Under the pieces are notes generated by a model. That model had not been told where the DNA came from. It saw only the letters and a list, made by a program, of their open reading frames with translations, and made no database searches. The position numbers and the translations under genes were made by a program. Positions 1 through 32,000 of a stretch of DNA of 32,000 nucleotides are shown one piece after another (the first letter of the stretch is position 1; each line of letters begins with the position of its first letter). Where the stretch lies: the NCBI GenBank assembly GCA_020160975.1, contig JAIUPJ010000001.1, positions 939,551 through 971,550 on the forward strand. The letters run 5' to 3'. Origin of the DNA: Candidatus Saccharimonadota bacterium. GTDB taxonomy: Bacteria; Patescibacteriota; Saccharimonadia; Saccharimonadales; Saccharimonadaceae.

Positions 1-1
1 C

Positions 2-178
2 GGGAAAGCTGGTGATGGGATGGCGGCAATCACCACAAAAAAGCAAAACCAAATGGCATTTGCTGCAAAATTTTATGTGCATACGCAACTACGCGACTCG
101 CCAGTGAATTTGCGCCTCTCCGCGATAGCGACCACAGGTGAGCAGCCAGAGGTGACCGACTATATTGTTATTGAGTAA
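2..178 (+). CDS. 3' end of an unidentified CDS cut by the window edge
   Basis: The frame is open from position 2 to TAA at 176-178 (...GEQPEVTDYIVIE*). There is no in-window start, and the fragment is too short to assign a family. Confidence 0.3.
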   Translation, partial: GKAGDGMAAITTKKQNQMAFAAKFYVHTQLRDSPVNLRLSAIATTGEQPEVTDYIVIE

Positions 179-193
179 TGCTATTATAATTCT

Positions 194-784
194 ATGGACA
201 TAGCTAGTCTTGGTATTTATACACTCCTCCTTGTCGTTGTCACTTTGCTTGTTGTTTGGCTAGTAACGAACAAAAAAAGTGTGAAGGTATCAACAAAACA
301 TCTGGTACTCGGTGCCATCTTAATGTCGGCGCTTGGGCCTTTGGGGGAGATTTTTGTTGGTACGGTTTATCAGTATGTTGCGGGCTTTCCCTTGTGGCAG
401 TATCAGATATTTCCTGTTCATCACGCCTATACTTCGCTCTATGCACCGGTTATTTGGGCGGTAGGAGGGGTAGAGTTATGTCTGATGGACGCATATCTAA
501 GGGGTAAAACTGCATCTCGGATGTGGCGGCACATCTTTCTTGCAGTCGATATCTTAATTGTTGAGCTTCTCATCAACATCGGTCTTGTTCTGGCTTTTGG
601 ACAAATGATCTTCCGCTATACTCCAGGCGATTTACTGCACTTTTCTTCACTGCAAACCTTGCCATTTTATTTCATCGCAGGACTCGTTTTTACTGGCGCT
701 TTCAAAATACTAAAACCAAATAGCTACCGCGCTGCATCATTATTTGGCTTTATAATGTTTGTCGTCGTATTTCTTGCAAACTAA
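194..784 (+). CDS. Polytopic membrane protein, possibly of the 'putative ABC-transporter type IV' / PF06541-like family
   Basis: The 196-aa ORF has about 6 hydrophobic helices. The segment GFPLWQYQ...SLYAPVIWAVGG resembles the LWDYS...WG signature of that family. The family assignment is tentative. Confidence 0.7.
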   Translation: MDIASLGIYTLLLVVVTLLVVWLVTNKKSVKVSTKHLVLGAILMSALGPLGEIFVGTVYQYVAGFPLWQYQIFPVHHAYTSLYAPVIWAVGGVELCLMDAYLRGKTASRMWRHIFLAVDILIVELLINIGLVLAFGQMIFRYTPGDLLHFSSLQTLPFYFIAGLVFTGAFKILKPNSYRAASLFGFIMFVVVFLAN

Positions 785-785
785 G

Positions 786-3302
786 CTATAGCTGTTTTAG
801 GCGCTCGCAGACAGCTTGCTGGTTCTTTTCGATGAGATCGACGCGGCCCTGAAGGTCGGTGATGCCCATTTCAATCACTCGCTTGAGGCCTATGTTGTGG
901 AGCATTGGTGTGAAGAAATCGGTGTATTCCTGGAGCTGTCGGCGAGTCATCAGGAATTGCCCGGCGTACCGGGGATAATAATCGTAGCTCTTGTCGCTGC
1001 CAAAAGTTTTTTCAATCCACGTCCAATTATCGCGTAGCCATTGCCAGGTACGTTCCCGGGCATGCCGGTTGATCAGCATGTAAATAAACCAATAGGTTGT
1101 GTCTTGGGGGCGAATCAGCTCGGTGTTTGTCAGCATGCCAAGCACCCACTCGATGCTGGCTCTATCCTTGACGCAAGTAACCGCTCCGCGAATATCCTCT
1201 TTGAGATCGGGCGAAACTTCATGCTGGTAGCGCTCCATCAGCGAGGTCAGGAGCTCGGGGTTCTCACCATAGCGCACATCGACGCCAACCAGTAGCCCGC
1301 GCAGCTCGGGGTCAAGTGTCTCTAGTGGTTGGGCGCGAGCGCGGCGAATCGCTTCGGTGATTACCGCTTGATCCTCGCTGTAAATCATCTCGGTAATCAT
1401 GCGAGTACGAAGTTTAATGTCGTTGTCCGATTCGTTGTCTCGCTTGTCCCAGCCGAGCCGCTCGAACTGCGTGCGAGCAAGTTCGCCGACAAAGGTTCGT
1501 AATTTTTTCTCTGCTACCTGGTCGTTCTCAATAAATTTCTTGAGTTCGTTGATTGCCATCACGATCGCATCCCAGACTTGCTCTTCAGATTCGTTTTGAT
1601 ACGCACCGAGGATGTCGATTAATGTCGAAGGATGAACCTCGCCGCCGCGAACTAATAGAATCTGCTCGTTGAGGAGCTGGAGGCGTTGAGCGGTAGTGAG
1701 CTCGCCGCGTTGAAGTCGATCCAGTAGTGCCGCCAGAAGCGCTTCGTCATAATGGGTGATAAAGTGTGCGCTATTGTGTTGGTTGAGGAGAAGCGAAGAG
1801 CCAGTATAAGTAACGACAGCTTCCCTAGTGTCGAGCAGAGTCGGAACTTCGGGGCTTTCGGCCTCGAGCGGAATCGGCCAGAGCTGGTCCCTAGAGTTGT
1901 GAGGCCCGATGAAGAACTGGGATTGGCGAAGCGTCAATTCATTGTTATCGAGATGGGCTGTCACAACCGGGTAGCCTGGTTGTGAAATCCAGGCTTTCAT
2001 GAGGCTGCCAATCGCTTTGCCGCTGGCGGCATCGAGACAATCCCATAGATCTGTTTCGTCGGTGTTTTGGTAGGCAAATCTGGTGAAATATTCTTTCAGC
2101 CCGGCGCGAAAGGCGTCTTCGCCAATGTACTCCATCATCATACGTAATAGTCGTGCGCCTTTGCTGTAAACAATCGCGCCATCAAAAATTGACTGAATCT
2201 CATCCGGATGGTGAACGTCGGTCTGCACTGATTGGACACCGTCAATCGCATCACGGCGAGCTGCCATGACAGCCGAACCGGCATCAAAATCTAGCCAAAC
2301 GTTCCAGTCTGGGTGAAGGGCGTTGGGTGCGATATTCTCCATGATACTGGCAAAACTTTCATTGAGCCAGAGGTTGTTCCACCATTTCATAGTGACGAGA
2401 TTGCCAAACCACTGATGGCTGAGCTCGTGAGCGATGACAGCACTGACGTATTGACGAGCATTGATACTGCTGTGGGTTTTGTCGACGATGAGGGCAGTTT
2501 CGCGGTAGGTGATAAGCCCCCAGTTCTCCATGGCGCCGGCACTAAAGTCTGGTACTGCCACATGATCAGCCTTGGGCAGCGGATACGGTACGCCAAAATA
2601 ATCATCAAAAAACTCGATGATCTTGACAGCTTCTTCGAGGGCAAATTGCAGACTTTTACTTTTCTGAACGGGGGTGGCCCAGACTGTGACCTCGACTCCC
2701 TGCGACGTTGTTGCCGATGCTGACTGGAGCTCGCCCATGACGATAGCGAGTAGATAGGTGCTCATGCGGGGTGTAGTGTCAAAGGTCGTGACCAGCCTAT
2801 CGTCGATAGTGTTTTGGCTTGTCGCCGGCATGTTGCCGAGCACGGCAATGCCGGTTTCTGTCGTGACGGTGACGTCAAAGGTGGCTTTGGCGGCCGGCTC
2901 ATCGATACACGGAAACACTTCGCGCGCATAGTGGCTTTCAAACTGCGTTACAAGCAATTCTTTCTTCTGCCCCTCATGCGTGAAGTAGCACGGGTACAGT
3001 CCATGCAGCGAGTCGGTGATGCTGCCGTGGTAGGTAATAGTGACCGTGTGGTCTCCTGGCGTCAGGCCATCCTGAGAAATCGTCACTTCGTCATCCTGCC
3101 CGTAGCTAAACTGTGCCGGCTGGTCGTCAATAGTAGTCTCTGTAATGCTGAGGTCGTGCGCGTGTACGGCTATCTGGCCATTGACAGACGATCCAGTGAG
3201 GATGACCGTACCTTGGAAGGTTCGCCCTGTGCGGTCGATCACGAGATTTAGATTGTAGTTGGTGGGGATAAATCGATCAAGGAGACGAGAAACTGTTTGC
3301 AT
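786..3302 (-). CDS. pepN: Aminopeptidase N (M1 family zinc metallopeptidase)
   Basis: The 838-aa ORF carries the exopeptidase motif GAMENWG and the zinc site HELSHQWFGNLVTMKWWNNLWLNESFA (HExxH-x18-E). Confidence 0.95.
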   Translation of the reverse strand: MQTVSRLLDRFIPTNYNLNLVIDRTGRTFQGTVILTGSSVNGQIAVHAHDLSITETTIDDQPAQFSYGQDDEVTISQDGLTPGDHTVTITYHGSITDSLHGLYPCYFTHEGQKKELLVTQFESHYAREVFPCIDEPAAKATFDVTVTTETGIAVLGNMPATSQNTIDDRLVTTFDTTPRMSTYLLAIVMGELQSASATTSQGVEVTVWATPVQKSKSLQFALEEAVKIIEFFDDYFGVPYPLPKADHVAVPDFSAGAMENWGLITYRETALIVDKTHSSINARQYVSAVIAHELSHQWFGNLVTMKWWNNLWLNESFASIMENIAPNALHPDWNVWLDFDAGSAVMAARRDAIDGVQSVQTDVHHPDEIQSIFDGAIVYSKGARLLRMMMEYIGEDAFRAGLKEYFTRFAYQNTDETDLWDCLDAASGKAIGSLMKAWISQPGYPVVTAHLDNNELTLRQSQFFIGPHNSRDQLWPIPLEAESPEVPTLLDTREAVVTYTGSSLLLNQHNSAHFITHYDEALLAALLDRLQRGELTTAQRLQLLNEQILLVRGGEVHPSTLIDILGAYQNESEEQVWDAIVMAINELKKFIENDQVAEKKLRTFVGELARTQFERLGWDKRDNESDNDIKLRTRMITEMIYSEDQAVITEAIRRARAQPLETLDPELRGLLVGVDVRYGENPELLTSLMERYQHEVSPDLKEDIRGAVTCVKDRASIEWVLGMLTNTELIRPQDTTYWFIYMLINRHARERTWQWLRDNWTWIEKTFGSDKSYDYYPRYAGQFLMTRRQLQEYTDFFTPMLHNIGLKRVIEMGITDLQGRVDLIEKNQQAVCERLKQL

Positions 3303-3308
3303 ATATGT

Positions 3309-3317
3309 ATTGTATCA
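3309..3317 (-). promoter_or_regulatory. Extended -10 promoter (TGaTACAAT) for pepN, 6 nt from the ATG
   Basis: The minus strand reads TGATACAAT-acatat-ATG. No Shine-Dalgarno sequence lies between them, which implies a leaderless transcript. Confidence 0.45.
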
Positions 3318-3330
3318 GAGAAACACGGGG

Positions 3331-3336
3331 TATACT
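3331..3336 (+). promoter_or_regulatory. -10 box (TATACT) for the nuclease gene, 6 nt from the ATG
   Basis: The plus strand reads TATACT-ggactc-ATG(3343) with no Shine-Dalgarno sequence, which implies a leaderless transcript. Confidence 0.4.
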
Positions 3337-3342
3337 GGACTC

Positions 3343-4077
3343 ATGAAACAACGTCGCCGGCGAGTTCTGGGAGTGATATTGATTGCGATTGCAATCGCGC
3401 TGATGACGGTGAATTCTGGCCAGTCTCAGTTTGGCGCGCCAACAACGTCTACGCGGCCGTCTGGTCCAAACATTACCGATGCGAGCCTGCCGAAAGAGAA
3501 TCCCCCGCAACCAACACCGCTCGCGATCGTCGTGCTGGATACCATCGCCATCAAGGGGCGTGCGCCCAAGACTGATTATCGACGGGTGCAATTTGGTGAC
3601 GGATGGATACTGGTTGGAAACTGCGACACGCGCAACATCATTCTCAACCGCGATCTAACCGATGTAACGCTGACGGGCTGCAAGGTGGCGACAGGCAAGC
3701 TGACCGACCCGTACACAGGTAAGCTGATTGATTTTCAGCGCGGGCCCGAGGGGAGCACGTTGATACAGATTGATCATGTGGTGGCGCTGAGCAACGCTTG
3801 GCAAACCGGTGCGCAGTTGCTGACGCTTCAGCAGCGGATTGCCTTTGCTAATGACCCACTCGAATTGCTGGCGGTTGATGGCAACGCCAATCAAGCAAAG
3901 GGCGATGGTGACGCCGCGACCTGGCTACCGGCAAACAAAGCCTTTCGCTGCCAATACGTCGCACGTCAAATTGCGGTGAAAGCTAAGTATAGTTTGTGGG
4001 TGACACAGGCCGAGAAAGAGGCTATGCAGCGGGTGCTCAGGGAATGTCCGGAGCAGACGGTACCGGGAGTGAGGTAG
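3343..4077 (+). CDS. Secreted DUF1524 / HNH-type endonuclease family protein
   Basis: The start is taken at MKQRRRRVLGVILIAIAIALMTV, which gives a signal or anchor helix. The upstream part of the track ORF would overlap the pepN start. The C-terminal region IDHVVALSNAWQTGAQ...AVDGNANQAKGDGDAATWLP...CQYVARQIAVKAKYSLWVT matches the DUF1524 (GmrSD C-terminal HNH-like) pattern. Confidence 0.85.
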   Translation: MKQRRRRVLGVILIAIAIALMTVNSGQSQFGAPTTSTRPSGPNITDASLPKENPPQPTPLAIVVLDTIAIKGRAPKTDYRRVQFGDGWILVGNCDTRNIILNRDLTDVTLTGCKVATGKLTDPYTGKLIDFQRGPEGSTLIQIDHVVALSNAWQTGAQLLTLQQRIAFANDPLELLAVDGNANQAKGDGDAATWLPANKAFRCQYVARQIAVKAKYSLWVTQAEKEAMQRVLRECPEQTVPGVR

Positions 4078-4225
4078 GGTTGGTCTTAGAGCTTAGAGCA
4101 TAGCTAAACTGCAAAAATAACCCTTGGTTCTAAGTCTTAAGTCGTAAAAAATTGTTTTTCGTCATTCCGGACTTGATCCAAAATTTAAAGATTCTGGTGT
4201 GCTTCTTCTCTAGAAAATCAAATCC

Positions 4226-4785
4226 TTTCTTTTGTCTCATCAAAAGAAACAAAACCGACCACCTTTGGAGTCAAAGGTGGAGAAACCTCTGGGGCGGCTT
4301 CCCTCCGCCGGGAACAGCAACTACGACTTTCTTGGAAGACTGCGGAGTCTTTGTTCAGTGAGCAGGAACAAAGACGAAGTCCTCGTCTTGCCAGGAAAGC
4401 CGTAGTCACCGTGTCTCGGGTCAGTCCAGATGCCCCAGACCCCAGGACGCAGCAGAGCTGCTTATTTCAGCGGCTCTGCCGCAAAATACTGCAGTCACTC
4501 GTGACTGTACACCTAATGGGTCTTGGGAGCTCAAGAACCCAAGAAGACTGAGGATTGTCTTTTGGAGTCATTCACGACATTGTTTCCACTACAAACAATA
4601 GCGATACTGTAGTGGAATGCCCTTTAGGGCAGTATGTCGTGACCAAAAGACAAGCAGAAGGCTTCTTGGCGTGAATGAGATATCCCAATGTCGTGTTTGG
4701 TTCTTTGATCGAAACAAAGAACTGTTTCCCTCGCTTTGCAGCAAAGCGAGTCGCTTTTTGCTTCTTTGGCGAAAGAAAAAGAAGT
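4226..4785. ncRNA. Hairpin-dense non-coding segment, a candidate large structured RNA of unassigned class and uncertain strand
   Basis: At least 12 consecutive stem-loops have 7-10 perfect bp, and a three-way junction spans 4556-4652. There is no credible ORF. Details are in the findings. Confidence 0.3.
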
Positions 4786-4862
4786 GGATTTATTCGGTTC
4801 TTTTGGATAAAGAGCTAGACTTACCCGTTTTGCAAAAAGGAGACGGCATATAAATTTTTAAT

Positions 4863-4934
4863 CCCAAAATGTCAAAACCCCACCCTCACCACACTGGCGG
4901 AGCGGGGCTCGACGCCGAGTGGGTGAGGGTGGGG
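4863..4934 (-). terminator. Very strong hairpin followed by a T-rich tract on the minus strand
   Basis: The 13-bp stem CCCCACCCTCACC (4878-4890) pairs with GGTGAGGGTGGGG (4922-4934). It is extended by 4892-4899 pairing with 4913-4921. On the minus strand it is followed by TTTTGACATTTTGGG. Confidence 0.6.
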
Positions 4935-4938
4935 TGAA

Positions 4939-5226
4939 TCAGAGGGCTGCTTGATACGCGCTGTCGGACGTCTTGATGAACCAAGGCCTCCAAAGCGGTA
5001 GTAGCGGTAGTTTCCTCAAGACAAGTGTCACTGGGTAGTGGCGGCTGTCAGCTGAGCTTGTCCCTACAGATCCCCACATGTGTCTTTGTCTGCGCTTGTA
5101 GATGAAGTGCACAGCAGGGCTCTTCGAGGTTCCTTTTGTGCGTTCATGCCGCTGCACTTGAGTGATCGTGCAGTTGGAGGCGACGACGACGACTTCCATT
5201 GTGCGAGTGATCACAGCATCTCCCAT
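4939..5226 (-). CDS. Hypothetical small basic protein (95 aa), which may instead be part of a non-coding RNA
   Basis: The ORF sits between a consensus-like promoter (5262-5290) and the strong terminator, with its stop 4 nt before the hairpin. It has no Shine-Dalgarno sequence, an odd W/H/R/C-rich composition and no recognisable family. Confidence 0.2.
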   Translation of the reverse strand: MGDAVITRTMEVVVVASNCTITQVQRHERTKGTSKSPAVHFIYKRRQRHMWGSVGTSSADSRHYPVTLVLRKLPLLPLWRPWFIKTSDSAYQAAL

Positions 5227-5261
5227 GATTGAGTGTCCAAAAACCAAAAACTTCCATTTTA

Positions 5262-5290
5262 ATTATGACAAAACTAACTATATTTGTCAA
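5262..5290 (-). promoter_or_regulatory. Sigma70-like promoter TTGACA-17-CATAAT on the minus strand
   Basis: The reverse complement of 5285-5290 is TTGACA and that of 5262-5267 is CATAAT. The spacer is exactly 17 nt. Confidence 0.5.
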
Positions 5291-5310
5291 GTTTTGCGAT
5301 GTTGTAACAG

Positions 5311-8292
<2,982 letters not shown>

Positions 8293-8301
8293 CAGATGTG
8301 T

Positions 8302-8310
8302 ATTATACCA
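8302..8310 (-). promoter_or_regulatory. Extended -10 (TGgTATAAT) for queA-tgt, 9 nt from the ATG
   Basis: The minus strand reads TGGTATAAT-acacatctg-ATG, so any leader is very short or absent. Confidence 0.45.
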
Positions 8311-8314
8311 GCGA

Positions 8315-8343
8315 TTGACATTTTGCCACTTGTTTGCTATGAT
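8315..8343 (+). promoter_or_regulatory. Sigma70-like promoter TTGACA-17-TATGAT for nusA
   Basis: TTGACA is at 8315-8320, TATGAT at 8338-8343, and the spacer is 17 nt. AAGGAG lies 8 nt before the nusA ATG. Confidence 0.5.
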
Positions 8344-8409
8344 CAATAAGTACAGATCCGGCCGGCAGGTCGGACTTTTTCGTAGAAAATAACTGAAAGG
8401 AGTCTGACA

Positions 8410-9528
8410 ATGGAAGACTTAAACATTAAACAACTCACCCTCGCAGTGCGTACTATCGCAGAGGAAAAGAACCTGCCCGAAGAGACAGTGATGGAAGTCA
8501 TCGAGCAGGCAATTGCGGCTGCATGGCGCCGTGACAATGGTGAGCGCGAGCAGGAAGTGCGCGCCGAGCTAAACGTCAATGACGGTACCGCTAAGGTATA
8601 TGTACAGCGTGAAGTGGTCGAAGATCCGATCAACGACGCGACCGAAATCAGCCTGGCAGACGCCAAAAAGGTCAAAAAAGACGCCAAACTCGAAGATATC
8701 ATCGAGGAAGAGCACACCGTGACGAGCTTCGGCCGTGTAGCGGCACAAACAGCCAAGCAAGTGGTGCTCCAGCGCCTACGCGAAGCTGAGCGCGAAGTAG
8801 TGCTGGTGGAGTTTGAAGACAAAATCGGCACCGTGGTCAACGGTATGGTGCAGCGCGTCGAGCCACGCGTGGTGCGTGTCGAGATCAACAAAGCGGTCGG
8901 TATATTGCCGCAGAGTGAGCAGATTCAGGGTGAATTCTACTCTGTTGGACAGCGTATCAAGGTCTTTATCAAGGATATCGAGCGCGACAACCGTGGCCCA
9001 CAGCTCATCCTCAGCCGTGGTAACGAAGCCTTCGTCGAGTATCTCTTCCGCCAAGAAGTGCCAGAGATGGAGACAGGCGCGGTCGAGATTAAGGGTATCG
9101 CCCGCGAAGCTGGTCGTCGTACTAAATTGGCCGTAGCAAGCACAGTACCTGGTGTTGATCCAGTAGGTACCTTCGTTGGTGGACATGGCACGCGTGTCAA
9201 TGCTGTTATGAATGAAATCGGAGACCAGGAGAAAATCGATATCGTTACTTTTGATGACAATGTCGATACCTACATCCGCAATGCGCTTTCACCGGCTGAA
9301 GTGGTGAAAGTAGAGATTGACGAAGAGGCCAAGCGTGCTAAGGTATTTGTGAGTGAAGACCAGCAATCAATTGCTATTGGTCGTGGTGGCCAAAATGTCC
9401 GCCTGGCAAGCAAACTGACCGGCTACGAACTTGATATTGAGACTGCAGTCGCTAAGCCAGCTGAAAAGAAGCCAAAAAAGAATATCGAAGAAGGCCTCTT
9501 CGCAGCTATTGAAGAGCAAGGCGAGTAG
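8410..9528 (+). CDS. nusA: Transcription termination/antitermination factor NusA
   Basis: The 372-aa ORF has a NusA N-terminal domain, an S1 domain and two KH domains (IAIGRGGQNVRLASKLTGYELDI). Confidence 0.95.
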   Translation: MEDLNIKQLTLAVRTIAEEKNLPEETVMEVIEQAIAAAWRRDNGEREQEVRAELNVNDGTAKVYVQREVVEDPINDATEISLADAKKVKKDAKLEDIIEEEHTVTSFGRVAAQTAKQVVLQRLREAEREVVLVEFEDKIGTVVNGMVQRVEPRVVRVEINKAVGILPQSEQIQGEFYSVGQRIKVFIKDIERDNRGPQLILSRGNEAFVEYLFRQEVPEMETGAVEIKGIAREAGRRTKLAVASTVPGVDPVGTFVGGHGTRVNAVMNEIGDQEKIDIVTFDDNVDTYIRNALSPAEVVKVEIDEEAKRAKVFVSEDQQSIAIGRGGQNVRLASKLTGYELDIETAVAKPAEKKPKKNIEEGLFAAIEEQGE

Positions 9529-9550
9529 TCACTCTTCTGCAAAAAAGAAA

Positions 9551-9574
9551 GCCTCCAGATGGGGGCCTTTTTGC
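9551..9574 (+). terminator. Rho-independent terminator of nusA
   Basis: GCCTCC-agat-GGGGGC forms a stem with one G-U pair on the plus strand and is followed by CTTTTTGC. Confidence 0.6.
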
Positions 9575-9584
9575 TGATATTGAA

Positions 9585-9647
9585 GAGGGCACCCTCTCCA
9601 GAGATTTCTCTCCGGAGGGGTGCCCTCGTGTCGCCAGTGGCGACGAG
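9585..9647 (-). terminator. Two GC-rich hairpins just after the flotillin stop, without a U-tract
   Basis: Region 9585-9627 is a helix of about 20 bp whose single mismatch becomes a G-U pair only on the minus strand. Region 9625-9647 is a 9-bp stem. No clear T-run follows either hairpin. Confidence 0.45.
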
Positions 9648-9652
9648 TTGAG

Positions 9653-11641
9653 TCAGGCCTCGTTGCTCGCTTCCGCAGAGCTCGGGGTCGACTCGGTGGT
9701 GCCTTGCGGCTTGCTGGTCGTGGCCTGAGCCACGAGCAGCTGCAGCAGCTCGAGCAGGTTGCCACCACCACCGCCGCCCGTGATGAGGGTCTGCGGCATG
9801 TACGGCGTCTGGCTCTTGCTCAGTGCATCGACGACGGCCACGGCAGCGGTCTGACCCGCACCGATGGCGTCACGCTGCGCCTGGTATCCAGCCGCCTGGC
9901 CCTCACCGAGGGCTCGGGCGGCGGAGCCGTTGGCTTCACCGATGGCACGGATCTTGGCAGCCTCACCGGCACCGAGCTCCTCCAGGACCTTGCGGTCACC
10001 GGTCGCCTTGGCCACGGCAGCTTCGGCGTTCGCCCTGTTGATCTCGACCGAGACCTGGGCGGCGGCCTTCTGCTGCTGCATGTCAGCCTGACCCTTCATC
10101 GCCTCCATGTCGATGCGCGCGTTCTCGGCGTCCTTCTGGGCGCCGTACGTCTGCTTCTTCTGGTTGGCGATTTCTCGGGTTCTGAGAACCTCGGCGAGGT
10201 CATCGGGAAGTCTGACGTCCTGGATGTAGACGCCGCGCACCTCGACGAAGTACTCGTTGAGGTACTCCTTGATGTACTCGGTGGCCTTCTGCTGAACGCT
10301 GCTGCGGGTCTGGATGAAGTCCGTTGCCGCAAGCTTGGAGAGCGTGTCGCGGAAGTAGTTGCCAACCGCGGCCTGAAGGACCTCGTTCACCAACTTGGCG
10401 ATCGACTCCACCGACCCGATCACCTTGGCGGCGTTCGTGTCGGGGATGTGGATCTGGACTTGCAGTTCGATCGCGAACTCGAACGCGTCGTTCGACTTCG
10501 CAACGATGGTGCTGAGCTCCCTGTCGAGGCCGTGCTCGGACTCGACGTTGTCGGCCCAGTTGAGCTGCAGGATGCTGGTGGGGACGATGATCGGCTGGTA
10601 GATGGTCTGGTTGAGACCCTTCTTGCTGGTGCGGATCACATCCGACCAGATGCCTTCGTGACCGGGTGCCACGATGGATCCGAACTTGTACGTCTCACCG
10701 GACTTGTCCTCAGTCGGCAGGCCGACGTACGCCTTGATGACCGCGACCTGGCCCTGCTCGACCACCAGCATGGGCTGGAGGTCGACCTTGAACAGGAAGG
10801 GGTTGATGGCGTAGTCACCCGAACGCAGCACGTCATGCTGAAGGCCTCGGCGGCCTCCCGCATCCAGGAACGCCTGGGCGTCCTGGTAGTTGTTGTGCAG
10901 TGCGTTGTGGTCGCCGAGCACCGTCTGGATGACCTCATTCGAGGAAGCGTTGGACGCCTCCAACGAGCGGATGTCATCGAAGCTACCGATGCGGCCGGCA
11001 ATCGTTCCCGGCTCGAGCGGCGGACCGTCGAGCGCGGTGAGGATGCCAACCTGGTCGGTGGGGATGGTGACGTAGTGCAGGTCCTTGCTCTGTGCGAGCT
11101 GAACCATCTGCTCGGCGTCACGGTTGACGGGTCGCCCATAGGTACCGTTGACCGTCACCACGATGAAGGCATCGGGGTGGATGGTGTAGGTACCCGGGGT
11201 GAGCACGTGACGCTGGACGCCCTGCTGGCCACCGTTGTCGACGAAGGACTTGACGTCCTGAAAGTTGCCGTACTCGGGCTTGTAGGCCGCGCTCGTCGCT
11301 CCCGTCGGAATCGGTGCTCCCACCTGGGAGATGACGATGCCGAAGGTCTTGTCCGGGATGCTGATGATCGGCACCTTGCGGTTGCTGAACATCGGCCACA
11401 GACGAAGGTGAGGGCCGGTCGCGAGGGCACCTGGCTGGATGCCGTTCTCGCCGTTGAGCGCGATGAAGCCGTTGTTTTCGAGCGACTTCCCGCCGAAGTT
11501 CTTCGTGAGAAAGGCGTTGTAGCCCTCACGTACGAACATGAAGCTCTTCGCGAAGACGAACAGGACGATGAGAACGACCAGTCCGATCACGATGAGCATC
11601 GGTGAGATGCTGATACCAAAGGGCACGAGAGTTCCTTTCAC
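9653..11641 (-). CDS. SPFH (band 7) / flotillin family membrane protein
   Basis: The 662-aa ORF starts at GTG. It has an N-terminal TM helix (MLIVIGLVVLIVLFVFA), an SPFH-type core and a C-terminal Ala/Glu/Gln-rich coiled coil (AQKDAENARIDMEAMKGQADMQQQKAAAQV...AEAAVAKA) typical of flotillins. The gene is about 65-68% GC. Confidence 0.85.
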   Translation of the reverse strand: MKGTLVPFGISISPMLIVIGLVVLIVLFVFAKSFMFVREGYNAFLTKNFGGKSLENNGFIALNGENGIQPGALATGPHLRLWPMFSNRKVPIISIPDKTFGIVISQVGAPIPTGATSAAYKPEYGNFQDVKSFVDNGGQQGVQRHVLTPGTYTIHPDAFIVVTVNGTYGRPVNRDAEQMVQLAQSKDLHYVTIPTDQVGILTALDGPPLEPGTIAGRIGSFDDIRSLEASNASSNEVIQTVLGDHNALHNNYQDAQAFLDAGGRRGLQHDVLRSGDYAINPFLFKVDLQPMLVVEQGQVAVIKAYVGLPTEDKSGETYKFGSIVAPGHEGIWSDVIRTSKKGLNQTIYQPIIVPTSILQLNWADNVESEHGLDRELSTIVAKSNDAFEFAIELQVQIHIPDTNAAKVIGSVESIAKLVNEVLQAAVGNYFRDTLSKLAATDFIQTRSSVQQKATEYIKEYLNEYFVEVRGVYIQDVRLPDDLAEVLRTREIANQKKQTYGAQKDAENARIDMEAMKGQADMQQQKAAAQVSVEINRANAEAAVAKATGDRKVLEELGAGEAAKIRAIGEANGSAARALGEGQAAGYQAQRDAIGAGQTAAVAVVDALSKSQTPYMPQTLITGGGGGGNLLELLQLLVAQATTSKPQGTTESTPSSAEASNEA

Positions 11642-11676
11642 TCTACGTTGGGTGTCGGGATTGACACTGAAAATAA

Positions 11677-11705
11677 ATTATAGCATTCTTTTCTAAATTA
11701 TGCAA
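11677..11705 (-). promoter_or_regulatory. Promoter TTGCAT-17-(TGc)TATAAT for the flotillin gene
   Basis: The reverse complement of 11700-11705 is TTGCAT and that of 11677-11685 is TGCTATAAT. The spacer is 17 nt, and the promoter lies in AT-rich DNA. Confidence 0.5.
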
Positions 11706-11741
11706 TTTTATGTCACAGAATAAATATGAAATATACGTAAA

Positions 11742-11768
11742 TTAGCACTCGCACTTGACGAGTGCTAA
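11742..11768. promoter_or_regulatory. CIRCE operator (HrcA binding site), a perfect match to consensus
   Basis: TTAGCACTC-gcacttgac-GAGTGCTAA matches the consensus TTAGCACTC-N9-GAGTGCTAA exactly. It overlaps the -35 of the clpC promoter. Confidence 0.85.
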
Positions 11769-11783
11769 TTTGTGCGTTAAAAT
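11755..11783 (+). promoter_or_regulatory. Sigma70-like promoter TTGACG-17-TAAAAT for clpC
   Basis: TTGACG is at 11755-11760, TAAAAT at 11778-11783, and the spacer is 17 nt. Confidence 0.55.
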
Positions 11784-11830
11784 CAGAGGTGACGTGGGCG
11801 ATTAATGCCCAGAAACGGAGGGCAATTACT

Positions 11831-14302
11831 ATGATGCCAGAAGATTTTGCAGAGTTTATTTCACACCTATCTGATAATGCCAAGATGAGCGTGCAGCACG
11901 CTGACGCCATCGCGCGTGGCAACGGCAGCAACTATATTGGCACTGAACACCTGTTGCTGGGCGTGCTTGCACAAGGTTCGAGTGCAGGTGCAAAAGTCAT
12001 GGCAGATGCCGGAGTGACATTGGCAAAGGCTGAGCAACTACTAGACATTAAGCCGACGCAGATTGTCGTGAGCACTGGCGCCGTAGGCCTCAGTGACACC
12101 GCATTGCTGACGCTGCGTATGGGCTGGGAGACCGCCAAAGAGTTTAATCACGAGCACCTAGGCACCGAACATATTCTTTACAGCCTACTTCGCCAGAACA
12201 CGGCGCGTGCAACTACATTGCTACGCGATGAGATGAATATCGATATCGATGATGTCGTGAGTGAATTGGAGAGTTACTTTGACCGCATCCGTGGCGAACA
12301 TGGTGATGTCGCAACTGAGCCAAAGACACGTCCGGTCAAAGGTGGTGCGTTGAGTACATTCGGGATTGATTTGACTGCTAAAGCATTGACTGGTGAGCTC
12401 GATGCGATGATTGGCCGCGCCAAAGAAACTGAACGACTAGTGACAGTTCTAAGTCGCCGCACGAAGAACAACCCGGTGCTGATTGGGGAGCCAGGGGTTG
12501 GTAAAACAGCTATCGTAGAAGGGCTCGCGCAACGAATTGTGCACGAAGAAGTGCCCGATCACCTGCTCGACAAGCGGGTGATCATGCTTGATATGGCCGC
12601 GATGATCGCTGGTACAAAGTATCGCGGTGAGTTTGAAGATCGTCTCAAAAAAGTTGTCAATGAAATCAAGAAATCGGGCAATACGATTGTCTTCATCGAC
12701 GAATTACACCTTCTTGTGGGCGCGGGGGCTGCCGAGGGTAGCATGGATGCGGCCAATATCTTGAAGCCAGCCCTAGCACGCGGCGAGCTGCATATGATCG
12801 GCGCGACTACGCTGGATGAGTATCGCAAGTATATCGAAAAAGACACTGCGCTTGAAAGGCGATTCCAGACAATTATCGTTAAGGAACCAAGTCTCAAAGA
12901 GACGCTCGGTATTTTAAAGGGCTTGAAGGGTTACTATGAAAAGCATCACGGTGTGGCGATGAGCGATGATATCCTCGAAGCGGCCGTGTACATGAGTGAT
13001 CGCTACGTGGCGGATCGGTTCATGCCGGACAAAGCGATCGATGTGATTGATGAAGCCGCGGCGTTAGTGCGAGTCAAACAAGGGCACAAGCCAAGCAAGC
13101 AGCGCGAGTTACTCAAGGAGCTCAAAAACCTTAACGAGCGTATGGAAGAGGCTGTGGCGGCTGAAGACTATGAACGAGCAGCGCTCTACAAGCAGCGCGT
13201 TAGCCAGATCCAAGAAAAACTGGAAGTGGTCCGCGAGACACAAGAGCGAAAGGATGCAATTGCCCTGAGCGAGGACGACATCTCGCATGCTATCGCTGTC
13301 ATGACAAATATTCCTGCAGAAAAGGTGAAAACCAACGAAGCGGCGCTCCTAAAAACACTCGAGAAACAACTCGCTAAGTACGTGATTGGCCAGGAAGAAG
13401 CGGTCACAAAAGTAGCAAAAGCGATTCGCCGCAGCCGTAGCGGGGTGGCTAGCGAAAAGCGACCGATCGGTAGCTTTGTATTTATGGGTCCAACTGGGGT
13501 TGGTAAAACAGAGCTAGCGCGGGTCTTAGCTCGAGAGGTATTTGGAAGTGCCGATGCCTTGATCAAAATTGACATGAGTGAGTTTGGCGAAAAGCACACG
13601 ACCAGCCGACTAATCGGTGCGCCTGCAGGCTATGTGGGATATGAAGACGGCGGCAAGCTGACCGATAAAGTGCGACGCCAGCCATATAGTGTGATTTTGT
13701 TTGATGAGATCGAAAAAGCACATCCTGAGGTGTTTCAGTTGATGCTACAGCTACTTGAAGACGGCACATTGACAGATGCAAAAGGTCGCGCGGTGAGTTT
13801 TCGCAACACCATAATCATCATGACGAGCAATCTCGGTGCCGATAAGATGATGAAAGAATCGACACTTGGATTTGGTGGTACGACCAGTGAAAGTAAGCTA
13901 GAAGACATCCATGCTCGCAACGCCCGCGCGACGCAAGAAGAGTTGGAAAAGTTTATGCGCCCAGAGCTCATTAATCGTCTAGACGGCGTCGTCACTTTCC
14001 GGGCCTTGACTCGCCCTGAAGTCGGGAAGATATTTGATCTACTGGTCGAAGAGCTTCGCCAGAGGCTGGTGCGACAAAGTATCGGCATTCACGTGACGCC
14101 TGCAGCCAAAAAGTATTTGATCGGCAAGGGGTACAGTACGAAATTTGGCGCTCGTCCACTGAGGCGGACAATTGAGGACGAACTAGAGCATCGCATTGCT
14201 GAGGGAATATTGGGTTCTGAGTACCAAAAAGGCGCTATACTAGAAGTACGAATCGACAAGGGAGTGCTCCAGATTGAACCAAGAAACGAATCTGACAAGT
14301 AA
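11831..14302 (+). CDS. clpC: ATP-dependent Clp protease ATP-binding subunit ClpC
   Basis: The start is taken at MMPEDFAEF, with GGAGGG 9 nt upstream. The ORF has two Clp_N repeats ([10 protein letters not shown] and [10 protein letters not shown]), two AAA modules (GEPGVGKT and GPTGVGKT) and a short UVR-like linker ([12 protein letters not shown]). It also has a ClpP-docking LGF loop. Confidence 0.95.
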
Positions 14303-15308
14303 TACCACCGTAGTAGCACCGCCACCGCGGCGCAAGAATTATATGTGGCGTGCTGTCCTATCGGCTGCCGCAGTGCTGGTGTTGTCTGGGTGTGGGATCC
14401 TGTATGGGCAGCAGGTTGTCGATGCTATAAAAGCTAGGTTGTATCATCCGACAGGGCAGATTGAGAGCGTCACCACGCGTCTTCAGTTGACCGACAGAGG
14501 TAGAGATATCTTCTATGCCACCAACCCTTTGGTTGAGTCAAAACAAGAGTTCAATAACAATTGCCAAAGCGAGGAACGTACAGTCGCAATCTTGGGCTGC
14601 TACTACCGTGATCGCGTGTATTTGTACGCTATTGCCAACGAAAAGCTCGACGGCACACTAGAGGTCACAGCAGCGCACGAGATGCTGCATGCGGCATACC
14701 AGCGGTTGAACTTTTTTGAACGAGCACGAGTTGACCAATTGATAAAAACGCAATATGCCGCGCTGAAAGACGACGCTTCTCTGAAAGAGATTATGCAGTA
14801 TTATCAGCAAGCGGAACCGGGGGCTGAGATCAACGAGCTCCACTCGATCCTTGGCACTACTGTGGCAACACTTGATCCCGAACTCGAGCAGTACTACAAT
14901 CGCTATTTTGGTGACCGGGCATCAATAGTGGCGCTTAATGCAACGTACAACAAAGTGTTTGGTGACATCAAAAAGCAAACCGATGAACTGGAAGCTCGCA
15001 TCAAGGTTACCGAGACGAGCCTCAAGGCAGACCTCGGGGTATACGAGGTCGACAGGCGACAGGTTGAGCTGGATATCAGCAACTTTAATGAGCAAGCAAG
15101 CACCGGTGCATTTGCGACACGTAGTGCATTTAATGCCGCGCGTAGTGCGCTAGTAGCTCGTGTGGATGCGCTAAACACGCGCCGTGATGAGATTAATCAG
15201 CGAGTGGCGGCCTACAACGCAGATGTGGCGGCGATCAATAAACTGGCAGTACAAGCGAGTGATCTCTATAAGAGTATCAATGGTGCTGAGACGACGACGG
15301 GCGTGTAG
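14274..15308 (+). CDS. Putative lipoprotein with an HExxH motif and a C-terminal coiled coil
   Basis: The signal peptide and lipobox read AAAVLVLSGC. The motif TAAHEMLHAAY is HExxH. The C-terminal third is heptad-like (DELEARIKVTETSLKADL...). The start is ambiguous between TTG 14274 (GGGAG 9 nt upstream, overlapping the clpC end) and ATG 14343. Confidence 0.7.
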   Translation: MNQETNLTSNTTVVAPPPRRKNYMWRAVLSAAAVLVLSGCGILYGQQVVDAIKARLYHPTGQIESVTTRLQLTDRGRDIFYATNPLVESKQEFNNNCQSEERTVAILGCYYRDRVYLYAIANEKLDGTLEVTAAHEMLHAAYQRLNFFERARVDQLIKTQYAALKDDASLKEIMQYYQQAEPGAEINELHSILGTTVATLDPELEQYYNRYFGDRASIVALNATYNKVFGDIKKQTDELEARIKVTETSLKADLGVYEVDRRQVELDISNFNEQASTGAFATRSAFNAARSALVARVDALNTRRDEINQRVAAYNADVAAINKLAVQASDLYKSINGAETTTGV

Positions 15309-15310
15309 AG

Positions 15311-16663
15311 ATGGCAAAAGCAAAGTCACGTTTCGTTTGTCAACAATGCGGTGCGAGTTTTCCTAAATGGACCGGCAAATGTGAGAATTGCGGCGAGTGG
15401 AACAGCCTCGTCGAGCAAGTAATCGCCTCGACAGGCAACTCGGTTGTGGCGCGGAGTTCGCATAGCGGCAAACTACTCGTGCCTCAGACGATGCGCTCGA
15501 TCAGTGCCGAAGCATCGACCGCGCGACTTACAACTGGTATCGGGGACTTAGACCTCGTACTTGGAGGTGGAGTCTTGCCGGGCGGGGTTATTCTCCTTGC
15601 AGGCCAGCCGGGAATTGGTAAGTCGACGTTACTGTTGCAGGTTGCAGCATCAATCGCTGCAAAACACACAGTGCTCTATGCAAGCGGTGAAGAAAGCGCT
15701 AGTCAAGTCAAATTGCGAGCGGCGCGGCTGGGAGCAGAAGCGGGTGATGATTTGCATTTTGTGGCCAGCACCAGCGCCGATGACATCGCCGCAACGATTC
15801 GCAGCGGTACGTATTCGCTCGTCATTATCGATAGTATCCAGACGCTAAGTCTTGATGAAATTTCGAGCGCACCGGGAACGGTTAGTCAGATTACCAACTC
15901 CTCGAATGTGATTATCCGAGCTGCAAAAGAATCAGGTGCGGCAGTCATACTGGTAGGGCATGTGACCAAGGAGGGTTCAATTGCCGGCCCGAAAGTGCTC
16001 GAGCATTTAGTGGATGTCGTCTTGCAGTTCGAGGGCGACCGCTACGGCGGGTTCAAAGTAGTACGCGCGATCAAAAACCGCTATGGCTCAACCAGTGAGG
16101 CTGCGATCTTTGAAATGGGTGAGCGAGGGCTTGAATTGGTGGAAAATCCCTCGGCAGCGCTGCTTGCGGAACGGCAAATTACTGACGGGTCGGTGGTGCT
16201 GGCGACGCTTGAAGGCAATCGGCCTATTCTGGTAGAAATTCAAGCACTTGTCAATCACACGAATTTCGGGTATCCTAAAAGAACAGCAAGTGGGTTCGAT
16301 CTCAACCGACTTAATCTCCTCATCGCGGTGCTGGAGAGGCGCACCAAACTGAATTTATCGGATAAAGATATCTATATCAATGTCGTGGGAGGACTTAAGC
16401 TTGCTGATCCAGCTGCCGATTTGGCGGTGGCTATGGCGATTGCTAGCGCTGCCGCTGGTCGCAAATTAGGTGATGAACTAGTGGTGTTTGGTGAGGTAGG
16501 TTTGGGAGGCGAAATTCGTTCGGCACAGCTGGCCGACAAACGTATCGCTGAGGCCAAGAAACTTGGGTTCACCAGGGCAATTGCTCCTGCAGGAGGCAGA
16601 AAAGATTCATTTATAACAGGCGTGCGCGACTTGCGACACGCATTAATCGACTACCTGAAGTAA
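15311..16663 (+). CDS. radA: DNA repair protein RadA (Sms)
   Basis: The ORF has an N-terminal zinc finger CQQCG...CENCGEWNS, Walker A GQPGIGKST, the KNRYG motif and a Lon-like C-terminal domain. Confidence 0.95.
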   Translation: MAKAKSRFVCQQCGASFPKWTGKCENCGEWNSLVEQVIASTGNSVVARSSHSGKLLVPQTMRSISAEASTARLTTGIGDLDLVLGGGVLPGGVILLAGQPGIGKSTLLLQVAASIAAKHTVLYASGEESASQVKLRAARLGAEAGDDLHFVASTSADDIAATIRSGTYSLVIIDSIQTLSLDEISSAPGTVSQITNSSNVIIRAAKESGAAVILVGHVTKEGSIAGPKVLEHLVDVVLQFEGDRYGGFKVVRAIKNRYGSTSEAAIFEMGERGLELVENPSAALLAERQITDGSVVLATLEGNRPILVEIQALVNHTNFGYPKRTASGFDLNRLNLLIAVLERRTKLNLSDKDIYINVVGGLKLADPAADLAVAMAIASAAAGRKLGDELVVFGEVGLGGEIRSAQLADKRIAEAKKLGFTRAIAPAGGRKDSFITGVRDLRHALIDYLK

Positions 16664-16752
16664 TTATCAGGAGATACGCGGAGTTCTACTTATTGGGAAT
16701 TCTCTGAATGCACCTCACTGAGTGGGCTCCTGGTATCTATCGAAAGGAACGT

Positions 16753-17694
16753 ATGGAAACAAAAGACATTATATTACTTGCTGTGACACTGCTGATACTT
16801 GGCGAAGTCACATATTTGTTGGCACGATTGCCAAAAACGTCAATTAAAGCTAAGGATCGTGCTGTGTTAGTCGATACCTCGGTGCTGATGGATGGGCGCA
16901 TCACTGCTCTAGCACGAACAGGATTTATCGGCGGGACGCTGGTAATTCCACGAAGTGTGGTTGGTGAGCTGCAGTTTTTGGCTGACAATGCAGACGCTGA
17001 CAAGCGCGCCCGTGCGCGGCACGGACTCGATATCGTGACAGAATTGCAGCATATGCCCGAAGTAGAAGTAGAATTGCTACAGGATGGTAGCCGTGCCACT
17101 GAAGGCGTGGATGAGCGGCTGCTTGCACTCGCTAAGAAGCACCAGGCGGTTATTTGTACGCTTGACTATAATCTCAACAAGGTTGCGGTTGTAGAGGGCA
17201 TCACGGTACTCAATATCAATGAGCTGGCGCAGGCGCTTCGCATGGCGCACTTGCCTGGTGAGGAATTGATGATCGAGGTCGTGCAAAAAGGTCAAGACAG
17301 CCATCAAGGCGTGGGGTACCTTCCTGACGGCACGATGGTAGTGGTTGAACAAGCGAATAAGCTGATCGGACAAGCAGTACAGGTTGAGATTGTTCGCAGC
17401 CTCCAGACCGCTGCCGGCAAGATGATGTTTGCAAAGAGAGTTGGCGTTAAGCCAGTAGCTACCCAGGGAACAGCCGTGCTCAAGGCGGCCGTTTCATCGA
17501 CGGGCGGAAGAAAGCAGGCGCAGACCACGCAACGTCAGAATTCGACTGAGCCCGAGAAACACGGACAGCAGAACCGCCGCACAAATGATACACCGAAACG
17601 CGCCTCTCAGCGACGAGCGTATCATGCCCAGCCAAAGCGGCAGAGCAGAGATCGTGAGGATGCACTGCTCGATCTCGTGAATAACCAGAAGTAA
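16753..17694 (+). CDS. PIN/TRAM domain protein (YacL-like)
   Basis: The start is taken at METKDIILLAV, with AAAGGA upstream. The ORF has an N-terminal TM helix, a PIN-like core (VLVDTSVLMDGR...), a TRAM-like segment (GEELMIEVVQKGQDSHQGVGYLPDGTMVVV) and a basic low-complexity tail. Confidence 0.8.
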   Translation: METKDIILLAVTLLILGEVTYLLARLPKTSIKAKDRAVLVDTSVLMDGRITALARTGFIGGTLVIPRSVVGELQFLADNADADKRARARHGLDIVTELQHMPEVEVELLQDGSRATEGVDERLLALAKKHQAVICTLDYNLNKVAVVEGITVLNINELAQALRMAHLPGEELMIEVVQKGQDSHQGVGYLPDGTMVVVEQANKLIGQAVQVEIVRSLQTAAGKMMFAKRVGVKPVATQGTAVLKAAVSSTGGRKQAQTTQRQNSTEPEKHGQQNRRTNDTPKRASQRRAYHAQPKRQSRDREDALLDLVNNQK

Positions 17695-17705
17695 CGAGAA
17701 AAATA

Positions 17706-17731
17706 ATCCCCTCCGTAGAGGGGTTATTTTT
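17706..17731. terminator. Bidirectional terminator between the PIN/TRAM gene and the PBP gene
   Basis: The sequence AAAAATAAT-CCCCTC-cgta-GAGGGG-TTATTTTT has an A-run on one side and a T-run on the other, between convergent genes. Confidence 0.7.
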
Positions 17732-17751
17732 AGCTAGTCGTTACTTCTTCT

Positions 17752-20430
17752 TCAGTGGCCATTATATGGAACAGGAGAAGCGCTGGCACTGTAGTACGCC
17801 ACGTCAGTCACGGTTGCACCGAGATTACAGCTCGAGTTGACTTCTGACAAGCTAACCGGGAAACTGCCGCTTGCAGAGATAGACTGCGTAGAGATCGTCT
17901 GCGAACCACAGGTGACAGTCAGCTTCTGGAGTGCAAATCGACCATTGGTGACGTTGACGGTGACGGACTTTGCGCTATTGTTTGGCGTACTGATCGTAAC
18001 GGTGGGCTGCGCATCGCCGCACTGGTGTGTGTCGTCATTTTCGTTCGGGAGATAACCGTCGGGAGCAGTGACGATCTCTTTTTTGGTATACGGATCGATA
18101 GTTTTGCTAACAGCGATATCGATTTTTGCGCTAGCGGGCGTGCAGTCCGTCGCCTTTTTTTTGGAAGCTTTGTCGAAGGTCATCGTTGCATTGGTGATTG
18201 ACTGCGTCTTGTTGTAGTACGACGGATATATCTCATTGCCGATTCGCTGAATGCCACTTGGCGCAGTGAACCAGTCGCTGTACTGAGCTTTTCCTTGTTC
18301 GACGTAAAGCTTGGTGACATCAGCCATAGTTCGGTCAAAGAACATAGCCGGAATCAGCGAGTTGCCTTGCCGTAGCGGTGTGGTGTCAGGGTTGCCTAGC
18401 CATACTGCCATCGACAGATTTGGCGTGAAGCCAACTGTCCAGATATCTTTCGGTACGATCTTGCCATAGAGCTCACCATTGCTAGTGCCGGTTTTTGCCG
18501 CGGCCTTGACACGAAGGGCGTTGAGGCTAAACAGGTAGTCCTGATTCCAACCAAGACCTGCGCGGGCGGCGGAGTCACCCATGATGTCTGCGACGATGTA
18601 GGCTGCCTGCGGGTCAATAACTTGTTTGGTTTCAGACTTGTAGCTTTTAAGGGTCTGCCCTGTGCTATTTGTGACTTTGAGGATGGTGGTTTGTGGCATA
18701 TAGACACCCATGCGGCCAAGCGAGGCAAACGCATTGACGTGGTCAACAAGTCGCGTCCCGCAGCCGCCAATAGCGCTCGACAGGCCTGCCTGGGCGTCGG
18801 CACCTTGGGTGCAATAATAGGTGTCACCAAGATTGCGAACCGTCTCCCAGGTGCTGCCTTCTCGGTTTTTTTCGTTGATACCCATTGCCTTAATAGCAGG
18901 GATATTGCGCGAACGATCCAACGCAAGGCGAAGGTTGATATTACCCTGGAACTTTCCATCGGCATTCTGTGGTTTGTACCCGCCAGGGAAAGTCGTAGCC
19001 GTATCGGCAAGGACTGACCCACTACCAAAGTTGGCATTGCCTTCTCCTTGGTTTTGGAAAAGTTGGGCATACACTAATGGCTTAATCGACGAGCCAGGCT
19101 GGATAAATCCAGTCGCCGCATTGTCTTGACCAAATCCAGGGTAGGCAAAATCGCGGCTGCCGACCAGCGCAACCAATTGACCGGTCTTAGTGTCTTCAAT
19201 TGCCGCCGCGCCGTTAGTAAAGCCGGCGTAGTTGGCGCAATTAATATACCCACAGTTACGATCGGTCATCTCACCGCTGAACATGGCAGTCATACTTTCT
19301 TCGAGCTTCGTCTGGACATCGTAGTCCAGCGTGGTTTTGACAGTGAGGCCACCGTTGCCGACAACCGTTTTTCCGAGAGTTTTCTCTAGCTGGGTGCGCA
19401 CCATCAGGACGAAATGCGGTGCTTTGATGCCAGCGAGCTGGTCAGCAAGCGGCTGAACAGTATCCATAATAGCGACTTTTTTGGCGGCCTCGGCTTCTTC
19501 CTTGGTGATGTATTTCATCTCTACCATACCATCGAGAACTTTATGCTGGCGTTCCACAAGTGCCTCGTGCCCTTCGACGTTATAGGGATTGTAGACCGAT
19601 GGGTTGTTGGGGATTGCGGCTAGTAGCGCACATTCTGGGAGCGTCAACTCTTTTGAAGATTTGTGGAAGTAGGTTTGTGCCGCCGACTCGACGCCGTTGC
19701 GACGCCCACCGTAGGGTGATTCATTGAGGTAGAGGCCAAGAATTTGGTCTTTTGGATAGAGCCGCTCGACCTCGATCGCCAGAATCATTTCCTTAATTTT
19801 ACGGGGAACACCTGCCAGACCGCGCTGCTGTGCTTCGTCGGCAAAGTAGACTTGTTTTACCAACTGCTGTGTCAGAGTCGAACCACCCTGGACAGCATTG
19901 CCCTGTGAGTTACTGATGAAAGCACGCAGTAGGCCGCTTGGGCTAATGCCGTTGTGCTGATAAAATTCTTTATCCTCGATAGCGATCGTGGCCTTGCCCA
20001 TGCAGGGTGAAATTGTTTTTGGATCAACGACAAGCGTGTAATCACCATCGCCCTTGTCTTCCCAGAGTAGTTTGTCGTTGCGGTCGTAGTATTTTGTGAC
20101 CGTGGTCTTGACACGCTGAGACAGTGTGCCAGGCCGAATCGCATCGAGATCTTTGCGGTAATAAGCAAATAACGCCAATACCATCAGGATGCTAATTGCT
20201 AGAAATACCCCGAGGCCCTTGAGTAGCGCCAACGCACCGCGACGGCTAAACCAAAATGCAGCAACACGCTTTGGGTGGAGGCGATGAATGATTCGCTTAA
20301 GAGGATGCTTGGGGAGCGTGGCGAGATATTCGGCTTTCTTGCGCGCCTTGGTATCTTTTTTGGTGCGGCGCTTGGTCGCGAGATTTGAGTACACGCTAAT
20401 GGCGCGTGAAGGCTTCTTCGTTTTTACCAC
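17752..20430 (-). CDS. Class A penicillin-binding protein (glycosyltransferase plus transpeptidase)
   Basis: The 892-aa ORF has GT51 motifs EDKEFYQHNG, GGSTLTQQLVKQ and RKIKEMILAIEVE. The transpeptidase motifs are SSIKP (SxxK) and KTGTS (KTG). It also has a basic N-terminus with a TM anchor and a Ser/Thr-rich C-terminal extension of about 170 aa. Confidence 0.9.
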   Translation of the reverse strand: MVKTKKPSRAISVYSNLATKRRTKKDTKARKKAEYLATLPKHPLKRIIHRLHPKRVAAFWFSRRGALALLKGLGVFLAISILMVLALFAYYRKDLDAIRPGTLSQRVKTTVTKYYDRNDKLLWEDKGDGDYTLVVDPKTISPCMGKATIAIEDKEFYQHNGISPSGLLRAFISNSQGNAVQGGSTLTQQLVKQVYFADEAQQRGLAGVPRKIKEMILAIEVERLYPKDQILGLYLNESPYGGRRNGVESAAQTYFHKSSKELTLPECALLAAIPNNPSVYNPYNVEGHEALVERQHKVLDGMVEMKYITKEEAEAAKKVAIMDTVQPLADQLAGIKAPHFVLMVRTQLEKTLGKTVVGNGGLTVKTTLDYDVQTKLEESMTAMFSGEMTDRNCGYINCANYAGFTNGAAAIEDTKTGQLVALVGSRDFAYPGFGQDNAATGFIQPGSSIKPLVYAQLFQNQGEGNANFGSGSVLADTATTFPGGYKPQNADGKFQGNINLRLALDRSRNIPAIKAMGINEKNREGSTWETVRNLGDTYYCTQGADAQAGLSSAIGGCGTRLVDHVNAFASLGRMGVYMPQTTILKVTNSTGQTLKSYKSETKQVIDPQAAYIVADIMGDSAARAGLGWNQDYLFSLNALRVKAAAKTGTSNGELYGKIVPKDIWTVGFTPNLSMAVWLGNPDTTPLRQGNSLIPAMFFDRTMADVTKLYVEQGKAQYSDWFTAPSGIQRIGNEIYPSYYNKTQSITNATMTFDKASKKKATDCTPASAKIDIAVSKTIDPYTKKEIVTAPDGYLPNENDDTHQCGDAQPTVTISTPNNSAKSVTVNVTNGRFALQKLTVTCGSQTISTQSISASGSFPVSLSEVNSSCNLGATVTDVAYYSASASPVPYNGH

Positions 20431-20543
20431 GTTTATTTACTTCCCATAAGCAATATTACTTTCATTATATACCAAAACAGCCTGTGCGCGAATTGATTTT
20501 TCGTGGTACTATAACTACGATAAATAGAGAGAGGAAACAGCCC

Positions 20544-21755
20544 ATGACACTTTCAGAAGAGCTCGCGTGGCGAGGGTTTATCAACCAATCGACCTTCGCT
20601 GATATCAAAGAATTGGACGAACAGACCCGGACTTTCTATTGGGGCGTTGACCCAAGTGCAGATAGTATGACGATTGGCCACTTAGCGCCAGCGATGATGA
20701 TTCGGCATTTTATGAACCACGGCTACAAAGCAATTTTACTGGCCGGCGGTGCTACGGGCATGATTGGTGACCCAGACGGCAAAAAACAAGAGAGAGACTT
20801 GAAGTCCCCTGAAGAAATTAGCCGCAATGTTGACGGATTAGTCGCGCAGTACAAGACGGTGTTTGCTGGCCAAGAGTTTGATCTTGTGAACAACTACGAC
20901 TGGTTCCATGAAATTGGCTTTTTGCAGTTTTTGCGTGAGGTTGGTAAGCATATGAGTATGACACAGCTGCTCGATCGAGAGTTTATCAAGTCTCGTATCG
21001 GTGAAGGCGGCGAAGGGATTAGTTATGCTGAGTTTAGTTATGCGTTGATCCAGGGCTACGACTTCCTCCATTTATTCCGTGAAAAAGGCGCGACGCTACA
21101 GGTGGCGGGCGCCGACCAGTGGGGTAATAGTATCGCCGGCGTGTCACTAATTCGCAAACTAGAAAGCGCAGAAGCACATGTCTTTACAACGCCCCTCATT
21201 ATCAACAAGCAAACAGGAGTGAAGTTCGGCAAGAGCGAGGCGGGCGCCGTGTGGCTCGATCCTGCCAAGACCAGTCCCTACCAGTTCTATCAGTTTTGGT
21301 TGAACTGCGACGACGAGACCAGCGAAGATTTGATAAAAATTTACACTTTGCTTGGCAAAGATGAAGTAGAGGGTGTCATTGTGTCCCACAAAAGCAATCC
21401 CGGAGCACGCTTGTTGCAAAAAACCCTCGCACGCGAGGTTACTGAGCTCATACACGGTCGTGAGCGCTGCGAATCAGTAGAGCGGGTCACCGCTGTATTG
21501 TTCGGCGGTGAGAACTTCCAGAGTTTGAGCGAAGCAGATATTGATGAGCTTGCTGCCGAAATCCCAACTGTCAGCAAGCAGACGGTTGTTACAGCTCTTG
21601 TCGAATCAGAAGTTGTCGCGAGCAATGGCGAAGCCAAGCGCTTGATCGAAGGAGGCGGCGTAAGTGTGAATGGTCAAAAAATTACCGATGACCACGATAT
21701 AACAGAGACAAGTTTAGTCAAAAAAGGCAAAAATAGTTTTGTGCTCGTACGCTAA
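20544..21755 (+). CDS. tyrS: Tyrosine--tRNA ligase
   Basis: The start is taken at MTLSEELAWRGF, with GAGGAA upstream. The HIGH-type motif is MTIGHL and the KMSKS-type motif is KFGKS. The C-terminal domain is S4-like (NGEAKRLIEGGGVSVNGQKI). Confidence 0.95.
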   Translation: MTLSEELAWRGFINQSTFADIKELDEQTRTFYWGVDPSADSMTIGHLAPAMMIRHFMNHGYKAILLAGGATGMIGDPDGKKQERDLKSPEEISRNVDGLVAQYKTVFAGQEFDLVNNYDWFHEIGFLQFLREVGKHMSMTQLLDREFIKSRIGEGGEGISYAEFSYALIQGYDFLHLFREKGATLQVAGADQWGNSIAGVSLIRKLESAEAHVFTTPLIINKQTGVKFGKSEAGAVWLDPAKTSPYQFYQFWLNCDDETSEDLIKIYTLLGKDEVEGVIVSHKSNPGARLLQKTLAREVTELIHGRERCESVERVTAVLFGGENFQSLSEADIDELAAEIPTVSKQTVVTALVESEVVASNGEAKRLIEGGGVSVNGQKITDDHDITETSLVKKGKNSFVLVR

Positions 21756-21808
21756 CCTGTGTGATTATGTAGGCTGAGGCACTGATCATATATAACTTGG
21801 AGGTAAAA

Positions 21809-23584
21809 ATGAACGATTTGCAAAGCCATCTTTCCGAAGCGGCAGTCAACAATATTGAAATATGGCTGACACTGCCGAAGTATGCCGAGTACAAGCAGGA
21901 GCTTCTAGCAATGATTGAGGCTAAACGATGGAAAGATCTTGAAGACTCATTTTTTAAGGTTATAGAATTTGGGACCGGAGGACGACGGGGTGCAACAGGC
22001 GTGGGAAGTAATCGAATTAACCGCGTCACAATTGGCGAATCAACGCAAGCGCTCTGTCTCTATGCTGCACAAGCTGATTCAGAGGCGCCCACAAAAGGAG
22101 TCGTGATCGCCTGTGACACCCGACTAAGCTCACCGGAGCTTAGTCGTTATGCAGCTCAGGTAGCTGCAGCCAACGGATTTAAGACATATATCTTCGATAG
22201 TTTTCGTGCGACACCCGAACTAAGTTTTGCGGTGAGAGAGCTGGGCTGTGCAGTTGGTATTGTCATCAGTGCTAGTCATAATCCCCCCGCTGATAACGGC
22301 TTCAAAGCGTATTGGAGTGATGGTGGACAGCTTGTCGCACCTCATGACAAAGGCGTACTTGAAGTAGCAGCAAAGGTCGAAATGATACAATCGCTCGACT
22401 CTTACGAAGAAGGTGTCGCTAGCGGGAAGATAACCATAATCTCTAGCGAGATTGATGACAAATACCTTAATGCTGTCGTCGCGCAGGCAGAAGGATCGGT
22501 CCGTGATATCAAGATTGTCTACTCGCCTTTACACGGTGCTGGACAGACAAATGTATTACCAGCCCTAGAGCGGGCGGGTTTTAAAGACATCATCATTGTC
22601 GCTGATCAAATGGTGCCGGATGGAAACTTCCCTACAATAGAGAATGGCAAGCCTAACCCGGAAGAAAAGGTAGCAAATGACCGCGCTGTGGCGCTCATGC
22701 TTGCAGAGGATGCCGATATCGCGATTACGAACGATCCAGATGCCGACCGGATTGGCGTGATGGTGCGCCAGGGTGACGAACCCATTTACTTGAACGGTAA
22801 CCAGGCTGCGGTACTGGCTACTGAATACGCGCTTCGCAAGAGACACGAAAGAAGCGAGCTTACGTCACGTCACTACGTAGCTAAAACTATCGTGACAACA
22901 GACATGCTTGGAGCGGTCGCGGATCAATATGGCGTAAAGACGTATGGCAATATGTTAATCGGGTTTAAGTATATTGGTGAGCTGATTCTTAATAAAGAAA
23001 ACACTGACGAGGTGTTTGTGATCGGGGGCGAGGAGAGCTACGGACTGCTAAAAGGTGATTATGCGCGAGATAAAGACGGCGCGACCGGTGCGTTGCCGCT
23101 CACAGAATATGCTGCAGAGCTAAAAGCAGAAGGTAAAACTTTGTGGGATAGAATGCTGGAGTTGTATGTAGAGTACGGCCTTTACGTAGAGCGACTCGAT
23201 ACGATGGTGTGCCCAGGTGCTGAGGGATTCATGCAGATGCAACAAATCATGGCAGACTTGCGCGATAATCCACCGACGCAGATTGATAACCATAAAGTAA
23301 CGGCTGTGCTAGACTACAAGACGCTCAAGCGAACCGAACTAAAGACTGGCGAGACAACAAAGATCGACTGCATATCAGGTGATGTGTTCGTATTGGAGTT
23401 TGGTGATAGGCGTCGTCGTATCACTATTCGTCCGAGCGGCACTGAGCCAAAGCTGAAGTTTTACAATCAATGGCACACTGAAGCGAGTAACCCTAAATCG
23501 GACTACGATGAAGTGATGCAGGAGCTTGAAAACACTTCGAGAGAACTAGAGGGGATTTTACTTGCTCGTATCAGTTCATGTTGA
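21809..23584 (+). CDS. Phosphoglucomutase/phosphomannomutase family phosphosugar mutase
   Basis: The start ATG at 21809 has GGAGG upstream. The catalytic loop is ISASHNPPADNGFK and the metal-binding site is NDPDADR. The sugar-binding GEESYG and phosphate-binding IRPSGTEP motifs are both present. Confidence 0.9.
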   Translation: MNDLQSHLSEAAVNNIEIWLTLPKYAEYKQELLAMIEAKRWKDLEDSFFKVIEFGTGGRRGATGVGSNRINRVTIGESTQALCLYAAQADSEAPTKGVVIACDTRLSSPELSRYAAQVAAANGFKTYIFDSFRATPELSFAVRELGCAVGIVISASHNPPADNGFKAYWSDGGQLVAPHDKGVLEVAAKVEMIQSLDSYEEGVASGKITIISSEIDDKYLNAVVAQAEGSVRDIKIVYSPLHGAGQTNVLPALERAGFKDIIIVADQMVPDGNFPTIENGKPNPEEKVANDRAVALMLAEDADIAITNDPDADRIGVMVRQGDEPIYLNGNQAAVLATEYALRKRHERSELTSRHYVAKTIVTTDMLGAVADQYGVKTYGNMLIGFKYIGELILNKENTDEVFVIGGEESYGLLKGDYARDKDGATGALPLTEYAAELKAEGKTLWDRMLELYVEYGLYVERLDTMVCPGAEGFMQMQQIMADLRDNPPTQIDNHKVTAVLDYKTLKRTELKTGETTKIDCISGDVFVLEFGDRRRRITIRPSGTEPKLKFYNQWHTEASNPKSDYDEVMQELENTSRELEGILLARISSC

Positions 23585-23615
23585 CTGTTTACAGTGCGAG
23601 GTATACTAGTTTAGT

Positions 23616-25799
23616 ATGAACCTAGCGACGAGTCTTGACCAGATAAAGGGAGTGGGGCCGAAAACTGCCGAGCAACTGCGCACGGCGGGGCTTCGGACGG
23701 TCGGCGATTTGCTGATGTTCTTACCGATGCGGCACGAGGATTTTACAGGACTTACGACGATTGCTGATCTTAAGCCTGGCAAAGTCACTATAAAGGCACG
23801 GTGTGAGGCGATTTCGACGCGACCGGTGCGCCGTGGCCTACGCCTAACTACCGCGGTATTGGCAGACGACACCGGCAAGCTCAATGCCGTGTGGTTCAAC
23901 CAGCCATATCGTACTCAGCAGCTTGGCGGTAGCAACGATGAATTTTATTTTAGCGGTGCGTTCGAATACAATTACGGCAAATATCAGCTGACAAATCCTA
24001 GTGCGGAGCTGGCAAAAGATTTGCCGGTGCAGGCAGAGCGCCTCGTGCCGGTGTATCACTCGATTCGTGGCCTCAAGAGTCAGGTGGTGCGCAAAGTGCT
24101 CGAGGAACTGCGCCCACTCATGAGTGTGCTGCCCGAAACGCTTCCTGAATCTATCGTGGCATCAGAAAAGCTGATGAGCCGCGCAGATGCTATCGCTACG
24201 ATGCATTTCCCGAAACGACTTGAAGACGTCACCAAGGCGCGCGAGCGGTTGGCGTTTGAGGAGTTGTTTGAGCTACTGCTCGCGAGTCAATTAAATAAGC
24301 AGTCGAACCAAAAGCTCGCTGGGTATCATATTCCGTTTGAGGTGAGTGTTGTCAAAGATTTTGTGTCACAGCTGCCGTTTCAGCTGACGAACGCTCAGCG
24401 AAAAGCCGCCTGGGATGTTGTGCAAGATTTTGAAAAATCCGTACCAATGAACCGGCTACTCCAGGGCGATGTCGGCAGCGGCAAGACTGTTGTTGCCGGG
24501 TTGGCGGCACGACAGGCGGCGAGCCAGGGCTACCAGACGGCTATCATGGCTCCGACTGAAATCCTCGCCACCCAGCATGCCGAGACGCTCGACAGGCTTT
24601 TGGCGCCTTTTGGCGTGAAGGTCGGTCTGTTGATTGGCAGCGTCAAGGGTAAGGCCCGGACGACGCTGTATGAGCAAATTGCGAACGGGAAAGTTGATGT
24701 GGTGGTTGGCACGCACGCACTCATTCAGGACAAGGTCGAGTTTCATAACCTTGGCTTTGTTGTCATTGATGAGCAGCATCGATTTGGAGTCGAGCAGCGG
24801 CAGAAATTGCTCGCAAAGTCGAAAGGGAGCGTCCGTCCATTTACTTCTTCACAATCGGTCAGGCCTGGAGAATCTAGGCCTACGGGCCTGGAATCTCCAG
24901 AGATTGACGCGCGGATCGTCAATGGTTCAGAATTGAACGGACGGACGCCTCACGATGAGCCGGCGCTTGTGCAAGGACTTTTGCCCCACTTACTCGCGAT
25001 GACTGCGACGCCCATTCCGCGTAGCCTTGCACTTACCGTCTATGGCGAGCTGGACATTAGTGTGCTAAATGAGCGCCCGGCCAATCGCTTGCCCATCAAA
25101 ACGCAGATTGTGTCGCCAGTGTCGGCGGCGAAGATCTACGAGCAGGTCGATAAGGAGATTGCAACTGGTCGTCAAGTTTATGTTATTTGCAGCTTGATCG
25201 AGGAAAACCCGGACAATGAGGTAAAAAGTGTACAAGTAGAGTATAAACGGCTCAAAAACAGTGTGTTTGGTCATCGCAAGATCGGCCTGCTGCATGGTAA
25301 GATGAAGCCGACAGAAAAAGAGCAGGTTATGCAGGACTTCAAGGACAAAAAATACGATATCCTTGTCAGCACTACCGTCGTCGAGGTAGGTGTTGACGTG
25401 TCTAACGCTACTGTGATGATCATCGAAAATGCCGATCGGTTTGGCTTGGCGCAGCTGCACCAGCTGCGTGGGCGCGTGGGACGAGCAGAGTACCAGAGTT
25501 ACTGCTATCTGATGATGAGCGGAACAAACAAGCCAAGCGAACGGCTACGCGAAGTTGAGAAAAGTAATGACGGCTTTTACCTCGCTGAAGTTGATATGCA
25601 ACTGCGTGGCCCGGGCGAAATCTATGGTCGCATGCAGAGCGGCGCGCTCAATCTCCAGATTGCGACACTCGCCGACACGGCGCTCATTTCTCGTGCGCAA
25701 AAAGCCGCCAAGCGCTTCATCGAGCACGAAGATATCGGTAGTTATGCTGGTCTGAACGAGCGTGTCCGGTACTATCAGCGCCTGACGACGCTGAATTAG
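23616..25799 (+). CDS. recG: ATP-dependent DNA helicase RecG
   Basis: The ORF has a wedge/OB N-terminal region and the SF2 helicase motifs GDVGSGKT, MAPTEILA, VIDEQHRFG, MTATPIPRSLA, TTVVEVGVDV and QLRGRVGRA. An extra 45 aa or so lie between motifs II and III. Confidence 0.95.
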   Translation: MNLATSLDQIKGVGPKTAEQLRTAGLRTVGDLLMFLPMRHEDFTGLTTIADLKPGKVTIKARCEAISTRPVRRGLRLTTAVLADDTGKLNAVWFNQPYRTQQLGGSNDEFYFSGAFEYNYGKYQLTNPSAELAKDLPVQAERLVPVYHSIRGLKSQVVRKVLEELRPLMSVLPETLPESIVASEKLMSRADAIATMHFPKRLEDVTKARERLAFEELFELLLASQLNKQSNQKLAGYHIPFEVSVVKDFVSQLPFQLTNAQRKAAWDVVQDFEKSVPMNRLLQGDVGSGKTVVAGLAARQAASQGYQTAIMAPTEILATQHAETLDRLLAPFGVKVGLLIGSVKGKARTTLYEQIANGKVDVVVGTHALIQDKVEFHNLGFVVIDEQHRFGVEQRQKLLAKSKGSVRPFTSSQSVRPGESRPTGLESPEIDARIVNGSELNGRTPHDEPALVQGLLPHLLAMTATPIPRSLALTVYGELDISVLNERPANRLPIKTQIVSPVSAAKIYEQVDKEIATGRQVYVICSLIEENPDNEVKSVQVEYKRLKNSVFGHRKIGLLHGKMKPTEKEQVMQDFKDKKYDILVSTTVVEVGVDVSNATVMIIENADRFGLAQLHQLRGRVGRAEYQSYCYLMMSGTNKPSERLREVEKSNDGFYLAEVDMQLRGPGEIYGRMQSGALNLQIATLADTALISRAQKAAKRFIEHEDIGSYAGLNERVRYYQRLTTLN
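24827..24951. repeat. Palindromic (MITE/RPE-like) element inserted in-frame in recG
   Basis: The terminal inverted repeats are GAGCGTCCGTCC (24827-24838) and GGACGGACGCCTC (24939-24951). The internal arms are about 65% self-complementary, with sub-hairpins at 24861-24880 and 24887-24899. Confidence 0.4.
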
Positions 25800-25944
25800 C
25801 CAGTGCAAACGTAATCAGTTTCTGCTAGTATAATACCAATGGAGACTCTAATGTGCCGGCAGGGAAAAGCGCAGCCAGTCCGAGTGGATTTACTCCACTC
25901 CACCGCGCGATGGGAAAAACCGTAGGTTTGTCCTATTTCTATCT

Positions 25945-26751
25945 ATGTATTCTGGCACCACTATTCACGGCAAATCGGGCGACATCATGGGTGTCCACCA
26001 AAAGATCGATCGCGTCGCGCGGCGGCATTTTGGTGTGCTACCGGGTGTGGCAGGTGGTTTTCCTACCATCAAAGAAATTTTGCATTTTGAGGGCAACAAC
26101 GGGCCTGACGGTATCAAGCGCAAGAGCCCGAGCATCGACGAGCCGTGGCATTATGTTGACCCTACAAGACCAGACGACACCGAACTTATGACGATGATTC
26201 TGGATCATCATCACAATCTTGTCGAGGCACTTCAGAGCGGCAACCAGCCACGGGCGGCATTTGAGGCCGCTTGGCTTGCCCACGCCATTGTCGATGGACT
26301 GACACCTGCGCATCACTATCCTCTTGGCGACAAAATTGAGGAGCTATGGGGCAAGCCAAAGGACGAGCGTCTCACGATTCGGGAAAAAAATGTTATCAAA
26401 GGCAAAAATCGCCGCGACACCATTAGCAAGAACTGGCAGTACTGGGGAGCGAAGGGCGTGTTCGTGACGCATGGACTATTTGAGCTAGGTGTCGCAACAA
26501 GCATCAAGACAACGCGTTTTCGCGGCATCGGCCCATCGCATGAATGGCTGAAGCACGCTGACGACAGGGGGCTGGAAAAGGTGTTTAGCGATGCTGTGCA
26601 GCAGATTTTTGCGCTCGACATGTATCATAATTTTTGGCAGAATGGCTGGTCGACCCAGCTCGCACAGCAAACTCGCAAAGAGCTCGTACCAGAGATTATT
26701 CGAGTTGTGTCATACTTTTGGTATCATGCCTATCGCGAGGCAGAGCTATGA
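25945..26751 (+). CDS. His-rich putative metal-dependent hydrolase of the zinc phospholipase C / S1-P1 nuclease superfamily type
   Basis: The 268-aa ORF has the motif AHAIVDGLTPAHH, which fits the H-x3-D-x3-P-x-H metal site of that superfamily, plus EPWHYVDP. No signal peptide was seen. The functional call is tentative. Confidence 0.6.
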   Translation: MYSGTTIHGKSGDIMGVHQKIDRVARRHFGVLPGVAGGFPTIKEILHFEGNNGPDGIKRKSPSIDEPWHYVDPTRPDDTELMTMILDHHHNLVEALQSGNQPRAAFEAAWLAHAIVDGLTPAHHYPLGDKIEELWGKPKDERLTIREKNVIKGKNRRDTISKNWQYWGAKGVFVTHGLFELGVATSIKTTRFRGIGPSHEWLKHADDRGLEKVFSDAVQQIFALDMYHNFWQNGWSTQLAQQTRKELVPEIIRVVSYFWYHAYREAEL

Positions 26752-27308
26752 GCTCAATTCGCGTGATTTCAGGACGCTTCGGTGGGCGCAAGCTCGATGC
26801 GCCAAGCGAGGGCAATACCCGTACCAAACCGATGGGCGAGCGAATCCGCAACGCGCTGTTCAACAGTATCGGTGCAGAGATTCAAGATGCACGGGTGCTC
26901 GATGCGTTTGCTGGCACGGGCTCAGTTGGCATCGAGGCGCTGAGCCGTGGGGCAGAGTTTGTGACATTTGTTGAGCGTGACAATGTAGCGGGCAAAATAC
27001 TCATCAACAATATCGCGGCTCTCGGCTTGAAGGGCGAGACGGAGATTATTCGCACAACAATCAACAATTGGCTCGAGACGTCTCAGCACGAGTTGTACGA
27101 TGTTATTTTCGCCGATCCACCCTATCATGATGTGCAGTTATCCACAGTCAGTAAGCTCTTTGCTCTTCTCAAACCCAATGGGCTTATGGTATTATCTCAT
27201 CCAGGAAGAGGTGAGGTGCCAAATCTAATCAAGCTCGGAATTGTTGTGGTGGACAATCGTAGTTATGGAAATGCCTATCTCACCTTCTTCCGCCGAAGAA
27301 GTGACTAG
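26748..27308 (+). CDS. rsmD: 16S rRNA (guanine966-N2)-methyltransferase RsmD
   Basis: The start is MSSIRVISGRFGGRKL. The SAM-binding site is LDAFAGTGSVGIEALSRGA and the catalytic motif is DPPY. An ATGA start/stop overlap links it to the upstream gene. Confidence 0.9.
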   Translation: MSSIRVISGRFGGRKLDAPSEGNTRTKPMGERIRNALFNSIGAEIQDARVLDAFAGTGSVGIEALSRGAEFVTFVERDNVAGKILINNIAALGLKGETEIIRTTINNWLETSQHELYDVIFADPPYHDVQLSTVSKLFALLKPNGLMVLSHPGRGEVPNLIKLGIVVVDNRSYGNAYLTFFRRRSD

Positions 27309-27328
27309 CACCCTCCTAGGGTGTTTTT
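27309..27328 (+). terminator. Rho-independent terminator of rsmD
   Basis: CACCCT-cct-AGGGTG is followed by TTTTT, directly after the stop codon. Confidence 0.65.
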
Positions 27329-27498
27329 AATTGGGTTAACGACAAGGCAAATAAAAGCCGTCTCGTATATGTCACCATAAAACTTTTATCACCTGAGAAC
27401 TGTACTGTGCGCTCCATAATTTCTCCTTTTCTATTGGTGAGTCCAGTATATCAAAATTCTATTTTTACTCGGCAAAGCTAGTTGCAGGTGAGTGTGTT

Positions 27499-27507
27499 TG
27501 ATATAAT
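27499..27507 (+). promoter_or_regulatory. Extended -10 promoter (TGaTATAAT) for tRNA-Leu
   Basis: TGATATAAT ends 10 nt upstream of the first tRNA nucleotide. Confidence 0.5.
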
Positions 27508-27517
27508 ATGTGTATAC

Positions 27518-27602
27518 GCGGATGTGGTGGAATTGGTAGACACGCATGCCTTAGGAGCATGTGCCTCACGGCGTGAAGGTTCAAGTCCTTTCATCCGCAC
27601 CA
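27518..27602 (+). tRNA. tRNA-Leu (anticodon UAG), class II with a long variable arm and encoded CCA
   Basis: The acceptor stem pairs GCGGATG with CATCCGC and is followed by ACCA. The D-loop is GGAATTGGTAGA. The anticodon stem CATGC/GCATG carries the loop CTTAGGA. A long variable arm is present, and the T-arm is GAAGGTTCAAGTCCTTC. Confidence 0.95.
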
Positions 27603-27712
27603 TGCAAAGAATCGATCGTTTGGTCGGTTTTTTGTTTTGTGTGAATAGAAGTGGCTACTGCTCACGCTTATGCTAAAATATAGGCAATGAGTGTAATACT
27701 ATTGGGGGTTAG

Positions 27713-29338
27713 ATGAATAAGGTTGCGTCCTACTTGCGCGGGCATATTAGCGGCGAGGTAACGACCCGTGACGATGTGCGTGAGGCAATGAGCATCGACG
27801 GTGGCGTGTTGCGGTTGAAGCCAGACATGGTGATTTATCCGCGTAACACCAACGATGTCCGTAAAGTCGCGAGATTTAGCTGGCAACTAGCTGAGAAGGG
27901 GCACGTGTTGCCAGTGACAGTGCGTGGAGCGGGGACTGACGCCACGGGTGCGGCGATCGGCAAAGGCGTCTCGCTCGTCACGACCGCACATATGAATCGC
28001 TTGTTTGAATACGATGCGAAGCAAAAACTAGTTCGTCTACAACCAGGCGTTACAATCGGAGCACTCAACCAAGGGCTGGCGTTGCACGGTGCAAACATTA
28101 TGGCGCTGGTCGGCTCTCACCCCTATGGTACCGTTGGCGGAGCGATTGCGAGCGCCACAACCGGACGGTTGGCGGGCAAGTACCAGACTATTGAGCCAGC
28201 AATTGACCAGCTAGAGGTGGTACTGGCAAATGGCGATGTCCTGCAAACCAAACGTATCAACAAACGCGAGCTCAGTAAAATCAAGGGTGAGCAGAGCTTT
28301 GTGGGCGATATCTACCGTGGGATTGACCGGATTATAGAAGATTATGCCGAGGTCTTGGACACGCTGCGATCAAACGATGCCGTCGGCTATAATACTATCG
28401 CGGATGTGAAACAAAAGGACGGGAGCTTCGACTTGACACCACTGTTTGTGGGTAGCCAAGGCACGCTAGGGATTGTCACTGAAATGATCATGAAAGCGGA
28501 GTTCCGTAGTCTTCACACTGCCGTCGCTGCTTTGACCTTTGACAGCAGTAATGCCGCTCGAGATGCAATCGATGATCTTTGCAAGCTAAGCCCGGCTTTT
28601 GTAGAGTATTTCGATGCACAGCTTTTCGATACAGCGGCGAAGGCTGGTCGTGAGTATGCATTCTATGCTGAGGCAGCGTCTACGCTCACTCCGGCATCAG
28701 TGATTATTGTCGGGTTCGATGATTTTAGCGAACGACACCGTGCAAAACACCTTAAGCGACTTACCAAGCGATGGGGAAAGAGTGAGGGCGTCGTGCTGGC
28801 ATCAGCCGATGGCGACAAGGCAGAGGACATTCTCGCTGCGCTTGATGTTGCTCACTATACGATGTGGCCCGACCAAGCTACTGGCGCCACGCCACGTCTG
28901 TTTGGCGGCTTTCATGTGCCAACTGAGCGACTCGAGGATTTCGCACGCGGTCTCGAGCTACTCGCAGACAAAGAGCACGTCGACCTGCCATTGGCTGGTC
29001 ACGCGTATACAAATACCTACAGCGTGTACCCCACGCTATCTCTCAGCAAAGTTGGTGACAAACAAAAAATCTTTAAGCTGCTTGATGAACTGACAAAACT
29101 TGTGTATGACCACAGTGGCACGATGCTCGCGGAAGGCGGCGAAGGTCGAGTGAAGGCAAAATTTGTCTACAGCCATCTAGACGACAAGCTGGTCCAGATG
29201 TACGACGAGATTCGCAACGTATGCGATCCACGCGGGACGCTGAACCCCGGCGTCAAGCAAGTCAACGAAGTACGACAGCTGGCTGAAATTCTTCGTGACC
29301 ACCACGAGGCAGGCCAAAACGCTCGGTATGGACTGTAG
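27713..29338 (+). CDS. FAD-binding oxidoreductase (FAD_binding_4 / GlcD-like, D-lactate or glycolate oxidase type)
   Basis: The 541-aa ORF has an N-terminal FAD_binding_4 pattern (PDMVIYPRNTNDVRKVARF...VTVRGAGTDATGAAIG). Its C-terminal end is NVCDPRGTLNPG, typical of the family. Confidence 0.85.
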   Translation: MNKVASYLRGHISGEVTTRDDVREAMSIDGGVLRLKPDMVIYPRNTNDVRKVARFSWQLAEKGHVLPVTVRGAGTDATGAAIGKGVSLVTTAHMNRLFEYDAKQKLVRLQPGVTIGALNQGLALHGANIMALVGSHPYGTVGGAIASATTGRLAGKYQTIEPAIDQLEVVLANGDVLQTKRINKRELSKIKGEQSFVGDIYRGIDRIIEDYAEVLDTLRSNDAVGYNTIADVKQKDGSFDLTPLFVGSQGTLGIVTEMIMKAEFRSLHTAVAALTFDSSNAARDAIDDLCKLSPAFVEYFDAQLFDTAAKAGREYAFYAEAASTLTPASVIIVGFDDFSERHRAKHLKRLTKRWGKSEGVVLASADGDKAEDILAALDVAHYTMWPDQATGATPRLFGGFHVPTERLEDFARGLELLADKEHVDLPLAGHAYTNTYSVYPTLSLSKVGDKQKIFKLLDELTKLVYDHSGTMLAEGGEGRVKAKFVYSHLDDKLVQMYDEIRNVCDPRGTLNPGVKQVNEVRQLAEILRDHHEAGQNARYGL

Positions 29339-29350
29339 CAGGCACTCAAG

Positions 29351-29818
29351 CTAGTTCAGAGGAATTGTTGTGCGATTAGTGATACCTAATCGCTTTGCCT
29401 CTCCAGCGTTGATTTCTATCACCGTCCTCGCATCGCTGAAGAGGGGATTCGAAAAGATGGTCTTTGGGTAGCTCGAGGGTTGGGCATCGTGCACAACATA
29501 AATCACACGGTTGTCTTTGTCGAGCCAGAGGATATCGATCGGGTAGCTCATGCCTTTCATCCATATTGTCATCTGCCCTTTGCCGTGAAACAGCATGCCG
29601 TAGCGTGGGGGCAGCGTCGGTACCGCACTGAGGCCAAGGCGCTTTTCCTCATCGGTGCGGGTTTCGAGCAGCGTAAAGTCTTTGCTGCCGATCCGCGCTA
29701 TCAGTCGTGGGTAAGTCGGTAATCTCGGAGTGTTGTCGGTGGGCATAGGACGCACGATTGCCGCTAGTAAGAAAGCTCCGATACTCATCAGCACAACACT
29801 AACCCAAAACCTCAGCAT
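29351..29818 (-). CDS. DUF192 (COG1430) family protein with an N-terminal signal or anchor helix
   Basis: The start is taken at MLRFWVSVVLMSIGAFLLAAIV, with GAAGG upstream. The core MSYPIDILWLDKDNRVIYVVHDAQP fits DUF192. Confidence 0.8.
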   Translation of the reverse strand: MLRFWVSVVLMSIGAFLLAAIVRPMPTDNTPRLPTYPRLIARIGSKDFTLLETRTDEEKRLGLSAVPTLPPRYGMLFHGKGQMTIWMKGMSYPIDILWLDKDNRVIYVVHDAQPSSYPKTIFSNPLFSDARTVIEINAGEAKRLGITNRTTIPLN

Positions 29819-29854
29819 GATGCCTTCTAGTATAGCGTAGTAGGAGGTGATACC

Positions 29855-29880
29855 TAAAAAAGACGAGCATACACTCGTCT
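29855..29880 (-). terminator. Rho-independent terminator on the minus strand, upstream of the DUF192 gene
   Basis: The minus strand reads AGACGAG-tgtatg-CTCGTCT followed by TTTTTT. It ends about 37 nt before the DUF192 start codon. Confidence 0.6.
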
Positions 29881-30153
29881 CTTTACTCTGAAATGGTTCG
29901 GATAGGAGGACTTGGTCGCGGTTACGCCACACCGAAAGTCAAGCAAGTGAGCTTAGCTCATTTGTGAAGTTTCCTTGCAAAGCTACCTCGAGTCACTTCT
30001 CACCTCCACGACGTGTCGATTCGAGTTCTTAAATTGATACCATCGAAAAATTTGAGTACTATGGCGGAAAATCGTTCTAAACGAAACAGAAGCCGGGGAG
30101 GTCGGCACCATGCTCACTACCTATAATTCAGCTTTTAATGCATTCAGTTATAT
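29881..30153 (-). ncRNA. Candidate small RNA or cis-regulatory leader of unassigned class
   Basis: The region lies between the minus-strand promoter (30160-30188) and the terminator (29855-29880). It has no ORF of 60 aa or more in sense. No known RNA class was recognised. Confidence 0.25.
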
Positions 30154-30159
30154 AAAAGC

Positions 30160-30188
30160 ATATATCTCTAGTGTGAATGTATTGACAA
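30160..30188 (-). promoter_or_regulatory. Sigma70-like promoter TTGTCA-17-ATATAT on the minus strand
   Basis: The reverse complement of 30183-30188 is TTGTCA, ATATAT is at 30160-30165, and the spacer is 17 nt. Its -35 overlaps the -35 of the divergent plus-strand promoter. Confidence 0.4.
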
Positions 30189-30210
30189 CCCCAACCATAA
30201 CCATAATAAT
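30182..30210 (+). promoter_or_regulatory. Sigma70-like promoter TTGACA-17-AATAAT for the repeat-protein gene
   Basis: TTGACA is at 30182-30187, AATAAT at 30205-30210, and the spacer is 17 nt. The GGGAG Shine-Dalgarno sequence at 30264-30268 lies 9 nt before the ATG. Confidence 0.5.
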
Positions 30211-30277
30211 GAAAAGCAATTGTTTGATGCGAGCAAACAAAAAGTGAGAGACAACTAAATAGAGGGAGTAGAAGTGC

Positions 30278-32000
30278 ATGACAGCGCTCGCATCCAAGTT
30301 CGGGGTGAATACTAAAAAGCATACACAGGCCAAATTGTGGCAACGCATAGCAACGCTACTGACAGCGTTTGTTCTGATGGGTAGCGCGCTGGCGCAGATC
30401 GCACAGGCGGCGCCAGGTGATTACGTGTGGCAGAAGGCGGAGACGAATCTGATCGGAGACCAGAGCAACTGGTACTCCATCGCTAGCTCCAGCGACGGCA
30501 GCAAGCTCGCCGCGGTCGTGTCGGGCGGCTTCATCTACACCTCATCCGACTCCGGTGCCACCTGGACGGAGCAAACCGCCGCCGGCTCGCGTTACTGGCA
30601 ATCCATCGCTAGCTCCAGCGACGGCACGAAGCTCGCCGCGGTCGAATCAGAGTGGAACGGCACCAACTATGTCGGCTCCGTCTACACCTCATCCGACTCC
30701 GGCGCCACCTGGACGGAGCGCACCGCCGCCGGCTCGCGTAGCTGGTACTCCATCGCCAGCTCCAGCGACGGCACGAAGCTCGCCGCGGTTGACTATGGCG
30801 GCTTCGTCTACACCTCATCCGATTCCGGTGCCACCTGGACGGAGCAAACCGCCGCCGGCTCGCGTTACTGGTACTCCATTGCCAGCTCTAGCGACGGCAG
30901 CAAGCTCGCCGCGGTCGTGTCGGGCGGCTCCGTCTACACCTCATCCGATTCCGGTGCCACCTGGACGGAGCAAACCGCCGCCGGCTCGCGTAGCTGGTAC
31001 TCCATCGCTAGCTCCAGCGACGGCAGCAAGCTCACTGCGGTCGTGTCGTACGGCTCTGTCTACACCTCATCCGACTCTGGCGCCACATGGACGGAGCGCA
31101 CCGCCGCCGGTCCGGGTAGCTGGTACTCCATCGCCAGCTCTAGCGACGGCACGAAGCTCGCCGCGGTCGCCTACGGCGGCTCCCTCTACACCTCATCCGA
31201 TTCTGGTGCTACCTGGACGGAGCGCACCGCCGGCGGCTCGCGTAACTGGCGATCCATCGCTAGCTCCAGCGACGGCACGAAACTCGCCGCGGTCGAGTCG
31301 GGCGGCTCCCTCTACACCTCATCCGATTCTGGTGCTACCTGGACGGAGCGCACCGCCGGCGGCTCGCGTTACTGGTCCTCCATCGCCAGCTCCAGCGACG
31401 GCAGCAAGCTCGCCGCGGTCGTTTTGGGCGGCTCCGTCTACACCTCATCCGACTCTGGCGCCACCTGGACGGAGCGCACCGCCGCCGGCTCGCGTTACTG
31501 GTCCTCCATCGCCAGCTCCAGCGACGGCAGCAAGCTCGCGGCGGTCGAATCGGGCGGCTCCGTCTACACCTCATCCGACTCCGGCGCCACCTGGACGGAG
31601 CGCACCGCCGCCGGCTCGCGTAACTGGTCCTCCATCGCCAGCTCTAGCGACGGCAGTAAGCTGGTCGCGGCGGTCGCCTACGGCGGCTCCCTCTACACCT
31701 CATCCGATTCTGGTGTTACCTGGACGGAGCGCACCGCCGCCGGCTCACGTGACTGGTACTCCATCGCCAGCTCCAGCGACGGCAGCAAGCTCGCCGCGGT
31801 CGTTTGGGGCGGCTCCGTCTACACTTCGTCCGATTCCGGCGCCACTTGGACGGAGCAAACCGTCGCCGGCTCGCGTGACTGGTACTCCATCGCCAGCTCC
31901 AGCGACGGCAGCAAGCTCGCCGCGGTCGTTTGGGGCGGCTCCGTCTACACTTCGTCCGATTCCGGCGCCACTTGGACGGAGCAAACCGTCGCCGGCTCGC
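30278..32000 (+). CDS. Secreted BNR/Asp-box tandem-repeat protein (beta-propeller type), 3' end outside the window
   Basis: The ATG at 30278 follows an SD sequence. The signal peptide is KLWQRIATLLTAFVLMGSALAQIAQA-AP. It is followed by at least 12 units of W(Y/S)SIASSSDG(S/T)KLAAV..GGS(V/L)YTSSDSGATWTE(Q/R)TAAGSR(Y/S/N/D), each with a canonical SxDxGxTW Asp-box. The ORF is absent from the track because it has no in-window stop. Confidence 0.85.
   Translation, partial: MTALASKFGVNTKKHTQAKLWQRIATLLTAFVLMGSALAQIAQAAPGDYVWQKAETNLIGDQSNWYSIASSSDGSKLAAVVSGGFIYTSSDSGATWTEQTAAGSRYWQSIASSSDGTKLAAVESEWNGTNYVGSVYTSSDSGATWTERTAAGSRSWYSIASSSDGTKLAAVDYGGFVYTSSDSGATWTEQTAAGSRYWYSIASSSDGSKLAAVVSGGSVYTSSDSGATWTEQTAAGSRSWYSIASSSDGSKLTAVVSYGSVYTSSDSGATWTERTAAGPGSWYSIASSSDGTKLAAVAYGGSLYTSSDSGATWTERTAGGSRNWRSIASSSDGTKLAAVESGGSLYTSSDSGATWTERTAGGSRYWSSIASSSDGSKLAAVVLGGSVYTSSDSGATWTERTAAGSRYWSSIASSSDGSKLAAVESGGSVYTSSDSGATWTERTAAGSRNWSSIASSSDGSKLVAAVAYGGSLYTSSDSGVTWTERTAAGSRDWYSIASSSDGSKLAAVVWGGSVYTSSDSGATWTEQTVAGSRDWYSIASSSDGSKLAAVVWGGSVYTSSDSGATWTEQTVAGS
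30470..32000 (+). repeat. Tandem coding repeat with a 126-bp (42-aa) unit, at least 12 copies
   Basis: Unit starts (TGG codons) are at 30470, 30596, 30743, 30869, 30995, 31121, 31247, 31373, 31499, 31625, 31754 and 31880. Unit 2 is 147 bp and unit 10 is 129 bp. Segments 31751-31876 and 31877-32000 are identical. Confidence 0.95.

Follow-up and report, generated by a model that had tools for sequence, protein, structure and literature searches.

The gap described here lies in a 32-kb window, the whole stretch of DNA that was analysed, between an ORF for a GmrSD_C nuclease, which ends with a stop codon at 4077 on the plus strand, and a Vut_1/YhhQ ORF that is open from 5311 and has its likelier start at the ATG at 5332. 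The first-pass annotation had reported 1.2 kb of gene-free sequence at this place and the gap is real: its bounds are 4077 and 5311-5332, and gene callers annotated 0 genes in it in two independent assemblies of identical sequence. In Candidatus Saccharimonas, the gap is occupied by an island specific to the lineage and prone to recombination, which consists of two modules (A and B), a predicted minus-strand terminator and a promoter-to-terminator slot (Table 1). The island is missing from most related species, and in most relatives the gap measures 23-270 nt. The locus is a recombination hot spot with allele swapping, which already breaks short-read assemblies.

Table 1. Features of the gap between the nuclease gene and yhhQ, in window coordinates.
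Feature	Position	Strand	Description
Linker	4078-4206		AT-rich, without structure, 3' of the nuclease stop codon; GC 0.38-0.46
Module A, 'rod plus tail'	4207-4443	- (proposed sense)	Defined by its fold, a homologue in L030 and a terminator-like tail
Module A tail	within 4207-4443	-	H2 4259-4267/4272-4280, T tract 4258-4245, H1 4226-4234/4241-4249, then GGATTTGATT
Module A rod	4288-4443	-	Base CTGGGGC/GCCCCAG, apical hairpin 4347-4356/4366-4375
Shared junction motif GCCCCAGACCCC	4433-4443		5' base of both modules
Module B, 'rod plus tail'	4441-4800	+ (proposed sense)	Inverted relative to module A
Module B 5' domain	4441-4527	+	Closing helix 4441-4455/4513-4527; hairpins 4449-4462/4469-4482 and 4491-4498/4501-4508 (consensus-fold helices 1-3)
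Module B rod with three-way junction	4528-4667	+	Helices 4537-4549/4663-4676, 4555-4565/4643-4653, 4572-4580/4635-4643
Module B rod hairpins	4584-4593/4608-4617, 4619-4622/4627-4630	+	Inside the three-way junction
Module B conserved block 1	4668-4722	+	GGCGTGAATGAGATATCCCAATGTCGTGTTTG and hairpin 4700-4707/4715-4722
Module B terminator-like hairpin	4723-4759	+	Stem 4730-4738/4742-4750, then TCGCTTTTTG
Module B conserved block 2	4760-4800	+	Hairpin 4760-4767/4778-4785 (GCTTCTTT..AAAGAAGT), then GGATTTATT
Spacer	4801-4863		Two weaker hairpins at about 4797-4816 and 4825-4847
Predicted intrinsic terminator of the slot unit	4864-4935	-	14-bp perfect outer stem 4877-4890/4922-4935, inner helix, then TTTTGACATTTTGGG
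Slot body	4936-5261	-	About 320 nt; 107-codon open frame 5247-4939, without Shine-Dalgarno sequence
Back-to-back promoters	5262-5322		Predicted by consensus scoring; both conserved in relatives
Minus-strand promoter TTGACA-17-(TG)TCATAAT	5290-5262	-	11/12
yhhQ promoter TTGCGA-17-TATACT	5294-5322	+	9/12

Structure is concentrated in the middle of the gap. Between 4200 and 4860, the plus strand folds at -263.3 kcal/mol, against -190.2 +/- 7.5 in shuffled sequences (z -9.7), and the minus strand at -264.1 kcal/mol (z -10.9), so that the earlier description of this region as saturated with hairpins was accurate. When 200-nt windows were slid across all 32 kb, 4201-4800 and 4801-5000 formed the sole long run with z-scores of -3.8 to -6.6; folding was ordinary at 4001-4200 (z +1.25) and at 4901-5400, within a range of +1.3 to -1.9. 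Structure is thus confined to about 4200-4860 and the hairpin 4877-4935, and does not extend over the whole 1.2 kb. The stems listed in the first-pass annotation were found, by sequence reading or an inverted-repeat scan, in every case checked, that is, for all but 4371-4377/4383-4389 and 4520-4527/4538-4548. They include 4226-4234/4241-4249, 4259-4267/4272-4280, 4293-4297/4305-4309, 4347-4356/4366-4375, 4449-4462/4469-4482, 4584-4593/4608-4617 and 4730-4739/4741-4750. The small hairpin placed at 4618-4623/4626-4631 exists too, with better boundaries at 4619-4622/4627-4630.

Many of these hairpins resemble each other. The CTTTG...CAAAG theme noticed earlier is enriched over expectation: AAAGAA/TTCTTT occurs 8 times against 0.45 expected, and CTTTG-N(1-14)-CAAAG has 3 copies in the region and a single one in the remaining 31 kb, against an expectation of 0.46 in the window as a whole. 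Arms of the TCTTTG/CAAAGA type are common to at least 8 hairpins. The short hairpins are perfect Watson-Crick palindromes, and pairs that are predicted on both strands are necessarily all Watson-Crick, which is why both strands fold equally well. The sense strand had been called ambiguous, and it is so by energy: the difference between strands stays within the normal spread of the window for both module A (+12 kcal/mol; z 1.9 raw and 1.2 after correction for G+T content) and module B (-13.4 kcal/mol; z -0.1), neither value being significant. Deducing the sense strand from folding energy or G-U counts looked promising at first and was abandoned, the same differences being found window-wide and tracking G+T content.

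The core consists of two related modules in opposite orientation. The reverse complement of A aligns with B at a score of 30, against 17.6 +/- 2.3 and a maximum of 25 in shuffles, and an alignment of five tail sequences gives a polar tail common to both modules: a hairpin, GTCG(C/G)TTTT and a second hairpin. Conserved block 2 of module B is accordingly paralogous to H1 and the end of the module A tail. The junction motif GCCCCAGACCCC is present as a single copy that serves A and B in the window, and as two inverted copies, at 2769 and 3710, in the related species L030. Module A has its homologue there at 3710-3939, inverted and 79% identical, and L030 additionally carries a third, diverged copy. 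An HMM of the tail matched at the locus only, and a regular-expression search for the junction motif also gave nothing outside it, in 299 kb that include the full window and flanks of about 10 kb from three further carriers; the scanned sequence leaves aside the remaining 94-97% of each carrier genome. It follows that the family is not high-copy and dispersed in the sampled sequence.

This architecture bears on the proposal, made in the first-pass annotation, that 4078-5310 in its entirety forms one large structured RNA belonging to a novel class. A long ORF-free stretch, extreme folding energy and the lack of an Rfam match would fit it. Yet the structured part spans only about 600 nt, with 4001-4200 and 4901-5400 unstructured, and a core of inverted paralogues with outward terminator-like tails contradicts one continuous molecule. 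In L030 the modules lie apart, in another order and orientation. The right third (4864-5310) is an unrelated unit with a minus-strand terminator, a variable slot and back-to-back promoters; it has its own predicted minus-strand promoter and terminator, and is replaced by protein genes in strains of the same species. We thus consider a single RNA highly improbable.

The slot is, as predicted from its sequence, a minus-strand promoter-to-terminator unit running from 5290 to 4864, whose small genes vary from strain to strain. On the minus strand, the hairpin 4877-4935 and the TTTTGACATTTTG that comes after it fit an intrinsic terminator. The left half of the hairpin, CACCACACTGGCGGAGCGGGGCTC, is conserved between lineages, with 91-92% identity in L001 and L034, in which no other part of the gap can be aligned, and in L046/L047 the swap junction lies at the hairpin apex. 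Elsewhere the slot is occupied by unrelated small genes of 124 aa (L046/L047), 100 aa (L030) and 61 aa (L034), none of which has a Pfam or PADLOC match. In the window, the slot body is not structured (z -2.65, terminator included) and holds the 107-codon frame, which no gene caller reports. Compared with L038, this frame has no indels, 81% nucleotide identity, 36 mismatches at third positions against 22 and 22 at the others, and an amino-acid identity of roughly three quarters, estimated by eye. Beyond the slot, the spacer 4801-4863 is identical among strains of the same species and poorly conserved in L030. At the other end of the gap, the linker contains a CTTAGAG micro-repeat (x2.7, found with TRF) at 4085-4103.

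Could the region be the remnant of a decayed protein-coding gene? The several ORFs of 50-100 aa, together with the 107-codon frame that is open in two lineages, would suit such an origin, which we regard as barely credible: six-frame translation of 4078-5310 gave no relative at E <= 0.01 among 5.8 billion proteins, and neither the folding z-scores nor the compensatory changes described below are expected of a pseudogene. The three longest ORFs of the gap (102, 78 and 69 aa) were negative in Pfam and NCBIfam scans. With the negative six-frame search, the absence of called genes and small ORFs that are broken in relatives, the structured region is non-coding, as had been claimed. The same annotation had recognized no RNA class in it, and Rfam agrees, with no family at gathering score and only noise at E <= 10. 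The only match to Rfam 15 at gathering score in the window was a tRNA at 27518-27599, outside the gap; the families that did not match include ROOL, GOLLD, OLE, raiA, HEARO, 6S, RNase P, tmRNA, SRP, preQ1 riboswitches and ribozymes. At E <= 10 the region gave miRNA and snoRNA noise, its homologue in L030 gave different noise with no family in common, and nine syntenic loci had no Rfam matches.

Searches further afield were negative as well: blastn of phage and plasmid collections in 'distant' mode gave no match, nor did three conserved-block patterns in viral contigs, and a metagenome search with YhhQ returned 4 loci, none closer than the relatives already compared. Searches of the literature on Saccharibacteria non-coding RNAs or on RAYTs (REP-associated tyrosine transposases) in Patescibacteria found nothing relevant. 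Several specific identities were rejected. A type I toxin-antitoxin system does not fit, since the ORF at 4675-4818 stops after 22 codons in L030, a 1-nt deletion shifts its frame in L046, and there is no other conserved small ORF. An oriC or dif site would go with a turn in GC skew, which is absent, and no string resembling a DnaA box was seen by eye. Integron attC sites were dismissed because the hairpin bases lack R'/R'' core sites (by eye), and a retron or DGR because the scanned ORFs nearest to the gap have no reverse transcriptase domain in Pfam. The rod has no central bubble and does not match the 6S RNA model. As for a single-strand origin of a rolling-circle plasmid, the TAGCGA of the 4594-4607 loop, which we take to resemble a CS-6 box, does not occur in the allele of L030.

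The helices are kept by compensatory change. The consensus of module B has 109 pairs, with 96.3% of cells paired, against 37-47% when partners are slid, and 24 pairs are changed on both sides, against 1-7 in the slid controls, values that 0/500 shuffles reach; these figures come from 4 sequences with 3 alleles in two species-level lineages, and thus from few independent events. Of the pairs changed on both sides, 21 are still paired in pairwise tests, against 9 broken with the window as reference or 3 broken with L030. Comparison with relatives, which the first-pass annotation had proposed as a check, thus gave compensatory changes beyond slid and shuffled controls, in only three alleles. In the rod, helices 6-10 are 92-100% paired and 19/46 of their pairs have changes on both sides, whereas the 5' domain, 69% identical to L030, shows weak covariation, with 3 pairs changed on both sides. 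The three-way junction that had been described is present and conserved with compensatory changes in relatives, its branched architecture (three helices and two hairpins) being retained in three alleles that are 54-77% identical. In module A, on the proposed sense strand, 11/71 consensus pairs are changed on both sides. Maintenance of palindromes at the DNA level would give an identical signal.

Conservation is uneven along the modules. Between the window and L030, the blocks 4668-4722 and 4751-4785 are 96% and 94% identical (53/55, or 96.4%, for block 1; 33/35 for 4751-4785), against 72%, 76% and 81% for the coding sequences of the nuclease, yhhQ and tgt. The bases of the rods are 82-90% identical and their interiors 49-54%, with pairing kept; module A has a tail that is 86% identical and a rod interior at 49%. 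In module B, a variable 'allele patch' covers 4504-4675, the rod being 54% identical to that of L030 and 63% to that of L046, a strain of the same species. Three rod alleles were found (window/L047/L052, L046/L051 and L030), two of which occur within one species. The hairpin 4730-4750 is swapped wholesale between lineages while its T tract is retained, and three unrelated perfect palindromes occupy the site: CTCGCTTTG/CAAAGCGAG in the window, CTTCCTTTA/TAAAGGAAG in L030 and ACTTTCTTT/AAAGAAAGT in L021. Nine Logan contigs from different runs begin at the equivalent of window positions 4750-4755, and L049, from a further run, begins at 4750. Within block 1, the segment 4686-4695 (CAATGTCGTG), one arm of a 10-bp repeat found by the inverted-repeat scan, can form an alternative helix with 4573-4582 that replaces pairing with 4635-4643. 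From the alignment, this helix survives in the divergent alleles of L030 and L046 by a single U-G wobble, a pair that only the plus strand allows, which is an observation in favour of structured RNA.

Both modules end in putative terminators. A consensus scan predicts three sites (plus strand, 4730-4750; minus strand, 4280-4259; homologues in L030), in module tails whose T tract begins 4 nt past the stem, which makes them less canonical. H2 and its T tract are terminator-like on the minus strand in the window and on the plus strand in L030. These predictions raise the question of whether the hairpins act purely in cis, as back-stop terminators or insulators between convergent units or as a structured 3' UTR of the nuclease mRNA, with no function as molecules. 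The scan found no plus-strand terminator-like site in the linker, nor any from the nuclease stop codon to 4730-4759, so nuclease transcripts would traverse A and B and stop at the tail of B; conversely, the tail of A would halt minus-strand read-through ahead of the nuclease gene. The relocated copy of A in L030 likewise ends in a predicted terminator, about 75 nt before the yhhQ promoter. However, a stem and a U tract suffice for a terminator, and purely local action leaves unexplained the compensated rods of 140-150 nt, the three-way junction and the blocks that are more conserved than neighbouring genes. Most relatives manage with a gap of 23-270 nt, and L030 has a strong terminator directly after the nuclease gene and yet retains module B. 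A role in cis only is therefore doubtful, and we give it little weight.

Our best reading, held tentatively and with somewhat less than even confidence, is that the modules represent a previously undescribed family of structured RNAs, capped by terminators and narrow in distribution. The island would be bordered by two transcription units that converge on it, the plus-strand nuclease gene and the minus-strand variable slot. Module A would be read on the minus strand, with an RNA that begins at about 4443-4480 and ends at about 4245, and module B on the plus strand, with an RNA that begins at about 4441-4495 and ends at about 4757. Both molecules would form a long irregular helix, capped in module B by the three-way junction, and would be released at the tail by a perfect hairpin and a U tract, beyond which lies another conserved hairpin. 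The rods may serve as scaffolds: their sequence can vary, and is exchanged among lineages, provided that the pairing persists. As the tail and linker blocks are almost invariant, they are probably the surfaces by which a protein or another nucleic acid recognises the RNA. Transcription of the modules, their sense strand and their binding partners are inferred.

One may go further and imagine a 'rod-and-tail' class of RNAs in Saccharibacteria, with invariant tails bound by a dedicated partner and rods acting as exchanged specificity alleles. Two rod alleles in one species and three unrelated alleles at 4730-4750 are what is expected of a system of recognition, immunity or incompatibility at the RNA level, and not of a housekeeping RNA. 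We regard this extension as speculative and rather unlikely.

Several observations weigh against structured RNAs as the explanation. No canonical sigma-70-type promoter was found upstream of module A or B in the window or in L030, though nearby genes score 9-12/12; weak candidates around the conserved GCAAAATA (4481-4488) reach at most 6-8/12 and are not convincing. The energy asymmetry between strands is not significant and both strands fold equally well. At least 8 hairpins with shared TCTTTG/CAAAGA arms fit duplicated palindromic DNA better than independent RNA helices. Finally, module A has another place and the opposite orientation in L030, and a RAYT lies within the H2 homologue of a sister lineage.

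The same observations favour another possible explanation, which we rate somewhat below terminator-capped RNAs: the modules may be non-autonomous palindromic DNA elements of the REP/REPIN, BOX or MITE kind. Their hairpins would be single-stranded DNA substrates that duplicate, invert and exchange locally, perhaps through a Y1 (RAYT/IS200-like) transposase; they would be kept by the needs of that substrate or by templated correction from arm to arm, and terminator activity would be a by-product or a co-option. This rival is a close one because a sister lineage carries a RAYT at the exact position of the modules. In L034/L035, a 205-aa protein encoded between the nuclease gene and the conserved terminator matches the REP-associated tyrosine transposase model NF047646 (E 1.5e-11) and Pfam Y1_Tnp (28 bits, cut-off 23), and has HUH (NHFHL) and YIHLNP motifs. 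Perfect palindromes in inverted orientation, GCTATCGGGT-NNN-ACCCGATAGC, stand on both sides of its gene, the left one nested in the H2 homologue (CACCCTTTG...CAAAGGGTG, with ACAAAACC before it), and the contig of L038 breaks at a palindrome of the same type. The conserved ends and the variable, still-pairing interior of the modules are as described for REPIN spacers (PMC3337134). The relocated and inverted module A of L030 and the third copy there, the perfect palindromes replaced wholesale at two sites, and the position of the island between convergent genes, absent from most related species, point the same way.

Other evidence stands against mobile palindromes. The tail and the junction motif have no copy outside the locus in the 299 kb, so the many dispersed copies typical of REPINs were not seen there, the whole window included. 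By tblastn, no RAYT was found in the window or at any locus carrying modules, and the palindromes that flank the RAYT show no sequence relationship with the rods, whose ends, as read from the sequence, are not inverted copies of one short palindrome. Terminal inverted repeats and target-site duplications, as would mark a MITE, were not seen at the junctions of the relocated module A in L030 when read against the uninterrupted promoter pair of the window and L034. A conserved three-way junction and unpaired blocks conserved at 94-96% also exceed a simple REP doublet.

The genomes of Saccharibacteria, about 1 Mb in size, contain very little non-coding DNA and, to our knowledge, almost nothing is known of their RNAs and repeat elements. 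Here, about 600 nt that do not encode protein are clearly maintained, with matched changes in helices and two blocks whose conservation exceeds that of the adjacent genes. Should the modules be RNAs, they make up a new family of structured RNA in which invariant tails are combined, unusually, with swappable rods. If they are REPIN-like, they would be, with the RAYT of the sister lineage, the first described association of a palindromic repeat and a transposase in the phylum, as far as our literature searches show. Under either reading, annotating this locus as an empty intergenic region or as hypothetical small ORFs is inappropriate.

Among known systems, REPINs have conserved ends, an interior that is variable yet pairing, and extragenic hairpins (Bertels and Rainey; PMC3116915, PMC3337134); some are flanked by A/T runs that suggest use as attenuators, and they are doublets of one short palindrome, about 90 nt long, with tens to hundreds of dispersed copies and a RAYT in the same genome (PMC3116915, PMC3337134). 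The modules are alike in being extragenic and hairpin-forming, with conserved ends and a pairing, variable interior, and a RAYT with inverted palindromes lies at the locus in the sister lineage; they differ in their length of 240-360 nt, the three-way junction of one of them, their 2-3 copies at one locus and the lack of a RAYT in the carrier sequence examined. Large ornate RNAs such as ROOL, GOLLD, OLE, raiA and HEARO/omega RNA offer another comparison, being multi-helix non-coding molecules of several hundred nt with conserved junctions, variable stems and functions that are not known or were recently found. The modules share these traits, but have no covariance-model match at E <= 10 and are not one RNA; the island is also much narrower in distribution and has no associated protein gene.

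BIME clusters of E. coli, BOX elements of Streptococcus pneumoniae and Correia elements of Neisseria combine conserved end pieces, variable middles and strong hairpins. Located at gene 3' ends or in the space separating convergent genes, they can be terminators or RNA stabilizers, and are defined as families by many near-identical dispersed copies. The modules have the conserved ends, the variable middle and the hairpins, whereas many dispersed copies were unseen in the 299 kb. The type I toxin-antitoxin repeats LDR and SIB/QUAD of E. coli are lineage-specific, locally repeated, structured intergenic modules that were first noticed as repeats; unlike them, the modules lack a conserved small hydrophobic ORF. 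Finally, terminator-capped small RNAs, among them divergent or duplicated pairs of sRNA genes and sRNAs derived from 3' UTRs, end in a hairpin and a U tract. The modules are unusual in their lengths (about 240 and 320-360 nt) and rod-like folds and have no recognised promoter, but like these RNAs they end in a hairpin and a U tract, stand side by side as paralogues and have conserved 3' parts.

The first-pass annotation had read the gap between the GmrSD_C nuclease gene and yhhQ (4078-5310) as a candidate for one large structured RNA of no known class. The gap does hold a non-coding structure that is real and maintained and has no counterpart in current RNA libraries; it is not one large RNA, however, but is modular and lies within a hypervariable island. 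It comprises two units, modules A and B, and the right third of the gap is a separate unit. Between 4200 and 4860, the plus strand folds with an energy of -263.3 kcal/mol, the value for shuffled sequences being -190.2 +/- 7.5 (z -9.7); for the minus strand the energy is -264.1 kcal/mol (z -10.9). When all of the window was scanned with a sliding 200-nt frame, this excess was limited to ~4200-4800 and the hairpin at 4877-4935, with ordinary folding at 4001-4200 and 4901-5400; the only other strongly structured spots were a tRNA and the stretch after nusA. The latter (9529-9700, z -5.5) ranks second in the window and includes, at ~9546-9573, a terminator-like hairpin with a T tract, followed by a ~43-nt hairpin, GAGGGCACCCTCTCCAGAGATTTCTCTCCGGAGGGGTGCCCTC; it has no Rfam match. 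Every stem of the earlier list that we checked, by sequence or repeat scan, is present, the CTTTG/CAAAG theme is a genuine enrichment, and the three-way junction drawn there was found in the rod of module B. There are no tandem repeats of note.

No Rfam 15 model matches the gap at gathering score, and the sole such match in the window is a tRNA outside it. At E <= 10 the gap region gave only eukaryotic miRNA and snoRNA noise; in L030, which represents a second species-level lineage, the homologous stretch gave noise again, different from that of the window. None of 5.8 billion proteins matched the six-frame translation of 4078-5310 at E <= 0.01. The gap's three longest ORFs matched neither Pfam nor NCBIfam; a decayed protein gene is therefore ruled out. 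Searches of phages, plasmids and viral contigs found no match.

The gap is lineage-specific. ENA and JGI assemblies contain exact copies of 3200-6099, in which the gap carries no gene calls. Among one-genome-per-species contigs, the nearest YhhQ relatives all belong to Candidatus Saccharibacteria/Saccharimonas MAGs (62-79% amino acid identity). Nine related species keep the order peptidase, nuclease, yhhQ and tgt, with just 23-420 nt, or one small gene, between nuclease and yhhQ, and in the nearest species representative only 58 nt of the gap (4865-4922) can be aligned, at 91%. Closer relatives were found via contigs whose YhhQ or nuclease protein shares 80-98% identity with that of the window. 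Four are of the same species and match 4000-4934 at 97.4-97.6% (L047, L052) or 91.6-92.0% (L046, L051). In L030 the coding sequences are more distant (nuclease 72%, yhhQ 76%, tgt 81%); the homologue of 4433-4935 has the same orientation (73%), and that of 4206-4443 is inverted and relocated beside yhhQ (79%). A short repeat just 3' of the nuclease stop (CTTAGAG / GAGCTTAGA, 4085-4103) recurs in L001, from a related species (5756-5785), though the rest of its gap is unalignable. At the other border, the conserved yhhQ promoter (TTGCGA-17-TATACT, in the 5294-5334 region) overlaps the ATG at 5311 previously taken as start, and another ATG, at 5332, lies 9 nt past the -10 element, a layout shared by L001 and a further locus, L007; YhhQ therefore probably has 224 aa and a leaderless or near-leaderless mRNA.

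In the window, modules A and B stand back to back with their tails facing outwards. Their 3' tails are paralogous: the reverse complement of the A tail aligns to the B tail with a score of 30 (shuffles 17.6 +/- 2.3, maximum 25). Five tail sequences were aligned. An HMM of the tail matched two copies at each locus of the window type, three in L030 and no further copy in the 299 kb searched, where the junction motif GGGGYCTGGGG is also confined to the island locus. The third L030 copy, a diverged A-type unit (2572-2780), again folds as a 135-nt rod. For module B we aligned four sequences representing three alleles. Their consensus comprises 14 helices with 109 pairs; the share of paired cells is 96.3% (37-47% with slid partners), and both sides changed in 24 pairs, against 1-7 in slid controls, values matched by 0 of 500 shuffles. 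The bulk of this signal comes from helices 6-10, those of the rod and its three-way junction. When the structure is taken from a single sequence only, 21 doubly changed pairs still pair, against 9 or 3 that are broken. In module A, 11 of 71 pairs are doubly changed. The 5' strand (4573-4582) of one helix of the three-way junction can pair with either downstream copy of ATGTCGTG: the first (4635-4643) covaries with it, and the second (4686-4695) is invariant, within the most conserved block. Such alternative pairing could be a conformational switch.

Energy differences between strands initially pointed to A being minus and B plus, but they were not counted, because a whole-window control found them ordinary and following G+T content. 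What remains gives limited support to this assignment: the polarity of the tails (hairpin, then T tract) is conserved and terminator-like on A minus and B plus in both species, and the alternative helix 4573-4582/4686-4695 is kept in divergent alleles solely via plus-strand U-G wobble. Since no canonical promoter lies upstream of either module in either species, while the promoters of nearby genes agree with the consensus in 9-12 of 12 positions, we only infer that the modules are transcribed. Our first-ranked reading, held tentatively, is a new family of terminator-capped structured RNAs. That the modules act purely in cis, as a terminator buffer, ranks third and seems improbable.

Conservation is uneven. 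Between the two species, rod interiors are 49-54% identical, the module A tail 86%, and the blocks 4668-4722 and 4751-4785 reach 96% and 94%, far above flanking coding sequences. The surrounding DNA is almost the same within the species, yet the patch 4504-4675 occurs as two alleles of 63% identity, the second being nearer to that of L030 (77%). At the hairpin 4730-4750, three unrelated alleles, each a perfect palindrome, occupy one site, with the downstream T tract kept, and the rod apex of module A is likewise replaced in L030. In many independent runs, short-read contigs break off at a few fixed points of the island, chiefly just past the replaceable hairpin 4730-4750, a pattern suggesting that single samples hold several coexisting alleles. 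The island sits at a recombination breakpoint, because two relatives are mosaic: L046 shares 98.5% identity with the window in its nuclease gene and only 83.6% in tgt, and L040, whose nuclease has 97% amino acid identity to that of the window, is 100% identical to L030 over the last 78 nt of the gene and 88 nt downstream (L040 3114-3279).

The right third is a slot between two conserved elements, a minus-strand promoter and half of a terminator, with contents unrelated between strains; the exchange junction is the apex of the terminator hairpin. The ~320 nt between promoter and terminator have no notable structure. In the window they hold an ambiguous 107-codon frame, lacking a Shine-Dalgarno sequence and a gene call, which is also open in the related contig L038 (81% nucleotide identity, a mild third-position excess of changes and, by eye only, roughly three quarters amino acid identity). 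Elsewhere the slot is filled by unrelated genes of 124 aa (L046, L047), 100 aa (L030) and 61 aa (L034, of a sister lineage), none with a family match; of these, at least the ones in L030 and L034 come with Shine-Dalgarno-like sequences.

Coordinates of features in the window and in related contigs (L-numbers)
Feature	Position	Strand	Remarks
M1 aminopeptidase	786-3302	minus	flanking gene
GmrSD_C/HNH nuclease	3259-4077	plus	flanking gene
Module A	4207-4443	minus (proposed)	~150-nt rod; then, on the minus strand, hairpin H2, T tract, hairpin H1
Module B	4441-4800	plus (proposed)	5' domain; 140-nt rod capped by three-way junction; conserved linker with hairpin; tail
Module B tail			perfect hairpin, then TCGCTTTTTG, then second conserved hairpin
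Slot terminator (predicted from sequence)	4877-4935	minus	hairpin, then TTTTGACATTTTG
Slot promoter	5290-5262	minus	near-consensus; back to back with yhhQ promoter
yhhQ promoter	5294-5322	plus
Vut_1/YhhQ queuosine-precursor transporter	5311-6006	plus	flanking gene
tgt, queA, nusA			also among flanking genes
Slot extents	4864-5290		L046 3046-3500; L047 3046-3500; L030 3205-3660; L034 1170-1510
Contig starts	4490; 4700; 4750; 4755; 4857; 5081; 5299-5300		L048; L021; L028/L049; L020, L023-L027/L029; L050; L013; L022/L015
RAYT-like Y1 transposase gene	L034 437-1054
RAYT gene and flanking palindromes	L034 383-1130; L035 103-850

In the sister lineage (L034, L035), a 205-aa protein is encoded between the nuclease and the conserved terminator. 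It matches Pfam Y1_Tnp above cut-off and, at E 1.5e-11, the REP-associated tyrosine transposases (RAYT), the latter match being below NCBI's cut-off; it also has the HUH and Y motifs. On both sides of its gene lie perfect palindromes in inverted orientation, GCTATCGGGT-CGT/ACG-ACCCGATAGC; the left one is nested in a longer 18-bp palindrome homologous, flanks included, to H2 of the window, a third, partial copy lies at 1114-1130 of L034, and L038 begins (position 20) within such a palindrome. In L030, the relocated module A has at its apex (3780-3800) the palindrome GATAGC-TTTA-GCTATC, which shares the 6-7-mers GCTATCG/GATAGC with the palindromes flanking the L034 gene, perhaps by chance. A RAYT-like gene with palindromes at the same place speaks for modules that are REPIN/BOX-like palindromic DNA, a reading that we rank a close second and consider possible, if somewhat doubtful; it is compatible with the structured RNAs that we prefer. 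REPIN/REP-RAYT systems are defined by a high copy number and by a RAYT encoded in the genome that carries the repeats; the sequence examined shows neither trait, whereas the rods do resemble the published description of REPINs, with conserved ends and a variable but pairing interior (PMC3337134).

Follow-up and report, generated by a model that had tools for sequence, protein, structure and literature searches.

The window, i.e. the whole 32-kb stretch of DNA that was analysed, ends within a gene of which it covers the 5' two-thirds and which encodes a probable surface protein made of at least 12 Asp-box blade units. We favour, with moderate confidence, the view that the product is a wall-anchored Saccharibacterium surface protein that binds a partner surface or polymer via its propellers. 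It joins known kinds of protein, namely the highly repetitive Asp-box propellers and, probably, the sorted surface proteins of TM7. Judged from sequence, the host is a Saccharibacterium (TM7) from a wastewater lineage close to Ca. Saccharimonas; 20 Saccharibacteria genome loci share its gene order TyrRS-PGM-RecG-hyp-RsmD-FAD oxidase, and comparison of the neighbouring FAD oxidase with GTDB species representatives recovered 20 Saccharibacteria loci, the closest at 75% identity. None of the 20 carries a BNR gene in the 10 kb that follow the oxidase, and several of the contigs stop just past it.

The start of the gene is preceded by a block containing promoter and 5' UTR that is conserved along with it. 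In blastn comparisons with loci L021, L022, L025 and L026 this block showed 80-94% identity with an onset at window positions 30051-30065, upstream of which the flanks are unrelated. The strong promoter claimed in an earlier, sequence-only reading of this DNA is supported by a σ70-like site (Table 1) that is nearly invariant in an alignment of seven related loci, its -35 box and spacer being entirely so. Likewise, the GGAG of the ribosome-binding site is invariant in seven loci, with differences in the adjoining purines in L022. An Rfam search of positions 29300-30500 gave MicX as sole match at chance level (E = 0.96), and thus no known riboswitch or sRNA was recognised upstream.

By eye, the translated N-terminus consists of a basic n-region and the hydrophobic stretch IATLLTAFVLMGSAL, followed by AQA/AP; a helix is predicted at residues 15-42 in the AlphaFold model of the window protein, and this signal-peptide-like segment is 85-91% identical among orthologues. 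The adjoining residues 45-64 resemble, again by eye, DSGATWTEQTAAGSRN. Residues 49-53 are predicted as a strand in a complete 6-blade orthologue, the segment having low confidence in the truncated window model; residues 45-64 are a possible 'velcro' closing strand.

Table 1. Features of the repeat-protein gene and its upstream region (window coordinates).
Feature	Position	Strand	Basis
Direct repeat AGCATACAC, 9 bp, left copy bounding the L029 deletion	29866..29874	+	
Upstream block, promoter and 5' UTR, conserved along with the gene	30051..30277	+	blastn
σ70-like promoter TTGACA-17 nt-AATAAT	30182..30210	+	11/12 consensus positions; consensus match alone
Small putative hairpin TTGTTTG / CAAACAA in 5' UTR	30220..30240	+	read off sequence; kept in seven-locus alignment
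Ribosome-binding site GAGGGAG, 9 nt 5' of ATG	30262..30268	+	read off sequence
ORF of repeat protein	ATG 30278 to beyond window end	+	open for 574 codons (translation)
Signal-peptide-like N-terminus, residues 1-44	30278..30409	+	translation, judged by eye
Direct repeat AGCATACAC, right copy, within codons 14-16 of the gene	30317..30325	+	
Residues 45-64 (APGDYVWQKAETNLIGDQSN), like strand 4 and linker of a blade	30410..30469	+	by eye
Twelve Asp-box blade units	30470..32000	+	motif count, Tandem Repeats Finder, Pfam, AlphaFold
Exact 126-bp tandem duplication, units 11 and 12	31748..32000	+	zero mismatches at offset 126

The repeat array described in the sequence-only reading is real and comprises 12 tandem units of 126 bp or 42 aa after the signal-peptide-like N-terminus. 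Over positions 30673-32000 Tandem Repeats Finder reported a period of 126 with 10.5 copies and 89% matches, free of indels. Nine units have a length of 42 aa, unit 2 has 49 aa due to a 7-aa insertion and unit 10 has 43 aa due to a 1-aa insertion; unit 12 (40 aa) is cut at the window end, which sets the number of units at 12 or more. The pattern S.D.G.[TS]W matched 12 times at a spacing of 42 aa, save for units 2 and 10, where the insertions widen it to 49 and 43 aa. Both motifs that had been named for each unit were found, the Asp-box SSDSGATW in all units except unit 10, which has SSDSGVTW, and the half-box as SSSDGSKL or SSSDGTKL in every unit. The high GC content was confirmed as well: the repeats reach a GC of 0.674 and a GC3 of 0.849, well above the neighbouring genes with 0.48-0.54 and 0.47-0.60, respectively. 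The codon usage had been described as almost exclusively GCC, TCC, GGC, ACC and AGC; these codons do dominate, but GCG, ACG, TCG, TCA and CGT are fixed at certain positions.

To call the units near-identical was an overstatement. Their pairwise DNA identity is 80-95% with a mean of 88%, and the protein identity of the blades has a median of 83% and a range of 76-93% (11 units). Units 11 and 12 are the sole exact copies, units 1-11 all being different from each other, and this duplicate at the window end is due to very recent duplication or else to a loop in the assembly. The proposed concerted evolution or recent expansion stands in part. Most units are nearest to other units of the window and units 11 and 12 are the same, but the synonymous difference between units amounts to 0.23, and some units, e.g. 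the one of 49 aa, have positional counterparts in other alleles.

Structure prediction and searches with the Pfam BNR and PSII_BNR models, which had been suggested as a check, agree on the fold. BNR_6 (61.1 bits, cutoff 27), BNR_3 (57.6 bits, cutoff 27) and PSII_BNR all scored above their cutoffs. In the AlphaFold model of the window protein (pLDDT 90.5, pTM 0.74) DSSP assigns four strands to each unit, with SSDSGATW located between strands 3 and 4 of each modelled blade. This is the arrangement known from Asp-box propellers, where blades are four-stranded and the Asp-box forms the hairpin of strands 3 and 4 (PMC2716378). The best Foldseek matches were GH74 proteins, tandem 7-bladed Asp-box propellers (E = 8e-25 to 1e-20, TM up to 0.68), and the model supports the earlier suggestion of one blade per unit in a tandem β-propeller. 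As the model confidence drops precisely where unit 7 meets unit 8 and the fold matches agree with such a division, we predict that the array forms one 7-bladed β-propeller followed by at least five blades of a second one. The closest solved sequences were those of Ycf48 (E = 1.6e-8). Two PDB entries termed 'Cell surface protein' (nvBagel4; 8pra and 8prs) were considered and set aside, being weak sequence matches (E = 1e-3) and absent from the results of a 4-blade query. A complete orthologue (P0020) was modelled as a closed 6-blade propeller with a β-sandwich and a C-terminal helix, and in Foldseek its propeller matched Pizza6S (TMt 0.85, rmsd 2.6 Å) and Ycf48 (E = 1e-12).

Differences between units are concentrated at positions 2, 17-19, 35 and 42, the core and the Asp-box hairpins being nearly invariant. 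At the variable positions, which were picked post hoc, pN/pS is about 1.0, as compared to 0.18 elsewhere. According to the strand order of the model they fall in loops 2-3 and 4-1, i.e. on the top face, which is the functional face in all characterised Asp-box propellers, the Asp-box itself being structural (PMC2716378).

The surface location proposed for the protein is supported at both ends, by its signal-peptide-like N-terminus and by orthologues whose C-terminus consists of LAxTG, membrane helix and basic tail. Orthologues sharing the N-terminus finish with GGSLANTG, LAETG or LASTG, after which come a hydrophobic stretch and RKSVKVPKR, and among relatives equipped with the C-terminal stalk domain most have such an LAxTG-type motif. 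In the sister strain L029, whose flanks are 97.7-97.9% identical to those of the window, the allele found at this locus has the same stalk and anchor architecture (LASTG...RKIAKVPKR). On the basis of these endings the window protein is probably a binding protein or adhesin anchored by sortase, and we infer that it is covalently attached to the wall with its propellers facing outward. No sortase gene lies within the 32-kb window; sortases, sorted proteins and β-propeller surface proteins have been noted in TM7 genomes (Kantor et al. 2013, PMC3812714). The stalk domain of the orthologues gave no Pfam family, and in a Foldseek search with the whole orthologue model propeller matches dominated over the stalk. 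Stalk and anchor of this family bear a Kelch propeller in P0129, and a homologous repeat array is joined to a prepilin N-terminus in P0004. The full-length window allele is absent from the protein database, where the best matches reach 82% identity across 44% of the query length.

Extrapolated from the orthologues, the missing 3' end would encode about two more blades, a β-sandwich stalk of about 165 aa, LAxTG, a membrane helix and a basic tail. To judge by L029, a Ser_hydrolase gene in opposite orientation would follow downstream. Going by the architecture, the propellers may act as a non-enzymatic binding head, adhesin or lectin-like, whose variable top face would contact a ligand carried by a host cell or by the floc matrix. 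The array might lengthen and shorten through unequal recombination between its 126-bp units, and co-resident Saccharibacteria may exchange the entire cassette from promoter to terminator.

The length variation that had been proposed for the array was found in relatives, which have 3 to 14 blades, the L029 allele at the same locus having 3; these counts are confounded by short-read collapse. They come mainly from short-read assemblies, many of them broken or frameshifted inside the array, so that low numbers may be collapse artefacts and much of the length variation might be artefactual. A scan of metagenomes with the conserved N-terminus gave four loci, three of which are broken or frameshifted in the array, the fourth being a 4-blade allele on a 2.5-kb contig. 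These uncertainties bear on a different reading, in which the protein is a fixed structural component of the envelope (S-layer-like or a spacer) without specific ligand and the differences in repeat number are assembly artefacts. Such a role would suit the strong, conserved promoter-like site and the extreme conservation of the scaffold residues, and the frequent ends and frameshifts in the arrays of relatives make counts of 3-5 blades suspect. However, complete ORFs with 6, 7 and 14 blades, all foldable numbers, are present on long contigs, and the 14-blade form is identical on five contigs. Moreover, the L029 allele differs from that of the window, being about 94% identical over the 5' part as against 97.8% in the flanks and having a 5' deletion, and the variation between units clusters on the face that propellers use for binding. 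We therefore regard a purely structural role as unlikely. The 5' deletion of L029 lies between the two copies of the direct repeat AGCATACAC: the left one is joined to the right one, with a loss of 443-452 bp.

The reverse error, an array partly expanded by the assembly (over-expansion or a graph loop) with a real gene encoding one 6-7-blade propeller, would account for the last 253 bases, which form an exact 126-bp tandem duplicate up to the window end. It would also be in line with the close orthologues found, all of which have at most seven blades, and with the database, where no protein joins an N-terminus like that of the window to 12 or more blades. Yet units 1-11 are mutually distinct at 80-95% identity and include two different in-frame insertions, the reading frame runs on without a stop for 1.7 kb, unlike in a collapsed or looped assembly, and 14-blade relatives exist, which makes this explanation quite improbable.

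A glycoside hydrolase of the GH74 or sialidase (GH33) type, secreted or at the surface, that would degrade polysaccharide of host or matrix in a cleft between two propellers is brought to mind by the GH74 xyloglucanases at the top of the Foldseek matches, by a score of 122 bits for the NCBIfam 'F510_1955 family glycosylhydrolase' and by the glycosidases that make up most characterised Asp-box propellers (PMC2716378), but it appears very unlikely, as the F510_1955 score is below its cutoff of 175, no GH family model reached its cutoff, the sialidase model PF13088 did not match the window protein, the FRIP/RIP motif is absent, identity to GH74 is just 14-19%, and orthologues with a single 6-blade propeller would, according to their model, be unable to build a GH74-type cleft. 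The catalytic features considered were the FRIP motif, Arg triad and Tyr/Glu for GH33 and the two catalytic Asp in the inter-propeller cleft for GH74. The recurring acidic residues are the structural Asp of Asp-box and half-box and E34, with no others; there is no blade-specific acidic residue, and as the blades are 76-93% identical to one another none is specialised for catalytic residues.

The compositional contrast had also been taken to allow a foreign origin, and here two kinds of origin have to be distinguished. A recent import from a high-GC donor is rejected, as every homologue examined has the same GC excess, including one of 65% identity in a genome of 48% GC; the GC3 excess extends across the whole gene family and is found in every host genome examined, and is therefore no marker of such an import. 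Homologues of the same composition throughout the lineage had been named as the sign of a native origin. Lateral exchange among Saccharibacteria is suggested, in contrast, by the conservation of the cassette as compared to its flanks. From promoter to terminator it is 91-97% identical in DNA across loci that otherwise share a tRNA match only or have no DNA similarity. Being far more conserved than the flanks between divergent Saccharibacteria, it points to exchange within the phylum. The viral contigs searched contained no relatives of the repeat gene, and hence there is no evidence for a phage as carrier.

We put forward tentatively, as a possibility we would not yet count on, that the gene forms an 'adhesin cassette' complete in itself, which stretches from roughly 230-310 bp ahead of the start codon, with promoter and 5' UTR of its own, to some 160 bp beyond the stop codon and circulates laterally as co-resident Saccharibacteria swap it, with blade number (3 to 14) and top-face loops being remodelled by unequal recombination, which would retune the host or surface that is bound. 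If so, the GC3 excess would stem from frequent recombination by way of GC-biased gene conversion and would not be the signature of a donor.

Saccharibacteria (TM7) are tiny episymbionts attached to other bacteria, and to our knowledge little is known about their recognition of hosts apart from type IV pili. A propeller protein that is probably wall-anchored and has a strong, conserved promoter-like site can reasonably be proposed as a candidate factor for binding host or matrix; it differs between strains, and its cassette appears to be mobile between lineages. The array also offers a natural case of a propeller in the middle of amplification, with blades that are 83% identical. Genes of this sort are broken or collapsed by short-read assembly, and MAG catalogues therefore probably contain too few of them.

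Among known systems, the array resembles the highly repetitive propellers of the Asp-box supercluster, defined by a median blade identity above 60% (Pereira and Lupas 2022, PMC9218822), in that its blades were amplified from one unit and exceed this value with a median of 83%. It shares with them surplus blades, a predicted split into tandem propellers and a blade number that is not fixed among relatives. In contrast to those propellers, the window array would be part of a sortase-anchored architecture, and its gene appears to behave as a laterally exchanged cassette; Saccharibacteria and Patescibacteria are unmentioned in that survey (PMC9218822). In GH74 xyloglucanases (PDB 6p2l, 6mgj, 2cn3) one unbroken Asp-box stretch makes up two 7-bladed propellers, an arrangement that Quistgaard and Thirup 2009 (PMC2716378) call 'type 3'. 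The window protein is predicted to have the same blade topology, with the Asp-box in the hairpin of strands 3 and 4, and the same tandem arrangement, but differs by its low identity to them (14-19%), near-uniform blades that have no specialised catalytic residues and, judging from orthologues, a stalk and cell-wall anchor in place of a carbohydrate-binding module. Ycf48/HCF136 (PDB 2xbg, 5ojr), a 7-bladed propeller of the Asp-box type, likewise has one blade per about 42-45 residues. Unlike Ycf48, the window protein has at least 12 blades and is probably wall-anchored, scores 33.8 bits with the equivalog NF010237 against a cutoff of 326 and belongs to a non-photosynthetic Saccharibacterium.

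A Saccharibacterium surface β-propeller is also known in PilX2 of Nanosynbacter lyticus TM7x, a minor pilin with a 7-bladed RCC1 propeller that is needed for host binding (PMC11623550), and the repeat homologue P0004 has a prepilin N-terminus, too. The window protein belongs to the Asp-box and not the RCC1 lineage and would be displayed by sortase instead of a type IV pilus. In its overall plan, with a signal-peptide-like N-terminus and, in orthologues, LAxTG, a hydrophobic helix and a basic tail, it would correspond to the sortase-anchored proteins of monoderms (LPXTG/LAxTG) and to the predicted sorted proteins of TM7; in contrast to the classical MSCRAMM adhesins with their Ig-like or repeat stalks, its passenger is an array of Asp-box propellers.

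The tandem array of high-GC Asp-box units proposed by the sequence-only reading is real, with 12 units counted by the motif W.SIASSSDG and with a canonical Asp-box (SSDSGATW) and a half-box (SSSDG[ST]KL) in every unit. The units are not near-identical, as that reading had described them: DNA identity between units is 80-95% (mean 88%), the synonymous difference is 0.23 and the median protein identity is 83%. The only exact 126-bp duplicate extends to the window end, which could mean that a unit was duplicated very recently or that the assembly looped there. Tandem Repeats Finder reported a period of 126 and 10.5 copies, with 89% matches and without indels; insertions in the array are found in unit 2 (+7 aa) and unit 10 (+1 aa), and unit 12 is cut by the window end at residue 40. 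Among the 11 units that could be aligned, 26 of the 42 positions never vary, and variability is highest at positions 2, 17, 18, 19, 35 and 42, with the 7-aa insertion of unit 2 likewise located at positions 18-19. According to the strand order of the structural model, positions 17-19 belong to loop 2-3 and positions 35-42, together with position 2, to loop 4-1. pN/pS is ~1.0 at the six variable positions vs 0.18 at the remaining ones, but as the six were picked after seeing the data the ratio describes a pattern and is no proof of positive selection.

Pfam BNR_6, BNR_3 and PSII_BNR all scored above their cutoffs, and Ycf48 propellers were the nearest solved sequences (E = 1.6e-8). The AlphaFold model of the 574 residues, based on a 62-sequence alignment (pLDDT 90.5, pTM 0.74), has four strands in each unit and a single internal dip in confidence, exactly at the unit 7/8 junction. 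GH74 xyloglucanases, which consist of two tandem 7-bladed Asp-box propellers, were the best fold match and ranked first in Foldseek (E down to 8e-25, TM up to 0.68), with 2ymu ('highly repetitive propeller') and other two-propeller proteins also ranking high. Based on the confidence profile and these fold matches, we infer one complete 7-bladed propeller and a second with at least five blades in the window; should this one also be 7-bladed, about two further units would lie beyond the window.

Judged by eye, residues 1-44 comprise a basic n-region, the hydrophobic IATLLTAFVLMGSAL and then AQA followed by AP, an N-terminus that looks like a Sec signal peptide. Orthologues with the same N-terminus (85-91% identity over the first 80 residues) carry after the blades a ~165-aa domain, for which no Pfam family matched, an LAxTG motif (LANTG, LAETG or LASTG) and then a hydrophobic stretch with a tail like RKSVKVPKR. 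Motif, hydrophobic stretch and basic tail make up a signature typical of sortase substrates; the same-locus allele of the sister strain, L029, carries this LAxTG-type C-terminal signature, and TM7 has been reported to have sortases as well as proteins predicted to be sorted (PMC3812714). The model of a complete 6-blade orthologue, P0020, is a closed propeller (Pizza6S, TMt 0.85, rmsd 2.6 A) with the N-terminal YAWQK as a strand and a beta-sandwich domain plus C-terminal helix following the propeller. In the protein P0129 a Kelch propeller is combined with the same stalk and anchor; therefore, the architecture is modular: stalk and anchor are shared, and the propeller head that they carry can be exchanged.

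In Asp-box propellers, as described by Quistgaard and Thirup (PMC2716378), the Asp-box is structural, its place is always the strand 3-4 hairpin, and conservation is seen on the bottom face; in characterised Asp-box glycosidases ligand-binding and catalytic residues lie on the variable top face, especially in loop 2-3 (PMC2716378). Several points argue against a glycosidase here. Identity to GH74, the best fold match, is only 14-19%, no glycoside hydrolase model reached its cutoff (NCBIfam F510_1955, 122 bits vs 175), and neither a sialidase-domain match nor a FRIP motif was found in the window protein. Moreover, the blades are too uniform for a specialised active site, and a GH74-type cleft is impossible in single-propeller orthologues. 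We therefore favour a non-enzymatic binding head, which would putatively bind a host or matrix ligand via the variable top face. Indirect support is lent by P0004, where a homologous array is fused to a prepilin N-terminus, by a pilin-like gene adjoining the 14-blade homologue P0003, and by TM7x, where a propeller-bearing minor pilin is needed for host binding (PMC11623550).

Length variation, which the sequence-only reading would take as the mark of a variable rather than a fixed structural role, is likely real, with 3 to 14 blades in relatives having the stalk domain and LAxTG signal and 3 in L029 at the same locus, but its extent is uncertain: the relatives' contigs repeatedly break off or frameshift within the array, and P0122, another homologue, begins with a repeat read in the wrong frame. 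A 3-blade propeller is unable to close by itself; 6, 7 and 14 blades are structurally sensible counts, and P0003 is identical on five contigs. The window allele is the longest found in the orthologous group and the only one pairing this N-terminus with at least 12 blades. L029 (GCA_020428225.1) is the closest relative found (97.7-97.9% identity over 23602-29874, gene order matching up to DUF192). It lacks 443-452 bp between two direct repeats, a deletion that takes out codons 1-13 together with the 5' UTR and the promoter; the annotated start is a GTG directly abutting AGGAGG. Expression of this allele may be low, or the gene may be in decay, and strains differ at the locus.

The repeats have a GC of 0.674 and a GC3 of 0.849 vs 0.48-0.54 and 0.47-0.60 in neighbouring genes. 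Repeat GC3 is 0.87 and 0.76 in the related loci L021 and L022 (locus GC 0.47-0.48), and in four relatives, P0003 with its 65% identity among them, the whole gene has a GC3 of 0.68-0.74 and the flanks a GC of 0.45-0.50. The window genome is not alone in having this GC excess. As homologues share it, the suggested foreign origin, in the sense that a high-GC donor recently supplied the gene, is unsupported; the GC3 excess could come from GC-biased gene conversion in an array prone to recombination. All seven other loci match the window at 93-97% identity over the 152 nt of non-repeat 5' coding sequence; L029, of the same species, reaches 94.1% and does not surpass L021 (96.7%), whose FAD oxidase shows only 40% protein identity. 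In L024 this part is 94.7% identical, yet RsmD is 51%. Promoter and 5' UTR are almost invariant across aligned loci, C-terminal domain DNA of L029 and L021 is 93.6% identical with similarity continuing ~160 bp beyond the stop codon, and the 8-10 kb flanks have a tRNA match alone in common, or nothing. The simplest reading of these alignments would be that the whole cassette was laterally exchanged or recombined among Saccharibacteria. The 5' UTR hairpin may have a role in mRNA stability or regulation. The P0020 contig, L022, additionally carries type I restriction, GmrSD and NYN genes upstream; with the DUF285/Kelch gene and the second propeller-gene copy, it has the look of a variable island where genes for surface proteins and for defence are gathered.

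Coordinates of features in the window and in related loci
Feature	Locus	Coordinates	Strand	Remark
GmrSD_C ORF	window	3259-4077		restriction-endonuclease domain, amid housekeeping genes
Mirror ORFs	window	9620-11641	both	63% GC; 661 and 662 aa; minus-strand ORF SPFH/Band 7
Junction	window	27368/27369		~714 bp additional in L029
tRNA-Leu	window	27518-27602		close to junction
Longest DUF192 ORF	window	29351-29932	minus
Terminator-like hairpin	window	29861-29880		AGACGAGCATACACTCGTCT, in 5' part of DUF192 ORF
Direct repeats	window	29866-29874, 30317-30325		AGCATACAC; L029 8010-8030
Upstream divergence	window	~30051		departs from four orthologous loci upstream
5' UTR hairpin	window	30220-30240		7 bp, TTGTTTG/CAAACAA; 7/7 aligned loci
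Propeller gene	window	ATG 30278 to end	plus	574 codons, no stop; ribosome-binding site GAGGGAG ahead
Array start	window	30470
Tandem Repeats Finder interval	window	30673-32000
Exact duplicate	window	31748-32000
Additional segment	L029	4810-5522		between RsmD and FAD oxidase; TM2/Lipoprotein_Ltp protein
Upstream homology	L021	9690-9770		~75 bp beyond that of window (also L025, L026); block begins ~20 bp after tRNA-Val
Upstream homology	L022	9710-9790		as L021, ~75 bp
DUF285/Kelch gene	L022	6054-9560		1168 aa
3' end of DUF285/Kelch gene	L022	9273-9718		DNA resembles propeller gene stalk region
Second propeller-gene copy	L022	18697-19046		runs off contig end

The remainder of the window consists of ordinary housekeeping genes (M1 aminopeptidase, TGT, QueA, NusA, SPFH protein, Clp ATPase, RadA, class A PBP, TyrRS, PGM, RecG, RsmD, tRNA-Leu, FAD-linked oxidase and DUF192). 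Twenty genome loci share the order TyrRS-(PGM)-RecG-hyp-RsmD-oxidase; almost all of them carry the label Saccharibacteria or Saccharimonas. The plus-strand mirror ORF, Leu/Arg/Gly/Val/Asp-rich and without a Pfam match, looks like an antisense reading of a GC-rich gene. As DUF192 is annotated as 155 aa in L029, its translation probably begins at the ATG near 29818, which would make the terminator-like hairpin intergenic.

The interest of the propeller gene lies in its being the longest among the alleles found for its group, in the apparent lateral exchange of the cassette between lineages and in the strain-variable locus. The gene itself involves no new mechanism and belongs to known kinds: Asp-box propellers that were amplified recently (PMC9218822) and, probably, TM7 surface proteins of the sortase-anchored type (PMC3812714).
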